From NCBI GenBank assembly GCA_029246985.1, contig JAQWMC010000018.1, forward strand, positions 1 through 59,050: a DNA stretch of 59,050 bases, in the 5' to 3' direction. This DNA comes from Pirellulales bacterium. GTDB taxonomy: Bacteria; Planctomycetota; Planctomycetia; Pirellulales; UBA1268. Position numbers and translations under genes: made by a program. Positions 1 through 59,050 of the stretch are shown piece by piece. The notes beneath the pieces are model-generated. The model did no database searches. It was not told the origin of the DNA and saw only the letters and a list, made by a program, of their open reading frames with translations. Every line of letters starts with the position of its first letter. Positions within the stretch are counted from its first letter, which is position 1.

Positions 1-16
1 TTTCCTCGTGCCGACC

Positions 17-47
17 TGTCGCTTGAAAGCGACAATTTATATTTAAA
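17..47 (+). terminator. Candidate intrinsic terminator hairpin (TGTCGCT-TGAA-AGCGACA) followed by an A/T-rich tract. It may end a + strand gene lying left of the window.
   Basis: A perfect 7-bp stem (17-23 / 28-34) with a 4-nt loop is read directly, followed by ATTTATATTT. No folding energy was computed. Confidence 0.25.
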
Positions 48-316
48 AATCCTTTTATGGTATCGCAACGCGGACAGGTACTTCATTCGATGGATCGCTT
101 TTGTATGGCTGATTCGCACAAACAGAATGATCCGACAAACTCCTGTAAGCCGCAAAAATACGATTCGTAACCTACACGGAGAAGTTAGCGATCCATTGGG
201 GTGTGCGAAATGGCAAAAAACGCCTGTTTTGGGACGTTTTTATCGAACTCCCAAGATTTCGCGTATCATTGAGTCGGCGGTGTTTACCGTACTCTCTCCC
301 TGCTCGCTACTTTTAC

Positions 317-991
317 ATGCAATCTCGTCACCCATTGATTACTGTATCGCCGTTTGAGGTGTATCGGATTGTCTCTCGTCCTTTTTACGAGAACACGTAC
401 ATTCTCATACAAGCAGGGTCTTCAGACTGTCTTGTTGTAGACCCAGGCTTTGAGCCAGAGGCTGTCATCGAAGTAGTCGAGGAGCGCAAACTTGATCCGA
501 CGGCAATTGTACTAACGCACGGCCATTCTGATCATATTGCAGGCGTTTCCGCTATAAAACAGCGATGGCCTTCGGTTCCTGTGTTAATAGGGCACGGTGA
601 TGCTGGAAAACTGACCGACCCCGTTGCGAATCTTTCTGCTGGATATGGCATTGATGTAAAGAGTCCACCAGCAGATACCCTCTTACGTGAGGGTGAGGAT
701 TTACGGGTGGGTGAATTTTGCGGAACCGTTGCTGAGATTCCTGGTCATTCTGTCGGCCATATCGTTTTCTGGTTTGCAAGTGATCCAATCCTGGTGTTTG
801 CCGGTGATGTATTGTTTCATGAAGGAATTGGTCGAACGGATTTCCCTGACGGTGATTTCTCGGCACTTGAAGCAGGAATCCTGAATAAACTTTACAGGCT
901 GCCAGACGCTGCAATTGTTTTGCCCGGTCATGGCGAGCCAACGACAATTGGTCATGAGAAAAAACATAATCCATTTGTGCCATTGCCCTAG
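317..991 (+). CDS. MBL-fold metallo-hydrolase (glyoxalase II-like)
   Basis: The translation has the HxHxDH motif (LTHGHSDHIAG), VVDPG, GDVLF and PGHG. ATG at 317 gives a typical N-terminus, and the 203-316 extension looks non-coding. GTG at 359 is an alternative start. Confidence 0.85.
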   Translation: MQSRHPLITVSPFEVYRIVSRPFYENTYILIQAGSSDCLVVDPGFEPEAVIEVVEERKLDPTAIVLTHGHSDHIAGVSAIKQRWPSVPVLIGHGDAGKLTDPVANLSAGYGIDVKSPPADTLLREGEDLRVGEFCGTVAEIPGHSVGHIVFWFASDPILVFAGDVLFHEGIGRTDFPDGDFSALEAGILNKLYRLPDAAIVLPGHGEPTTIGHEKKHNPFVPLP

Positions 992-1033
992 TTGCTTTTC
1001 ATTGTCTCGTTCCCTGACTTAATTTACTCCTCT

Positions 1034-1702
1034 ATGCTTGCCCCAGCTGATATGCCAACACCACCGCTCGACCAACCCGCTAGCCGGTCGACACTATGTA
1101 AAATAACCGGTCTTGGTTTAGCTGGTTTGGCGCGTTTGTTGGCGGGCGCGAGTATCCGTTGGATTGCAAGTCAGCCGGATACATGCCAGAGGGTATATTT
1201 CGCAAATCACACGAGCCATCTTGATGCACTTTTGATCTGGGCGTCGCTGCCGCGACGAGTTCGGGAAATAACCCGTCCTGTAGCGGCTAAAGATTATTGG
1301 TCTCGAGGTGCTTTGAGAAGATGGCTGGCTGAAGAAGTATTCAATGCAATTCTGATCGATCGAACTGATATTAAAGTTCACCAGAGTCCAGTTGATCTTA
1401 TGCTACGTCAGGCGGGGAGTACGAGATCGCTTATCGTTTTCCCTGAAGGCAGCCGAAGCACGAGCGGCGAGGTCGGTGATTTTAAAAGTGGGCTCTATTA
1501 CTTAGCAAAAAAACGTCCCGAAATTGAATTGATTCCGGTTCACATCGACAACCTTAATAGAGTCTTGCCGCGTGGAGAATTTTTGCCCGTGCCCTTACTT
1601 TCATGCATAAGTTTTGGCCCTCCACTCTGGTTAGAGCGAGATGAAGCCAAGCTAGACTTTCTCGCACGAGCACGCAGAGCAGTCTTATCTTTGAAGGAAT
1701 AG
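1034..1702 (+). CDS. plsC: 1-acyl-sn-glycerol-3-phosphate acyltransferase family protein
   Basis: The HX4D acyltransferase motif (NHTSHLDA) and FPEGSRS motif are present. The gene lies directly upstream of cdsA. The start could also be TTG at 992. Confidence 0.8.
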   Translation: MLAPADMPTPPLDQPASRSTLCKITGLGLAGLARLLAGASIRWIASQPDTCQRVYFANHTSHLDALLIWASLPRRVREITRPVAAKDYWSRGALRRWLAEEVFNAILIDRTDIKVHQSPVDLMLRQAGSTRSLIVFPEGSRSTSGEVGDFKSGLYYLAKKRPEIELIPVHIDNLNRVLPRGEFLPVPLLSCISFGPPLWLERDEAKLDFLARARRAVLSLKE

Positions 1703-1755
1703 AAAAAGTGGCAGCACTAAAATCCAATGGCAATCTCAGAGAGGGCGGCTTCTAA

Positions 1756-2727
1756 GTGAATGATATCCGTACCATTGCCTTAGTTGCTGGCGTCCTGCTT
1801 TTGCTATCTGTAGTGACAGGGGTAGGGCAATTTCTGAAACGGCATCCGGACCGAGGTATCGATGCTGCTGCTGTGCGGACATTTAATATGCGAATTCGTG
1901 GGTGGTGGGTCTTGTGTACGGTTCTGGCCGCCGCTTTCTGGCTTGGGTCGACTGCCACGGTCATCCTGTTTGGCTGTGTTTCTTTTTGGGCATTGCGAGA
2001 GTTCATTACACTCACGCCAACTCGCAAGGGGGATCACAGGGCTTTGTTTTGGGTGTTCTTTCTTTTCACGCCCCTCCACTATGTACTTGTCGGACTGAAT
2101 CGATACGACATTTACAGTGTTTTTCTCCCTGTCTACGCGACACTTTTCGTTCTTGCTAGGGCGGCGGTAGCTGGCGACTATAAGCGGTTTCTTGAACGAA
2201 CAGCAAAAATTCAGGCGGGTCTTGTTGTCTGTGTGTACTGCTTGTCATTTGCACCAGCTCTTCTCGAGCTTCAAGTCGACGGAGGGCCGGAACGAGTGAG
2301 TGAATTAGGTAGCCGTGACGCAAACTTTCGGCTGCTGTTCTTTTTAATTCTTCTTGTCCAATTCGCCGACTGTATGCAGTATGTATGGAGTAGAATGCTG
2401 GGGCAGAACTTAGTTGCTGCCGCAGTCAGTTCGAATCGGACATGGGAAGGCTTGCTTGGCAGTGCAACGAGTACGGCGCTCCTTGCAGCAGTTTTATGGT
2501 GGGCCGCCCCGCCATTTCAGCCATGGCAGGCTGCAATCGTGGGGCTGGTAGTCGCGATTGTGGGATTTGCTGGCGGCATGACAATGTCAGCCATCAAGCG
2601 AGACCGCGGTGTAAAAGATTATGGAACGCTTGTAGTTGGTCATGGTGGCGTGCTTGATCGTATTGATTCGATCTGCTTTGCAGCACCAGTTTTTTATCAC
2701 ATGACAGTTCTAGTTATTGGCGGCTAA
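1756..2727 (+). CDS. cdsA: Phosphatidate cytidylyltransferase (CDP-diglyceride synthase)
   Basis: Polytopic membrane protein with the C-terminal signature GHGGVLDRIDS. GTG start. Confidence 0.85.
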   Translation: MNDIRTIALVAGVLLLLSVVTGVGQFLKRHPDRGIDAAAVRTFNMRIRGWWVLCTVLAAAFWLGSTATVILFGCVSFWALREFITLTPTRKGDHRALFWVFFLFTPLHYVLVGLNRYDIYSVFLPVYATLFVLARAAVAGDYKRFLERTAKIQAGLVVCVYCLSFAPALLELQVDGGPERVSELGSRDANFRLLFFLILLVQFADCMQYVWSRMLGQNLVAAAVSSNRTWEGLLGSATSTALLAAVLWWAAPPFQPWQAAIVGLVVAIVGFAGGMTMSAIKRDRGVKDYGTLVVGHGGVLDRIDSICFAAPVFYHMTVLVIGG

Positions 2728-3668
2728 TTGTGATTGGTTTCCCGCTGAGTGCGTTGAGCTCGCTGAACATAAATCGATTGTCGTGCCGCCGTCGCAGAAA
2801 TTCTATCTCTTGTGGGTCCTTTTACGTATGAGCCGTCAGGGCTTTGCCCCCGGGTGGTTCGTGCGATGTCTTGAACCTGAGGGATCGCAGCGGCAACTGA
2901 CGCCGGCGGGGCAGGGCAACCACGCTTTACCCATTCAAGCCAAACGGTTTGCAGTTTACCAATATCATGAATGCCGTAATACTGACTCAACGACTCTGGC
3001 CAATCGCTGCTTGCTAAACCGTCACCGACGAAATGAATGTATCGTTTTCTGCCGCCTCGCTCTATCAGGTAGCGAGCAAGCGAGTAGCCCTGCGAATAGA
3101 GTGGAAGCACATCTGCCGGATATTCTTTCATAGCGAACATTTCGGGGAATGAAATCCCTCTGCCGGTCCGTAGAAACTCTATGAGTAGTCTGTGCTGCCG
3201 AGCTCGTTCTACTGGATGCTCTACGGTTGTGCAGGCGCCCTCATCGGCCCATCGTGGCAGCGGTTGACGAAAGTGGCTCGCGAAAATTGTGTGAGTGACC
3301 TCATGTGGGAGAACAGAGTCGAGAATCCGTTCTTCACTGCCTTGGATAGTCATTGTCCAGTTGAAGACTTCGCCTCTATCAAATACAAAACTTGTTGCAC
3401 CACCTGCTCCAAGTGTTGGGGCTACTTCTGCTGTTATCGGACACGGCTGACTCCACCGAGGAAGCGGTTGTCCGATCCATTCAATGGCGAGGTCGTGGCG
3501 ATACTGTTCGGCAGCATCTCCAATCTTCTGTGCTAACTGAGGGCTGGGGGCTTCAACAACAAAGTTTGCTGTTCGGTAGCCTGCTGCGAATAGAATATTG
3601 GCCGGTAGGATAAACAACGTTATCGCACCGATGAGAAAAAATCTTCTTTCGAGTTTTCCAAACTGCAT
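2724..3668 (-). CDS. Secreted putative gluzincin-type zinc metallopeptidase
   Basis: N-terminal signal-like segment (FFLIGAITLFILPANILFAAG). HEVTH (HExxH) is followed 16 residues later by WADEG, which resembles the M1-type WLNEG third-ligand motif. The family assignment is inference. Confidence 0.55.
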   Translation of the reverse strand: MQFGKLERRFFLIGAITLFILPANILFAAGYRTANFVVEAPSPQLAQKIGDAAEQYRHDLAIEWIGQPLPRWSQPCPITAEVAPTLGAGGATSFVFDRGEVFNWTMTIQGSEERILDSVLPHEVTHTIFASHFRQPLPRWADEGACTTVEHPVERARQHRLLIEFLRTGRGISFPEMFAMKEYPADVLPLYSQGYSLARYLIERGGRKRYIHFVGDGLASSDWPESLSQYYGIHDIGKLQTVWLEWVKRGCPAPPASVAAAIPQVQDIARTTRGQSPDGSYVKGPTRDRISATAARQSIYVQRAQRTQRETNHN

Positions 3669-3775
3669 GTATTCACCACTTCGGAGACGATGTCATCTGC
3701 ATTCGTAACGATGACGAGACGTCGGACGGTAGCGGTGGAAAGAAGACGAGGCCAGAGCGATTTTAGCCCCGGAGT

Positions 3776-4555
3776 CTATTCGGCAGGAATCAGTCTCGGC
3801 CATGCTAGCTGAAGTTGATTTGCTTGCGGTATTTCGAGGGTTGTGCCTGGAGATAGCGATACCCGTGGCTGAAGAGTCTTATTCCATGCAAAAAGGCTTC
3901 GGTAATAACGGCCATCACCGTAGGCACTCTCAGCAAGTTGCCACCAGGAGTCACCCTCTCGTACGTCATAAAGCATTCCTGGCGACAGCTTCTTAATTGA
4001 TTTTGTAGTAGTTGTTTGAAGTGGTGAATTGGCGATGGGTGGGGATTGTGGAGGTAACTGTGAATTGACGTCATCTACAGCCTGTGTTGATGCTTCAGGA
4101 AACGTTTGTATTGTTCCCGGTTTTTGCCATGGCGCGTTCTTCTTTTCAACGTCTGGAAATCTTTCTATACCCGGCTCCTGATTATCGGGGGCTGGGGTTT
4201 TATGGATTGGTTCAAGCGTGGGAGGATTATCAAGTTTCGTCGCTGAAAGAGGAAAGTCGTTTGGGTTTGTTTGGTTAAACGAAGGTTCAAAGCTGGCCTC
4301 AACGTTCGGAAAGCGTGGCTGTGTTTGTGGCGCATCAGGAGCGTTAGCTTTGTGCTGGAGAGTCTTTTTTTCTGGGCTCGGGGTAAGGTCAGGAGGCGGG
4401 ACGGTTTCTGCAAAAGGGTTAAAAGTGAGGGTATGAATATCTGGACCAGCCCCCTCGGGCGGCCGTGGTATGAGCAGTCGTAGAGCAAGTGCAGTAACAA
4501 AAATTCCTGCTAGAAGACCAAGCAACGACAGAAGGAATTTGGATTCACGTCCCAT
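3776..4555 (-). CDS. Membrane-anchored Pro-rich protein with a C-terminal LysM peptidoglycan-binding domain
   Basis: N-terminal TM segment (FLLSLLGLLAGIFVTALAL), a long P/T/Q-rich linker, and a C-terminal LysM pattern YDVREGDSWWQLAESAYGDGRYYRSLFAWNK...LSPGTTLEIP. Confidence 0.75.
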   Translation of the reverse strand: MGRESKFLLSLLGLLAGIFVTALALRLLIPRPPEGAGPDIHTLTFNPFAETVPPPDLTPSPEKKTLQHKANAPDAPQTQPRFPNVEASFEPSFNQTNPNDFPLSATKLDNPPTLEPIHKTPAPDNQEPGIERFPDVEKKNAPWQKPGTIQTFPEASTQAVDDVNSQLPPQSPPIANSPLQTTTTKSIKKLSPGMLYDVREGDSWWQLAESAYGDGRYYRSLFAWNKTLQPRVSLSPGTTLEIPQANQLQLAWPRLIPAE

Positions 4556-4813
4556 TCAAAGTCCGCACGAATAATCTATGTTCAGTGGCTGCGTACTTCG
4601 CAGCTCGAGGTTTTTCTCAAGAGCGGTGATTCTGCTGAATCTACGCTGTTGTTGCTAGAGCGGCAGGGAAAGAAAAAAGAGTGTTTGCAAAAAGAGTGCT
4701 ATTTCCTAAAAACAGTGAAAACGGCATCGTTAGAGTGGGAACCACTCAAATTGGTGCACTCGCCTCGTGGCAAAATAGGGAGGCCACGTAACATTCTGGA
4801 TGCGGAGCAAAGT

Positions 4814-5689
4814 TCAGATTTTTTCAGCAGCTCGAAGTCGTGCTGACCGAGACCGACGATTCATAGCGACTTCATCTGCCGCAGCCTCAACAGGTGATTT
4901 CGTAAGGCAGTTCCAGATTTGAGGGCTACGGAAAGCTGTCTTTACAAGACGGTCTTCGAGTGAATGAAATGAAATAACAACCAGCCTGCCTCCAGGTTTC
5001 AAACGATCGGGTATGCGTTCAAGTGCTATTTGAAGACTCTTGAGTTCTTCATTCACTGCGATTCGAAGTGCCTGAAAAGTACGAGTCGCTGGATGAATCC
5101 TTTTTTTGTTTGTTGCTTGTCGAGGTATAGCCGACACGACAAGTTTGGCGAACTCCCTGGCTGATTCTATTGGTTGGCGTTCTCGAGCCTGCGCAATGCG
5201 TCGCGCGATTCGGCGGCTGTGTCGTTCTTCACCGAATTCATAGATAAGGTCTGCAAGTGTTTCTGGTCGGAGACGGTTGATAAGCCTCCATGCGGGCTCG
5301 CCTTCGGTTGGGTCAAATCGCAGATCAAGTGGTCCCTCAGAGTCAAATGAAAACCCTCTTTCACGGTCAGCAAGTTGGTCGCTCGAAATACCGACATCCA
5401 AAAGCATGCCATCAATGCTTTCAACTTCCACTGCATCGAGAACCTCGGGCAGATTACAGAAGTTCGCCTGAGCGAACCGAATTGGAAGGTTTGCCAGTTC
5501 TTTTGCGCCACGTTCAATTGCGGAAGGATCCCGGTCAATGGCAATGACCTTGCCTGTTGGTCCAACAAGTTCTGCTAGCAATCGCGTGTGCCCTCCTCCT
5601 CCAAGTGTGCCATCAACGACCGTCATTCCCGGGGCGAGGTTCAGGAATGACAGTGACTCCTTGACCAGAACGCTGGTATGGAGGCTCAT
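4814..5689 (-). CDS. rsmH: 16S rRNA (cytosine1402-N4)-methyltransferase
   Basis: HTSVLVKESL near the N-terminus, SAM motif VDGTLGGGGHT, and ISFHSLEDR. ATG at 5689 is preferred; GTG at 5725 is an alternative. Confidence 0.9.
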   Translation of the reverse strand: MSLHTSVLVKESLSFLNLAPGMTVVDGTLGGGGHTRLLAELVGPTGKVIAIDRDPSAIERGAKELANLPIRFAQANFCNLPEVLDAVEVESIDGMLLDVGISSDQLADRERGFSFDSEGPLDLRFDPTEGEPAWRLINRLRPETLADLIYEFGEERHSRRIARRIAQARERQPIESAREFAKLVVSAIPRQATNKKRIHPATRTFQALRIAVNEELKSLQIALERIPDRLKPGGRLVVISFHSLEDRLVKTAFRSPQIWNCLTKSPVEAAADEVAMNRRSRSARLRAAEKI

Positions 5690-5777
5690 GGAAGAGGATC
5701 GCTGGGTAGAGTCTGAGTTGTGCACGTGACTAGTTTAACCATTCCGAGCAGTTGATTTATTGAGTACCTTAATAAGC

Positions 5778-6854
5778 ATGACAGGTCCAGCGGATTTAAC
5801 TACAGCCGAATTTTATGACTACGATCTTCCCGAGTCATCAATTGCACAGGAGCCACTGGCAGATCGTGCTGCTGCTCGGCTGCTTGTCTTGGATCGTGCG
5901 ACGCAATCGATTCGGCATATGAACATTCGGGATTTACCCAAGATCCTCGAGCCGAATGATCTCATGGTAGTAAACGATTCGCGGGTTGTGCCTGCTCGCC
6001 TGCATGGACGGCGGGCTGAAACGGATGGTCGCTGGGAGGGACTCTTCTTAGCGGAGGTTGTTAGCGATAACGGACGTCGTTTGTTGCGTTTGCTATCCAA
6101 AACACGGGGTACCTTGCGAGTTGGTGAACGTATCACAGTAATAGACAAAGATGGAGGAGATCAGGCTGCCCTTGAACTTGTTGCCCGCGATACGGGAGGG
6201 ACCTGGTTAGTCGATCCGTGCTCAGACGAGCCAACACTTGATTTTCTGTCTCGCGTTGGCCGGGTTCCGCTGCCTGGATACATTCGGGAGGGAATAGCTC
6301 GGAGAGAAGACGTTGAAAGATATCAGACAGTCTTTGCAGAACGGCCTGGATCAGCTGCAGCACCAACGGCAGGTCTGCACTTCACCCCCTCGCTGCTGGA
6401 GGAACTGCAGAGCAGGGGCGTAAAGCGTGCAGAGGTTACTTTGCATGTTGGGATTGATACATTTCGGCCAATTGGTACGGAAAAGATTGATGAGCATGCA
6501 ATGCACTCTGAGTGGTGTGCTGTTTCTGAGGAAACGGTAGCAGCTGTTCGTCGAACTCAACAGCTCAGTGGGAGAGTCGTGGCTGTTGGCACGACCGCTG
6601 TTCGTTCTCTTGAAACGGCAGCAAAAGTTGGAACGGCCGAGTCGTATGTTGGTTCAACAGACCTGTATATCCGCCCCGGATATTCTTTTTGTGCAGTGGA
6701 TGGCATGTTGACAAACTTTCACATGCCAAGAACGACATTAATGGTACTTGTGAGCACGTTTGCTGGCCATGATCTCATCAAGCACGCGTATCAGGAGGCG
6801 ATTCGGACTGGGTATCGGTTCTTGAGTTATGGTGATGCAATGCTGATTTTGTAG
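5778..6854 (+). CDS. queA: S-adenosylmethionine:tRNA ribosyltransferase-isomerase
   Basis: FYDYDLPESSIAQEPL at the N-terminus, VNDSRV, GLHFT and GTT(A)VR motifs. ATG at 5778 is preferred; TTG at 5760 is an alternative. Confidence 0.9.
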   Translation: MTGPADLTTAEFYDYDLPESSIAQEPLADRAAARLLVLDRATQSIRHMNIRDLPKILEPNDLMVVNDSRVVPARLHGRRAETDGRWEGLFLAEVVSDNGRRLLRLLSKTRGTLRVGERITVIDKDGGDQAALELVARDTGGTWLVDPCSDEPTLDFLSRVGRVPLPGYIREGIARREDVERYQTVFAERPGSAAAPTAGLHFTPSLLEELQSRGVKRAEVTLHVGIDTFRPIGTEKIDEHAMHSEWCAVSEETVAAVRRTQQLSGRVVAVGTTAVRSLETAAKVGTAESYVGSTDLYIRPGYSFCAVDGMLTNFHMPRTTLMVLVSTFAGHDLIKHAYQEAIRTGYRFLSYGDAMLIL

Positions 6855-6900
6855 TGCAAAATTTCTGTCAGCGTTTTCCTTCTAGGCCTTCATGAAAAAT

Positions 6901-6928
6901 TCAGCTGATCGTTGTCAGCTGATCGTTG
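6901..6928. repeat. Perfect tandem duplication of the 14-mer TCAGCTGATCGTTG in the queA / Nudix-like intergenic region
   Basis: Read directly. Each copy contains the 8-bp palindrome TCAGCTGA. Confidence 0.9.
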
Positions 6929-6994
6929 TATGATGCAATAAGAGCCTAGAATAAAAATAGTTCCCGTTTTGAAACTTGAAAAGGAGTTACGCTC

Positions 6995-7624
6995 GTGGCC
7001 TCTCTACCTCAGGAAGATGTTTTGGTGGTACCTCGTTCAGTGTTGGAGCGGGCGGGGTTGTTTCAGGGGTTTTGTGGAGACGTTGAAAAATACCTCCCGA
7101 TCCTTCTTGACCCGAATCAAACACTCTGGATGCCGCGCGAGAAAGCAGAAGAGGACCCGTCATTTAAACAGCTTATTCCGTATTGCCTGCTTGCATGGTC
7201 TGGTCCTGATGGAGTGACGCAGTATTTCTCCTATACGCGTGGTGGTGGGCAGGGTGAGGCACGGCTCCGGACCAAACGTTCCATTGGTGTCGGCGGTCAT
7301 ATTGCCAGTACGGATGGAGAGCATGGTGATAACGCATCATATGAGGCCGGTATGCTTCGGGAGCTAAAGGAAGAAGTGGCCATCAGCGGAAAATTTACGA
7401 GTCGATGCGTCGGGCTTATTAACGATGATACGACTCCCGTTGGAAGTGTGCATCTCGGCATTGTTCATGTGCTTGAGTTGCAATCCCCCGAGGTGGAATC
7501 TCGTGAGGCGGACCTGCTCGAATGTGGATTTCAATCGTCCGAGAAGTTACTTGCTGATCGCAAACAGTTTGAAACCTGGTCTCAGATTGCTCTGGAAGCG
7601 GTCGAAGCTGGCGTCCTTGGGTAA
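6995..7624 (+). CDS. Nudix-like hydrolase domain protein (predicted phosphoesterase)
   Basis: A partial Nudix box is visible: GVGGHI...x...MLRELKEEVAI (REUxEE-like). The function is uncertain. GTG start. Confidence 0.45.
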   Translation: MASLPQEDVLVVPRSVLERAGLFQGFCGDVEKYLPILLDPNQTLWMPREKAEEDPSFKQLIPYCLLAWSGPDGVTQYFSYTRGGGQGEARLRTKRSIGVGGHIASTDGEHGDNASYEAGMLRELKEEVAISGKFTSRCVGLINDDTTPVGSVHLGIVHVLELQSPEVESREADLLECGFQSSEKLLADRKQFETWSQIALEAVEAGVLG

Positions 7625-7681
7625 GTATGGAACAAAATACTTCGGGTCCGTTCATACAGAATTGGTAAGGAATATTCAGTG

Positions 7682-8863
7682 ATGCCTGGCAATGGTCCTG
7701 TTTATCTGGATAACCATGCAACCACTCGAGTTGACCCCGACGTGGTTGAATCGATGATTCCGTGGTTTACAGATAACTACGGAAACGCAGGCAGTGGCAC
7801 GCATGCGATGGGGACGGAGGCTCGTGACGCCGTGGAGGCAGCAAGGAAACGTGTGGCACACGCAGTCGGTGCGACTCCTCGAGAGATTGTTTTTACCAGC
7901 GGAGCAACTGAAAGTATCAACCTGGCGATGGTGGGCGCGGTAAGTCGTCAGTCAATGAAGCACTGTGTTGTCCCCGAAACAGAGCACGCAGCTGTCCTCG
8001 ATGTGGCTGATCAACTCGAGAGGCAAGGCCTCTCTGTCTGTCGTTTACCAGTTGCAACGAAAGAGAGCAAAGCTCCTGGTGCTCTTGATCTTGACCGTCT
8101 TGATGAAATGGTCAGCTCGGGGCCAGCTCTCGTTTCGGTCATGTTTGCAAATAATGAGATCGGCTTGGTGCATCCAATTTCAGACATTGCTGATATTGTG
8201 CATGCCCATGGTGCTTTGCTTCATGTCGACTGTGCACAGGCAATCGGGAACTGCTCTTTGGATGTAACTGCACTTGGTGCTGACTTAGCCAGTTTCTCAG
8301 CACACAAGTGTCATGGCCCAAAAGGTGTTGGTGCTTTATATGTCCGGCGTCAACAACGAGCTGTAAGAATTGATCCACAGGTTTTTGGAGGTGGTCAGGA
8401 ACGTGGTATCCGGAGTGGAACACTTAATGTGCCCGGCATAGTAGGAATGGGGAGAGCCTGTGAGCTTGCGGGTAAAACGCTGGGCGTAGCCACAAGTCAT
8501 ATGGCTTCTTTACGCACAACACTCTGGAACCGGCTCCTGGAATATATTCCAGATATACGATTGAATGGTCCACCGATTGACTCAGACGTACGACTTCCAA
8601 ATAACCTAAATATCCTTATTCCCGGAATTGATGGTGCCACTCTTCTTGCTGAACTTTCACGAACCGGAGTGGCTGCAAGTTCCGGCAGCGCATGCTCGAG
8701 CGAACAGCCAAGGCCTAGCCATGTCCTGCGTGCTCTCGGGTTATCGGAGGAAGAAGCCCGGCAAAGTATTCGATTTGGGGTTTCACGAATGACCACACTT
8801 GAGGAGATTGAGTCGGCAGCGGAGCGGCTGAAAGTAGCGGTTCAGTCCCTTGGTCACGTCTAA
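7682..8863 (+). CDS. Cysteine desulfurase, class I (IscS/NifS-like), PLP-dependent
   Basis: PLP-lysine motif SAHKCHGPKGVGALY and active-site loop SSGSACSS. GTG at 7679 immediately precedes ATG at 7682. Confidence 0.9.
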   Translation: MPGNGPVYLDNHATTRVDPDVVESMIPWFTDNYGNAGSGTHAMGTEARDAVEAARKRVAHAVGATPREIVFTSGATESINLAMVGAVSRQSMKHCVVPETEHAAVLDVADQLERQGLSVCRLPVATKESKAPGALDLDRLDEMVSSGPALVSVMFANNEIGLVHPISDIADIVHAHGALLHVDCAQAIGNCSLDVTALGADLASFSAHKCHGPKGVGALYVRRQQRAVRIDPQVFGGGQERGIRSGTLNVPGIVGMGRACELAGKTLGVATSHMASLRTTLWNRLLEYIPDIRLNGPPIDSDVRLPNNLNILIPGIDGATLLAELSRTGVAASSGSACSSEQPRPSHVLRALGLSEEEARQSIRFGVSRMTTLEEIESAAERLKVAVQSLGHV

Positions 8864-9095
8864 ATATTCTTCAATTTTCCCGCGTAACCGTTAAAAAGTG
8901 CGGCCATGTAGTCAACTTCTGACGTGTTCAGTGCACCGCCCTTTGCCGCCAATCATGAGCGGGATAAACTATAGTTGACTGTATGAGAGCATACTCGTGA
9001 CCGGTCGAATGATAGTATTCATCCGGTAATGGCTGTTTGTAGCAGCCGTCGCGCTTCTCAAAACAATTAGCAAACTCCTACGGAGATATTTTACA

Positions 9096-9428
9096 ATGTC
9101 GGTTACGCTTACTGAAAAGGCAGCCAGCGAAGTTAAGAAAATCATTACAGATCAGAAGCTAGAGGACGGCACAGTCCTTCGCGTCGGCGTTGCCGGTGGT
9201 GGATGTAGTGGGTTTCAATATTCACTGGGTTTTGATACTCAATTCGACCCAAAAGCTGACACAAAAACTGACCAGCACGGCATTGCAGTTGTCGTTGATA
9301 AAAAGAGTGATCTTTTTCTTGATGGGACAACGCTCGACTTCCATGAAGGAATTGATAAGCGAGGCTTCACCTTCAATAACCCAAATGCTTCGAAAAGCTG
9401 TGGGTGTGGCAGTTCATTCCAGGCCTGA
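9096..9428 (+). CDS. A-type iron-sulfur cluster carrier (IscA/ErpA/HesB family)
   Basis: 110 aa with GGCSGFQY and the C-terminal CGCGSSF cysteine triad characteristic of the family. Confidence 0.9.
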
Positions 9429-9461
9429 TCAACTATTGCGATAAGGTGCAGAGGAGGTCCG

Positions 9462-10709
9462 GTGGCGGCCGAAAAAGTTTTTATTGTCGGTATTGGTGAC
9501 GATGGCATTGAGGGAATGACCGCCCATGCCGTAAAAATCGTCGAATCAGCCAATATTTTGCTAGGGCCTGACTCATGCACTTCACTGTTGTCTGCAGACA
9601 TGCAGGGACGGCTGGAAGCCGTCTCAAGCCTTGAAGAGTTGGTTGACCGCATTGAGAAATCTGGCGGTCAGCACAAAATTGTTGTCTTGGCATCAGGGGA
9701 TCCTCTTTTCTATGGAACAGCGCGTTACGTGTGCGCGAAACTTGGAAAGGAGCGATTCGAAGTTGTTCCTCATGTAAGTAGCATGCAACTTGCTTTCGCC
9801 CGGGTTAAAGAGAGCTGGGAAGATGCCTATCTTGCAAATCTTTCTGGGTTACCAGTCATTGATCGTGTCATCGACAAGATTCGTACCGTCGATACTGCGG
9901 GTCTCTTCACGAGCGAAAAATGGACTCCAAGCGCTGTCGCCGAGGTCCTCCTTGAGCAGGGAGTGACGGGGCTCCAGGCTTACGTTTGTGAAAACCTTGG
10001 TTCGCCTGATGAGCGAGTCACGCAGGGTTCACTACAGGAAATTGCTAAGGAATCATTCGGGCCTCTGAATGTCATGATCCTTATTCGACCGAGTGGATTA
10101 ACTGAACCACCCAGTAAGGCAGGAAGACGTCTGTTTGGAAACTCTGATGAGCTTTTCCTGCAGTCGCGTCCAAAGAGAGGCCTGCTCACTCCAAAGGAAG
10201 TCCGCAGCCTAGCTCTTGCTGAACTTTCACTATGCTCCACAAGTACCGTTTGGGATGTTGGGGCAGGAAGTGGGTCGTTGGCAATTGAAGCCGCGAGGCT
10301 CGCTCCAAATGGGTTTGTCTATGCCATTGAAATGGATGTCGATGACCATCAGTTGATTGAAGAAAATGCCGTGAGATTCGGTGTGAATAACCTGCAGGCT
10401 ATTTTGGGTCAAGCGCCAGAGGCATGGAGTGACCTTCCCGATCCAGACAGTATCTATGTCGGGGGAAGTGGTCGTGCGGTTACGTCTCTCGTCGAACAGG
10501 CTTGGGAGCGTTTGAAGCCCGGAGGTCGTTTAGTTACAAGTTGTAACAGTATCGAAAATCTTGCTGCGGTTCATGCTTCGCTGCGAAGCCGGTCAGACGA
10601 CGCGGGGTATTGGATGGTCAATATTGCCCGAGGTATAGAGCAAATGGATCGTATTCGATTTGAGGCGATTAATCCGAACTTCCTTATGGCGGCGACGAAG
10701 GCGGGGTAG
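9462..10709 (+). CDS. cobL: Bifunctional precorrin-6Y C5,15-methyltransferase (decarboxylating), CbiE/CbiT fusion
   Basis: N-terminal tetrapyrrole-methylase-like half (IVGIGDDG, ASGDPLFYG) and C-terminal SAM-methyltransferase half (VWDVGAGSGSLAIEAA). GGAGG precedes the GTG start. Confidence 0.8.
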   Translation: MAAEKVFIVGIGDDGIEGMTAHAVKIVESANILLGPDSCTSLLSADMQGRLEAVSSLEELVDRIEKSGGQHKIVVLASGDPLFYGTARYVCAKLGKERFEVVPHVSSMQLAFARVKESWEDAYLANLSGLPVIDRVIDKIRTVDTAGLFTSEKWTPSAVAEVLLEQGVTGLQAYVCENLGSPDERVTQGSLQEIAKESFGPLNVMILIRPSGLTEPPSKAGRRLFGNSDELFLQSRPKRGLLTPKEVRSLALAELSLCSTSTVWDVGAGSGSLAIEAARLAPNGFVYAIEMDVDDHQLIEENAVRFGVNNLQAILGQAPEAWSDLPDPDSIYVGGSGRAVTSLVEQAWERLKPGGRLVTSCNSIENLAAVHASLRSRSDDAGYWMVNIARGIEQMDRIRFEAINPNFLMAATKAG

Positions 10710-10712
10710 GGT

Positions 10713-11438
10713 GTGACCGACCAACTTCCTGAGCCACTTGATGTCATCGCTGTCGGTGCACACCCAGATGATGTTGAAATTGGTTGTGGGGGCACTCTCG
10801 CAAAATTAGTTTCTCAGGGCGTTCGAGTAGGTATCGTTGATATCACTGACGGTGAGCCAACACCACGATCAAGTGGTCCGGAAGAGCGACTTGCTGAAGC
10901 AGCGAAAGCTGCTCGTGTGCTCGGTGTTGTGCATCGCGAACAACTTGGTTTTCCAAATCGAAAGCTGTTTGACTGTTTCGAAGTTCGAGTAGCCCTAGCA
11001 AAAATTTTTCGTTGGCATCGCCCACGATTGGTCCTTGGAATTGGTGATAAAACACCGATGGCTTCACCTGACCACGCCCAGGCTATGGCAATAACAGAGG
11101 CAGCCGTTTTCTACTCTCGATTAACAAAATGGGATGATGTCTTCGATCACCTGCCTGTGCATACGGTCCCCAATCTTCTGGCCTATTTTCTGTTTGCTGG
11201 AGTTGCTGATCTTCCAGCAGGCCATTGGCCTATCATCGTTAATATTGAGGGTCACTTAGAGCAGAAATTGAAAGCCGTTCGCTGCTATGGATCCCAATTT
11301 CCCCCTGAAAAAGAAAATGTTTTTACGCGGGTGGAAGCGTTTTCGAGAACAGTTGGGTTCCTTGGTGGCTGTGCTGAGGGAGAGTTGCTTGCCGGAAGTC
11401 GCATCCCCTGCACATCAGACCTTATGCGGCTATTGTAA
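10713..11438 (+). CDS. PIG-L/LmbE family N-acetylglucosaminyl deacetylase
   Basis: The [13 protein letters not shown] signature is near the N-terminus. GTG start 4 nt after the cobL stop. Confidence 0.8.
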
Positions 11439-11494
11439 AAAAGACCGGTATTTCAGCTACTGGATCACTTCCACAACTTCAACAAGAAAAACTC

Positions 11495-11914
11495 ATGAGT
11501 CAATCTGAGCAAACAAATGCGAAACCTTGGATGCGATGGGTTCTCTATGCGGCTGGTGCCTACAACATCGCATGGGGTGGGGTTGCCATCCTTTTTCCAT
11601 TATGGATATTTCAAGCTACGGGTATGGAACCGCCTCACTACCCGGAGTTCTGGCAATGTATTGGTATGATTGTGGGGGTTTATGGCATTGGATATCTTAT
11701 TGCGGCTTCTGATCCGATTCGCCACTGGCCCATTGTATTTGTCGGCTTCCTTGGGAAAGTGCTTGGTCCAATAGGGTTTGCTGAGGCGCTCTGGTCTGAA
11801 AGGCTTCCTCTCGCATTTGGTTTGAATATTGTGACGAATGATCTGATTTGGTGGCTTCCATTTTCTCTTATCCTTCTTACTGCTTGGAAAGCTCGTGGCC
11901 ACTCCAAAAACTAG
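11495..11914 (+). CDS. Small polytopic membrane protein, function unknown
   Basis: 139 aa with about four hydrophobic, Trp/Gly-rich segments. Its 3' end overlaps the next CDS by 20 nt. Confidence 0.6.
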   Translation: MSQSEQTNAKPWMRWVLYAAGAYNIAWGGVAILFPLWIFQATGMEPPHYPEFWQCIGMIVGVYGIGYLIAASDPIRHWPIVFVGFLGKVLGPIGFAEALWSERLPLAFGLNIVTNDLIWWLPFSLILLTAWKARGHSKN

Positions 11915-12953
11915 TCAATCTTCCAGTGAACATGACGTTGTTGTTGTTGGGGCTGGAATCGCTGGCCTCATGGCATCAAGACATCTTTCAAAAGCCGGTT
12001 ACCGGGTAGTCGTTTTGGAGAAAGCTCGTGGAGTTGGTGGCCGAATGGCAACCCGCAGGATCGGTGAAGCGGTCTGCGATCATGGTGCTCAATATTTTTC
12101 CGTCAAGGGAAGGGCGTTTGGAAGTGTTGTCTCAGAAGCGCAAGACTCTCTAGCTGTCATGCCCTGGTGCGATTTGTTTCCGAAGTCAAAAACAGCCGAA
12201 GGTCCGGCTGTAGAGCCACTTGATGAAGTGGGGCATGCCCGTTGGAGAGGTGCTCATGGCATGACGAGTCTTCCAAAGTATCTAGCACAGCAACTATCTG
12301 AGCCAGTCAAGACGAAGGTTCGTGTTCGTTCCTTGGGTGTTCAAGACAATGCAGTCCATCTGTCCTGTGAAAACAGTGAATCGGTTGTTGCTCGTGCCGC
12401 CGTGCTCACTACTCCTGTTCCTCAAGCTGTGGAAATATTGCATTCTGGTGGACTGCGACCCCCCGCTGTCGACCCGCAGGTGTGGGGCGCGCTTTCATCG
12501 GTGGAATATACTCCCTGTTTTTCCCTTATGCTTTGGTTAGCGAAGCCAAGTCTGCTGCTTGACCCTGGCGGTCTTGAAGTTTGTTCCGGCCCGGTTGCCT
12601 GGATTGGCGACAACTATAAAAAAGGAATATCGCCGGTTCCGAGCCTCACGGTTCAAGCTACCGCTGAATTTAGTAGAGAGCACTTTGATGCTGAACCGAG
12701 TCAGGTAGAAAATAAGCTCATAGAAGCAGTACATTGTTGGATTGATGGGAAAGCGTCTGATGAGGTTCGTGCGACGTCGCTTCAGCGCTGGAAATATGCT
12801 TTCCCTGTTTCACCGATCAAGGCGCCAATGATTGCAGTGCAGAACAAGCCACCAGTCGTTTGTTGTGGCGATACCTTTGGTGGCGGTCGGGTTGAGTCTG
12901 CAGCCTCAAGTGGCCTTGCTGCTGGCCGTTGGATCCAGCGGCTTCTGGGCTGA
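11895..12953 (+). CDS. NAD(P)/FAD-dependent oxidoreductase, renalase-like
   Basis: Dinucleotide-binding motif VVVVGAGIAGL, then LEKARGVGGRMATRR and DHGAQYF, which I recall as typical of renalase-like flavoproteins. GTG start. Confidence 0.65.
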   Translation: MATPKTSQSSSEHDVVVVGAGIAGLMASRHLSKAGYRVVVLEKARGVGGRMATRRIGEAVCDHGAQYFSVKGRAFGSVVSEAQDSLAVMPWCDLFPKSKTAEGPAVEPLDEVGHARWRGAHGMTSLPKYLAQQLSEPVKTKVRVRSLGVQDNAVHLSCENSESVVARAAVLTTPVPQAVEILHSGGLRPPAVDPQVWGALSSVEYTPCFSLMLWLAKPSLLLDPGGLEVCSGPVAWIGDNYKKGISPVPSLTVQATAEFSREHFDAEPSQVENKLIEAVHCWIDGKASDEVRATSLQRWKYAFPVSPIKAPMIAVQNKPPVVCCGDTFGGGRVESAASSGLAAGRWIQRLLG

Positions 12954-13164
12954 TGTCCTTCAGCCATGGCAGACGCAATGCCGCTTCAGAATATGGGGCG
13001 TTGGGGTTCCGCACCGGATCAGATGATCCACTCATCACGACACATCAGCAATTGCGCGGGTATGATGTAAGAGAGATAGAATGTGGCGACCCTTAAGTCA
13101 AATAGAACCCCTCGTGCTTTAACCCTTCGAGAAATACCTACCCTCAATAACTTGGAGATGAATT

Positions 13165-14655
13165 ATGGCTTCAGCCACGGCAACGAAACTTCCTGAAGTT
13201 GAAACATACCTGTCAGGAGGGCTTATCTCTGGTGTTGTTGGTGGTGAAGACTGGTGTGGCTCGGGAGACAAAACGTTCCAATCTCGTGATCCTGGTAGCG
13301 GTGATGTGCTTGCCGAGGTACATGCCTACACGGCGGCTGATGTCAATCAAAGTGTTGACAAGGCAAACGAGGCATTCAAGAAATCAGGCTGGTCGACACT
13401 AGCTCCGAATGACCGTGGCGTGCGGCTTCATCGGTTTGCAGACTTGGTAGAGCAACGAAAACACGTCGTGGCCCAAATCGAGGCAATTGATGCAGGTAAA
13501 TTACCGGCACATGCTCTGGGGGATGTCGAGAATTTTGTTGAATCAATTCGGTTTTTTGCAGATATGGCGCAGAACGTTCAGCGACGCAACCAGCTTGCTG
13601 TAGCCGGACATGAAGCGTGGACGCTCCGAAGTCCGTGGGGCGCATGTGGCTTTATTTTCCCATGGAACTTCCCAATTCTTCTTATGGGTTGGGGTATAGC
13701 GCCTGCTTTGGCAGCGGGGAATACGGTTGTTGTGAAGCCTGCCGAAGACACCCCTCTTTCGTCGATTTATGTCGCTCGTTTAGCTCGTGAGAGCGGCATG
13801 CCTGATGGTGTTGTCAATGTTGTTCCAGGTCTTGGGAGTGAAGCCGGAGCCGCTTTATCTGCCAATCCCGGCATTCAGCGGATGTCCTTCACAGGATCCC
13901 CTGAGGTGGGCCGGTTGGTTGGGGAGTCCTGTGGCCGAAATCTTGTTCCAGTTAAACTCGAGCTTGGGGGTAAGGGTGCTGCAGTAGTTTTTGAAGATGT
14001 TGATGTTGAAGCAACTGCAAAAAAACTTGTGGGAGCAATTACGTTCCACACTGGGCAGGTTTGTTGTGATGCAACCAGATGGTTGATTCACCAATCAATA
14101 TACGATGATTTCGTTGATGCCTGTAGGCAGGAAATGCAGCAGGTCAACGTTGGCTATCAGCTCGATGGCACGACTACCATGGGCCCTGTTGTGAATTCAA
14201 AACAAAGAGACAGGGTTTTGAGTTATCTCGAAAAAGGTGTTGCTCAAGGTGCTGATGTTGTGGTTCCTGGAGGGGCAGCTGAAGTAGATGGGCGGAATGG
14301 TTTCTATGTGAAGCCATGTTTATTAAGTGGTTCCCTTGGTAACGTGGCGGCGCGGGAAGAGATTTTTGGCCCCGTTGCATTTATGACGACATTTGACGAA
14401 GAGTCAGAGGCTATTACGCTTGCCAACGACACAGATTACGGTCTCGCAAATAGTGTTTGGACGACTGATTTGGGTCGAGCAGCGCGGGTTGCTGAGTCAA
14501 TGGTCGCTGGAAATAGTTGGATTAATTCCCACAACGTTTTTGCCAAAGGGGTGCCGTACGGTGGAATTCACAAGAGTGGCATGGGCGGAGGTGTGAATTC
14601 GATAGAAACACTTTTTGATTATTGGCGGAGCCAGTCAATCGTGCGTCCGCTGTGA
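13165..14655 (+). CDS. NAD(P)+-dependent aldehyde dehydrogenase
   Basis: FPWNFP, VVKPAE, ELGGKG, catalytic-Cys region GQVCCDATR, and EEIFGPV. Confidence 0.9.
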   Translation: MASATATKLPEVETYLSGGLISGVVGGEDWCGSGDKTFQSRDPGSGDVLAEVHAYTAADVNQSVDKANEAFKKSGWSTLAPNDRGVRLHRFADLVEQRKHVVAQIEAIDAGKLPAHALGDVENFVESIRFFADMAQNVQRRNQLAVAGHEAWTLRSPWGACGFIFPWNFPILLMGWGIAPALAAGNTVVVKPAEDTPLSSIYVARLARESGMPDGVVNVVPGLGSEAGAALSANPGIQRMSFTGSPEVGRLVGESCGRNLVPVKLELGGKGAAVVFEDVDVEATAKKLVGAITFHTGQVCCDATRWLIHQSIYDDFVDACRQEMQQVNVGYQLDGTTTMGPVVNSKQRDRVLSYLEKGVAQGADVVVPGGAAEVDGRNGFYVKPCLLSGSLGNVAAREEIFGPVAFMTTFDEESEAITLANDTDYGLANSVWTTDLGRAARVAESMVAGNSWINSHNVFAKGVPYGGIHKSGMGGGVNSIETLFDYWRSQSIVRPL

Positions 14656-14708
14656 GGGCAGGCGATAAAAACCTAAAGGCAGTGTTTTACAATCTCTGGA
14701 TGTGACAC

Positions 14709-16007
14709 GTGGAAAACGTTGATTGTATCGTCGTTGGAGCGGGGCTGTCCGGACTCGCTTGCGCCCAAACGCTTCTTGAGACTTCCAATTCCGTACTTCT
14801 CCTTGAGTTATCTGATGTTCCGGGTGGACGGGTTGCCACGGATACCATCGATGGATTTCAGGTTGATCGAGGCTTTCAGGTGTACTTGGACTCCTATGCG
14901 GAAGGGCAACGTTTTCTCAATTATGCATCGCTCAACTTCGGGGCCTTTGAACCTGGAGCACTTGTTGCACATCGCGGCAGGTTGTTTCCGGTAAGTGATC
15001 CGTGGAGACGACCTTTCGCAGCAATTCGTTCGGTGTTGTCAGGTGCAGTTAGCGTGACTGATGGTTTGCGCATTGCGTGGTTGCGAAGCCAAGTTCTGGC
15101 TGGGGTACGGCGAGGTGAGATTAATCCTTCTTCAATTTCTGGTCATGGAGAGAGGACGACACGTGAAGAACTAGTCTTGCGAGGCTTTTCATCCGAGTTT
15201 ATCAAGTTGTTCTTTGAGCCATTTTTTGGTGGTGTCTTTCTTGAAAGAAATCTCACGACGGCAGCGACAGTATTCAATTTTACATTTGCGATGTTCTCCA
15301 GTGGTCGCGCATGCCTTCCAGCAGGTGGCATGTCTGCTATCCCTCAGCAAATGGCTCAAAAACTTCCTCCTGGTTGCTTGCAGACTTGTGCTTCAGTCGT
15401 ACGCATTACTCATGCTCCAACTGGTGGCGGTGAAGTAGTTCTGGCAGATGGGCGCCGGTTTTGTGCTGACTCGATTATTGTTTCGAGTGCCGCAGTAGCC
15501 AATCCAATCCTCCTCCCAGAGGGTATTTCAACTGGATGGAAGCCTCCACTGTGGAAAGGCACCCGCCTTGTGGCTTTCGAGTGTGAGAAGAAACCTCCCT
15601 GTGGAAAAACTCTGGTTGTTTCTGCCGAACCAGTTGCTGTGGGGCCAATCGACAATCTGTCTGTACCGTCGGCAGTTACCGAGGGCTATGCACCTGATGG
15701 AAAAGACCTGATCTATGTTTCAGTTCGAGGGGATTGGGAAGGTGAAGATAATCAGCTTCCAGATGCGATTCGTCAACAAGCTGAAGTATGGTTTGGTCCT
15801 GATGTCAAGCTATGGAATCACCTGTCAACAGTCACAGTGCCAAAAGCTCTGCCGGTCGAAACTCCGCTATCAAGACGACAGCGGCCACGATCAAATTATC
15901 TTGCCCCAGGACTTTTTCTGTGCGGTGATCATCTGACAACTTCTTCCATCAACGGAGCGCTCGTTGCTGGCCGCCTCGCTGCAGAAGAAGTTCTTCGGGC
16001 TGTCTGA
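14709..16007 (+). CDS. FAD-dependent oxidoreductase of the amine-oxidase/desaturase superfamily
   Basis: N-terminal VVGAGLSGLACA...LLELSDVPGGR and a C-terminal FAD-binding LCGDH...INGALVAGRLAA. The substrate is not inferable. Confidence 0.7.
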   Translation: MENVDCIVVGAGLSGLACAQTLLETSNSVLLLELSDVPGGRVATDTIDGFQVDRGFQVYLDSYAEGQRFLNYASLNFGAFEPGALVAHRGRLFPVSDPWRRPFAAIRSVLSGAVSVTDGLRIAWLRSQVLAGVRRGEINPSSISGHGERTTREELVLRGFSSEFIKLFFEPFFGGVFLERNLTTAATVFNFTFAMFSSGRACLPAGGMSAIPQQMAQKLPPGCLQTCASVVRITHAPTGGGEVVLADGRRFCADSIIVSSAAVANPILLPEGISTGWKPPLWKGTRLVAFECEKKPPCGKTLVVSAEPVAVGPIDNLSVPSAVTEGYAPDGKDLIYVSVRGDWEGEDNQLPDAIRQQAEVWFGPDVKLWNHLSTVTVPKALPVETPLSRRQRPRSNYLAPGLFLCGDHLTTSSINGALVAGRLAAEEVLRAV

Positions 16008-16351
16008 CCACGAGTGCTGCACATCTGAAGCTCGTGAGACATGTCGGAATCGGAATGAAGCACGGTATGTTTTGCGTGCGTACAACAAAAATTTGCTCGG
16101 GAGCCTCCTCACAAACGACTGTGAGCAGAAAGAAAACTTGTTTAGTCTTCCGAACAGTTTCGGGATGTCGCCCAAATGCCACGCACAATTGCAGGAAAAT
16201 AGAATATTGCTCGTACGAATCCCGCCATTTTGCGTTACCCTTCCTTGGAGATGCAACCTGACGAAATGTACCAATTTTCGGAAAAGTTTGCTCTCGCCAG
16301 AGCGTGTTGGGAGGATACAATAATTAAAACAGGCGTTTCAAACGGTGATTC

Positions 16352-17089
16352 ATGGCATCAATAAGTGTTCCAAAAGCAGGTCCAGTCCCAAGCGAAGGGC
16401 ACGATGACCCTCGCGGTCGAATTTTATCTGCAGCGGGTCAGGAGTTTGCCGAGAAGGGCTTTGAGGCCGCGACTATTCGAGACATCTGTACGCTCGCAAC
16501 AGTGAATGTTGCGGCAGTCAATTACTACTTTGGGGATAAGCATCGGCTTTACATTGAGAGTGTGAGGCATGCCCATGAGGAACGATCTCAGCAGGTCCCG
16601 CTTCCTGAATGGGTCGATGGAACGCCGGCAGTCAAGAAACTTCGTGACTTCGTTGGCAATATGCTTCAGCGAATGCTTGGTTTTGATCATCCTCCTTGGC
16701 AGGTTCGACTGATGCTTCGCGAAATACTCCACCCAACCGATGCGTGCAGGGAACTTGTCGAAGATTATATTCGGCCGCATTTTACAGTCCTGTGTTCGAT
16801 TCTTGAGGAACTGACAGAAGGTGAAATGTCACCTCCCGAAGTACGTCGTATTGGACTGAGCGTTGTAGGCCAATGTTTTTTGTATCGTGCTGCCGGTGAT
16901 GTTGTTGGCATGCTTATCCCGCCAATTGAAATAAAAAATATTCATAATCCAGTTGATCTTGCAGATTATGTCACATCTTTTTGTTTGGCCGCTCTCGGTA
17001 AACATCCGCCACTACCCATCGAGGTCTCACAGAAAAAGTCACTCAGTGCCGCATCGGGACCGAGTGACCAAGACATAAAAAGTAATTGA
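16352..17089 (+). CDS. TetR/AcrR family transcriptional regulator
   Basis: N-terminal HTH region ILSAAGQEFAEKGFEAATIRDICTLATVNVAAVNYYFGDK. The gene lies 15 nt upstream of the efflux adaptor gene. Confidence 0.9.
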   Translation: MASISVPKAGPVPSEGHDDPRGRILSAAGQEFAEKGFEAATIRDICTLATVNVAAVNYYFGDKHRLYIESVRHAHEERSQQVPLPEWVDGTPAVKKLRDFVGNMLQRMLGFDHPPWQVRLMLREILHPTDACRELVEDYIRPHFTVLCSILEELTEGEMSPPEVRRIGLSVVGQCFLYRAAGDVVGMLIPPIEIKNIHNPVDLADYVTSFCLAALGKHPPLPIEVSQKKSLSAASGPSDQDIKSN

Positions 17090-17104
17090 GAGAATTACCT
17101 TAAA

Positions 17105-18529
17105 ATGACAATGCTTCGGACTATTCTTGGTTGGATCACCCCTTTGCTCATTCTTGGTTGCGGAGTGGCTGCGTTCATGGCAATGGGAAGCCAGCCGCCA
17201 CCACCGCGAATAGCGACTGAAGGTGTTACGGCGACGGCTGTTCAGACAATGGCAGCAGTTCGTGAACCTGGTGTTTTCCAGATTGATTTTGATGGAGTTG
17301 TTGTGCCACTGCGAGAAATAACACTCTCAGCGGAAGTTGCCGGTCGAATCGTCAAAAAGACAGCAGACTTTCAAAGCGGGGAGTTTGTTGAGCAAGGTAC
17401 GTTGCTTCTTGAGATTGACCCTCGTGATTACGAACTTGAAGTGCGACGGCTGCAGCAGGAACTCAAGCAGGCGGTTTTATCTATTGAGGAAATTGATGAA
17501 GAGATTAATCAAAATGTTCGTTCGGTGGAACTTGCAAAAAGGCAAGTCGAGCTAGCGCATCGTGAAGTTGTGAGGCAAAACAATCTGAAATCCGACAGGG
17601 TCGTGACTGAAGCAGATTATGAAAGAGCCTTGCGAGACGAACTGTCGGCTGACAACAACCTGAATACATTGCAGGGTCAGCGTCGTGTCCTCGCCAAGCG
17701 TCGCATTCGTTTGAATGAAGGTCAAACGTTGACAGAAACAATGCTTGAGCGAGCCCAGCTCGACCTCGGAAGGACACGAATAGCCGCTCCTGTAAGCGGT
17801 ATTGTTGTTGAAGAAATAGTTGAGGCAGAATCCTTTGTTAGCAAAGGAAATCCACTGGTCACTATTGAGGATACCAGTGCTGCCGAGGTGAGAGTGAGTT
17901 TGCAGATGGATGATGTGTCGCGAATCTGGAGCGACAGTCGTCGAGCGCCAGGAATGTCTCCCTATGATTTTCCTGATACGCCAGCAACGGTTATTTACCG
18001 AATAGGTAAGCGTCAGTATCGCTGGAAGGGCGTGCTCGAAAGGCAGGAAGGGAAAGGTTTGGAATCGCGAACGCGAACGCTTCCCTGCAGAGTCCTTGTA
18101 TCCGATCCGACGGATGTTGAGGCAATTGATCGCTACGGATCAGCATTGCCAGATCTCCCGCTCGGGGCGCCAAAATCGCTTCTCCGTGGAATGTTTGTTG
18201 ATGTTCAGGTCGAGGTTGAAACAAATCAGCCACTCGTTTCAGTTCCGTGTGAGGCATTACGACCAAATGGAGATGTCTGGGCTGTTAGGAGCAAAAAGTT
18301 GGTGATTCTTCAACCACCACTCGTCCAGGTGTCTGCAGGCAGAGCCGTTTTTGAATCAACGGCAGACGGAATTCAGCCGGATGACCAAATAGTGCTGAGT
18401 CAGATTGCGAATCCGCGGGCAAATATGTTAGTCGTTGACAATGCCATCGAGTCGCATGGTGATCCCAAAGATGTTCCAGATCGCCAAAAGGATCGTTCGT
18501 CATCTGCTTCTCCCCAATCAGGTAAGTGA
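17105..18529 (+). CDS. Efflux RND transporter periplasmic adaptor subunit (MFP/HlyD family)
   Basis: N-terminal TM/signal segment, a long coiled-coil middle (ELEVRRLQQELKQAV...), flanking beta-barrel-like segments, and a position immediately upstream of the RND permease. Confidence 0.85.
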   Translation: MTMLRTILGWITPLLILGCGVAAFMAMGSQPPPPRIATEGVTATAVQTMAAVREPGVFQIDFDGVVVPLREITLSAEVAGRIVKKTADFQSGEFVEQGTLLLEIDPRDYELEVRRLQQELKQAVLSIEEIDEEINQNVRSVELAKRQVELAHREVVRQNNLKSDRVVTEADYERALRDELSADNNLNTLQGQRRVLAKRRIRLNEGQTLTETMLERAQLDLGRTRIAAPVSGIVVEEIVEAESFVSKGNPLVTIEDTSAAEVRVSLQMDDVSRIWSDSRRAPGMSPYDFPDTPATVIYRIGKRQYRWKGVLERQEGKGLESRTRTLPCRVLVSDPTDVEAIDRYGSALPDLPLGAPKSLLRGMFVDVQVEVETNQPLVSVPCEALRPNGDVWAVRSKKLVILQPPLVQVSAGRAVFESTADGIQPDDQIVLSQIANPRANMLVVDNAIESHGDPKDVPDRQKDRSSSASPQSGK

Positions 18530-18538
18530 AAATTCCTC

Positions 18539-21500
18539 ATGCGCAGTCTGATCTCTTGGACAGTAAGGAATATGCCAGCAATGAATACGCTGGTTGTGGC
18601 AATTCTCATTGTGGGAGCAATGAGCTTTGCAGGTATGCGGCGAGAGGTGTTTCCGGAGTTTGAGCTTGAAATAATCCTTGTCTCTGTGCCTTACCCCGGG
18701 GCGACGCCGGAAGAAGTCGAAGAAGGGATCTGCCAAAAAGTAGAAGAAGCGTGTCGCAGTGTTTCTGGGATAAAAAAACTTACGAGTGTCGCACAGGAAG
18801 GGGTGGGTTTCTGTGTTTTTGAACTAGATTCCGGCATGAAAAATGTACAGAAGGTGCTCAGTGAAATTCGTTCGGAGGTTGAGCGAATTCCAAGTCTTCC
18901 CGAACTTGCTGAGGATCCAAAGGTTGAGCAGGTAACTCTTCGTAATCCGGCAATCAAGGTTGGCATTTTAGCGCCGCAAGTTGCCGGGGGTGTCTCGGAA
19001 TCTGAGCTGCGCGATGTCGCAGAACTTGTGCGGGATGACCTCTTGGCCTTACCGGCGGTGTCGGCTGCAAATCTCCAAGGAGCGAGAGACTACGAAATCG
19101 ATATTGAGATTTCAGAAAGAATGCTTCGTAAGTACGGGCTTTCACTACGGAATGTTGCCGACATCGTCCGTCGAGAGAATCTTGAGTTGCCCGGTGGAAC
19201 GATTCGTGGTGAAAGTGGTGAGATTCTGTTGCGGGGGAAAAACAAGCGATATGTTGGAGATGAGATCGCCACTCTTCCTTTGGTTACGTTGCCCGATGGC
19301 CTTGTTTTAACGGTAGGTGACCTGGGGACGGTGCGAGATGACTTCGCAGATATTACCGCAACGAATCAAATCAATGGTCGGCAGGGAATGGTTGTGTCCA
19401 TCGACAGGAGTTCCGGTGAAGATCTGCTCGCTATGACGGAGGCAGTCAATGCTTACGTTGGCAAGGCATCGCTGCCGCACGGGTATCAGATTGTGACATG
19501 GGCAGATCAATCAATTGATGTTCGTGATCGACTTGAAATGCTTGTGAACACAGGCACTCAGGGCCTCCTCATTGTTTTTGTAATATTGTCACTTTTTCTA
19601 AATTTAAAAATTGCTTTTTGGGTCGCCTTAGGCATCCCTTTTTGCATGCTGGGGGCCGGTGGTCTGATGTTTTTAACAGACCAGACTCTCAATATGCTGT
19701 CCATGTTTGCTTTTCTGATGGCGATTGGCATTGTGGTCGATGATGCGATAGTTGTGAGTGACAATATCGAGCGTCATCGTCGACTTGGAAAAAAGCTAGT
19801 CACTGCTGCCATCGACGGAACTGCTGAGGTAGCGCCAAGTGTTGTGTCGAGTGTGACGACTACAGTCATTACATTTCTGCCACTCTGCTTCGTTTCCGGA
19901 GTGATGGGAAAATTTATTGCTGTGATGCCCTTCGCGTTTATCACAGCCCTGATCATGTCTCTTGGTGAATCCTTACTTATCCTTCCTGGCCACCTTTCTC
20001 ATGAAAAGGGTTTAGTTTTCACCGTACTTGGGTGGCTACTTTTCCCGTTTCGTGTGTTTTTGCCTGTGTTGACGTGGCTGCAGAAAGGGTGTGACCGAAG
20101 CCTGCAGTGGGTGATCCAAACCTGCTACCGCCCGCTCCTTGATCTTGCCTTAGCAAATCGGCTGAGCACTATGGCAGTCGCTGTCAGTGTTCTCATGATG
20201 GCTGTAGCACTCGTGCGGAGTGGTGTTACGCCGTTTTCATTGTTTCCGAAGATTGATGCAAATCGTTTGCTTGCAAAGGTCACGTTTCCAGATGGCACTC
20301 CATCAACAGTGACGGATGAAGCGACTCGTAGAATTGAACAAGCTGCCTTTCAAACGGGACAGAAGCTCTCAAATTCAGGCGATTCGATTGTTCGTCTTGT
20401 GCATCGCTCAGTAGGGCAAGTTGCTGCCCGAGGTGAGGTCGGTCCAGATGCTCGGGTCAGTGGAAGCCATGTAGGAGCTGTAGCAATTGAGCTTGTTGAT
20501 GGTGAAAGTAGAGATGTCACAAGCGAGCAGTTTATAAGTGATTGGCGATTGGCAGCAGGGAGCTTTCCTGGCGTGGAAAGCCTTGTTTATGGAACGGAAA
20601 ATATTGGACCCGGTGGTAAGGCTGTTGAATTCAAACTCTTGTCTCGAAGTGACCCGGAATCTATTCGTCAGTTGGAGGAGGCCGTTGAGCGGTGCAAGGA
20701 GTGGCTTGTGCAATACCCTGGTGTTATCGATATCGACGATGATTCCCGGCCTGGTAAATGGGAGTATCAGATCCGTGTGAAACCAGAAGCTGAAGCAATG
20801 GGCGTGTCTCTGGCAGATCTTGCTGGAACTGTCCGGGCGAGCTATTACGGTGAAGAAGTAATGCGGCTTCAGCGAGGTCGTCATGAAGTAAAACTCATGG
20901 TGAGATACCCACAAGAAGAACGTCGAAGTGTTGCGACACTGAATGATGTTCGCGTGACGAGTCCCGATGGTGTCAAGCGGCCTCTTGATGAGTTAGCCGA
21001 GATAGAAATCAGACGGGGTTACTCTGAAATTAATCGATTGAGCCAGAAGCGATCTATTACCGTTGTTGCTGATATCGATGTCGCGAAGAGTTCGCTAACA
21101 AGTGGCCAGATTACTGGGGATATGGAAAAGCGATTGATGCCGGATTTGTTAGCGGAGTATCCACTTGTGAGCGTCCGATGGGAGGGAGAACAGGAGCAAA
21201 CTCAAGAGAGCCTCAAAAGCTTGGGGGTGGGTTTTATTGTTGCTCTGTTTGCGATGTTTGTTCTTCTCACGATGGAATTTAAGTCTTATTTCCAGCCACT
21301 TCTGATCATCGCAATCATACCGTTTGGATGTGCGGGGGCTGTGTTCGGTCATGCGTTGCTTGGCATGCCACTTACTCTTTTTAGTATGTTTGGTCTTGTT
21401 GCTCTCGCTGGCGTTGTTGTGAATGACTCGATTGTTTTAATAGATTTCATTAATCATCGTGTTCGGTCCGGTATGCCATTGTTTGAGTCCCTTCGTGAGG

Positions 21501-21772
21501 CCGGGCGACTGCGATTCAGGCCTGTTTTTCTCACAAGTGTAACGACAATCGGAGGCCTCTTTCCGCTCATGACAGAAACAAGTTTTCAGGCCCAATTTCT
21601 GGTGCCGATGGCTACGTCGTTGGTCTTTGGTTTGGCGGCTACAACATTAATTGTTCTTGTTCTCGTGCCTGTCATGTATTCCTTTTTTGGAACATCAGCC
21701 CAATCGGTGGTAGATGAGGAATCCGATTGGCAAGCAGGAGAGGCTGCTTCAGCTAAACATGCGATGGTTTAA
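18539..21772 (+). CDS. Efflux RND transporter permease (AcrB/AcrD/AcrF family)
   Basis: 1077 aa with 12-TM, two-large-loop organisation. The TM4 region reads GIVVDDAIVVSDNIE. The heavy-metal HME signature (DFG..DGA..EN) is not seen. Confidence 0.9.
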   Translation: MRSLISWTVRNMPAMNTLVVAILIVGAMSFAGMRREVFPEFELEIILVSVPYPGATPEEVEEGICQKVEEACRSVSGIKKLTSVAQEGVGFCVFELDSGMKNVQKVLSEIRSEVERIPSLPELAEDPKVEQVTLRNPAIKVGILAPQVAGGVSESELRDVAELVRDDLLALPAVSAANLQGARDYEIDIEISERMLRKYGLSLRNVADIVRRENLELPGGTIRGESGEILLRGKNKRYVGDEIATLPLVTLPDGLVLTVGDLGTVRDDFADITATNQINGRQGMVVSIDRSSGEDLLAMTEAVNAYVGKASLPHGYQIVTWADQSIDVRDRLEMLVNTGTQGLLIVFVILSLFLNLKIAFWVALGIPFCMLGAGGLMFLTDQTLNMLSMFAFLMAIGIVVDDAIVVSDNIERHRRLGKKLVTAAIDGTAEVAPSVVSSVTTTVITFLPLCFVSGVMGKFIAVMPFAFITALIMSLGESLLILPGHLSHEKGLVFTVLGWLLFPFRVFLPVLTWLQKGCDRSLQWVIQTCYRPLLDLALANRLSTMAVAVSVLMMAVALVRSGVTPFSLFPKIDANRLLAKVTFPDGTPSTVTDEATRRIEQAAFQTGQKLSNSGDSIVRLVHRSVGQVAARGEVGPDARVSGSHVGAVAIELVDGESRDVTSEQFISDWRLAAGSFPGVESLVYGTENIGPGGKAVEFKLLSRSDPESIRQLEEAVERCKEWLVQYPGVIDIDDDSRPGKWEYQIRVKPEAEAMGVSLADLAGTVRASYYGEEVMRLQRGRHEVKLMVRYPQEERRSVATLNDVRVTSPDGVKRPLDELAEIEIRRGYSEINRLSQKRSITVVADIDVAKSSLTSGQITGDMEKRLMPDLLAEYPLVSVRWEGEQEQTQESLKSLGVGFIVALFAMFVLLTMEFKSYFQPLLIIAIIPFGCAGAVFGHALLGMPLTLFSMFGLVALAGVVVNDSIVLIDFINHRVRSGMPLFESLREAGRLRFRPVFLTSVTTIGGLFPLMTETSFQAQFLVPMATSLVFGLAATTLIVLVLVPVMYSFFGTSAQSVVDEESDWQAGEAASAKHAMV

Positions 21773-21897
21773 GATCGTAGGATCTTCTGGAAGTCATGAG
21801 GAGTAAAGTCAGTTTCTAAAAATGGTGGATTAAACCTACTCGGTTGAGTCTGATTGATGGATAGGGGCATGAGCCTTCACATGAGGAATTCGTACCA

Positions 21898-22248
21898 TTG
21901 AGAACTAAAAGTTATTTATTCATCGGGGCAGCCATTGGCATGCTGGCATCTGCTACGATTTCCCTGCCTTCGTGGGGCAGTGCGAATGAATCAGTACAAG
22001 AAAGTGTTACCCAGAATCGATGCTGCAGTTGTAGTGGTTCTTTTCCTCGTGAGGCGGCTCGTCTCTGTGCAAGTTGTTCGCACAAATATAGTTCGAAATG
22101 TTGTCTCTGCAGCGGTTCGTTTCCCAAGGACATCGCACGTCTGTGTGGGACGTGTTCGAACAAGTATCGCTCGAAGTGTTTTGTTTGTAGCCGAGCCTTC
22201 CCAAAAGAAGTTGGGAGACTATGCAGCCGATGTACGAGCAAATACTAA
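21898..22248 (+). CDS. Small predicted-exported cysteine-rich protein with three tandem CxxC-x11-CxxC (zinc-ribbon-like) repeats
   Basis: TTG start preceded by GAGGA. Signal-like N-terminus (RTKSYLFIGAAIGMLASATISLPSWGSA). The three 26-aa repeats are conserved at the protein level but use different synonymous codons, which argues for real coding. Confidence 0.6.
   Translation: MRTKSYLFIGAAIGMLASATISLPSWGSANESVQESVTQNRCCSCSGSFPREAARLCASCSHKYSSKCCLCSGSFPKDIARLCGTCSNKYRSKCFVCSRAFPKEVGRLCSRCTSKY
22021..22245 (+). repeat. Three tandem 78-nt (26-codon) coding repeats: 22021-22098, 22099-22176, 22177-22245
   Basis: CCSCSGSFPREAARLCASCSHKYSSK / CCLCSGSFPKDIARLCGTCSNKYRSK / CFVCSRAFPKEVGRLCSRCTSKY, aligned by eye. 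Confidence 0.8.
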
Positions 22249-22289
22249 GTGAGCCGCAGTATATTTTCAGGCCGAAAGAAAAAAGTTCT

Positions 22290-23381
22290 TTATCGGTTGC
22301 AAAGAAAATGGCATACGTCACCGTCTTGCATGACATACTCTTTACCCTCGATACGTAATTTTCCTGCAGCACGAATTTCTTTTTCGCTACCAAGGTTTTC
22401 GAGGTCTTCGACAGAATGGATTTCTGCTCGAATAAATCCTTTTTCAAAATCTGTGTGGATAACACCGGCAGCTTGGGGGGCCGTTGCTCCTATTGGCACA
22501 GTCCAGGCGCGAACTTCTTTTTCTCCTGCCGTGAAGAAGCTTTGTAGCCCAAGGGTTGCGTAGCTGGCTCTGGCAAGAACGGCTAAGGCTGGTTCACGTA
22601 ATCCAACATCTGAAAGCATCTCAAGACGGTCATTGTCGTCAAGTTCAGCAAGTTCAGCCTCAAGTTTCGCGCACACGGCAACAACATTAGCATGTGCAGA
22701 GGAAGCAGCTTCACGAACCTTCTTGACCAGTTCACCAGTTCCTTCGAGATCAGATTCATCAATGTTGGCTACGTAAAGAATGGGCTTTGCAGAAAGGAGG
22801 CCAAGTTCTTTGATAGCCGCTTGCTCTGTATCTGTGAGTACAAGCGTTCGGATTGGTTTCTCAGCTGTGAGATGGCTTTGACACTTTTTCAGTACATCGA
22901 GTCGGCTCTTGGCTTCCTTGTCCTGACCCCGCGCGTTCCGTTCTGCTTTGGGTAAAATTGTTTCAAAGTGCTGCAGGTCGGCGAGCAGTAATTCAAGTTC
23001 GATGGTTTCCATGTCAGCAACAGGGTCAACGGTTCCGGCAACATGGATCACGTCTGGATCATCGAAGCATCGCACAACTTGCAGAATTGCATCGACCTCA
23101 CGGATGTGCGCGAGAAACTTATTCCCCAAGCCCTGACCTTCACTTGCTCCCTGCACTATTCCTGCAATATCGACCAGTTTGAGTGCTGCAGGAATCACTT
23201 TTTGTGTCTGAACGTGCGTCGTAATCCGATCGAGACGTCTGTCAGGAACGCTAACCATACCCTCGTTGGGTTCGATCGTGCAGAAAGGATAGTTTTCACT
23301 TTGTGCTGCCTTGGAAAGAGTTAACGCATTAAAAAGCGTGCTTTTCCCAACATTTGGCAGTCCAACAATACCAGCTTCCAT
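22290..23381 (-). CDS. ychF: Redox-regulated ribosome-binding ATPase YchF
   Basis: N-terminus [20 protein letters not shown] (Walker A) and a C-terminal TGS-like end [13 protein letters not shown] at 23381 avoids overlap with the upstream desaturase gene. Confidence 0.9.
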
Positions 23382-23386
23382 ATGTG

Positions 23387-24496
23387 TTACGAGGTGGCAG
23401 TTGCCGCCCTTTCTCCACCAAAGATAGTTCTTTTTGCAACCACCCACCAACCCGGCCGATCAAGTCCTCTGTACGGAGAGTTCTCTGGCAGGTGTTGGAT
23501 AAGGTAGCTGTGTGCTCCAGCTAGGTTGTGGTACGGGAGTGACGGAAAGAGATGGTGCAATGCGTGATAACGGATTGAAAACGGAAAGAAAAGGAGTGTC
23601 AGCGGGTCATTGCGGGTGAAATTACACGAATCAAGAATGTGCGATTCGACGTCACTTGTCTCCCCGTCTCCATCGAAGTGGTGGTCAGCAAGTTGTCGCA
23701 TTTGGTTCATTATGAGTGTTGTTAAACCAAGCACGTAAAGGAGAGGGATACGACTCAGTGGGGCGGCACCTGTAAAAACAGCAAGCGGAATAGCAGCTGC
23801 TCGGATAAAGCAAAGCACTTCCATTGCGGTAATTACTTTCCTGTCGAAGTTGTTGATTTGTCGTCTATATTTTAAGTTCAGTGTGAGTGAACTGCCCCGC
23901 TCGAGTACAAACTCGCGAAGTCTGGGATGTAGAAAGCTTAATGGAGCGAGTAGAAAACGAAGGAAAACGATAATAGGGTATGCCATTATGAAGAGGCTGT
24001 AGCAAAGAGCGCTCTTCCAGTTGCCTGCTTCTAATACGTTGGCAACGTACTCAGGATCTTCAGGCGTGCCATACATTCGCTGACTGTGATGGTCACGGTG
24101 ATGTCGAGTGAAAAAGCATGAGGGAGTCAGTGTGAAAACACCAACGAGAAGATTCCAAGCCACTTTAAACGTTCGCATCTCGTTTGCACCCAAGTGACAG
24201 ACTTCATGAATCAACGAGCCCAGTCGATAGAGCCAAAAAACTGCGATTGGGAATGCAGCTATTTGTTGCCACGAACCAAGTGGTGCAAGCAGATAAATCA
24301 TTGCAGCTGAGTAGGCGAAGACCAGACTCAGCAAAAAGTCAGCCCAGTAACGAACGGGCGATACTTTAAAGAAATTCGTATCAGACTGGCTGATAGTTTT
24401 ACGGGCGTCACGAATCCATGAAGGAACACTGCCTGTGTAAGAAGAGTCTGTTAATTCGTTCGTCGATACGTCAACGGCCTCAAGTGTTTGCTGCAT
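23387..24496 (-). CDS. Membrane fatty-acid desaturase family protein
   Basis: Three histidine boxes (HEVCH, HHRDHH, HALHH) with intervening hydrophobic segments. Confidence 0.8.
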
Positions 24497-24566
24497 TGAA
24501 CTCTCCTCTGTAAACTGGCACAGTGCTGACGGAATCTATTTTGTGTGATTCTGAAGGGTAAGCGTC

Positions 24567-25241
24567 GTGAAATCCAAGTTGCCACCATCTGCTACTACCA
24601 TAGGTAACAGACCAAAAACGTCGAAATCTCAAAAGGGGTTGTCGTCTAAAAGCAGCAAAACCACGCTCAATAGTGGTTCTCGGAAAATCCTTGGGCCCTC
24701 ATTCTTCAATCGACGCGCTGACTCAGTTGCCCGAGATCTCCTAGGTTGTTGGCTTATCGTCCAGCGAGGCAAGCGGCATCAAGAAAAACACCGTATTTTC
24801 GAAACAGAGGCATATCTTGGCCCCAACGATCTTGCCTGTCATGGTCGTACGGGGCCAACGCCACGAAACCGGACGATGTTTGGGCCCGCAGGATATTGGT
24901 ACGTTTACCTTTGTTACGGGATGCACTGGATGCTGAATATAGTGACCGGTCGGGAAGGTCTACCAGCTGCTGTGCTTCTTCGTGGCGCGGGAGAGTTTGT
25001 GGGGCCCGGCCGCCTCACAAAAATGCTTGATGTCACGAAACAACATGATGGAAGACAAGCCGATCCAATTTCAGGCTTATGGATTGAAGAAGGGGCAGAC
25101 GTGCCGCGCCGACAAATCCACCGCACGCCGCGTATTGGCGTCGGTTATGCTAAGGAATGGGCCGAAAAACCATTGAGATACCTCGTTGATCCAAACATCT
25201 TTGACGTGCGGTCCGTAATAACTGATGGGCTGTACCAATAG
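24567..25241 (+). CDS. mpg: DNA-3-methyladenine glycosylase (AAG/Mpg family) with a basic N-terminal tail
   Basis: FFNRRADSVARDLLG, ETEAYLG, DLACHG and GPAGYWYVYLCYGMHWMLN motifs. GTG start. Confidence 0.85.
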   Translation: MKSKLPPSATTIGNRPKTSKSQKGLSSKSSKTTLNSGSRKILGPSFFNRRADSVARDLLGCWLIVQRGKRHQEKHRIFETEAYLGPNDLACHGRTGPTPRNRTMFGPAGYWYVYLCYGMHWMLNIVTGREGLPAAVLLRGAGEFVGPGRLTKMLDVTKQHDGRQADPISGLWIEEGADVPRRQIHRTPRIGVGYAKEWAEKPLRYLVDPNIFDVRSVITDGLYQ

Positions 25242-25277
25242 CCAAGAGAAGAATGCCTTGAAGGGGAAGTTGAAGTC

Positions 25278-25937
25278 ATGACTGTTTTGCACAATAAAAG
25301 TCGCTATGGTTTCTCATCCAGAGTACTTCTGGTTTGGATTGTCATAATGTGTATGTCAGGAGTCTTTATGACAGATGAAATTGTTGCGGAGGAATCGTCT
25401 TCTGTTGCTACGGCTACTTTTGGAGGCGGTTGTTTTTGGTGCACTGAAGCGGTGTATGCTGAGATTCGTGGAGTAAAGAGTGTTACAAGTGGTTACACGG
25501 GTGGTCGGATTCCGAATCCAAACTACAAACAGGTCTGTAGTGGTCTCACTGGTCATGCTGAAGCAGTTGAGATTGAGTACGATCCGGCAGTTGTACCGTA
25601 TGAGAAACTACTTGAAATATTTTTTGCAACACATGACCCGACAACACTTAATCGGCAGGGTGCAGATGTTGGTACTCAATACCGTTCAGCAATTTTCTAT
25701 CACGATGACACACAGAAAGAGATTGCAAAGAAAGTTATTGCAAAGCTTAATGAATCAAAAGTTTTCTCGTCTCCGATCGTGACCACGCTGGAGAAAGCAA
25801 AAGTTTTCTACCCCGCTGAAAGCTATCACCAAGACTACTTTGCGAATAATGGGTATCAGCCGTACTGCCAAGCGGTTGTTGCACCCAAAGTGGCAAAAGT
25901 TCGTAAAGTCTTCAAGGAACTTTTGAAATCAGAGTAA
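25278..25937 (+). CDS. msrA: Peptide-methionine (S)-S-oxide reductase
   Basis: Active-site motif GGGCFWCTEAVY. The N-terminal hydrophobic segment suggests export if ATG at 25278 is used. Internal ATGs up to 25368 are alternative starts. Confidence 0.9.
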   Translation: MTVLHNKSRYGFSSRVLLVWIVIMCMSGVFMTDEIVAEESSSVATATFGGGCFWCTEAVYAEIRGVKSVTSGYTGGRIPNPNYKQVCSGLTGHAEAVEIEYDPAVVPYEKLLEIFFATHDPTTLNRQGADVGTQYRSAIFYHDDTQKEIAKKVIAKLNESKVFSSPIVTTLEKAKVFYPAESYHQDYFANNGYQPYCQAVVAPKVAKVRKVFKELLKSE

Positions 25938-26007
25938 TTTCGATGACAAGAGTGGGGTGTGCCCATGGGACTGTGGTTGTTGCCTGTTTTTAGCAATCGG
26001 TAGTGAG

Positions 26008-29000
26008 TTAGTCGTCGGCGTATCGTGCGATGAGTTCACCTGCTTCAACCGGGCTGCCGGGGCTTACGAGCACTTCAGAAAGTGTTCCGTCTTGCTCAGC
26101 ATAAACTGTTGTTTCCATTTTCATGGCTTCTAGACTCAGGATTTTATCACCCTTCTTGACTGTATCGCCCGGCTTGACGGCAACCGTCACAATTAATCCA
26201 GGCATTGGAGCGCCAATATCACGAGGATTACCAACGTCTGCTTTCGGGCGTTGTTGGATTGTGCCTTCGAGGGTGCGGTCGATAACTGAAACGCTACGAG
26301 GCTGACCGTTGAGTTCAAAGAAAACAGTCCGTGTGCCATCCGCATGGGCCTCTCCAACAGTTAGAAGACGAATGACTAGCGTTTTGCCCGGTTCGATATC
26401 AACAAAAAGCTCTTCGCCTGGTTTCGGCCCCTCAAGAAAATCCGGGGTTGGTAAGACAGCGACATCGCCGTATGTCGCCCTGTGTTCAGCGAAATCCTGA
26501 AAGACTCGTGAATAGAGAAGCCATGATGAAACGTCACGTGGGGAGGCCTCGCGGCCAACAAGAGCGGTGACTTCAGCCGTTGCATCTTCCATGTTGGCTG
26601 GTGGAAGTGTGGCTCCCGGCCGACCGTCAATAATCGTCTGATTACGAACGACTCGCGCAACTACTTCCTCCGGAAAGCCCCCCGGTGGCTGTCCCATGCG
26701 ACCTGACAGAAGATCGACCACCGATTCGGGGAAAGCAAGCTCACGGTTATTTTCAAGAAGTTCACTGGCCTTCATGTCATTTGTAACAAGCAGAAGTGCA
26801 AGGTCGCCAACCGCTTTACTCGTTGGTGTCACCTTGACAATATCTCCAAGGATTTGGTTTACCTCGGCGTATGTTCGGCACACATCTTCCCAACGGTCTG
26901 CAAGCCCAAGAGCCCGCGCCTGTTCAAGTAAGTTGGTGAATTGACCACCTGGCATCTCGTGAAGATAGAGGTCTGCATCGGGTGCTTTCATTCCACACTC
27001 AAATGGAGAGTAGTGTTCGCGAACTGCTCCCCAGTAGTGCGTTAACTGCCGAAGAGGCTCAGGGTCGAGACCAGTGTCGAGGTCAGTGTTTCGTGTTGCT
27101 TCGACGAGGGCATTGAGGTTTGGTTGGCTTGTGAGTCCAGCGAAGGGTGCCATGGCTGCATCCACAATACTCGCTCCATGCCGAGCAGCTTCCAGGCAAC
27201 TCGCGAGCGCAGCACCTGATGTGTCGTGGGTGTGAAAATGGATTGGAAGACCAACTTCGTCATGGAGTGCTTTTGCCAATCTGCCTGCAGCAAAGGGCTT
27301 GCAAAGACCAGCCATATCTTTGATAGCCAGAAGATGAGCGCCTCGTTTTTCAAGCTCTTTTGCAAGGTCTACATAATACTTCAGTGTGTACTTGTCTCGT
27401 TTGGGGTCGAGTACATCGCCGGTGTAACAGACAGTGGCTTCGCACAGGGCCCCACTTTCCTGAACGGCTGTCATGGCGACCTCCATGTTTGGGACCCAGT
27501 TCAATGGATCAAAAACTCGGAATACGTCGATTCCAGCCGATGCAGATTCTCGGACAAATCCTTGGACAACATTGTCAGGATAGTTTGTGTACCCCACAGC
27601 ATTACTTGCGCGAAGGAGCATTTGAAAAAGAATGTTTGGTACCTTTTCACGCAGTCGAGTTAAACGCTCCCAAGGGCATTCCTTCAGGAATCGCATCGCG
27701 GTATCGAAGGTCGCGCCACCCCACATCTCGAGTGAAAAGAGACCATGCGCAAGCCTGGCATACGCGTCGGCAACGGCGATCATGTCATAGCTTCTCATGC
27801 GAGTTGCCAAGAGTGACTGATGAGCGTCACGCATTGTGGTATCTGTCAGGTAAAGACACTTGTGCGACCGAAGGGAGGCAGCGAATTTCTCTGGTCCAAG
27901 TTCGAGGAGTTTTGTCCGACTACCGGCTGGCGGGGCCTGCTGGGAATCAAACGCTGGCACAATTGCTGGACTTCGACGCACAACTGGCTGACGATTTTTC
28001 ATCAGCGGATTACCATTTACGATGGTTTCAGCCAGAAAGTTGAGGAGACGAGTGGCACGATCCTGCCGAATCGGGAAGTCGAAAAGGCTTTGTGTTTCAT
28101 CGATGAATCGTGTGGTGCAATTCCCCGCGAGAAACTCTGGGTGCGTTACAAGGTTGATAAGGAACGGGATATTGGTTTTGACTCCCCGCACGCGAAACTC
28201 TTGGAGGCACCGTTCAATATGACCAGCTGTTTCGACGTGTGAGAGCCCTCGTGCAGTTACTTTAACCAAGAGTGAATCAAAGTATGGCGTGACAACGGCT
28301 CCAGAGAAGGCCGTGCCTGCATCGAGTCGGATCCCCATTCCGCTTGCTGAACGGTACGCTGTAATTCGGCCATAATCTGGTAGGAAACGGTTTTCTGGAT
28401 CTTCCGTTGTGACCCGACATTGGATGGCGGCCCCCATCGTGCGTATGGCGCTTTGGTCTCCTAGGCCGATTTCTGGGTCTGTCAATTTTTTGCCCGCAGC
28501 AATCTGTAGCTGCCTGCGAACAATATCAACACCTGTGATCTCTTCGGTCACAGTGTGTTCAACCTGAATACGTGGGTTGACTTCGATGAAATAAAATCTG
28601 TCAGCATCAGCATCGACAAGGAATTCAACCGTACCAGCATTTTCATAATTAGCCGTTCGTCCAATGGCGATTGCAGCGTCACATATCTGTTCTCGTATAG
28701 TCGGAGAAATATTCGGCGCTGGAGCCACCTCAACAACTTTTTGATGCCGGCGCTGAACGGAACAGTCTCGCTCGTAAAGGTGTACAAGATTTCCGTGTGT
28801 ATCTCCAAGAAGTTGTACTTCGATATGTCTGGCACGCTCGATAAACTTTTCAATGAAGACGCTTGTACTGCCAAAAGCAGTTTTGCTTTCACGCTGAGCA
28901 CTCTCGAGTGCGGCTGGCAGGTCCTCTTTGCTCCGTACAATGCGCATGCCACGACCACCCCCACCATGAGCCGCCTTGAGCATGACAGGGAATCCGAGTT

Positions 29001-29457
29001 CCTCAGCAGTCTTGATTGCCTCTTCGAGGCTTTCGAGAGCACGTGACGACCCTGCGAGAATCGGGACGCCAGCACGTTCAGCGAGTTCGCGAGCGGCAGT
29101 TTTATCCCCCAGGTTTTCTAAAAGTTCAACTCGTGGTCCAACAAAAATGATTCCAGCTTCGCCACAAGCCCGAGCGAATTGGGCATTTTCCGAAAGGAAC
29201 CCGTAGCCCGGATGAATGGCATCAACGTTGTGTTCTTTCGCAAGGGAAACGATCCCATCAATATCCAGGTAGCTTCGTAACGGTTCGCCAGGGCGTCCGA
29301 CAACATACGCTTCGTCTGCTTTAAAACGGTGTAAAGAGAACCGGTCTTCATGGGCATAAATTGCTACAGTTCGCATTCCGAGTTCATGTGCTGAACGAAA
29401 AACGCGGATGGCAATTTCACTTCGATTCGCAACAAGAAGTTTGCGGATTGGTTGCAT
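26008..29457 (-). CDS. pyc: Pyruvate carboxylase, single-chain
   Basis: 1149 aa with an N-terminal biotin carboxylase (ATP-grasp), a central carboxyltransferase (HFHTHDTSG) and a C-terminal biotinyl domain (EAMKMET). Confidence 0.93.
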   Translation of the reverse strand: MQPIRKLLVANRSEIAIRVFRSAHELGMRTVAIYAHEDRFSLHRFKADEAYVVGRPGEPLRSYLDIDGIVSLAKEHNVDAIHPGYGFLSENAQFARACGEAGIIFVGPRVELLENLGDKTAARELAERAGVPILAGSSRALESLEEAIKTAEELGFPVMLKAAHGGGGRGMRIVRSKEDLPAALESAQRESKTAFGSTSVFIEKFIERARHIEVQLLGDTHGNLVHLYERDCSVQRRHQKVVEVAPAPNISPTIREQICDAAIAIGRTANYENAGTVEFLVDADADRFYFIEVNPRIQVEHTVTEEITGVDIVRRQLQIAAGKKLTDPEIGLGDQSAIRTMGAAIQCRVTTEDPENRFLPDYGRITAYRSASGMGIRLDAGTAFSGAVVTPYFDSLLVKVTARGLSHVETAGHIERCLQEFRVRGVKTNIPFLINLVTHPEFLAGNCTTRFIDETQSLFDFPIRQDRATRLLNFLAETIVNGNPLMKNRQPVVRRSPAIVPAFDSQQAPPAGSRTKLLELGPEKFAASLRSHKCLYLTDTTMRDAHQSLLATRMRSYDMIAVADAYARLAHGLFSLEMWGGATFDTAMRFLKECPWERLTRLREKVPNILFQMLLRASNAVGYTNYPDNVVQGFVRESASAGIDVFRVFDPLNWVPNMEVAMTAVQESGALCEATVCYTGDVLDPKRDKYTLKYYVDLAKELEKRGAHLLAIKDMAGLCKPFAAGRLAKALHDEVGLPIHFHTHDTSGAALASCLEAARHGASIVDAAMAPFAGLTSQPNLNALVEATRNTDLDTGLDPEPLRQLTHYWGAVREHYSPFECGMKAPDADLYLHEMPGGQFTNLLEQARALGLADRWEDVCRTYAEVNQILGDIVKVTPTSKAVGDLALLLVTNDMKASELLENNRELAFPESVVDLLSGRMGQPPGGFPEEVVARVVRNQTIIDGRPGATLPPANMEDATAEVTALVGREASPRDVSSWLLYSRVFQDFAEHRATYGDVAVLPTPDFLEGPKPGEELFVDIEPGKTLVIRLLTVGEAHADGTRTVFFELNGQPRSVSVIDRTLEGTIQQRPKADVGNPRDIGAPMPGLIVTVAVKPGDTVKKGDKILSLEAMKMETTVYAEQDGTLSEVLVSPGSPVEAGELIARYADD

Positions 29458-29681
29458 AACAATGACTTTGTATTCAATGGAAAAATTAATTCATCGCTCA
29501 AAAACGACGGTTACGGCACAGGAGGGTTTTTAGGTGACAAAAAGCCTATGTCAGGCGTGTCTCATAAACCATGCTGCCCAAAAATCCTGCTTAGTTCCTC
29601 ATCGTACCGTGCGTTCGCAGTCGGTCATACAGGGGAGACGTGACGCCGAGGAATAATGGCCTCTTGGAATCGGCGGTGGGT

Positions 29682-29703
29682 ATCGTTCACGTACGTGAAC
29701 GAT
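29682..29703. promoter_or_regulatory. 22-bp perfect palindrome ATCGTTCACGT|ACGTGAACGAT spanning the tsaB stop codon
   Basis: All 11 base pairs were checked position by position. It is not followed by a U-tract on the tsaB strand. Confidence 0.6.
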
Positions 29704-30442
29704 CTTCAGCGTAGCTGGCTCTTAGATATGCTGGCGTCAATTCAGCTGGCGGAGTAGTTATGCCATTTTCAAATGTTGCCAGACCAATACAAGATAATGT
29801 GCGGGCATGTGGATACCATGCCGTTTTTGGTGGGACTTTCAGTGTTCCGGGGTTGTTATTTATTTCATGGATACTGTCGTGTTGCATGGCAAGACCCGGA
29901 CCGGTGACGAGGGATCCTGGAGCCAACGTTTTATGCCATTCGTCAGGTTTCCTTAACGTGCCCTCACTAATCTTCCATATGAGGCTGTCCGCTGGTCGTG
30001 ACGCTGTTGTGGCGTAGAGTTCGCCGCGGCCAGCATCAAAAACAACCTCCACTTGATCGTACGAACCGCATTCTGCAACGGCCTGAGTTGCTAGGCAGCA
30101 TGCCGTTGGAACGCCTACAAGAGAGCAGCCATTCGTCCAGGCAAGTGCCTTCGCTGTCGTGACGCCTACTCTCAGGCCCGTAAAAGGCCCGGGGCCTGTT
30201 GCGACAACAACAAGGTCAACCTCATTGAGTGGCCAGCCAGCTGATTCAATGATTGCAACAAGAGTTGGCATGAGGTGTCGTCCCTGGCCGCCCTCTTCAG
30301 GGAGCTGAGATTCCTGTAAAAGGAAATTTTCGAAACGACCTGACTCGGGTTTTCTGGCGTCGTGTGACGGCAGAGTCCCAACTGCCACGCTGCCCGGGCT
30401 AGTGCTGGTCTCGATAGCTAGAAACTTATGAATTGAGGGCAT
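29687..30442 (-). CDS. tsaB: tRNA N6-threonylcarbamoyladenosine biosynthesis protein TsaB
   Basis: N-terminus LAIETSTSPGSVAV and GPGPFTGLRVGV. Confidence 0.8.
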   Translation of the reverse strand: MPSIHKFLAIETSTSPGSVAVGTLPSHDARKPESGRFENFLLQESQLPEEGGQGRHLMPTLVAIIESAGWPLNEVDLVVVATGPGPFTGLRVGVTTAKALAWTNGCSLVGVPTACCLATQAVAECGSYDQVEVVFDAGRGELYATTASRPADSLIWKISEGTLRKPDEWHKTLAPGSLVTGPGLAMQHDSIHEINNNPGTLKVPPKTAWYPHARTLSCIGLATFENGITTPPAELTPAYLRASYAEDRSRT

Positions 30443-30659
30443 GTGGAGAGTCTGCTTGACCGCAACCGAACAGTGAACAAAACTTAAGGTATTATTATGG
30501 AGTATGTTGATTCAGAGAACACTCTAGAAAAATCGGATTTGCCGTTTATTTTTGGTGTGTCAAATTTTTCTGTACTGTTTTTCGGCGTCTTAGCGTGTGC
30601 CCTGTTAGATCGCCACAACACTGATTACTTGAGGCTGATCCAGCGACAGGGAAGTATTT

Positions 30660-31430
30660 GTGAAGATTGCACTGATTAGTGACATTCATGGAAATCTGGA
30701 GGCACTCACTGCAGTTCTCCAGGATATTGAAAAACAGAGCGTTGATGCTCTTTACTGCCTTGGCGACATCGTTGGCTATGGCCCGAATCCATGCGAGTGT
30801 CTTTCTACTGTTCGTGAGCGATGTGAGAAGATAATTCTCGGGAATCATGATCAAGCGGCCTTATTTGATCCAGATGGATTTAATGTAGGAGCAGAACGAG
30901 CGATTCGCTGGACCCGTGACCAACTTGAGTCTCATGATCAGCGAGTGCGTCGATCAGAGGATAACCTCTTCGATTTCCTTGGTGAATTACCAAGGAGTTT
31001 CAAGGAAGGGGAAATGCTTTTTGTTCATGGATCAGCACGCCGGCCGCTCGATGAGTACGTGTTTCCTGAAGATGTCTACAACCCACTGAAACTGAAGCAC
31101 ATTTTCGAACTGGTGTCTCGCCTCTGCTTTCAAGGGCATACGCACATTCCGGGAGTCTTCACTATCGCGCCGGAATTTGTGGCTGCGGCTGTTGGACCGG
31201 GCACGACTGAGGTCAGGATGGTCTTGCCAGCCACTAAGGCCATGATCAACGTTGGGTCTGTTGGACAGCCCAGGGATAATGATCCTCGATCCTGTTATGT
31301 CATTGTTGAAGATTTTGAAACCGTGCGTTATCGGCGGATACAATACGATATGAAGGTGACCTGCGACAAGATTTACAATATCCCTGAACTGGACAACTTT
31401 CTCGGTGATCGGCTGTTAGTAGGGCGTTAA
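30660..31430 (+). CDS. Metallophosphoesterase family protein (YfcE/MJ0936-like)
   Basis: Calcineurin-like motifs DIHGN, GDIVGYG, GNHD and GHTH. GTG start. Confidence 0.85.
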
Positions 31431-31503
31431 TAAAAACAGAAGACGCCCCCTCCTGATTGAACCGAAAACAGGCTACACTACCCTTTTTTCCCGCTGGATT
31501 ACC

Positions 31504-33849
31504 GTGGAACGACGCTACGCTGTTTTTATCGCTCTTTCATTGGCTGCTGTTCTCGGCAGTCAGGTCATGCGCTCAATTCTATTTCCGCAGGCAGAAGAAA
31601 AGCCGCCTGTTGTAAAGCCGGTCGTGGATGGCGATGCAAAAGCACAGCAAAACCCTGTCAAACCAAAAGAAGAGCGTGATCCTACCACTGAAGAACCCAA
31701 TGGTTCTGCTGGAGATCCACCAACAAATGAACCTGGAAGTGAAGCAACACCAGATTCGGAGCCTTCGGTAACACAATCGGCACCACGTCGTCATCTGTCA
31801 CTGGGGTCACTGAATCCTGATGCCCCGGCCGGTATGCTGGTGACGCTGTCAAGTCGTGGCGCGACTGTTGAGCGTATTGAATTAGCAGGTGAACAGTTTC
31901 ATGATCAGGATGATCGCGGGGCTTACATTGGTCACTTCGCGGCAGACATCGTTCCTGAGGGATGCCGACTCAATGTTGTTGGTGATGGGACACCAGCAAA
32001 AATCGGAGGGCTTCAGGCTGGGGATGTTATTGTTCGCGTAGCAGATTCAACGACTCCTGATCCTCAGAGCCTTGCAGCTGTTCTGTCCCGCTTGAAACCT
32101 CGCCAGACTGTTTCTATTACCTTCCGTCGGCCACAAGGAGAGGCACTTGGTCGAGAACAAACTGTCGATGTACAGGCAACGCGGCGTCCCCTGGAGGTGA
32201 TACGCCCAGAGTTCAGTACTGTTCCAGTCGTCGATGTAAATGCGGGTTTTCACGATCCACTCTCCTTTCGTTTGTCGATCGCATCCCGTGATGGGCAAAA
32301 GCGTCCCGAAGACGGTGAGATAGAGGGTAATAAACTTGGACAAAAAGATTGGGAAGCAACCGTTTCAGGTGACGGAAGGTCTGTCGAGTTTCGTCGAACG
32401 CTCGATGGGGACCTGACTGTAGTAAAGCAGTATCGCCTTGTTACGGCAGCAGATGATCCAGTCGGTCTTGTTGAGAATGCCCGTGCAGGACGGTATCGGC
32501 TGCAGCTTCGGGTGTCTTTCAAGGCGTCCCAAAAGACTCAGCTTGAGTACGCAATTGACGGCCCAAACGGTCTGCCAACAGAAGGGTGGTGGTATGCAGC
32601 TCGAGTGTCACGTTCATGGGGTTCATTAGGCGTGCGAGATGTCGCAATGCGTTTTGTTGGAGAGCCATCGACGCTTATTAGTGGGCTGACTTTGACGGAT
32701 GAAGATGCTGAACAAACGGCGAGTGCGATTCTTGATGAAAAGCCACTTTCATTTGCTGGTGTAGATGCCTTGTATTTTGCGAGTGGGTTGCTACCAGCAG
32801 TTGAAGGCGCCGAGATTCCGCAACTTGCAGAGGTGCAGTCGGTCATCGTTGGAGATGTGCCAGAGGCCGCGCGTCGGAAGTTGGTCAATGTGAGTTGTCG
32901 ATTACTATCCCGGGAATTACAGCTCGAACCGGATGTGCCAGTGACACATCGATTCGACATATTTGCTGGGCCAAAGCGTCCAAGTTTGCTTGCAACGTTT
33001 GGTCGTCCGCAGGCGTCCATGAATGATCTGGTGTATTACGGCTGGTTTGGCTGGGTTGCGAGGCCAATGATCGCAATTCTTCATGTTCTTCATGCCATCA
33101 TTCGGAACTATGGAATCGCGATTATTCTTCTCACCGTGATTGTTCGCGGTGCAATGTTTCCAATCAGTCGGAAGCAGGCATTGTCCTCACAAAAAATGCA
33201 GGTGCTTCAGCCCGAAATGAAGGCTATTGCAGAAAAATATAAGAACGATCCTCAAAAACGCACGATGGTTACCCAAGAGCTTTGGCGAAAGCACAACTAC
33301 AACCCAGCCGGTGGGTGCCTTCTGGTGTTTATCCAGATTCCTATCTTTATGGGGCTCTATCGGTCGTTGGCGACAGATGTCGAACTCAGGCAAGCACCAC
33401 TGTTCACATCGGCCATCCGCTGGTGCTCCAACCTTGCTGCACCAGACATGATGCTCGATTGGTCGGGCTTTATGCCTGGCTTCCTGGTCGCTCCTGAAGG
33501 GTGGCTTGGTCCCTATCTAAACCTCTTTCCGTTGCTTACGATTGGACTCTTCTTGTGGCAGCAGAAGCTCTTTATGCCACCTGCCGTTGATGAACAGGCA
33601 AAGATGCAGCAGCAGGTAATGAAGTACATGATGTTCTTTATGGCACTTATGTTTTTTAAGGTTCCGTGTGGTTTATGCCTCTATTTTATTGCATCAAGTC
33701 TCTGGGGCATTGCTGAACGACTACTACTCCCGACTCCGAAGCCTGGTGGTGCACTTGCTGGGGCAGGAGGACCGACCGTAGTAGATGCAGTCAGCAGTAA
33801 ACCAGGTGAGCGATCCTCAGGTGGGCGGAAACGTCGAAAACGCCGGTAG
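31504..33849 (+). CDS. yidC: Membrane protein insertase YidC with an enlarged periplasmic domain containing a PDZ-like insert
   Basis: N-terminal TM segment and a large periplasmic region. The C-terminal 5-TM core has ILLTVIVRGAMFPIS and IQIPIFMGLYR and a basic tail. The gene lies upstream of mnmE, as in many bacteria. Confidence 0.9.
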   Translation: MERRYAVFIALSLAAVLGSQVMRSILFPQAEEKPPVVKPVVDGDAKAQQNPVKPKEERDPTTEEPNGSAGDPPTNEPGSEATPDSEPSVTQSAPRRHLSLGSLNPDAPAGMLVTLSSRGATVERIELAGEQFHDQDDRGAYIGHFAADIVPEGCRLNVVGDGTPAKIGGLQAGDVIVRVADSTTPDPQSLAAVLSRLKPRQTVSITFRRPQGEALGREQTVDVQATRRPLEVIRPEFSTVPVVDVNAGFHDPLSFRLSIASRDGQKRPEDGEIEGNKLGQKDWEATVSGDGRSVEFRRTLDGDLTVVKQYRLVTAADDPVGLVENARAGRYRLQLRVSFKASQKTQLEYAIDGPNGLPTEGWWYAARVSRSWGSLGVRDVAMRFVGEPSTLISGLTLTDEDAEQTASAILDEKPLSFAGVDALYFASGLLPAVEGAEIPQLAEVQSVIVGDVPEAARRKLVNVSCRLLSRELQLEPDVPVTHRFDIFAGPKRPSLLATFGRPQASMNDLVYYGWFGWVARPMIAILHVLHAIIRNYGIAIILLTVIVRGAMFPISRKQALSSQKMQVLQPEMKAIAEKYKNDPQKRTMVTQELWRKHNYNPAGGCLLVFIQIPIFMGLYRSLATDVELRQAPLFTSAIRWCSNLAAPDMMLDWSGFMPGFLVAPEGWLGPYLNLFPLLTIGLFLWQQKLFMPPAVDEQAKMQQQVMKYMMFFMALMFFKVPCGLCLYFIASSLWGIAERLLLPTPKPGGALAGAGGPTVVDAVSSKPGERSSGGRKRRKRR

Positions 33850-33925
33850 ACTGTAGGCCGCGTTCATCCGAGTTATTCCTGTTCGGTACCTGCTTCTCAC
33901 CACTGTCTACTCCAGCTTGGTTGTC

Positions 33926-35356
33926 ATGGACTCCACGACTGATCTTATTGTTGCTCCAGCAACGGCTCCCCAGCCATCTGCACGGTCCATTGTGCGTTTT
34001 GCAGGAGACGGCCTCAGCGGTGTCTTGTGTCATCTTTTCCTTTCTGCTGACGGATCACCACTTCAGTTACCTGATCTGCAGCAGTCTGCACGGATGATAG
34101 ATGTGGTATTTCATCCCAAATCACTTGGATCGGTTTGGGGAAAAGTTTCTGTTGCCATGCTATTTTGGCCTGGCCCTGCTGGGCCATTGGGATCTGCAGT
34201 CGCTGAGGTGCAACTCCCTGGATCGGCCCCCCTGCAAGCGGCTTTCGTGCAGGAAGCCTGCCGGCTCGGAGCTCGATTGGCACGCGGTGGAGAGTTTTCT
34301 CTGCGGAGTTTTCTTGCGGGAAAAATTGACTTGCTTCAGGCAGAGGCAGTTGTTGCCGTTGTTGATGCTCGCACGCCACAGGAATTATCTCAAGCACTCG
34401 ACCGTATGGCGGGAGGCGTTGGTCGATCAGTCGAGGAACTACGGGAATATCTGCTTGATCTTGTTGCCGATATTGAAGCAGCAATTGATTTTGCGGATGA
34501 TCTCGCGCCTGATGCTGTTCCAGTTCCAGATACTACTCAGGACGCAATCACTCCGAAGATTCGGCATGTATGTCAACAATTGGATAGTATCACCGATCAG
34601 TTAACCGGTCGCGATAGTGGAGGCCAGGGTGGTTTGCCGAGGGTGGTTCTGGCGGGTGCACCGAATATTGGTAAGAGCAGTCTCTTTAATCATTTGGTTG
34701 GTCGTGATGCTGCACTTGTAGAAAATGCAGTTGGAACAACACGTGATTGGATTACCGGCGAGTTGTACGACACTTCAGGGATCGTATCGTGCCTTCTTGT
34801 CGATCTTGCAGGCATCGGCGGGTTTTCGGAACCCGGTGATTGCCTCATAGCTGAGCGCGAAGTGGGAATGGAAGCTGACCGAGTTGCCAGGGAAGAGATA
34901 CAACGGGCAGATATTATTGTCGCATGTTACGATGCTGACACAGAGCCTGCCGATGCTATCGCTGGTGGAATGACGGCCGAATGCATTGATGTCATAACCC
35001 GTGTGGATCAAACACAAGCTGAAAACGCAACGGCCAGCCCCCAGGATCGCATCCAAACAAGCGTGAAATCAGGTGTTGGAATTGACCAACTGAGGCAACG
35101 AATTCTCGAGACGGTTTCATCCCTCAATCGCGAGACACCTGCGACGATCCGGCTTCGTGCAGGAATTACATCAGCATGTGAATCACTCGTTCAGGCTGAA
35201 AAAAGTATGGCTGGTTGTGATGGTCTGCCGCCGGATGAAGCGTTGCTTGCAGTCCTTCTCAGACATGCCATTGACGCGCTCGGTGAGGTAACAGGCGCCG
35301 TGGTGGGAACAGACATTCTCGACCGGGTCTTTTCACGACACTGCATTGGCAAGTAG
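33926..35356 (+). CDS. mnmE: tRNA uridine-5-carboxymethylaminomethyl modification GTPase MnmE
   Basis: G1 motif GAPNIGKSSLFN and the invariant C-terminal CIGK. ATG at 33926 is preferred; TTG at 33917 is an alternative. Confidence 0.9.
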   Translation: MDSTTDLIVAPATAPQPSARSIVRFAGDGLSGVLCHLFLSADGSPLQLPDLQQSARMIDVVFHPKSLGSVWGKVSVAMLFWPGPAGPLGSAVAEVQLPGSAPLQAAFVQEACRLGARLARGGEFSLRSFLAGKIDLLQAEAVVAVVDARTPQELSQALDRMAGGVGRSVEELREYLLDLVADIEAAIDFADDLAPDAVPVPDTTQDAITPKIRHVCQQLDSITDQLTGRDSGGQGGLPRVVLAGAPNIGKSSLFNHLVGRDAALVENAVGTTRDWITGELYDTSGIVSCLLVDLAGIGGFSEPGDCLIAEREVGMEADRVAREEIQRADIIVACYDADTEPADAIAGGMTAECIDVITRVDQTQAENATASPQDRIQTSVKSGVGIDQLRQRILETVSSLNRETPATIRLRAGITSACESLVQAEKSMAGCDGLPPDEALLAVLLRHAIDALGEVTGAVVGTDILDRVFSRHCIGK

Positions 35357-35519
35357 CGTGAACACGTTCACCAGAAACGTTTCGTATACTGGAAGTAATT
35401 TCAGGCGTATAGTTCTTCAATGGTTTGCGTATCAGTGAAAAGGCCGATTGTGTTTATTTTGTGCACGTGCTTCAGTGAAGCACGTTTGCTTGCTATACGA
35501 CTACAAAGAGGAAATCATA

Positions 35520-37229
35520 ATGCACGCCGAGTTTGATATGGCCTCTGAATGTCAGCAATTATCACGTGCAGCGGATCGCTGGAGGAGTGTCCCCCCACGT
35601 GAACGAGCAGAACTCGCAATGAGAACAGCTCAGTCAATTGGAAGTGAATCAGATGCTTGGGTTCGCGCTGCTGTCGCAATGAAATCAGCAGGTTCTGATG
35701 GTCAGGATGCATGCACTGACCACCTTCGTTCGGTGCTGCGGGCAGAGGAATGTGCAACCGGTCCTGTTGTGACCTTACGTCTTTTGTTCCTCACCGCTCA
35801 AGCGTTACAAAGTATTGGCAAAACCGGTGTGCCTGATGTGTCTGTTCGGCCTCGTATGACGCACGGGCAGAATCAAATTCATGAATCACCATTTGGGTCA
35901 CCGTCTTCATTTGTCGCCGTGGACGTCCTGCCTGTGAGCAAACTTTACGACCCCACAATCTTTCGAGGTCATCGAGCAACAGTTCGTTGCTCGAATACGG
36001 GCAGTGTTGAAACTTTCATGAAGCTTTGGCAGGAGGAGTGTCGGCCGAGTCCAGATGCGGAGGGAGTCGCTGTTGTTCTCGGCGCAGGGAATGTCACGGG
36101 CTTGGCCGCAGCGGATGCTGTGAGTCAAATCTTTGAACATAGCCGTGCTGTTTTACTCAAGCTTCATCCGGTACAGGTTTCTCTTGCGCCGGTTTTGCGG
36201 GCTGCATTGAGCCCGCTTGTAGAGGCGGGACTTCTTCGTGTTGTCGTTGGAGGTGCGGCACTTGTATGTGATGCAATCAGTGCTCAGGAAGTGACAGCGA
36301 TGCATCTTACAGGGGGAGAGGAAACATTTAGGAACATTGTTTCGAGTAATAAAAGTGAGCTACGTACCAAGGAAATTACCTGTGAACTTGGCAATGTCAC
36401 TCCATGGATTATTGTTCCCGGAAACTATTCAGAGAAAGACCTTTTTTTTCAGGCAGACCAGATCGCGGCATCGATTGCAAATAACTCGTCTTTTAATTGT
36501 ATTGCGACAAAAGTTGTCTTGACGAGTCGACACTGGGCCCAACGGCAACGTTTTCTTGATCGTATTGAACAGCGTCTAAGAAGTCTGCCAGCTCGACCGG
36601 CATGGTATCCAGGTGCTGCAGATCTTCACCAAAAGGCCACTAGTGATCCCGTTTCAGATGGGTGTTTGCAGCCGAAGCTTCTTCGAGATGTTCATCGAGA
36701 GTCACACCCCCATTGGTTTGCTCGAGAATGGTTTATTCCAATTGCGGTTGAGACAACTGTAGAAGGAAAATCGATCGAAGATTTTTGTGTGGCTGTCTCT
36801 CATGTTGTGCATGATCTACCTGGAAACCTCGCAGCAAGTGTGACGCGTCCTGATGGAATGGCGACACATGATGAGTCTCGTGTCGAGCTGTTGATAGAGC
36901 ATTTGCGGTATGGAGTCGTTGCCGTAAACGCTTGGTCGGCGCTCGCTTATGCAGTAGCGAATATTCCCTGGGGTGGTTTTCCAGGTGGTACTATTGAGGC
37001 TCCTGAAAGCGGCTTGGGGTATGTTCATAATCCATACTTTTTGCCCTTGGTCCAAAATTCGATTCTTCGAGCACCGCTGCGGGTTTGGCCAACGCCGCCA
37101 TGGTTTCCCTGGCATAGGAAGGGAGGGCGGCTTGCTGGAGGAGTTGCAGAGATGTATTCAGCTATCGCGGCAGGGAAGAGTGGGCTCTGGAACCTGGTTG
37201 GAATGTTGCCAGATGTTTTTCGAGGGTGA
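35520..37229 (+). CDS. Aldehyde dehydrogenase superfamily protein (long, atypical)
   Basis: ELG-type motif (CELGNVTP) and a candidate catalytic Cys (SFNCIATK). AAAGAGGAAA precedes ATG at 35520. The substrate is unknown. Confidence 0.65.
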   Translation: MHAEFDMASECQQLSRAADRWRSVPPRERAELAMRTAQSIGSESDAWVRAAVAMKSAGSDGQDACTDHLRSVLRAEECATGPVVTLRLLFLTAQALQSIGKTGVPDVSVRPRMTHGQNQIHESPFGSPSSFVAVDVLPVSKLYDPTIFRGHRATVRCSNTGSVETFMKLWQEECRPSPDAEGVAVVLGAGNVTGLAAADAVSQIFEHSRAVLLKLHPVQVSLAPVLRAALSPLVEAGLLRVVVGGAALVCDAISAQEVTAMHLTGGEETFRNIVSSNKSELRTKEITCELGNVTPWIIVPGNYSEKDLFFQADQIAASIANNSSFNCIATKVVLTSRHWAQRQRFLDRIEQRLRSLPARPAWYPGAADLHQKATSDPVSDGCLQPKLLRDVHRESHPHWFAREWFIPIAVETTVEGKSIEDFCVAVSHVVHDLPGNLAASVTRPDGMATHDESRVELLIEHLRYGVVAVNAWSALAYAVANIPWGGFPGGTIEAPESGLGYVHNPYFLPLVQNSILRAPLRVWPTPPWFPWHRKGGRLAGGVAEMYSAIAAGKSGLWNLVGMLPDVFRG

Positions 37230-37298
37230 GCAAGCTTCCTTGTCTATGTCTCCTTTGCAGGAGAATATGAACGTCGTGTAGGCCTCGCTCGTATTCCT

Positions 37299-39407
37299 TC
37301 AACGCGGTGCCCGACGTGTTCGTGGCTTTGCCCCAACCTTCTCTCGTGCCTTTGCGGGCCCTTCGCTAAATTTCTCTGATTGACCAGTTAGTTCGTAGAG
37401 AAAGCGGCTTGGCTTGCAGGGTTTGGCCTTCCCCCACTTCATTCGTGTCAGGGCAAGCGAAAGAATAAGTCGCTTGCGTGCCCGTGTCACTCCCACGTAA
37501 CAAAGTCGTCGTTCTTCGTCGATTGCGGAGAGGCCTTCATTCGCAGCTCGGATATGCGGCAAAAGATTCTCTTCTAGGCCAACCATCCAGACGCAGTCAA
37601 ACTCAAGCCCTTTGGCGGCATGAAGTGTCATGAGTTTGAGCGTATTTCCTTTTGGCTTATCGTCCTCAAAACGCTCGGCTTCCTGAACCTCGAGGATCAG
37701 GTCATCGAGATATCGTTGGACGACTGTGGCCGGGTCAGTGTTTCGGTTTTCTTTTTCGTGCCGAGCGAGCCCATTGACTATTTCCTCTACCGACAACCAA
37801 CGTGCTTCCTGCTCCCTCTGGTCCTCAAATTCTTTTTCAAGGTACTGTCGGTAATTTGCCTGATTAAGAACATGTTGGAGCGCCTCTGCCGCGGTTGTTC
37901 CACCTTGGGTATGCGCTGGCCCCAAGCCAATCAGCCTTTCAAGTTTGTTAACACCCGCAGATGCTGCGGATGACAGCTGTCCGGTCCTGCTGAGATCAAG
38001 AAGTGTTGACCAGAGGCTTTCTCCTGACTCGGTGGCCTTTTTGCGAGCTTTCTCCACTGCGTTATACGAAAGACCACGTGGTGGTACGTTGGCGATTCTT
38101 GAAAGTGCAAGGTCATCGGTTTGATCAACGAGAAGGCGAAGGAAAGACAGTACATCTTTGACCTCGCGCCGGTCGAAAAAAGAACGACTTCCAATAAGTT
38201 CATAAGGAATATTGCGGTGGCGCAATTCAGTCTCAAAAACGCGAGTCTGTTCACCAGTTCGAACAAGAATAGCCATTTCGTTTTGTGGTGCGTACCGTTC
38301 TCTCAGCAATCCTTCCACATCTGCAGTAACACGCCGGGCTTCATCAACTTCGTCTTGGGCTTGCACGATGCTTGGCTTCAGTCCAGATGGCACTTTGGAC
38401 ACAAGGGTTTTGTCATGGCGACGTGAATTACGCTCAATGAGTTTATTGGCAGCTTCAATGATCTCGGGCGTCGATCGATAGTTCTCCTCAAGCCGTACAA
38501 CAGTAGCCCCTGGCCATCGTGTCGGAAAATCAAGGATATGAGAGATCTGTGCCCCCCGCCATGCATAGATCGATTGGTCGTCATCACCAACGACGCAAAG
38601 GCTTCTATGGTCACGGGCGAGGGCGGAAAGGATGCGTTCCTGAATGCCACTCGTATCCTGATACTCATCAACCAGAACATGATCGAAGCGTTGTGCTTCT
38701 TGCTGACGAATTTTTTCATGTTGATCAAACAGTTGGTCAACAACGAGAAGCAAGTCATCAAAGTCAACGGCACCAACACTGTGCATGAGCCGTTGATATC
38801 GTTGATATCCTGCAGCCGCGAGATCCCACGAATCATCCGCATCAGAAGAAAGCGTGTCGAAAACCTCATCGGCTCGAACACCTCGGCTTTTCCACTGACT
38901 AATTCGGGCAAGAAGGTCAGCCGGTCGTAGTGTCGCCTCGGCTACTTTCAATTCTTTGAGTACACGACGAGCAGTGGTTTCCTGTTCACCTCGGTCAACG
39001 ATGACAAACCGTGTTGGGTAGCCGGCATGTTCTGCATGACGACGAAGGATGCGGACACAGAGGGAATGGATTGTCGAAATCTCAGGTTTGTGATCCGGTA
39101 CGTTGTCTTTCGATGAGGCCCGTGACGTTCGCTTTTTCTTGAATTTTCCACCAATGCGAAGCACCATTTCACGAGCTGCTTTATTGGTGAAGGTCACAGC
39201 AAGAATTCGTTCCGGCGGTGTTCCCTGTTGGACAAGGTGAAGTATTCGGGCGATGACGACGCGTGTTTTGCCTGTTCCTGCGCCAGCGAGGACAAGAAGA
39301 GGCCCCGCAGGAGCCAAAACAGCGTCCATTTGAGCGGGATTAAGGCCTCGATGCGGATCTGGTCGGCGATTCACGTGTGTTTGTTTTGTGGGCAAGGTTG
39401 TCGGCAT
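37299..39407 (-). CDS. ATP-dependent DNA helicase, UvrD/PcrA/Rep family (SF1)
   Basis: AGAGTGKT, DEYQDT, VGDDDQSIYAWRGA, LEENYRS, TLHAAKGLEF and YVGVTRAR. Confidence 0.92.
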   Translation of the reverse strand: MPTTLPTKQTHVNRRPDPHRGLNPAQMDAVLAPAGPLLVLAGAGTGKTRVVIARILHLVQQGTPPERILAVTFTNKAAREMVLRIGGKFKKKRTSRASSKDNVPDHKPEISTIHSLCVRILRRHAEHAGYPTRFVIVDRGEQETTARRVLKELKVAEATLRPADLLARISQWKSRGVRADEVFDTLSSDADDSWDLAAAGYQRYQRLMHSVGAVDFDDLLLVVDQLFDQHEKIRQQEAQRFDHVLVDEYQDTSGIQERILSALARDHRSLCVVGDDDQSIYAWRGAQISHILDFPTRWPGATVVRLEENYRSTPEIIEAANKLIERNSRRHDKTLVSKVPSGLKPSIVQAQDEVDEARRVTADVEGLLRERYAPQNEMAILVRTGEQTRVFETELRHRNIPYELIGSRSFFDRREVKDVLSFLRLLVDQTDDLALSRIANVPPRGLSYNAVEKARKKATESGESLWSTLLDLSRTGQLSSAASAGVNKLERLIGLGPAHTQGGTTAAEALQHVLNQANYRQYLEKEFEDQREQEARWLSVEEIVNGLARHEKENRNTDPATVVQRYLDDLILEVQEAERFEDDKPKGNTLKLMTLHAAKGLEFDCVWMVGLEENLLPHIRAANEGLSAIDEERRLCYVGVTRARKRLILSLALTRMKWGKAKPCKPSRFLYELTGQSEKFSEGPAKAREKVGAKPRTRRAPR

Positions 39408-39530
39408 GGCAGGACTTTACCACACTGCTGGTGTCACCTTGACGCTCCGCCTCAAGAAGCGTCTATTTGGCGATAAATAATTGGTTTGCGTGAATACCGA
39501 GCGACGGTAGATGCAGTCAAGACTACATGA

Positions 39531-40331
39531 ATGGAGTATGAGATGAAGTCGGAACGTCGGCACGAACTGCGGGAAAATGACCTTGCCGATAGTGTTGAGC
39601 AGCTTTCTGAACGTTTACGTCCTTACGTAACGCCGATTCTATCTGTCGCGATCGGAGCTCTTGTTCTGGTGTTAGTCAGTCTTTTCGTTTCCTCGCGATG
39701 GGAGGCGACCCGCTCTGAAAGCTGGGATACGTGTCTGTCTGCACTGGTAACCGGTGATCAGGAAGGGTTTCGGGAGGTTATTCTCCGTTATCCAGGCACT
39801 CCTGCAGCACAGTGGTCTGAACTCATTTTGGCAGATAGAAATTTATCCGAGGCCACAGATCTCCTTTTCGCAAAAATGGATCCTGCAAATGACGTAGCTC
39901 GAGAACGCCTTGAGATGGCAGCTGCAGCCTATGCAGATGTTTTATCACAGCGACCAACCGATATGGTTGCAGAGCGCGCAACGATGGGCCTGGCAAAAGC
40001 CAGAGAAAGCCTTGGAGATTTGGATCAAGCTCGTCGTGGTTATGAGGCTGTTGCGAATGAATTCCCTACAAGCCCCATGGCAAATCTTGCTACGGAGCAT
40101 GCGGCAGACCTTGCCCAGGATAAAACGAAAGGTTTTTACAATTGGTTTGCCGAGCAACGACTAGCTAATGCGGCACCGGAAGAATCGAGTGCTTCGAAAG
40201 AAGATACATCGAGTGATGCAGGACAGCAGCAGGGCGAACCAAAGAAGGAAAAAGGAAACACCAACAAAAAATCGAATCAGGAAAAAGAAGCAGAACCATC
40301 AACTGCTCCTGAAAGTACACCAGAGGAGTGA
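39531..40331 (+). CDS. Membrane-anchored TPR-like protein with a low-complexity K/E-rich C-terminus
   Basis: One TM segment (ILSVAIGALVLVLVSLFV), a helical-repeat-like middle and an SSDAGQQQGEPKKEKGNTNKKSNQEKEAE tail. No catalytic motif is seen. Confidence 0.55.
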   Translation: MEYEMKSERRHELRENDLADSVEQLSERLRPYVTPILSVAIGALVLVLVSLFVSSRWEATRSESWDTCLSALVTGDQEGFREVILRYPGTPAAQWSELILADRNLSEATDLLFAKMDPANDVARERLEMAAAAYADVLSQRPTDMVAERATMGLAKARESLGDLDQARRGYEAVANEFPTSPMANLATEHAADLAQDKTKGFYNWFAEQRLANAAPEESSASKEDTSSDAGQQQGEPKKEKGNTNKKSNQEKEAEPSTAPESTPEE

Positions 40332-40358
40332 CCACTGGATACCGACCTGACAGACGCG

Positions 40359-41369
40359 ATGCTCAATCCGGGTGATGAAGTATCTTTCTCTGCCGATAAT
40401 GCAGTGGTTGGTGTTCGGCTCGATCAGGTGCTCAGTCAGCGTTTTCGTGCATATAGTCGTTCGTACCTCTCACGGGCAATTGAACGCGGTGCAGTACGCG
40501 TCGATGGTGTGACAGCAAAAGCATCTCTCAAGCTAAAAGAAGGGTCGGTCGTTTGTTTCACTGTCCCAGAGCCTCCCCGCAGTGGTCCTGAAGCAGAGGA
40601 GATGCCGCTTGAGTTTCTGTTTATTGATGAGGTGATGGCTGTTGTTAATAAACCATCCGGCATGGTGGTACACCCAGCCAAGGGAAACTGGAAAGGAACG
40701 CTCGCTGGTGGGTTGAAATGGCATCTTGAACGTCGCGTTTCGGAAGTCGTAGATCGGGAAGGTCTTTCGCAGGCCGGTGGCCCAACGCGTCCTGGAATCG
40801 TCCATCGTCTCGACAGAGATACGAGCGGTGTCATTGTTGTTGCCCGAAATGATGTGTCACATCAAATGCTTGCGAAACAGTTTGAAAAGCGGACAGTACA
40901 AAAGACTTATCTTGCGATTACACAGGGACAGCCAGAGTTTGACCAGGATGAAATCCGCTTGTCTATCGGCGCACATCCGTATCAAAGGGAAAAAATGGCT
41001 GTTCGGAGTAGCCATTCAACCAGTCGAGATGCAGTAACACGATTTGAGGTTCTCGAACGATTCAAGGGTGCTGCACTTGTTAAGGTTCTTCCAAAAACCG
41101 GCCGAACACACCAGATCCGTGTGCACCTCGCGGCCATTGGTTGTCCTGTGCTTGCCGACGCCCTCTACAGCGGACGGTCTTCGATCGAACCGAAATTCTT
41201 TGGTGGACCAAAGAACAGTCCCGCGATTCTCAGTCGTCAGGCGCTGCATGCGGAATCAATAACACTCGATCATCCTGCAACAGGGGAGCGAGTGACATTC
41301 TCTTCACCACTTCCATCCGACATTCAGGGTGTGCTGGATGGGCTCCGGAAGTATGCGTCAGTGTCATGA
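40359..41369 (+). CDS. rluD: RluA-family 23S rRNA pseudouridine synthase (RluD-like)
   Basis: N-terminal S4-like region (RLDQVLS), catalytic HRLDRDTSG, and KTGRTHQIRVH. Confidence 0.85.
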   Translation: MLNPGDEVSFSADNAVVGVRLDQVLSQRFRAYSRSYLSRAIERGAVRVDGVTAKASLKLKEGSVVCFTVPEPPRSGPEAEEMPLEFLFIDEVMAVVNKPSGMVVHPAKGNWKGTLAGGLKWHLERRVSEVVDREGLSQAGGPTRPGIVHRLDRDTSGVIVVARNDVSHQMLAKQFEKRTVQKTYLAITQGQPEFDQDEIRLSIGAHPYQREKMAVRSSHSTSRDAVTRFEVLERFKGAALVKVLPKTGRTHQIRVHLAAIGCPVLADALYSGRSSIEPKFFGGPKNSPAILSRQALHAESITLDHPATGERVTFSSPLPSDIQGVLDGLRKYASVS

Positions 41370-41390
41370 CGACCGACATCCGGAACTCAT

Positions 41391-43169
41391 TCAGGGCGTT
41401 ATCGACGCGTCAAAATCAGAGGGTAGCGGTACATCTGTGACCGTGCCCCGATTGCCTGCGGCAGTGTGCTCACTAAAAAAGAGTGGGAAATATAGCGTGA
41501 AGCACGTTCCATGAGTGGCGGTACTTTCAACAGAGATATCACCACCATGTTCTCGTAGGATTTTTTGACTCACGGTGAGTCCTAGCCCGGTTCCCTTTGC
41601 ACCTTTCGTTGATACGAAAAGATTAAATATGTCTGGCAACGTTTCCGCTGGTATGCCCGGTCCGTTATCGGTAACACGAACCCGGACAATCTCACATTTC
41701 TCGTCAATTTCAGTCGTGATATCGACTGTTCCGTCAGACTGTTCTTCGACAGCGTCAATGGCATTGGTTACAACATTCAGAATGGCTCGCGAGAGGGCTT
41801 CTGTGTCGCAGAGAAGAACAGGGAAGTTGTCTGGTGTTTGACAGCGCACAGAGATACCACCGTCTTCTGCTCGCTGCTTCACTGTTTCGACTATATCAGC
41901 AAGCATCGCAGGGATATCTGACGGACTTGGATCAGGTTTTCGGTCTTTGCTGAATGAAAGCATATCCATAACAAGAGAAGAAATCTTATGCTGATTTCGA
42001 CGCACAATCCCCCAGCCTTTGTCAGTTATGCCGAGGTCGTTTTTGTCTAGGCCCATCTCGACGAGATAGCTCCCACCATGAATTCCTTGAAGAATATTTT
42101 TAATGTGATGAGAAAGTGTTGCAATTGTCTGCCCGACCGCGGCCAGTCGTTCTGACTGAACCATTGCCGAATAATATGTTGTGTCTTCAACGGCAAGTGC
42201 CGCCTGATGACCAATAGCAACCATGAGTTTCAAATGTTCATCACTAAATCGCTGACCCCCTGCTGCCATCACCTCACCTAATGGGGTAAGTGTGTCGACG
42301 TAAAGAACACCGATTTGGCCGTACCGGCCTTGCATCGGAACGCAGATGGCTTCGTGAACACCAGTTCGCAAGACACTTTGTCCAGAACGAAAGCGATCGT
42401 CTCCTTGAGCATTGCTTGTAAGGACGCCTTCGTGACGTTCGAGGACGTAGTCAAGAATAGTGCGACTGATGGTCATCGATGATTTTGTGCCAGCCTCGCG
42501 ATCTCGACGCGCTTTGGTGATGAGTTGGCCGGTTTCTTTTTCTCGCAACATTATGCAGCCTCGGTCGGCCTCTACCCAATCAAAAACAAGGTGGAGTATT
42601 CTGTCGAGGAGGTCATCAATATCAAGTGTGTGGCTTGCTGCAAGTGCAGTTCGATACATCACGTCAAGGTTGTTTTGAGCCTGAACAAGCCAGTGATTTT
42701 GCGTGTCATCTTGGGGGAGCGGCGGAAGGTTTGGCCCCAATGTATCTGGAACCACAGCGATAATTCGTGACCCGTCATCACCAGATTCTGTTCCAACAAT
42801 TTCGACGTTGGCAGATGCAAGGTTTCCACTCTCACCCTGGGAATAAAGGAAAAGCGTGCGTCCAATCTGGATGCGGTCCCCGGATTTTAGTTCTGCCTCA
42901 GAAATACGGTCATTATTCAGAAATGTTCCGTTTGAGCTGTCGAGATCGGTCAGAAAAAACGTGTCGTTGCGTTTTCGGATTTCTGCATGCCTGCGAGAGG
43001 CCTCATGATCCTCAACGGCAATGTCGTTACCTTTTTCACGACCAATACCAATCACTTGCTCGTTGCTGCTGGAAATGAGCTGAGTAAGGTCAAAATGACT
43101 TCCTTGGCTATTGCCTTGACTAACGTAAAGCGAGGGCACGAGTTGTCTCCCAAATTGTTCTATGATCAC
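41391..43169 (-). CDS. FHA-GAF-HisKA-HATPase sensor histidine kinase (cytoplasmic)
   Basis: The N-terminal FHA pattern is GREKGNDIAVEDHEASRRHAEI...LTDLDSSNGTFLN. A central GAF-like region follows, then the H-box LSHHIKN, N-box VVTNAIDA, and DNGPGI and GTGLGL. No TM segment is seen. Confidence 0.85.
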   Translation of the reverse strand: MIIEQFGRQLVPSLYVSQGNSQGSHFDLTQLISSSNEQVIGIGREKGNDIAVEDHEASRRHAEIRKRNDTFFLTDLDSSNGTFLNNDRISEAELKSGDRIQIGRTLFLYSQGESGNLASANVEIVGTESGDDGSRIIAVVPDTLGPNLPPLPQDDTQNHWLVQAQNNLDVMYRTALAASHTLDIDDLLDRILHLVFDWVEADRGCIMLREKETGQLITKARRDREAGTKSSMTISRTILDYVLERHEGVLTSNAQGDDRFRSGQSVLRTGVHEAICVPMQGRYGQIGVLYVDTLTPLGEVMAAGGQRFSDEHLKLMVAIGHQAALAVEDTTYYSAMVQSERLAAVGQTIATLSHHIKNILQGIHGGSYLVEMGLDKNDLGITDKGWGIVRRNQHKISSLVMDMLSFSKDRKPDPSPSDIPAMLADIVETVKQRAEDGGISVRCQTPDNFPVLLCDTEALSRAILNVVTNAIDAVEEQSDGTVDITTEIDEKCEIVRVRVTDNGPGIPAETLPDIFNLFVSTKGAKGTGLGLTVSQKILREHGGDISVESTATHGTCFTLYFPLFFSEHTAAGNRGTVTDVPLPSDFDASITP

Positions 43170-43459
43170 GTCCCCGGCAACTTCATTCTAGCATACGCCG
43201 ATAAAGTTGGCTTGATATGGATAGGACTTCCCTCATAAAAGACTCAACGGTATCTCTTCCCACTGCTAAAATGTTTCTGTGGATTTATGAACTGGCCGAT
43301 TTACTGCCGCAACGGAGAATCGCAATGAGCCTGCCAATGGTGCTGATGAGGGGTATTCGTGCTGTATTCCAGGGAAAGACCAGACATTACTACAAGTTGT
43401 TTTCAGCACGCGATCCTTCTACTGCTTACACTGACCCGCTCAGGACATCTTCTTTCGCC

Positions 43460-45361
43460 ATGAATCATCGGTGGCTGATGTTTCGTTTTTCTGAGCAAAA
43501 TGAATCTCGTCTGTGTGGGTATGCGATTGCGATCTGTTTCCTGTCTGTAAGCTTTTTATGGGCGGAGTCCCCACAGGATCAACCCGACAACGCTCTGGAA
43601 AAGCGTTTGCGGGCTGACGTGACCTGGCTCGCAGCGCCAGAACGAGAAGGCCGTGGCCCCGGTACAAAAGGAATACGCGATGCATCTACTTGGATCAGTC
43701 GGCAGTTCGATGAGATAGGGCTCGATTCAATCGACGGTGTGCGAGAGCAGTCGTTTGTGATGACACTCGAGGCCACTTTGCCAAAGAAGCAAGCGAATCA
43801 TGCCGAGATTGTGAAGGTGGCAGAGGATGGGCGCCAGGAAGTCTCGTTACCACTGAAATTGGGAGAAACGTTTACGCCACTGGCAGTTGGCGGGAGTGGA
43901 GTATTTGATTTGCCTTTAGTGTTTGCTGGTTATGGAATCACGGCACCAAAACAAGAATACGACGACTATGAGCCGCTCGGCAAAAGTGCTGCGTCCAAAG
44001 CAGTGGTTGTCCTGCGGCAGGAGCCTCAGAAGGAAAACCCCCACAGTGTTTTTAATGGAAATCAAGCCACGCAGCACGCCGCCTTAGTTCGAAAGATTGC
44101 AAATGCATCAGAGCACGAGGCGGGTGCGGTTGTCTTTTGTAACGATGCGTCTGCCACCGAGCCAGATGCCCTGATGGACTTTCGTCGTGCTGGAGGTGGT
44201 GAGAATGGCCGTTCGATGCCGGTGCTTCAAGTCAGCAGAACTGTTGTAGCAGATGTGATTAAGCGAGCCACTGGTGTGCCGGTTGCAACCCTTGAGGCTG
44301 AGATCGATCGCACACTTGAGCCGAAGAGTCAGATGCTTGCCGGATGGCGGATAAAAGGAGAGGTGACAATTCAGCGGCAGCAGACAGATGCTGAAAATAT
44401 TGTCGGCGTGATTCCGGGTATTGGTTTCGCTGACGGTGAAATTGGTGGACCAGATGTGGTTGTTCTCGGCGCCCATTATGATCATTTGGGATACGGAGAT
44501 AGTAATTCACTCGCACCGGGTACGCGGGCGATACATCACGGCGCCGATGATAACGCAAGTGGTACGGCAACACTGTTAGAGGTGGCGAGGCAACTGCAGG
44601 CAGAAGGTCCTTTCCCGAGAACAATTGTATTTATCGCGTTTGCTGGCGAAGAACGAGGCCTCCTCGGAAGCGGGTATTATGCCGCCAACCCTCTGCTGCC
44701 GCTGGAGCGAACTGCCGCGATGGTCAACCTAGACATGGTTGGACGGCTTGTTGATGACAAGGTGATTGTTCATGGTACAGGTACAGGTACAGGTTTTGAT
44801 ACCCTTGTAGATACGTTTACGTCTCAAGCAGGTTTCGGTGTCGCCAAAGAGCCAGGCGGTTTTGGCCCAAGTGATCACTCAAGCTTTTACGCCCGGAAGA
44901 TTCCAGTCCTTCATCTCTTTACGGGTTCTCACACAGACTATCACCGTCCAACCGACACGGCTGATAAAGTGAATTACGCCGGGATGGCAAGAATCAGTCT
45001 TCTGGTGGCCAACGTTGTTCGCGAGTTGGCGACGGCAATCGAACCTCCTGCTTATCTTGAAGTCGCGAGCAAGCCTTTCATGGGAGGCGGTGGTGACCGT
45101 CCTTACTTTGGCAGCATTCCTGATTTTGCAAAGCCGGGTGGCGGCTATGCCATTACAGGGGTCTCGAAAAAGTCGCCTGCTGCCGAAGCAGGCCTCGAAG
45201 GTGGTGATGTCATTGTGCGATTGGGCGAAAGCGCGATTGCGGGGCTCGAAGATTTTGATAGCGCTCTTCGTAAACACAAGGCAGGAGAGACGGTTCCTGT
45301 GGTTGTTCGCCGAGATGGTAACGATGTTACGCTCCAGGTTACGCTCGGTGACCCTCGCTGA
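43460..45361 (+). CDS. Secreted M28-family aminopeptidase with a C-terminal PDZ domain
   Basis: The M28 motifs are HYDHLG, GADDNASGT, GEERGLLGS, NLDMVG and DHSSF. The C-terminal PDZ-like segment is GVSKKSPAAEAGLEGGDVIVRLG. The signal-like N-terminus starts at ATG 43460; the ORF is open back to 43217. Confidence 0.85.
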   Translation: MNHRWLMFRFSEQNESRLCGYAIAICFLSVSFLWAESPQDQPDNALEKRLRADVTWLAAPEREGRGPGTKGIRDASTWISRQFDEIGLDSIDGVREQSFVMTLEATLPKKQANHAEIVKVAEDGRQEVSLPLKLGETFTPLAVGGSGVFDLPLVFAGYGITAPKQEYDDYEPLGKSAASKAVVVLRQEPQKENPHSVFNGNQATQHAALVRKIANASEHEAGAVVFCNDASATEPDALMDFRRAGGGENGRSMPVLQVSRTVVADVIKRATGVPVATLEAEIDRTLEPKSQMLAGWRIKGEVTIQRQQTDAENIVGVIPGIGFADGEIGGPDVVVLGAHYDHLGYGDSNSLAPGTRAIHHGADDNASGTATLLEVARQLQAEGPFPRTIVFIAFAGEERGLLGSGYYAANPLLPLERTAAMVNLDMVGRLVDDKVIVHGTGTGTGFDTLVDTFTSQAGFGVAKEPGGFGPSDHSSFYARKIPVLHLFTGSHTDYHRPTDTADKVNYAGMARISLLVANVVRELATAIEPPAYLEVASKPFMGGGGDRPYFGSIPDFAKPGGGYAITGVSKKSPAAEAGLEGGDVIVRLGESAIAGLEDFDSALRKHKAGETVPVVVRRDGNDVTLQVTLGDPR

Positions 45362-45511
45362 CTGCCCTTTTTTCAGGCTTTGAATTGATCTTGAGCCGCT
45401 TTGCCATGCCTGCCACTATCCCTCCATCGTTCGGGAATATTTATTCTCGCGAACGTGCCGGAAAGGCGTCCGGTGACGGCGATTTTCTCGTGACAATTAC
45501 GTACGCAAGGA

Positions 45512-46153
45512 GTGCATCTCGTGAAGCGACATTTGGCTATTCATGGAAGCTTAATCGGCCTGTTTGTCGGCATGATTATGAGTCTTCCCATACACACTGT
45601 TCAGGCTCAAACCACAAATCGTCCCCCAGCGACTCATCAAGCCGTTATTGATGTTGGCTACATTTTCAAAAACCATGCTCACTTCAAGTCATTGATGGAT
45701 AAGATGCGGGATGAGGTGATGGCAGCCGAAAACGGTCTTAAAGCGGAACGGGACCGTATCAATGGGCTCGTTGAGCAGTTGAAGGGTTTTAATCCAGGTA
45801 CGCCCGAATATAAGAAACTTGAAGCAGAGGTTGCTAAGGCTCAAGGTGAATTCAACGTGAATGCTCAGCTTCAGAAGAAAGACTTCATGGATCGTGAGGC
45901 ATCGGTTTATCATGAGGTCTTTGGTGAAATTGAGCTGGCAGTTGCGAAATTTTCTCAGGAGCACGGCATTGCAGTTGTGCACCGGTTCGATGGTGACTCT
46001 GTGGATTCAGTAAATCGGGAGCAGGTGCTTCGCGGGATCACCAAGGCGCTTGTCTACTACGACAAGACAATCGATATCACGCCGGATGTCTTGCGGATGT
46101 TGAATGCGGGTTCAGTGGCAAGTGCTCCTGGTCAACAGCCTGTGAGCCGTTAA
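45512..46153 (+). CDS. skp: OmpH/Skp-family periplasmic chaperone
   Basis: Signal peptide ending TVQA-Q, a coiled-coil-rich body (VFKNHAHFKSLMDKMRDE..., QLQKKDFMDRE), and a position upstream of lpxC. Confidence 0.75.
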   Translation: MHLVKRHLAIHGSLIGLFVGMIMSLPIHTVQAQTTNRPPATHQAVIDVGYIFKNHAHFKSLMDKMRDEVMAAENGLKAERDRINGLVEQLKGFNPGTPEYKKLEAEVAKAQGEFNVNAQLQKKDFMDREASVYHEVFGEIELAVAKFSQEHGIAVVHRFDGDSVDSVNREQVLRGITKALVYYDKTIDITPDVLRMLNAGSVASAPGQQPVSR

Positions 46154-46339
46154 TACGTATTGTCAGTATGGAGCGCAGCGGTGGCTCTCAGTGAGTCCCT
46201 CTGCTTCTCCTGCTGGATCAAGGGATTGTTTGGGATTCAACAGGCTTATCCCTGACAGTCAAGCTGGTTCATCGCTCGCTATGGGGCGGGTTGCTATTTT
46301 GGAAGCTGCAATAGGGCCGCCTTCACGGGTAATCACGCG

Positions 46340-47227
46340 GTGGAAAAGCAAGTGAACTGTCGACCGCAACAAACCCTTTGTCGTCCAGTGCAAGTAGTCG
46401 GAAGAGGCTACTGGAGTGGCGTTGAGAATCGCGTCGAATTACGACCCGGTTTAGCCGATTCAGGAATCCGTTTTGTCCGTGAAGATCTTGATGGAGCCTG
46501 TGTTCCAGTTTCTCTCAAGAATCGTATTGAGGCAACAAAACGAACCAATCTCCAAGCGGGAAACGCGACCGTTGAGATGGTTGAACATGTGCTCAGCGCG
46601 CTTGCGGCTCTTGGTGTTGATTGCTGTGAAATCAGCCTTACGGCAGCTGAGTTGCCTGGTCTCGACGGATCTGCGGATGCGTATGTTGATGCCATTGATC
46701 GGGCGGGTATTAAGCCTCTCAATGGCACGGCAACAAATCCACTTGTCGTTCAGTCGCCGATGACAATCGAAGCTGCAGCTGGTGATGCGGTGATCGAAGT
46801 CGCTCCACCAACAACAGCGGGCCTACGAGTACATTATTCAGTGGAATATCCGGGCTCACCAATACCGGCCCAGCAGTATGAGGTTGTGGTATCACCAACT
46901 TGTTATCGAGAAGAGGTTGCGGCCGCTCGAACATTTTTGTTGGAAGAAGAAGCCCGCAAGTTACAGGAAGAGGGTGTGGGCCTGACCGTCACTACTCAGG
47001 ATCTCATAGTTTTTGGTGAGAATGGCCCGCTCGAGAACGAATTGCGATGGCCGAATGAATGCGCGCGTCATAAGGTTCTGGATATCATTGGCGACTTGTT
47101 TCTAGCAGGGAGGCCTTTTTATGGTGACATTGTTGCGCGCAGAAGTGGTCATCGTTTAAACGCAGAGGTTTTGGCTGCAGTTTTGGAAGCAGAGATCCGG
47201 ATGTCGGGAATGTCTGGAAGCATGTGA
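46340..47227 (+). CDS. lpxC: UDP-3-O-acyl-N-acetylglucosamine deacetylase
   Basis: VEHVLSAL (E78/H79 equivalents), PGLDGSA, ARTF, RHKVLDIIGDL (H238/D242 equivalents) and RSGHRLN. GTG start. Confidence 0.9.
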   Translation: MEKQVNCRPQQTLCRPVQVVGRGYWSGVENRVELRPGLADSGIRFVREDLDGACVPVSLKNRIEATKRTNLQAGNATVEMVEHVLSALAALGVDCCEISLTAAELPGLDGSADAYVDAIDRAGIKPLNGTATNPLVVQSPMTIEAAAGDAVIEVAPPTTAGLRVHYSVEYPGSPIPAQQYEVVVSPTCYREEVAAARTFLLEEEARKLQEEGVGLTVTTQDLIVFGENGPLENELRWPNECARHKVLDIIGDLFLAGRPFYGDIVARRSGHRLNAEVLAAVLEAEIRMSGMSGSM

Positions 47228-47276
47228 TGAAACATTTGTGTTGGGTGGTGCCACCACCACTGCAAGGAGGCAGGAA

Positions 47277-48317
47277 ATGAGTTGTGCACGAGTTGGTGTT
47301 GTGGGTTGCGGGCATTTAGGAAAAATCCACGCTCGGCTGTTGGCTGACCGAGATGATTGCAAGCTGGTCGGCGTCGTCGATCCGATTCTGGATGTTGCTT
47401 CAGCGGTTGCTGAGGCACATGGTTGTGAATCGTATAGCGAACCCGAAGACCTTGTCGGTCGAGTTGATGCAGCAGTTGTGGCAGCACCGACAGGGCTTCA
47501 TGCGAAGGTTGCCCTACCTCTCCTGGAGGCTGGCATCGATCTGCTTGTTGAAAAGCCAATTGCCGCCACGGTGGAGGACGCCCGAGCAATTGTTGTAACT
47601 GCTCGCCGGTACGGTCGCGTTGTTGCTGTTGGGCATGTGGAACGATTTAATCCTGCGTGGGCTCTTGCGTGTCAGCAGCCAGGGAGACCGCTTTTTATTC
47701 AGGCAGCTCGTTTAGCTCCATTCACGTATCGTTCGCTTGATGTTGGTGTCGTTTTCGATCTTATGATTCACGATATCGATTTGGTTTTGTCTCTGCAGCC
47801 AGGGCGTTTAGAAAACATTGAATCAAACGGCATCGTTGCCACTGGTGGTCACGAAGATGTTGTGAAGGCGAGGCTTACTTTTGGTTCAGGCTTAGTTGCT
47901 GATCTCATGGCATCCAGAATTAATCCGGTATTGAGTCGGGAACTTTCTATGTGGACAAGCGAGGCCATGGTTTCCGTTGACTTCAATGCAAAGACAGTCG
48001 GTGTTGTTGCGGCCTCTGAAGAAGTGGCAGCAGGAAGATTTATTGCCGATACGGTGCCGATTGGGGAGCGAGCTATCGCCAAAGATAGATTTTTTCATGA
48101 TGTGCTTCCTCATCAGGCCTTGCCAGTTCCTGATTCCAATGCAATTGCCTCAGAGCACGATGACTTTCTTCAAGCTCGTGCCGAGGGAGTCGACCCTCGT
48201 GTAAGTGCCTCTGCAGGGTCTGCCGCTCTTGAGGTGGCGACCCGGGTGCTTGATGTTCTTAGGTGTACAAAACTTGGTGCGCCGCCGGCCATTATGGAGA
48301 TCCGGAAAAGTGCGTAA
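47277..48317 (+). CDS. Gfo/Idh/MocA family NAD(P)-dependent oxidoreductase
   Basis: N-terminal Rossmann motif VGVVGCGHLGKIH and EKP motif (LLVEKPIA). AAGGAGG lies 7 nt upstream of ATG at 47277. Confidence 0.85.
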   Translation: MSCARVGVVGCGHLGKIHARLLADRDDCKLVGVVDPILDVASAVAEAHGCESYSEPEDLVGRVDAAVVAAPTGLHAKVALPLLEAGIDLLVEKPIAATVEDARAIVVTARRYGRVVAVGHVERFNPAWALACQQPGRPLFIQAARLAPFTYRSLDVGVVFDLMIHDIDLVLSLQPGRLENIESNGIVATGGHEDVVKARLTFGSGLVADLMASRINPVLSRELSMWTSEAMVSVDFNAKTVGVVAASEEVAAGRFIADTVPIGERAIAKDRFFHDVLPHQALPVPDSNAIASEHDDFLQARAEGVDPRVSASAGSAALEVATRVLDVLRCTKLGAPPAIMEIRKSA

Positions 48318-48410
48318 ACAAGGTGTCGCTTGTTCTCCGTTCTTCATTCATGCTCCTTCGGTCAGCCTGATTGATACAACCTGAACCAGGCAGTAGCCAA
48401 TGTAGATGCC

Positions 48411-49106
48411 GTGACGACAATCCATCAGAGGCGTTCGCGTAGTACCGCTGTAAAGAGATCCAGAGTGGAAGCACATTCACCAAAATTTATTTGGCTACCC
48501 GTGGTGACTTCCGTCGCCTGCGGCCTTCTCTTCATGAATGCGACTCGAGCAGATGATCTGCCGTCGCAGGTGCCTGAAAAGTTGTCATTCGATGGTTTTA
48601 ATATCGGTCCGGGCCAGAAGCGGGTTGCGCAGGCACTTGGAGGTATGCGAGGTCAGGGTGACAATGAGCCTGAAGAGGCACCACTTGCATTCTCCGTGAA
48701 GGGGCCACCAAATAGCCGTGCTGGTTCCGGTGTTATGGCAGCTGAAGTAGGGCAAGAACTCGCTTTTTTCAATATTGCTGCTGGAGTCTTAGCTGATCGC
48801 AACTCAATAGTGGATGGTCCATCAGGGTATACGAGTAGGCTTTCAATGGATTTTCAAAATGAGTCTGTTGTTGGTGGATTAGATCTTAGAACGAAAATGC
48901 GAAATTCTAAAAAGCACAGTACGGTGGGAATTGAGTTTGGGCCGCGTCTGGCACGAAGATTCCGTAATGGTATCGAGTTTTTCATGAAGGGTTCAGCCGA
49001 GGCTGTTTCCCGTTACGAACATGATGGCGATATGGCAGCTACTGGAGGACCACTTCAGCGACCGGAGCATGTCGGGGTAAGTGGGAGTGTTGGTCTTGCA
49101 CGATAA
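48411..49106 (+). CDS. Hypothetical exported protein, possibly a small beta-barrel
   Basis: Basic N-terminus plus hydrophobic segment (FIWLPVVTSVACGLLFMNATRA). The C-terminal half has alternating hydrophobic patterns (VGIEFGPRLA, IEFFMKGSAEAV, VGVSGSVGLA). No recognisable motif. Confidence 0.5.
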   Translation: MTTIHQRRSRSTAVKRSRVEAHSPKFIWLPVVTSVACGLLFMNATRADDLPSQVPEKLSFDGFNIGPGQKRVAQALGGMRGQGDNEPEEAPLAFSVKGPPNSRAGSGVMAAEVGQELAFFNIAAGVLADRNSIVDGPSGYTSRLSMDFQNESVVGGLDLRTKMRNSKKHSTVGIEFGPRLARRFRNGIEFFMKGSAEAVSRYEHDGDMAATGGPLQRPEHVGVSGSVGLAR

Positions 49107-49208
49107 TTTTTACTCAGTGCATCAAGATCAGTAGCCGTGTCTTTGTTCAGGATTTCCCAGTCTCAGTCGTCTTCTCAGAAAGTGGGTGCATAAGCCGAGT
49201 GCACGGCC

Positions 49209-50738
49209 CTATGCAAGATCACGATTTTGGAAAAGTACGAGGGCTATCAGTAAGGCTATCGCGGAATATAAGCCTGCGTAGATTGCCGCCCATGCAAGGT
49301 ATCCCCATGGTACTGGCACTCCACCAATCACGGCAGCTTCGATCGTGAAATGCTCAAGTACTGGGAGGATGGTTGCAAAGAGCCGGCCAACAAATCGCAC
49401 GATTGCCAGTTTGCCGACGCTTGACTGGACAATAAGCGGAACAAGATGTCCCAAAACGTAAATTGTGAAGCAAATAATAAGATTCGGAATCATCCCAACT
49501 CGTGTCGATACTGCCAAGCTGACCGCTGCTAGTAGAACCGTTTCCAGAAGAGAAAGGACGAGGCCCGGAACAACAGTAACCATTTCTGCTGCGCAATCTG
49601 ACCATAGAGGAGCTGTCTTCGATGATTCCCGGGCGTCATAGACAACCTTGAGGCTTGTGGTCGACATCAGTACCGCACCAAGGATCATGAAGATAAGGAG
49701 TGCAACAAGGGCCAAGCCTATAAATTTACCAAGGACAAATTGTCTTCGAGTAAGAGGTTTCGAGAGAACAGTGAGTGCTGTTCTCCCTTCAATTTCATCA
49801 GAAACAGTGACACTAGCGGTCCATATGACAACCAGGAGTGCAAGCACTTTCACCAGGGTAAGCCCACTGTCTTTAAGCATTTTCACGTCTTCGCCGAACG
49901 TGTTGTACGGAATCACAATAAATGTCAAGAGAAGAACGATCCCGGCCACAATAGCCACAGCAAAGATAGGCTGGCCGATGGCTTCTTTCATTGTTGACGA
50001 GGTGACCGCAGCAACTCGTCGGATAGTCAGCCGGAATAAGGAATAAAGACAAACTGTGATCAGAAGGACTGCTGCTGAAATCGGAAGGATAACAACCTCT
50101 GGAAATTCAGGAACAAGTTTCCAATTGATTGTTAGGCGGGCCGGAGTGGCGTCCCCTCCGTCATTGAGATTTGTTACTTCAATTTTCGCAGTTTTTCCAA
50201 GAAACGGATTTTCTTTTCCTTCCGATTTCTCCCACGACCACGGTTTCTGTCCGTCGAGATTAATATCAGGCACTTTAAGCAACGCAAAGCCTTCAATTGG
50301 TTTCTGCGTTTGAATAGTAATTGGCTGATCTGTTTCAAAAGAAATAGTTTCAAGTTCCTGGGGGCGAAGCGGCAGATCAATTTTTTCTTGATCACTTCCA
50401 GGTGCAATTGTCACGACCGTTGATGAGCTACTTATGGTGAGTAGTCTGCTCAGTGATTGACCGATACCACGGGCTGGGACTAGCGGTGTCAGGGCAATTG
50501 CTATTCCAGATGCTGCCAGAAGGAGCCATGCAAGAGGGCCGAGGAAACCGTCATGTAAACTGGCTTTCGCTTCAGCTGCAGCCCGCGGTGCGATCAGTCG
50601 AAGGAGACCCCAAAGTGCTACAAGAACGAGAGATGCGCAAAGCGCTCCCATGCCAACGAGCCAGATCGGTGGAAGTGCAATGAGCCAGCGGTTTGCAAAA
50701 AGTGGCGTGATCATGTGTGCAATCAATATAAATGACAT
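49209..50738 (-). CDS. Polytopic membrane protein with a C-terminal ABC-2-type permease-like domain and a ~200-aa N-terminal extension
   Basis: 509 aa. There are N-terminal TM segments and an extracytoplasmic-looking segment, then about 6 TM segments with ABC-2-permease character. No ATPase gene is adjacent. Confidence 0.6.
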   Translation of the reverse strand: MSFILIAHMITPLFANRWLIALPPIWLVGMGALCASLVLVALWGLLRLIAPRAAAEAKASLHDGFLGPLAWLLLAASGIAIALTPLVPARGIGQSLSRLLTISSSSTVVTIAPGSDQEKIDLPLRPQELETISFETDQPITIQTQKPIEGFALLKVPDINLDGQKPWSWEKSEGKENPFLGKTAKIEVTNLNDGGDATPARLTINWKLVPEFPEVVILPISAAVLLITVCLYSLFRLTIRRVAAVTSSTMKEAIGQPIFAVAIVAGIVLLLTFIVIPYNTFGEDVKMLKDSGLTLVKVLALLVVIWTASVTVSDEIEGRTALTVLSKPLTRRQFVLGKFIGLALVALLIFMILGAVLMSTTSLKVVYDARESSKTAPLWSDCAAEMVTVVPGLVLSLLETVLLAAVSLAVSTRVGMIPNLIICFTIYVLGHLVPLIVQSSVGKLAIVRFVGRLFATILPVLEHFTIEAAVIGGVPVPWGYLAWAAIYAGLYSAIALLIALVLFQNRDLA

Positions 50739-50873
50739 GGATAAAAATCAATTCAAACGGTCCCGCAACCTACGAGCCCCCTCGACGAAACTATTGTGGC
50801 ATTGATATCAGTTTTTCGAAAGATGGGCCGTTCAGTGACCGGCAGGCCTGATTTTTAGAGGTTGGAACTGCTG

Positions 50874-52121
50874 TTACGTCGAAGTCGAATCGTTCAAAAG
50901 AGGGCCAGCAAGTACTGTTGATGCTGAGGCTGGAAGGTGCCATTCGGCAAGAATTCGATGTAAATCTTCTCGTGAAATTTTGTCGAGTGTTGCCAGGTCA
51001 TCAGGAACTGATCGATATTGGCCAAGATGAGCCCATTCGAGGCCAAGGCTAAACAGACGTTGTCTAGGTCGCTCTCCCGCAAGGACAACGCGACTGAGAA
51101 GTTTGTTGCGTGCCTGGTCTACCTCGTTGTTACTCAATCCGTTTTCTGCTCCCTGATAGATTTCGACGATGCGATCAAGGAGTGCGTGAGTGGTTTCTGG
51201 TTCACACGAAAGTTGTGTAACAAAAACACCAGCATCTAGAAAATCGTGGTGATGGCATGCCGCATGTTCTGCCTGGCCTGAATCAACGAGATCCCAGTAG
51301 AGACGGCTGCCGGAATCATCTCCGAGTACCACTGCAAGAAGTTTTGCAGCGAAGCGGTCGTCGGTGTCTTCTGCCGGCCCCGGGGACATTCTGACGGCAT
51401 ATTCCAAAGCGGCCTGCTCCCGAGTGATAACGTCAGTGACTATTCCAGACTTTGTGCTAGCAAACTGGACTTTTCGGTTGCTGGGTGGTGAGGGTTTCCA
51501 TTCTCCGCAGAGTTGATGGGCACTTTTGATAAGAGACTCAAAGTCAACTGCACCACTTGCTGCTAAAACAAGATTGTCGGACGAATAACGCTGCTGATGG
51601 TATTCACGCATCGCCTCAACATCGAGTGCTTCAATTGAGGAGGTACTTCCAAGGACACTGCGTGCGAGTGGGTGGTCTTGGAAAAAAAGAGCCCGACAGC
51701 GATCGTCAGCACCGAAAGGTGGCTGGTCGTCGTACATTTTGATTTCTTCAAGGATCACTTGTTTCTCTGTGACGAAGTCATCTTCTCGAAGAGCCGGCCG
51801 CATCATTGCCGAGAGTAGCTCGAGAGCAGCATGCTGTTTTTCTGGAAGAACGGCGGCGTAGTAGACCGTATCTTCCTCGCTGGTGAAGGCATTCGCACTT
51901 GCGCCCATGAAGTCGAAGCGGAGATTGATGTCTTCTGCAGATAAGGTGTCCGTTCCCTTAAACACCATGTGTTCAAGGAAGTGGCTGGCACCAGAGATAG
52001 CATCGTACTCGTCTCGTGCGCCCGTTTTTACGAAAAAGCCAAGGCTTGCCGAGTGAGCGGCTTCGCTCACTTCCGCTACGATGTCGAGTCCATTCGGAAG
52101 TTGCTCATGGCGAAACTGCAT
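50874..52121 (-). CDS. M16 (pitrilysin) family zinc peptidase, catalytic subunit
   Basis: Inverted zinc motif HFLEHMVFKGT (HxxEH) near the N-terminus. No signal peptide is evident. Confidence 0.88.
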   Translation of the reverse strand: MQFRHEQLPNGLDIVAEVSEAAHSASLGFFVKTGARDEYDAISGASHFLEHMVFKGTDTLSAEDINLRFDFMGASANAFTSEEDTVYYAAVLPEKQHAALELLSAMMRPALREDDFVTEKQVILEEIKMYDDQPPFGADDRCRALFFQDHPLARSVLGSTSSIEALDVEAMREYHQQRYSSDNLVLAASGAVDFESLIKSAHQLCGEWKPSPPSNRKVQFASTKSGIVTDVITREQAALEYAVRMSPGPAEDTDDRFAAKLLAVVLGDDSGSRLYWDLVDSGQAEHAACHHHDFLDAGVFVTQLSCEPETTHALLDRIVEIYQGAENGLSNNEVDQARNKLLSRVVLAGERPRQRLFSLGLEWAHLGQYRSVPDDLATLDKISREDLHRILAEWHLPASASTVLAGPLLNDSTST

Positions 52122-53400
52122 CAGGTACCTCCAATGGGTCGCGGCCCAAGGAAACAGTGGTTATTTCCTTGAGAGGATTCTTGGCGAGCCAATTTTCAAT
52201 GCTTTCAACGGAAAGCTCGTCAAGTCGCTCGAGATCCTCAGCAAGAGTTCGGATCCGTCCAAGGTGAAACCATTGTCTAGCCATTGCGCCTGCCCGTGCT
52301 GCTGTTGATTCCTGCTGCATGACAAGGCCGCTCTTCGCACGAGCCTTCACTCGGTCAAGTTCATCCTCAGTAATAGTTCCTGGAAGAGCTGCAATTTCAT
52401 GGAGCATGACATCTAATGTCTCCTGGGCTCGATCCGCTGTCGTACCAGAGTAGGCCATTGCTGCGGCGAGATCTCGCTGGGTTTGGTAGCCGGCAGAGAC
52501 GCTGTAGCACAAACCCCTTTTCTCGCGAACCTCTGTAAAGAGCCTTGAGCTTGAGCCGCCACCAAGTACTGCGAGAGCCGCCGTTGCCTGGAGTGAATCT
52601 GGGTCACGGTAGGGTGGAACGTCCCAGGCAAGTGCAATATGAGTCTGCTGGGAATCGTAAGGAACATGACATATCTTCTCGCCGCGCTCACCAACAGATA
52701 TTTGGTTGGGAGGTTGTCCCTGCCAGTCACTAAAAAGAACTTCGATCTGCTTCACAAATTCAGGCCAGTCAAGTCGCCCGGCTACAGAGATGATCATGTC
52801 CTGTGGCTGAATGAAGGTAGTCACAAAGTTTTTCACATCGGTGTGGCTCAGTTCGGTGACGTCAGTCGATGTACCTTCGCTTGGAAGTCCCCATGGAGAT
52901 GGGTAGTGTGCTTTCCGTAGTGTCAGCATCGTACGGTGTGTCGGGTCATCTTCGGTTCCAGCAAGATTCTGTAGAACGACCTGACGGGCTGGATCAAATT
53001 GGTGTTGGTCCAAGAGTGGACGACGAAGTATGTCGGCATAGATTTTCAGCGAATCTGGTAATTGTCGAGATACCATTGCACCGGCAAAACTTCCATGGCT
53101 CATTGAAACTGACTGTGACCACTGGACACCGGCGTTATCGAGTGCAGCAACAAGTTGTTTGCTATCACGATCGCCAGCCCCTCGGAGCATCAGTTCACCG
53201 GCAAGGGTTGCAAGGCCACAGCATGAACGACCAGTATCACGGGTGGCAAGAGAATCGCAGAGACTGCCGGCGGCGACGTGCAAAGAAACAGAAACGGACT
53301 CAACTCCCGGCAAGAACTCGCCGAGTAAAATGATTCCGTTGTCGAGAGTAACCGTCTGAAGAGTCTGCTTCACGAAATTTTGTTTATGCCATACGGACAA
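52105..53400 (-). CDS. M16 family peptidase-like protein lacking HxxEH (non-catalytic partner)
   Basis: M16-like N-terminus (VTLDNGIILLGE) but GLATLAGELMLRGAG in place of HxxEH. It overlaps the downstream M16 gene by 17 nt. TTG start. Confidence 0.8.
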   Translation of the reverse strand: MSVWHKQNFVKQTLQTVTLDNGIILLGEFLPGVESVSVSLHVAAGSLCDSLATRDTGRSCCGLATLAGELMLRGAGDRDSKQLVAALDNAGVQWSQSVSMSHGSFAGAMVSRQLPDSLKIYADILRRPLLDQHQFDPARQVVLQNLAGTEDDPTHRTMLTLRKAHYPSPWGLPSEGTSTDVTELSHTDVKNFVTTFIQPQDMIISVAGRLDWPEFVKQIEVLFSDWQGQPPNQISVGERGEKICHVPYDSQQTHIALAWDVPPYRDPDSLQATAALAVLGGGSSSRLFTEVREKRGLCYSVSAGYQTQRDLAAAMAYSGTTADRAQETLDVMLHEIAALPGTITEDELDRVKARAKSGLVMQQESTAARAGAMARQWFHLGRIRTLAEDLERLDELSVESIENWLAKNPLKEITTVSLGRDPLEVPDAVSP

Positions 53401-53472
53401 GTGATTACACGGATGACGAGTTGATCAGTGGTTTTGATGCACCACCTGGCATCATGTAAAGATCCTCGTCTT

Positions 53473-54270
53473 TTATGAGTCTGCCATATCTGACTGTGTT
53501 TCCGCCACTGCTAACTCTTGAACCACGGAGGAAACCATTGTTGTGATCACGTTCTGCTGAGTGTTCCTGGATGAATCCAGTTGTGAGTTTTCCTGATGCA
53601 GACGGCTCGCAGGAAATCCCAGCGGAAGAGAATCGATAGAGGAATCGGGCCCATCTCGAAAAAGTGTGGAATCGATCGGTTTATAAATTGTTTTTGATCT
53701 CCGGAAGCCAAGACGCTGATAGAGCCTGATTGCAGCGATGTTTTCAGCTGTCACCTCAAGAGTGACGTGGCAGGCACCTGCGGCTTCAAAACCAGACAGT
53801 GCTTGTTCTATCAAGACGCTCCCCAGTCCACCGCCTCGTTGAGAGGGCACAATGCCAATATTCTGAATCGATCCAATTCCTGAACGATCCATGACGCCTT
53901 GAATGGTTCCACACCATTCAAGGGGAGCAAACTGGGTTTCATTGATTCCTCTGTAGCGATTAATTCGCCGGGCAATCAGCCAGGTAGCGTCGGGAAGGAA
54001 ACCGGGTTTTCTGCGAATTTCCTGCATCAGCCTCCGGCAGCCTGAAAGCTCACCGAGACACGGAAAGACCTGCGCATCAATTTCCTGACAGAAAGCTCGA
54101 TACTTCGTGCGGGCATGAACATCAAGAAGGGCCTCGTTCCATGGAACGAGTTGGTAGCCACCCGGCAGTGACGCCAGGGGTACGTACGATCTGGGAAGAT
54201 CGATGCCCATTCGGAATCGTTTGCAGTAACCCGAGTCCATGAGGAATAACCTCTCCCTTTGGAATGCCAT
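53473..54270 (-). CDS. GNAT family N-acetyltransferase
   Basis: Acetyl-CoA motif A: VPSQRGGGLGSVLIEQAL, followed by LYQRLGF. Confidence 0.8.
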   Translation of the reverse strand: MAFQRERLFLMDSGYCKRFRMGIDLPRSYVPLASLPGGYQLVPWNEALLDVHARTKYRAFCQEIDAQVFPCLGELSGCRRLMQEIRRKPGFLPDATWLIARRINRYRGINETQFAPLEWCGTIQGVMDRSGIGSIQNIGIVPSQRGGGLGSVLIEQALSGFEAAGACHVTLEVTAENIAAIRLYQRLGFRRSKTIYKPIDSTLFRDGPDSSIDSLPLGFPASRLHQENSQLDSSRNTQQNVITTMVSSVVQELAVAETQSDMADS

Positions 54271-54401
54271 AACACACTGTCTCTGAACCTAAGACTGCAT
54301 GATCTTTGCGTCAACGTGCTGGTTTCGAGAAGTCAATTTATCGCGTAAAACGATGCTGTGGGGCAAATTACGGTGATCAAGCGGATTATTCCGGTGTTCC
54401 T

Positions 54402-54414
54402 GTCAGATTCTGAC
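54402..54414. promoter_or_regulatory. 13-bp perfect palindrome GTCAGAtTCTGAC in the metal-ABC promoter region; candidate operator
   Basis: Read directly. It lies 78 nt upstream of ATG at 54492. The direct repeat TTTTTTGAG occurs at 54447-54455 and 54469-54477. Confidence 0.2.
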
Positions 54415-54491
54415 CAAAGCGCAGTCAACGCTTCAGTAGGATACACTTTTTTGAGTACCCAAAAATTGTTTTTTGAGAGGTCGAAAAAGAA

Positions 54492-55424
54492 ATGCCGCGA
54501 ATCGTCAACGTAGTCTTGGTTCTTTCTTTGGTTGGTGCCGCATGGAATAACTCAAAGGCAGCATCACCCGTCCGTGTAATTGCTACGACGACAGTCGTTG
54601 CCGATCTGGTAGAGCAGGTTGGGGGTGATCTGGTCGCGGTTGAAAGCCTCATGGCAGATGGGGTTGACCCTCATTCCTATCGTGCAACGCCGCGAGATAT
54701 CGACAGACTTATTCGTGCTGATCTGATTGTTGCCAACGGACTTCATCTGGAAGGAAAGCTGGCAGAACTTCTGGAGCGAATTGGTCGGAAACGTCCGTTT
54801 GTAGCAGTTGGCAATGCGGTTCCAAAAGATGAATTGCTTTCCATTGGGAATGATCTGTTTGATCCACACATATGGTTTGACGCCAAACTATGGAGTTATT
54901 GTCCATCTACGGTTGCTGATGCATTGTCTCAACTCGATTCCAAGGCTGCACTGCACTACCGGCAGCGTGCTGAAAAGTATTCCAAAGACCTTTTGGAACT
55001 CGATAAGAATGTGCGAAGAAAGTTCAAAAAGATTCCTCAGCAGCGTCGAGTCCTTATTACCGCCCACGATGCGTTTCGTTACTTTGGCCGGGCATACGGG
55101 CTTGAAGTCATTGGAGTTCAGGGAACGAGTACAGAAAGTGAAGCTGGTCTCGCTGACATGAATCAATTGGTTGAGTTAGTTGTTCAGCGCGAGATACCAG
55201 CAGTGTTCGTTGAGACGAGTGTGTCGGATCGAAATGTCACGGCATTAATAGAAGGTGCTGCCGCTCGCGGGCATAGTGTCCGTCTTGGTGGACGCTTATA
55301 CTCCGATGCATTGGGGCCTGCTGGAGGAGGTGGTGATACGCTTGAGGGTGCGTTACTTTCAAACGTTGACACAATTATTGGGGCACTCCGTGCGACGAGT
55401 ACCTCGCAGCGTATTGTGGAGTAG
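54492..55424 (+). CDS. Metal ABC transporter substrate-binding protein (TroA/ZnuA/MntC cluster A-I type)
   Basis: Signal peptide, then DPHSY, DPHIWFD and HDAFRYF motifs. No His-rich loop is present, so metal specificity is undetermined. Confidence 0.88.
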   Translation: MPRIVNVVLVLSLVGAAWNNSKAASPVRVIATTTVVADLVEQVGGDLVAVESLMADGVDPHSYRATPRDIDRLIRADLIVANGLHLEGKLAELLERIGRKRPFVAVGNAVPKDELLSIGNDLFDPHIWFDAKLWSYCPSTVADALSQLDSKAALHYRQRAEKYSKDLLELDKNVRRKFKKIPQQRRVLITAHDAFRYFGRAYGLEVIGVQGTSTESEAGLADMNQLVELVVQREIPAVFVETSVSDRNVTALIEGAAARGHSVRLGGRLYSDALGPAGGGGDTLEGALLSNVDTIIGALRATSTSQRIVE

Positions 55425-55471
55425 CCACCTTTTATTCTGCTATGAGATCGCTGTGAAAGAGATGAACCCAA

Positions 55472-56272
55472 ATGGCTGGAAATAACTCTGCTCGAGAGGT
55501 GCATGTCGCTCATCCAATGCTGGAGTGGCATGATCTCACGGTTGCATATGGGCGTCGTCCAGTTTTATGGAACGTGGACTTTGAAATACAAGACCCCTGT
55601 CTCTTCGGAATTATTGGGCCAAATGGTGCAGGGAAGAGCACGCTGCTCAAGGCAAGTTTGGATCTTGTGCGAAGAGCTGGTGGAACCGTGCGGTTTTGGG
55701 GGCAACAGCTTGCTGAAGTTCGTTCAAAAATCGCGTATGTTCCCCAGCGAGAGACAGTTGATTGGGACTTTCCAGTCAGCGTAATGGATGTTGTCCGTAT
55801 GGGTGCGACATCAAGACTTGGCTGGTTTCAACGGGGTGGGAAACGTGAGCGTGAGTTGGCTCGTGCAAGTCTTGATCACGTCGGTCTTGCGGATTTTGCA
55901 AATCGACAAATAGGGAAACTCTCTGGAGGGCAGCAGCAGCGTGTCTTTTTAGCTCGAGCACTTGCTCGCGAGGCCGAGATTTATCTCCTCGATGAGCCGA
56001 TGGCAGGTGTCGACGCTGGCTCGCAGGAGCAGATATTCAACATTCTTGCCGAACTGCGGGATCAGGGAAAATTAGTTATTGCTGTGCATCACGATATACG
56101 TACGGCGGCGGAATGGTTTGATGCAGTTGCTCTTGTTGATATGCGTCTTGTTGCAGCCGGGCCAACGGCTGAGGTGCTTACGCCGGAAAATCTGACGATG
56201 ACATATTCTGGTCGCCTCAGCATTCTTGATGAAATTGGAGAAGCAGTGGAGCGGGGAGGAAGGACACCATGA
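55472..56272 (+). CDS. Metal ABC transporter ATP-binding protein
   Basis: Walker A GPNGAGKST, signature LSGGQQQRV, Walker B IYLLDEP. Confidence 0.9.
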   Translation: MAGNNSAREVHVAHPMLEWHDLTVAYGRRPVLWNVDFEIQDPCLFGIIGPNGAGKSTLLKASLDLVRRAGGTVRFWGQQLAEVRSKIAYVPQRETVDWDFPVSVMDVVRMGATSRLGWFQRGGKRERELARASLDHVGLADFANRQIGKLSGGQQQRVFLARALAREAEIYLLDEPMAGVDAGSQEQIFNILAELRDQGKLVIAVHHDIRTAAEWFDAVALVDMRLVAAGPTAEVLTPENLTMTYSGRLSILDEIGEAVERGGRTP

Positions 56273-57216
56273 TCCACCTAGCCGTCGCTATTGCATTCCT
56301 TCCATACAACACCCTTGTTGTTGCTGCTGGTGTTGCAGCGGTCGGGTGTGCTGCTGGCGTGATTGGTACGTTTGGCGTTCTGAGAAAGAGAGCGCTTGTC
56401 GGTGATGCTGCAGCACATGCTACGCTTGTGGGAGTTGCATGCGCCTTACTCTTAACAGGACAGCGTGATCTCGCTGTGCTTCTTGTCGGTGGCCTGCTCT
56501 CAGCAATGGTCGCTATTGTTCTTCTGGTTCTTATTCGAAAGTTCACTCGTACACGTGATGATGCAGCGACTGCGATTGTCTTGAGTGTGTCATTTGGCCT
56601 GGGCATTACACTGATTTCGGGAATGGTGAGTCGCGGAATTCCTGGAAGTGGTGGCTTGGAGCGATTCTTGCTTGGGCACACGGCATCGCTGACAGCCACT
56701 GATGCACTATTACTCGGAACTGTTTCAGTTGTCGGTGTTTTGTGCATCGTGGTCGGTTTAAAGGAAGCAACAATGGTTGCGTTCGATCCAGATTTTGCCG
56801 CGGCCGCCGGATGGCCTGCAGCGACACTAGATCTTGTGCTCATCGCTCTTATTGCGGTGATGGTTGTTGTTGGACTGCCAGCAGCCGGTGCAGTCTTGGT
56901 TACGGCGCTTGTGGTCATTCCTCCGGCTGTTGCAAGGCAATGGACGGAACGTCTTGTTCCCATGCTTGTCATTGCCGGGGCAGTCGGATTACTCAGCGCT
57001 CTGGGGGGAGTTGTCCTAAGTAGCCTCGCTGTCCAGGTGCCAACAGGCCCGGTTGTCGTTCTCGTGGCAACAGCATTTTTAATCCTTTCGATTCTCGTAG
57101 CACCGTGTCGAGGGATACTGTGGCGGACGCGATCAGTGAGTGGATTATCCTCTGTATCCCTCACGAAAACAGAAGTCGGCGCAGCCACTCCTCGGGTAAT
57201 GGAGCGAAAGCTGTGA
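56269..57216 (+). CDS. Metal ABC transporter permease (ABC-3 family)
   Basis: Polytopic, Ala/Val/Gly-rich. It has an ATGA overlap with the ATPase gene and a GTGA overlap with the next permease gene. Confidence 0.88.
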   Translation: MIHLAVAIAFLPYNTLVVAAGVAAVGCAAGVIGTFGVLRKRALVGDAAAHATLVGVACALLLTGQRDLAVLLVGGLLSAMVAIVLLVLIRKFTRTRDDAATAIVLSVSFGLGITLISGMVSRGIPGSGGLERFLLGHTASLTATDALLLGTVSVVGVLCIVVGLKEATMVAFDPDFAAAAGWPAATLDLVLIALIAVMVVVGLPAAGAVLVTALVVIPPAVARQWTERLVPMLVIAGAVGLLSALGGVVLSSLAVQVPTGPVVVLVATAFLILSILVAPCRGILWRTRSVSGLSSVSLTKTEVGAATPRVMERKL

Positions 57217-58505
57217 CGACTCTGACGGCTAACGCTACGTTGATATCCTGGTTGGATTCCATTGGGCCGTTGCACGGATGGGCGATTGCTACAGCAGCGA
57301 TTGTTTCTGCGTGCTGCGCAATTGTAGGCACACCCCTGGTTGTCCGTCGCATGAGCTTGCTGGGAGATGCAATCAGCCATGCTGTTCTTCCTGGGCTTGT
57401 CGTGGCAGTGCTCCTTGGGGCTCAGCCGGGTGGTATTGGTGTACTAATTGGCGCAACGGTAGCAGCAATGGTGACGGTCTGGTTCACTCGATTTCTGTAT
57501 CGCCAGGCAGGACTGTGGGAGGATGCAAGTGTTGGGGTCTCTTTTACAACGCTGTTCGCTGCGGGAGTTCTTCTGGTTACTCTGTCTGGTTCACGCGTTG
57601 ATCTTGATCCAGGCTGTGTGCTCTACGGCATTCTTGAACTGGTGCCTTTTGATACCGTGGATGTGTACGGGTGGGATATTCCAAGGGCTTTTCTGTCCGC
57701 GTCGTTCGTGTTGCTGATCGTGAGTGCTGGCATGTGGTGCACATGGCGCTGGCAGCTCTTCACTGCCTTTGATTATGATGCTGCCAAAGCTGCTGGTGTG
57801 CCAACTGTTGCAGTGACCATGGGTCTCTTAGTAGGCGTCTCACTGGCCACAGTAGCCGGCTTTGTGGCTGTCGGCGCTATTCTTGTTGTTGCGATGCTTG
57901 TGGTGCCTGCTGCAGCTGCCGAACGGTTGGTGCATAGACTTCATCATGCAGTGTGGTTAGCAGTTGTGATCGCTGTGGTTGGTGCTGTTGGGGGCTATCT
58001 GCTTGCGTGGAGACTCGGGACGTCTGCCGCTGGCATGATGGCGGTTGTATTGGGAGTTGAATACGTCATCGCCATCCTTGTTGCTCCTGATGATGGAGTC
58101 GTAGCTCGCTTGATTTCGAAGCTTGTCTACCTCTGGCGAGTGCAATGTGAAGATCGATTGGCCTCACTTTGGAGAGCAGAAGAATCAGGGCAGGCGAGAC
58201 ACGAAGACACATTTGGTGGGCTAGTGAATCGATGGTTGTGTGTGAATGGGCAGGTGCGAAAACAGGAGAACGGTCTTGTTCTGACTCCACAGGGGCGATT
58301 GAATGCGGAGGTCATTGTGCGGTCTCATCGGTTATGGGAAACCTGGCTTGGAAGGCACGTGGATTTACCAGTCGATCACCTTCACCCGCCGGCAGAGTGG
58401 ATTGAGCATCATCTTGGAGAACAAGTTCGGAAACGCATTGAGAATGAGCTTGGAAACGAAGACGTCGACCCGCACGGAAGCGTTATTCCGCGGGAAAAAA
58501 AGTAA
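57213..58505 (+). CDS. Metal ABC transporter permease fused to a C-terminal DtxR/MntR/TroR-like metal-sensing domain
   Basis: An ABC-3 permease body of about 296 aa runs from GTG at 57213. A ~134-aa extension (58101-58502) follows, carrying the DtxR-like motifs NGLVLTPQGR, SHRLWETWL, HPPAEWIEHH and DPHGSVIP. Confidence 0.85.
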   Translation: MTTLTANATLISWLDSIGPLHGWAIATAAIVSACCAIVGTPLVVRRMSLLGDAISHAVLPGLVVAVLLGAQPGGIGVLIGATVAAMVTVWFTRFLYRQAGLWEDASVGVSFTTLFAAGVLLVTLSGSRVDLDPGCVLYGILELVPFDTVDVYGWDIPRAFLSASFVLLIVSAGMWCTWRWQLFTAFDYDAAKAAGVPTVAVTMGLLVGVSLATVAGFVAVGAILVVAMLVVPAAAAERLVHRLHHAVWLAVVIAVVGAVGGYLLAWRLGTSAAGMMAVVLGVEYVIAILVAPDDGVVARLISKLVYLWRVQCEDRLASLWRAEESGQARHEDTFGGLVNRWLCVNGQVRKQENGLVLTPQGRLNAEVIVRSHRLWETWLGRHVDLPVDHLHPPAEWIEHHLGEQVRKRIENELGNEDVDPHGSVIPREKK

Positions 58506-58877
58506 CCCATGTCGTACTGTTTCATCGCCTGAGTTCCAGCTGATTCGGTTCATCGAGGCAGGCCATTTTGGTTTTCAAAACGGGTCAGGATCAAGGGGCA
58601 TTGTTGAAGCCTCGGGAAGAGTCATGAGCCACGTATTTCCTACAAACGGTACGAACTGGCTGCTGAAGCGGTCGTTCCTGAGGGAAAGGCCAGCAAGATA
58701 GCGGGTTTATTTGCGTCCGCGTTCCGGTGAGGGTATAGCCAAGTGATAGCGTGAGCAGTTCTGCACGCCTAAGAAGAAGGTTTTCGACCCTCCACTTCGA
58801 AGGCGTTTGCCACTGGAATCAGTGGTGGGCGGACTGCCGAAATAATCGTTTAATGGACTAACGCAGTGCACGGAAAA

Positions 58878-59050
58878 ATGATGCAACTTGTGAAAGAACG
58901 TTCTCCACGAAATCCAGTGCTGATCGCACTGATCACGATGTCATTGTTGCCGCTGGGGATTCTCGGTGTGGCAATGTATCAGTCGGCGCTGGTGGCAATA
59001 CGCGGAGCTGCATTCCAGCGGGTTGAGCTGGCATCTGATCTGATAGCAAA
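58878..59050 (+). CDS. 5' fragment of a membrane-associated (sensor-like?) protein running off the window
   Basis: ATG ATG at 58878 opens a frame to the window end: MMQLVKERSPRNPVLIALITMSLLPLGILGVAMYQSALVAIRGAAFQRVELASDLIA (one TM segment). It is too short to assign. Confidence 0.35.
   Translation, partial: MMQLVKERSPRNPVLIALITMSLLPLGILGVAMYQSALVAIRGAAFQRVELASDLIA

Follow-up and report, generated by a model that had tools for sequence, protein, structure and literature searches.

Overall architecture of the cysteine-rich protein

A small open reading frame (ORF) in a Pirellulales bacterium, in which paired CxxC motifs are repeated behind an apparent signal peptide, raises the question of whether its product leaves the cytoplasm and whether its cysteines would then hold metal or form disulfides. 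The window, i.e., the whole 59,050-nucleotide stretch of DNA that was analyzed, contains the ORF at 21898..22248 (+) with a TTG start and 116 residues plus a stop codon, exactly as an earlier note on this DNA had claimed. The ORF itself, its homologues and dN/dS values of 0.04-0.3 point to a coding sequence for an exported mini-protein with three Cys4 units. The encoded protein is divided into the following components: a signal-peptide-like region (residues 1-27, 21898..21978 (+)), an acidic linker of 14 residues (residues 28-41, SANESVQESVTQNR, 21979..22020 (+)) and three consecutive units, namely unit 1 (residues 42-67, CCSCSGSFPREAARLCASCSHKYSSK, 22021..22098 (+)), unit 2 (residues 68-93, CCLCSGSFPKDIARLCGTCSNKYRSK, 22099..22176 (+)) and unit 3 (residues 94-116, CFVCSRAFPKEVGRLCSRCTSKY, 22177..22245 (+)), each of which carries a CxxC-x11-CxxC arrangement.

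All three units fit the pattern C-[CF]-x-C-S-[GR]-[SA]-F-P-[RK]-[ED]-x-[AG]-R-L-C-x-x-C-[ST]-x-K-Y that had been proposed for them. Alignments revealed that the four CxxC cysteines of unit 1 were invariant in all homologues, and the C-terminus of unit 3 (...SKY or SRY) was kept across the subfamily of the window protein. The earlier count of 12 cysteines holds for the invariant CxxC cysteines but not for the whole protein, which contains 14; the extra residues are C43 and C69, and the same position in relatives is occupied by I, V, K or F. The arrangement C..C-x11-C..C was found four times in all six frames of the 59-kb window, three of these being the tandem copies described here, and base-shuffled windows contained a mean of 0.06 occurrences. 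The sole other match, at 8224 (+) (CRLCTGNRELLFGCNCTWC), lies within a 394-aa ORF (7679-8863).

The units were also said to have diverged at synonymous codons, and this was evident from the comparison: they were 52-69% identical in amino acids versus 26-35% at third codon positions, and identical residues used the same codon at only 3/12 to 8/18 sites. Because the units share residues but not third codon positions, the triplication is old and maintained at the protein level. The A/T-richness that had been remarked on was marginal and not notable, with a GC content of 0.45-0.49 across the gene versus 0.45-0.53 in the flanking genes.

Distribution of the family and variation in repeat number

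A word-indexed search yielded 15 relatives, a profile search 69 clusters and genome and metagenome scans 25 loci; when 1.84 billion cluster representatives were searched exhaustively with an HMM, only 23 hits were obtained. The carriers were nearly all Planctomycetota or marine and other metagenomes, and the flanking genes belonged to typical planctomycete families (PSCyt, DUF1501 and SBP_bac_10). Members were unnamed or 'hypothetical', except for P0018, which had one automated JGI label that is evidently mistaken. We found no described planctomycete CxxC-repeat family or bacterial PHF5 relative in the literature. As judged from these searches, the family is undescribed and restricted to Planctomycetota. 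The named carriers were Pirellulales, Planctomycetia, Planctomycetaceae or 'Planctomycetes' MAGs, with one exception labelled Chitinophagaceae. In this uncultured MAG (locus L003, CAZRKH010000138.1), the family member is convergent with another RND pump; the label suggests mis-binning, since every other named carrier is planctomycete.

Homologues with variable repeat number, which the earlier note had predicted, were indeed present and contained one (~56-68 aa), two (91-93 aa) or three units (114-148 aa), and the CxxC-x11-CxxC spacing did not vary in any member. In the subfamily of the window protein, three position-specific units were strictly conserved, and full-length loci always contained three. 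Some proteins of the window's clade were altered: P0005 (92 aa) had lost exactly one unit in frame, the deletion junction lying between units 1 and 2; the homologue at L014 5049-5384 had a 3' frameshift that replaced its last 4 residues with a 29-aa tail; and P0004 (190 aa) diverged within unit 3 and continued into an unrelated C-terminal extension rich in Cys and His.

In the larger subfamily, the units within one protein were nearly identical, and three, two or one of them followed nearly identical signal peptides (MSSQIRIVRGVMCSVLLL...; P0045/P0027/P0075, P0076, P0077, P0071 and P0066). No tandem paralogues were found at locus L028 (8001-8279). Because the same signal peptide occurs with one, two or three units and L028 has no tandem paralogues, the repeat number in this subfamily looks like an allelic copy-number polymorphism at one locus between strains. 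Single-unit proteins with only four cysteines were located on long contigs (P0072, contigs up to 435 kb; the one place examined was on a 73-kb contig).

The linker was of variable length among relatives. As evident from alignments and His counts, proteins of a sister clade carried a His-rich stretch (4-9 His) in this region, directly before the Cys domain (HAHHHGREH, GHAHHHGHEH and HTHIDAHHH; L021 8001-8276, L022 1161-1394, P0009 and P0013), and this stretch was absent from the window protein. Additionally, the relatives P0024, P0025, P0026 and P0032 had no signal. P0025 (80 aa; L043 2376-2618) lies 20 nt upstream of a TIR-domain gene (2639-3496) on the same strand, with which it may form a defence-type operon.

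Genomic context

The gene lies between the RND operon and a convergent ychF, as had been noted, and the window neighbours are TetR, MFP, RND, YchF and desaturase genes. The order TetR, membrane-fusion protein, RND pump and Cys gene, convergent with ychF and desaturase, was confined to the window's clade, in which the Cys protein was 76-87% identical versus 92-98% for the pump and YchF and is thus faster-evolving. Distant members were found downstream of an aldehyde-dehydrogenase-like gene or rimO, and others beside FGE-sulfatase, PQQ_2 propeller or exopolysaccharide genes. The RND-pump neighbourhood was therefore not conserved across the family, and the differing contexts between clades rule out a conserved operon partner. 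In particular, the RND protein scored 437 bits as a multidrug permease versus 248 bits as CusA/CzcA, and the regulator was TetR/CecR-like; a metal-efflux link via the adjoining pump was therefore rejected. Given the non-conserved contexts and the multidrug-type pump, the Cys gene behaves independently of its surroundings, which give little indication of what it does.

PQQ_2 neighbours recurred in three lineages, and such genes are very abundant in planctomycetes. PQQ_2-type beta-propeller genes were located at or near members in L032 (6967-7923), L035 (6496-7785), L038 (8182-12347) and L039 (4964-5893), and in L039 a CopA-like heavy-metal P-type ATPase gene was found two genes from the family member. 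Both kinds of neighbour could be a coincidence, these genes being common in planctomycetes. We also observed that the mechanically called ychF ORF (22290-23450 (-)) begins with a TTG 23 codons upstream of the conserved start. The true start is likely the ATG at 23381, which would remove the apparent overlap of 64 nt between ychF and the fatty-acid desaturase gene (23387-24496 (-)).

N-terminal region and probable export

The N-terminal region of the window protein consists of an n-region (MRTK), an h-region (SYLFIGAAIGMLASATISL) and a c-region (PSWG). The hydropathy maximum (KD) was 2.35 in an 11-aa window at residue 7, and the hydrophobic core was ~19 aa long. In a manual rule-based check, SPase I cleavage was predicted at G27/S28, with small residues at -3 and -1 and Pro at -4, and the protein contained all three regions of a Sec/SPase I substrate, i.e., MRTK, the hydrophobic core and LPSWG|S. 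The signal-like N-terminus, which had been seen in the window protein, extends to the whole family: Arg or Lys followed by a hydrophobic core was present in 74/75 members, and the cleavage-site variants were SWG|S, ALS|G and AVS|G. From these features, we infer Sec export with cleavage after Gly27. The mature protein would then contain 89 aa (~9.7 kDa, pI ~9.1) and be cationic, with 15 K+R versus 5 D+E. The gene very probably encodes a real exported Cys4-repeat protein.

Other fates of a small secreted or cysteine-rich product were considered. A Tat substrate was rejected for the window protein and its closest relatives, which contain no RR motif; among 73 members, RR occurred in 15, including P0013 of the sister clade, and RR-x-hydrophobic-hydrophobic in 7. 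A bacterial lipoprotein was rejected since the protein has no Cys before residue 42 and thus no lipobox (L-[AS]-[GA]-C) closing the signal peptide. A c-type cytochrome was rejected since CxxCH is absent, the sole His near a CxxC being that of CASCSH (CxxCxH), which is N, S or L in homologues. A RiPP precursor was also rejected, with no maturase (radical SAM or cyclase) or peptidase-ABC exporter among the window neighbours and no maturase in 10 other contexts.

Possible metal binding or disulfide formation

We tentatively propose that the pre-protein would be exported via Sec by means of a cleavable N-terminal signal peptide, with the predicted cleavage after Gly27, and that in the mature protein three autonomous modules of 26 residues would follow a short acidic linker. 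In each module, a loop of 11 residues would connect a CxxC knuckle to a second CxxC, at which a short helix would start, in the geometry of a Cys4 metal site, and the four thiolates would bind one metal ion; Zn(II) would be most likely, and Cu(I) or Cd(II) possible. The product would be a periplasmic or envelope metal-thiolate protein that may serve for buffering, as a chaperone or as a metal-stabilised scaffold for binding, and it may share its descent from one knuckle repeat with the PHF5-like zinc proteins. Taken as a whole, a Sec-exported, cationic, metal-binding protein with three Cys4 knuckle-helix modules is a reading to which we give somewhat less than an even chance. Within it, both the occupancy by metal rather than disulfides and the physiological role are what we infer.

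Metal binding is favored by the relatives of known chemistry, which are all zinc proteins, and the His-rich stretches before the Cys domain in the sister clade hint at metal handling. Cysteines exported into an oxidising envelope usually form disulfides, however, and Zn(Cys)4 sites seldom occur outside the cytoplasm. Additionally, there is no conserved metal-handling neighbour, and the adjoining RND pump scores as multidrug.

Disulfide locking is a near-equal rival, one we consider only slightly less likely. According to this explanation, the same exported protein would have its cysteines oxidised into two disulfides per unit (six in all, and possibly also C43-C69), and it could be a mini-protein that is secreted or resides in the envelope, rigid and strongly cationic (net ~+10). 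Its role could be that of a wall component like other Cys-rich planctomycete wall proteins, an anionic-polymer binder or an antimicrobial-type peptide; the low dN/dS argues against an arms-race effector. A Sec-type signal is found across the family, oxic seawater is the habitat and the compartment is expected to be oxidising. Zinc-finger-like motifs occur as disulfides in oxidising compartments, as in the small Tim proteins. The excess of K+R over D+E in the mature protein also suits this explanation, as does the finding that the two extra cysteines co-occur in nearly all subfamily members. Weak matches to Kazal, a disulfide domain, were obtained for 12/45 members, the window protein itself scoring 13.6 bits (E = 0.072) against the 21-bit cut-off of PF00050, and Cys-rich wall (YTV) proteins have been documented in Planctomycetia (PMC12673574). 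The Kazal-like matches span only ~21/49 profile positions and no full 6-Cys domain, so membership among the Kazal inhibitors was rejected. The disulfide explanation is further weakened by the lack of membership in YTV or any other disulfide domain, by the zinc chemistry of the sequence relatives and the His-rich linkers of the sister clade, both of which point to metal, and by an odd number of cysteines in the mature part of P0016.

If the metal-binding reading is true, Planctomycetota export Cys4 'zinc-finger-type' modules into the envelope, where such chemistry is rare. The choice between metal and disulfides would also tell something about redox conditions and metals in the planctomycete periplasm, an unusual compartment.

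Predicted fold and similarity to PHF5A

Searches of the window protein against Pfam and NCBIfam revealed nothing significant, the best match being the FmdE treble-clef finger (E = 0.021). The match to Pfam PHF5 (PF03660) reached 11.4 bits (E = 0.4), below the 26.7-bit gathering threshold. Among 45 members, weak Pfam matches were found to DZR_2 in 21 (best E = 3.6e-7) and to PHF5 in 10 (E < 0.01), and the signal-less metagenomic proteins P0024, P0025 and P0032 passed the Pfam PHF5 threshold. The highest-ranking solved structure for the profile of the wider family (HMMER, profile A3) was PHF5A (5syb_A), which aligned collinearly across the six knuckles with an E-value of 5.7e-8; this value is to be read with the inflation of scores by Cys-rich repeats in mind, as PRDM9 C2H2 arrays reached E = 2e-7 in the same search. 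As a control, PHF5A was shuffled with its cysteines fixed; the true sequence scored 31.2 bits versus 1.3 +/- 3.8 bits for the shuffles, and 0/1000 shuffles reached it. Since the Cys-fixed shuffles never reached the score and hhalign aligned the family with PHF5A at 94.7% probability over 52 columns, the similarity to PHF5A extends beyond the cysteines. At the level of sequence, PHF5A is the nearest relative detected, and the link to the PHF5A zinc knot is statistically supported but unproven. The proposal that the repeat was undescribed thus stands in that no curated family claims the protein, but the family profile does reach PHF5A.

The AlphaFold2 model of the full protein based on 16 sequences was unusable (mean pLDDT 41.7). 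With 45 sequences, one model of five reached a pLDDT of 74 and a pTM of 0.58, and in this confident model a short helix began at the second CxxC in every unit. The modelled knuckle-plus-helix geometry is like that of treble-clef metal sites. Comparison of the predicted structure with solved folds gave no match.

The three-unit domain might instead, though we consider this unlikely, fold like PHF5A/Rds3, a trefoil knot whose zinc sites are made by non-adjacent knuckles (1st+4th, 2nd+5th CXXC). In that case knuckles 1-4, 2-5 and 3-6 would pair around three zinc ions in a pseudo-threefold trefoil knot. The six knuckles are collinear with those of PHF5A at nearly identical spacing, the subfamily of the window protein strictly conserves exactly three position-specific units, and the hhalign probability is high. 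The one- and two-unit members, however, cannot form the knot fold as monomers, the window protein falls short of the PHF5 cut-off, and a knotted zinc protein would need to fold after Sec export. Because single-unit proteins with four cysteines exist on long contigs, each unit would be able to satisfy its own cysteines, which favors a beads-on-a-string arrangement of the three units rather than a PHF5-type knot; a knot is possible for the strictly three-unit subfamily. We regard it as rather unlikely that the three-unit proteins are exported bacterial homologues of the PHF5A/Rds3 knot in a fully symmetric six-knuckle form (1-4, 2-5 and 3-6). If they are, a 26-residue CxxC-x11-CxxC unit was triplicated to give the eukaryotic knot, and such a unit still exists as one-, two- and three-unit proteins in Planctomycetota.

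Membrane topology

The N-terminal hydrophobic segment could alternatively be an uncleaved anchor with the basic Cys domain in the cytoplasm; the product would then be a zinc-ribbon protein of the ordinary kind, tethered to the membrane. Residues 5-30 form a long uncharged stretch, and the ~19-residue core could span the membrane; the Cys domain is very basic, and the signal-less relatives are presumably cytoplasmic. In the window protein, however, the charge changes from +2 ahead of the core to -1 behind it. Nearly all members have positive charges ahead of the core, followed in the window's subfamily by an acidic or neutral flank. In the larger subfamily the flank behind the core is neutral to slightly positive, and the charge rule decides little there. 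At the N-terminus, an N-out/C-in arrangement would run against the positive-inside rule. Typical SPase I residues at -3/-1, together with a Pro or Gly breaker, persist even in proteins whose core has diverged; in particular, LPSWG or LPTWG was kept in all window-clade orthologues but one (P0003, LLSWG). We consider the anchor quite unlikely, and cleavage and export of the Cys domain are preferred.

Start codon, selection and expression

A Shine-Dalgarno-like GAGGAA was read from the sequence at 21883..21888 (+), 9 nt upstream of the TTG, and the alignment revealed that the GAGG core of this ribosome-binding site and the start position were conserved in orthologues. The earlier note had left two starts to be compared, TTG-21898 and ATG-21940; the starts of the orthologues, codons 2-14 and the conserved ribosome-binding site all favor the former. 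In the orthologues L001, L010 and L011, an ATG was present at the position equivalent to the TTG, and no internal ATG was found. Changes in codons 2-14, which lie upstream of ATG-21940, were mostly in the third position (e.g., 2/0/6 and 1/1/5 by codon position); these codons thus evolve as coding sequence, which supports the TTG start. Further upstream, the block GGTTGAGTCTGATTGATGG (21842..21860 (+), 38-56 nt before the start) was the best-conserved non-coding stretch in an alignment of six orthologous intergenic regions, and it is a candidate promoter or regulatory element. A sigma-70 consensus scan revealed no promoter, and no intrinsic terminator was found flanking the gene.

Ten orthologous loci had the same 116-codon length and no indels at dS up to ~1.5. 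Among these orthologues, dN/dS was 0.04-0.09 for the Cys domain and 0.12-0.3 for the signal region and linker, so that selection on the protein, previously proposed from codon usage within the window, was borne out. These comparisons indicate a real gene under strong purifying selection. A chance ORF or non-functional remnant, which might be suspected from the absence of the exact protein, under either start model, from ~15 billion predicted proteins in an exact look-up and from the long antisense shadow ORFs that overlap the gene (21912-22241 (-) and 22007-22465 (-), 109 and 152 aa), is effectively refuted by the low dN/dS without indels, the 69 homologous clusters and a motif count far above chance.

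Gene callers evidently missed the gene in this lineage; it is small, starts with TTG and is overlapped by long antisense ORFs, which may explain why it was not called. We also observed that a 222-aa antisense ORF (2158-2826 (-)) covers the whole homologue in L002 and that a smaller antisense ORF overlaps the homologue in L003. Contigs from metatranscriptome-labelled libraries tile 21787-22257 at at least 99% identity, with a depth similar to the patchy coverage of the neighbouring genes; as these are assembled contigs only, with DNA carry-over possible, they are weak evidence of expression.

Comparison with known systems

We compared the family of the window protein with known cysteine-rich systems. 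The DZR_2 (PF18912) and DZR (PF12773) domains likewise contain tandem CxxC...CxxC pairs. In contrast, they are cytoplasmic modules of larger proteins, whereas the present proteins are signal-bearing stand-alone repeats, and the window protein itself gave no hit to DZR_2 or DZR. The YTV proteins are exported Cys-rich cell-wall proteins of Planctomycetia and resemble the family in being exported, Cys-rich and planctomycete-restricted (PMC12673574). They differ in being larger and in repeating a different unit, and searches for the YTV motif and Pfam YTV in the window protein gave no hit at E <= 10.

In MerP (CxxC) and the copper storage protein Csp1, which are small exported proteins, reduced cysteines bind soft metals. 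The likeness is a functional analogy with no sequence or fold relation; MerP and Csp1 sit in metal-resistance operons, whereas the window gene has no conserved metal neighbour. The small Tims and CHCH proteins (twin CX3C or CX9C) are small modules of the oxidising mitochondrial intermembrane space, with paired Cys motifs and a zinc-finger look. They differ from the family in their CX3C or CX9C rather than CX2C spacing, their helical hairpin and their eukaryotic origin, and no sequence similarity between them was detected.

PHF5A/Rds3 is similar to the family in its CxxC knuckles, which have almost the same spacing and are collinear over the whole 75-aa domain. The two also share the non-Cys features of [KR]-C-[VI]-[IL]-C and R-[IL]-C-x-x-C-N, and both have 12 Cys for three sites, which bind three zinc ions in PHF5A and are putative in the window protein. 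Several differences were present: PHF5A is a eukaryotic, nuclear protein (a subunit of spliceosomal SF3b) that lacks a signal peptide; only one Cys makes up its first knuckle, with a C-terminal Cys complementing it; and its beta 'stem', built by its N- and C-termini, is absent in the window protein. The predicted structure gave no match to PHF5A, and one- and two-unit members exist. According to a structural study, the PHF5A fold is shared only with the yeast homologue Rds3 (PMC5458519). A link between the two families, if real, would offer a simple repeat-based origin for the eukaryotic knotted zinc protein.

Follow-up and report, generated by a model that had tools for sequence, protein, structure and literature searches.

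A DtxR-like metal-binding tail with a truncated DNA-binding half on the second permease of a planctomycete tro-type metal importer

In the planctomycete DNA analysed here (the window, a stretch of 59,050 nucleotides from a Pirellulales bacterium), the second permease of a tro-type (TroA/B/C/D) divalent-metal ABC importer is fused to a C-terminal module of the DtxR family, in which the metal-binding and dimerisation domain is complete and the DNA-binding half is predicted to be truncated. The tail may well be a tethered cytoplasmic metal sensor, while a canonical TroR-like repressor from another locus would act on the operator boxes in front of the operon. This reading, one of the alternatives raised in an earlier note on the same DNA (a membrane-tethered sensor that has lost DNA binding), is favoured here, albeit tentatively. 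The chief rival, which is possible though somewhat less likely, is a YtgR/TroR-like autorepressor: the tail, freed by proteolysis or internal initiation or still tethered, would bind both boxes as a metal-bound homodimer and shut the operon.

The fusion occupies an open frame without internal stops (57105..58505, plus strand), in which the likely start of permease 2 is the GTG at 57213, overlapping the TGA stop of permease 1 (GTGA). Since the protein then has 430 aa, as do its closest homologues (P0001-P0004), the tail numbered aa 297-430 in the earlier note corresponds to 58101-58502. An ABC-3 domain (Pfam PF00950, E 4.7e-39) at aa 23-290 and an Fe_dep_repr_C domain share this one continuous frame, as the earlier note had proposed. 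The family was surveyed over 2,466 representatives (E<=0.001), and permease core and tail are contiguous in a single frame in all 75 related Planctomycetota genomes, throughout on the second permease (here and in 54 of 54 complete related loci), so that the placement on the second rather than the first permease, previously read from this genome, is upheld across the group. A frameshift, or a separate gene for the tail, had been named as what would undo the fusion and is ruled out by the continuous frame and its recurrence in the 75 genomes. The nearest loci belong to Planctomycetaceae and Pirellulales MAGs (90-97% identity), in keeping with the planctomycete-like character first assigned to the genome.

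The operon begins with the gene for a TroA-like binding protein of cluster A-I, followed by those for a single ATPase and a pair of ABC-3 permeases (Table 1). The binding protein finds its best solved-structure match in Treponema pallidum TroA (1toa, E 1.5e-76, 260 bits; next family 158 bits), the ATPase stop overlaps the permease 1 start by 4 nt, and permease 1 extends only ~35 aa beyond the AP-RG junction. Neither the tro-type nature of the operon nor the nearest free-standing counterpart of the tail, TroR of Treponema, appears in the earlier note.

Table 1. Features of the operon and of its fused permease, in window coordinates
Feature	Position	Strand	Basis or remark
-10-like hexamer TACACT, directly upstream of box 1	54442..54447	+	read from sequence; putative
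Predicted operator box 1, TTTTGAGTACCCAAAA	54449..54464	.	TroR-type TTTGA-N4-TCAAA, one mismatch
Predicted operator box 2, TTTTGAGAGGTCGAAAA	54471..54487	.	starts 22 bp after box 1
TroA-like periplasmic metal-binding protein	54492..55424	+	PF01297, Pfam E 3e-72
ABC ATPase (TroB-like)	55472..56272	+	PF00005, E 4.8e-27
Permease 1 (ABC-3, 315 aa), without DtxR-like tail	56269..57216	+	PF00950, E 1.9e-51
Permease 2 core (ABC-3, aa 1-292)	57213..58088	+	PF00950; AlphaFold transmembrane helices to aa 290
Tether and alpha1, predicted single 30-residue helix (aa 296-325)	58098..58187	+	AlphaFold, both models; conservation
Truncated DNA-binding subdomain, as predicted (aa 326-357)	58188..58283	+	AlphaFold; no PF01325, no hhalign match
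Fe_dep_repr_C metal-binding/dimerisation domain (aa 358-430)	58284..58502	+	Pfam; phmmer; Foldseek

The C-terminal part of the tail matches Fe_dep_repr_C (PF02742) over the full length of the model (70 of 70 positions at aa 358-427, E 2.2e-18, 66.5 bits with a cut-off of 27 bits). Among PDB sequences, phmmer pairs the tail with DR2539 (1e-11), the Mn-dependent regulator 5zr4 (7e-11), SloR, IdeR and DtxR, and Foldseek superposes its predicted fold on DR2539, IdeR, DtxR and SloR (TM 0.65-0.73, RMSD 2.3-3.9 A, ~128 columns); the DtxR-family assignment, originally made by eye, is thus borne out by sequence and predicted fold alike. The HMMER alignment with IdeR and DtxR also reproduces the individual motif matches: NGLVLTPQGR is the wing, SHRLWETWL pairs with KHRLAERLL and HPPAEWIEH with HAEACRWEH, giving H372, E376, H391, E395, E398 and H399 as the equivalents of DtxR H79, E83, H98, C102 (Cys there, Glu here), E105 and H106. 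D314, placed by motif spacing, takes the position of DtxR M10 and MntR D8. Across 113 orthologues (50-97% identity, ~50 residues invariant in all) neither D314 nor any of the six domain-2 ligand equivalents varies, and the same holds for H382, D388, H389, H400 and a DPHG motif (419-422, including H421) elsewhere in the C-domain; dN/dS of 0.00-0.06 for this domain indicates purifying selection. A second domain so complete and so strongly constrained speaks for a working metal sensor. It is also 36-40% identical to domain 2 of free-standing regulators of the family.

Upstream of this domain, the last transmembrane helix is followed in both AlphaFold models by a short PDDG turn and then by one continuous helix (aa 296-325) that becomes DtxR alpha1. 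This junction shows no obvious flexible or cleavable linker, a point against a released repressor. The tether/alpha1 helix holds residues invariant in the 113 orthologues (W308-R-V-x-C-E313-D314 and W320-R321), with dN/dS of 0-0.19, and the location of W308, R309, V310, C312, W320 and R321 near the membrane suggests, on the strength of their conservation, a docking surface, as would suit a sensor that stays attached to its permease.

The DNA-binding half is altered far more. In the models, aa 326-357 form a variable loop, one alpha3-like helix (333-344) and a beta-hairpin (348-357), alpha2 being missing; the connection between alpha1 and alpha3 is, across orthologues, an Ala/Gly/Pro-rich loop of variable length. 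The ED motif of helix 1 lies 58 aa from the H79 equivalent, compared with 69 in DtxR and MntR, so that the stretch from helix 1 to the wing, earlier judged about 10 aa short, is short by ~11. Pfam finds no PF01325 in the fusion protein at E<=1 and none in 47 diverse fusions at E<=0.01, whereas the free regulators encoded next to such permeases reach 1e-10 to 1e-15. When hhalign compares the tail with canonical regulators, the alignment is confined to aa ~351-429 and includes nothing N-terminal of the wing. The by-eye match to helix 1 (EDRLASLWRAEESG) is not recovered in profile-profile alignment, and is supported by a family-wide motif and by structural superposition. A complete winged helix-turn-helix (wHTH), which the earlier note proposed looking for by HMM and structure prediction, is found by neither route, with no PF01325 and no alpha2 in either AlphaFold model, and one of the features that define a DtxR/YtgR repressor is therefore absent. 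The phmmer alignment to 5zr4 (tail residues 12-130) had pointed to a complete wHTH, but is contradicted by motif spacing, hhalign and AlphaFold. The DNA-binding half is, as modelled, truncated and has lost helix alpha2, which makes metal sensing at the pump more likely than a classical repressor.

These losses have to be read with some caution. Absence of PF01325 is on its own weak proof of lost DNA binding, because normal-length verrucomicrobial tails on first permeases also give no match; nor does poor conservation of the helix-turn-helix prove it, since the equivalent region is poorly conserved in those tails as well, an observation that counts against the tethered sensor. The net charge of the alpha2-alpha3-wing region does not discriminate (+3.0 in the clade, +4.4 in free regulators, +2.6 in other tails). 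The alpha3-like helix and wing are modelled with pLDDT ~80-85 and can be overlaid on the DNA-binding domains of DtxR-family proteins, and dN/dS of 0.17-0.21 in the remnant (aa 326-357) is not that of neutral sequence; both findings support an autorepressor. Against it, the exposed alpha3 positions differ among orthologues while the operator in the same loci is invariant.

The promoter region cited in the earlier note (54271-54491) contains both TroR-type boxes, which were missed there. Tandem TTTGA-N4-TCAAA boxes are kept in 53 of 54 related loci, with a 22-bp register invariant across the 53, and the same core is found in published TroR operators of T. denticola (ATTTTGATATATCAAAAT) and T. 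pallidum (CTTTGATGCATCAAAAT) (PMC2628430, Table 2). A scan of 54200-54520 for sigma-70 promoters and terminators found nothing, and because the consensus gave no full promoter the -10 assignment is treated as putative; a TAnnnT hexamer adjoins the first box in most related loci. Elsewhere in the window TTTGA-N4-TCAAA occurs at chance level only, with no boxes marking further regulon members. The window contains no free-standing DtxR-family gene, and none was found up to 6 kb from the operon in 54 related loci, which leaves the tail as the one TroR-like sequence seen near the boxes. This weighs against a separate repressor, and boxes that overlap a -10-like element, persist in 53 of 54 loci and have no further regulator gene beside them speak for an autorepressor.

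More distant relatives point in the other direction. Both permeases carry tails in 24 of 36 analysable loci and only permease 2 does so in the remaining 12; a free-standing PF01325+PF02742+FeoA regulator is adjacent in 11 of the 24 double-tailed loci and in none of the 12. In five of these 11 loci a TTTGA-N4-TCAAA box separates the gene for the regulator from that for the binding protein, so that tailed permeases coexist with separate canonical regulators and the same box type, which supports a tethered sensor. Moreover, in the free regulators the sequence of the recognition helix varies with the type of box (GTATSM with TTTGA, GSV(T/S)DM with TTTGG), whereas alpha3 of the tail does not: loci L150 and L119 have near-identical tails and different box classes. 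Box type is thus matched by the free regulators and not by the tail, whose alpha3 is unlike the GTATSM helix and whose DNA-binding half has no profile similarity to the canonical regulators beside the same box type; canonical regulators of the PF01325+PF02742+FeoA type are, in addition, common in Planctomycetota. However, the restriction of adjacent free regulators to double-tailed operons can be read in favour of an autorepressor, a single tail having replaced the regulator.

The tail on permease 1 is intact in distant relatives, ligand-less and degenerate (120-150 aa) in a sister sub-clade, and deleted here. In Rubritalea (Verrucomicrobiota) only the first permease is tailed, and a search started from a low-GC fusion of this first-permease type returned Verrucomicrobiota and no Chlamydiae. 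The family thus forms a natural series, from both permeases tailed with a separate repressor, through one tailed, to one tail with a truncated DNA-binding half.

If the tail is a tethered sensor, the module would stay on the transporter in the cytoplasm, and as imported Mn, Fe or Zn rises the metal would bridge alpha1 (through D314) to E395, E398 and H399, with H372, E376 and H391 as a second metal site. Closure would pass through the rigid tether helix to the permease and damp transport (feedback or trans-inhibition), while a canonical three-domain TroR/DtxR-type repressor, with its gene at another place in the genome, would act on the tandem TroR boxes and control the transcription of the operon independently. 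We infer, then, that the tail neither leaves the permease nor recognises DNA, that transport responds to metal binding and that the genome encodes a free repressor. The clamp model is weakened by there being one tail per transporter, so that a DtxR-type dimer interface has no partner within the complex. To our knowledge no ABC-3 importer is trans-inhibited, which also counts against this mechanism, and a literature search on DtxR-like domains regulating ABC transport found nothing relevant.

Chlamydial YtgC-YtgR is the precedent for the autorepressor (PMC5599777; PMC7755916), and YtgR, the sole fusion studied, binds DNA (PMC5599777), which is a point against the tethered sensor. In Treponema the order is troABCD-troR (PMC2628430), with troR directly after troD, and a troD-troR fusion that kept its repressor function would therefore be a natural origin for the tail. 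The two-domain build of the tail, shared with T. pallidum TroR, fits as well.

Three further explanations are each improbable. The tail, having kept the dimer interface of DtxR without a functional helix-turn-helix, might heterodimerise with a free TroR-like monomer and hold it at the membrane (repressor sequestering or partner switching), coupling the state of the transporter or local metal to transcription, much as PtsG is coupled to the repressor Mlc. The constrained domain 2, with its identity to that of free regulators, and their co-occurrence with tailed permeases in 11 loci would suit such pairing, but no free regulator is seen near single-tail operons and it is hard to see which way such regulation would run; we consider this unlikely. 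Marginally less likely still is a metal acceptor lying under the translocation exit, which would briefly bind the ion and buffer it or deliver it to clients in the cytoplasm without regulating anything. A domain held close beneath the permease by a short, rigid tether, with many an invariant His, Asp or Glu in addition to the six ligands, is compatible with this, but the remnant wing and alpha3 would be left without a role, the DtxR fold is known to us only as a sensor, and we know of no metal hand-off domain among cluster A-I importers. That the tail is a decaying ex-repressor domain without present function is very improbable: the stepwise decay of the permease-1 tail and the shortened helix-turn-helix on permease 2 recall such a relic, but the low dN/dS of domain 2 and of the tether/alpha1 helix and the ~50 invariant residues effectively refute it.

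The general class of fusion has been known since 2011-2012. A passage in a review (PMC5599777) credits Thompson et al. 2012 with orthologous permease-repressor fusions in 11 bacterial phyla, and in JGI annotation some relatives already bear the name 'permease subunit/Mn-dependent DtxR family transcriptional regulator'; the non-chlamydial context named in the earlier note is thus nothing new. If the tail is an ordinary autorepressor, it is a further, slightly odd member of this class. A broader proposal, conceivable though we would not call it probable, is that in the PVC superphylum the DtxR fold has moved from DNA binding to transporter control, one or both ABC-3 subunits carrying a tail that gates import as a sensor while a separate repressor governs transcription. 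If so, the window would hold the most reduced form (a single tail without alpha2), the domain would be the first such regulatory domain to be carried by a membrane subunit in an ABC importer of metals, and YtgC-type fusions would need re-reading for a role before or besides cleavage. How high-affinity Mn, Zn or Fe ABC importers are stopped quickly, before transcription responds, is poorly understood, and a sensor wired to the permease would provide such a fast brake. The family series makes it testable whether the fused domain is a repressor, a transport regulator or both, and bears on the chlamydial YtgC-YtgR model, the sole member studied so far.

Compared with known systems, the closest in architecture is YtgC-YtgR of Chlamydia trachomatis (CT069, also YtgCR), likewise of the PVC superphylum, in which an ABC-3 permease and a DtxR-like C-terminal domain share one ORF, the operon comprises a binding protein, an ATPase and two permeases, the DtxR ligands are conserved and the promoter of the operon itself has an operator-like palindrome. 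In Chlamydia, as in Rubritalea of the Verrucomicrobiota, the fusion is on the first permease (ytgC before ytgD), whereas here it is on the second; and YtgR, compared by its published description, has a DtxR-like helix-turn-helix, binds DNA and is cleaved off (PMC5599777), whereas here alpha2 is missing. The tro system of Treponema resembles the present operon in its binding protein, closest to T. pallidum TroA, in its gene order, with a TroR-like module directly after the second permease, and in operators with an identical TTTGA-N4-TCAAA core adjoining the -10 region, as in T. pallidum (PMC2628430). T. pallidum TroR also has two domains without an SH3-like domain and a Glu at the C102 position, but it is made as a soluble protein of its own and its wHTH is complete, where the tail is permease-fused and lacks alpha2, and no separate troR lies in the window or beside the related operons; at the M10 position TroR has Asn (PMC2628430) where the tail has Asp, and Treponema has one box in place of two in tandem.

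With DtxR, IdeR, MntR, SloR and DR2539 the tail shares the fold of domains 1 and 2, PF02742 and the ligand positions, but it lacks PF01325, alpha2 and an SH3/FeoA domain, is membrane-anchored and is present in one copy per transporter, so that homodimerisation is not built in. The C2 domain of MetNI and the regulatory domain of ModBC cause trans-inhibition as a symmetric pair on the ATPase subunits, with folds unrelated to DtxR. The likeness to these transporters, on the model proposed, would be one of mechanism and not of membership: a cytoplasmic domain of the transporter binds the substrate and throttles its import, here from the membrane subunit, with a DtxR fold and, in this clade, as a single copy.

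The importer is encoded by a four-gene operon on the + strand (54492-58505), in which permease 2 has a mechanical ORF start at 57105. The GTG at 57213, in a GTGA that also contains the permease 1 stop, is a more plausible start; the protein then has 430 aa, as do the closest homologues, and positions 58101-58505 encode its residues 297-430 and the stop codon. The ATPase and permease 1 share a 4-base start/stop overlap at 56269-56272 (by coordinates), as do the two permeases at 57213-57216 (GTGA, from the sequence), which suggests translational coupling of these three genes. Among solved structures the binding protein matches Treponema pallidum TroA best (1toa; E 1.5e-76, 260 bits), against at most 158 bits for the next family (ZnuA, PsaA and MntC structures), and visual inspection shows a His in place of the PsaA Glu and no His-rich loop. 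The TroA match and the TroR-type core of the upstream operators together identify the locus as a tro-type operon.

Features of the operon and of the permease 2 tail (nucleotides of the window or permease 2 residues)
Feature	Position	Strand	Remarks
Box 1	54449-54464		imperfect palindrome TTTTGAGTACCCAAAA, upstream of binding-protein gene
Box 2	54471-54487		imperfect palindrome TTTTGAGAGGTCGAAAA, starts 22 bp from box 1 start
Binding protein	54492-55424	+	ZnuA/TroA family
ABC ATPase	55472-56272	+
Permease 1	56269-57216	+	ABC-3, 315 aa
Permease 2	to 58505	+	ABC-3, frame continues into tail
30-residue helix	residues 296-325		single helix, exits last membrane helix via PDDG turn (AlphaFold2)
Loop	residues 326-332		AlphaFold2
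12-residue helix	residues 333-344		AlphaFold2
Beta-hairpin	residues 348-357		followed by long helix opening domain 2 (AlphaFold2)

The earlier note had read this tail as a DtxR-like domain, which Pfam upholds for one half of the module. Beyond ABC-3 (residues 23-290), the metal-binding/dimerisation domain Fe_dep_repr_C (PF02742) is matched at full length at residues 358-427 (E 2.2e-18, 66.5 bits against a cut-off of 27), but the N-terminal DNA-binding domain PF01325 is unmatched in permease 2 even at E<=1. The NCBIfam MntR and DtxR models match residues ~352-428 only. Searching PDB sequences with phmmer retrieved DR2539, an M. tuberculosis-type Mn regulator, SloR, IdeR and DtxR (E 1e-11 to 1e-5), in alignments that reproduce three pairings previously made by eye (the wing, SHRLWETWL/KHRLAERLL and HPPAEWIEH/HAEACRWEH) and equate H372, E376, H391, E395, E398 and H399 with DtxR H79, E83, H98, C102, E105 and H106. 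All six ligand equivalents are invariant in the query and 112 full-length orthologues (50-97% identical), as are E313-D314 of helix 1, H382, D388, H389, H400 and the DPHG motif.

A complete winged helix-turn-helix, by contrast, is not borne out: besides the missing PF01325 match, the second helix is absent from both AlphaFold2 models (the tail with a 113-sequence alignment, mean pLDDT 70.8; the full protein, pLDDT 76.7), which agree on secondary structure. The tail model superposes on DR2539, IdeR, DtxR and SloR in Foldseek against the PDB (TM 0.65-0.73, ~128 columns), so that the fold as a whole resembles DtxR apart from a gap at the alpha2 position. The deficit of about 10 residues estimated by eye holds, as the helix-1 ED motif and the H79 equivalent lie 58 residues apart, versus 69 in DtxR and Bacillus subtilis MntR. 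The segment that joins helix 1 to the remaining helix differs in length among orthologues (spacing 58-65) and has a high Ala, Gly and Pro content. Profile-profile comparison of 25 tails with 11 canonical free regulators aligned only residues ~351-429 (probability 98.9%, 38% identity), with no match on the N-terminal side of the wing.

With one genome scanned per species, 75 loci were recovered (L001-L075, the window's clade). All come from MAGs of Planctomycetota (Planctomycetaceae, Pirellulales), except for a small number of entries named Candidatus Kuenenia, Chitinophagaceae or Chitinophaga that we regard as mislabelled bins. Where the flank suffices, the binding-protein gene is followed by those for the ATPase, permease 1 and the permease 2 core with its tail; core and tail are contiguous in one frame across related loci, confirming a continuous fusion and not a frameshift. 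An exhaustive HMMER search with the tail returned 2,466 representatives at E<=0.001 (297 at E<=1e-10). Among the best 150 of these, 48 have at least 400 aa, and almost all 48 have a permease-length N-terminal part ahead of the match. The spacing from ED to the H79 equivalent in diverse fusions peaks at 67-73 residues, the canonical length, which makes the window's clade a shortened derivative. ABC-3 and PF02742 were present in all 47 diverse fusions scanned, PF01325 in none at E<=0.01 and FeoA in only one. Three proteins of 520-563 aa (P0230, P0240, P0246) go on after DPHG with a sequence resembling a third domain of SH3/FeoA type; with this extension, a tail would make up a complete DtxR-like module of three domains.

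Seeding a metagenome scan with the family motif gave >595 matches in total and 80 further loci; mapping with ORF calling distinguished three architectures, with the tail on permease 2 only (as in the window), on both permeases or on permease 1 only. The last occurs in Verrucomicrobiota such as Rubritalea squalenifaciens, and the same placement is reported for Chlamydia. In R. squalenifaciens DSM 18772 (L156, 3370-3435 and 3439-8246) a porin-like gene (Phenol_MetA_deg) lies between binding protein and ATPase, an ExbB/ExbD cluster lies downstream, and two tandem AATTAG(C/T)C-N3-4-GCTAAAT boxes of a different operator class lie upstream. One ORF of ~800 aa (L117, 3063-5468; P0150, 806 aa) reads permease-permease-DtxR-like, through a genuine triple fusion or a frameshift in the assembly. 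Many distant relatives are double-tailed (L077, L080-L087, L092, L093, L095, L101, L114, L118, L120, L129, L138, L141, L142, L144-L146, L149, L153), with ABC-3 and PF02742 on both permeases in those examined with Pfam. Their tails are distinct paralogous types, QNLLRA...NHRLWELYL...SHVDRDADEIEH...SPH on permease 1 and ED.L..LYR.EE...HRLWE(S/T)YL...DHLH.PAE..EH...DPHG on permease 2. In most loci of the window's clade the permease-1 tail is deleted, with ~35 aa left in the window; a sub-clade near the window, of about 17 loci (L026, L027, L046, L048, L050, L054, L056-L059, L062-L066, L068, L069), retains a remnant of 120-150 residues that lacks metal ligands and resembles a winged-helix domain joined to a degenerate domain 2.

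We tentatively favour a role for the tail as a metal sensor that stays on the transporter. Helix 1 carries the ligand D314 and passes without a break into the tether from the last membrane helix, so that bridging of D314 to E395, E398 and H399 by metal would exert a mechanical effect on the permease. On this helix W308, R309, V310, C312, W320 and R321 are invariant, which is suggestive of a fixed surface for docking. Where both permeases have tails, these could pair like a DtxR dimer and clamp the permeases together; the single tail of the window's clade has no partner inside the complex, a weakness of this model.

The main rival, a real possibility, is a YtgR/TroR-like autorepressor, released or membrane-tethered, that acts on the tandem boxes. 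These boxes directly follow a TACACT hexamer (TAnnnT in most related loci). Of 54 related loci, 53 have two TTTTG(R)-N4-(Y)CAAA(A) copies at the same place with an invariable 22-bp register, against just 16 + strand occurrences of the loose pattern in the other 550 kb of these loci. Their core, TTTGA-N4-TCAAA, is that of the experimentally defined Treponema TroR operators (ATTTTGATATATCAAAAT in the T. denticola and CTTTGATGCATCAAAAT in the T. pallidum promoter oligonucleotide; Brett et al. 2008, PMC2628430). A further conserved motif, GGTCAACGCGCCGGT, followed by an ATTGC-like element ~50-70 nt upstream of a -10-like hexamer, is shared by loci only about 60% identical at the protein level (L017, L018, L019, L022, L023, L024, L029, L030, L032, L035, L036, L041, L044, L068, L072, L074, L126), with a weaker version in the window near 54418-54430 (GCAGTCAACGC); it may be either another regulatory site or an element of the promoter.

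In favour of the tail as box reader, no free regulator gene adjoins any single-tail operon (0/12 permease-2-only loci; 0/54 loci of the window's clade, with none in the 59-kb window), such neighbours occurring only with double-tailed operons (11 of 24 with a usable upstream region), and normal-length verrucomicrobial HTH regions are equally poorly conserved. However, exposed positions of the remaining helix vary within the window's clade while the boxes stay constant, which points to a canonical TroR-like protein rather than the tail as the reader. Regulators of this DtxR/SirR/TroR architecture are common in Planctomycetota, for example in Phycisphaerae, and the three free regulators scanned all have PF01325 (E 1e-10 to 1e-15), PF02742 and FeoA. 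In five double-tailed loci (L078, L083, L084, L101, L106) a TTTGA box lies between divergent canonical regulator and binding-protein genes; other loci have TTTGG-N4-CCAAA, TTAG...CTAA or GTAGC-N3-5-GCTAC. Within small samples the recognition helix of free regulators follows the box (GTATSM with TTTGA, GSV(T/S)DM with TTTGG), whereas the alpha3-equivalent of the tails bears no relation to box type (small samples, one box call with a mismatch), and L150 and L119 combine nearly identical tails with different box classes.

That the tail sequesters a free repressor is improbable, and that it hands off metal slightly more so. Least probable is a relic: dN/dS, computed pairwise for the window against eight close loci, is 0.04-0.12 in the permease core, 0-0.19 in the tether/helix 1, 0.17-0.21 in the loop/helix/hairpin and 0.00-0.06 in the Fe_dep_repr_C domain, which with the contiguous frame argues that the tail is neither a sequencing artefact nor decaying.

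The earlier note's non-chlamydial fusion is thus present in Planctomycetota, but such fusions were already known: a review (PMC5599777) gives orthologous fusions in 11 phyla, after Thompson et al. 2012, and some relatives are annotated as permease/DtxR-regulator fusions by JGI (plain permeases at NCBI). The literature searched yielded no description of permease-2 placement with alpha2 loss, of the double-tailed architecture with a separate canonical regulator that is common here, or of tandem TroR boxes in Planctomycetota. Among studied systems, Chlamydia YtgC-YtgR comes closest: it likewise joins ABC-3 and a DtxR-like domain in a single ORF but differs in which permease bears the domain and, going by published descriptions, in its functional HTH and its cleavage (PMC5599777, PMC7755916). 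The closest free-standing analogue of the tail is TroR, and in Treponema troR directly follows troD, the position of the fused module in the window.
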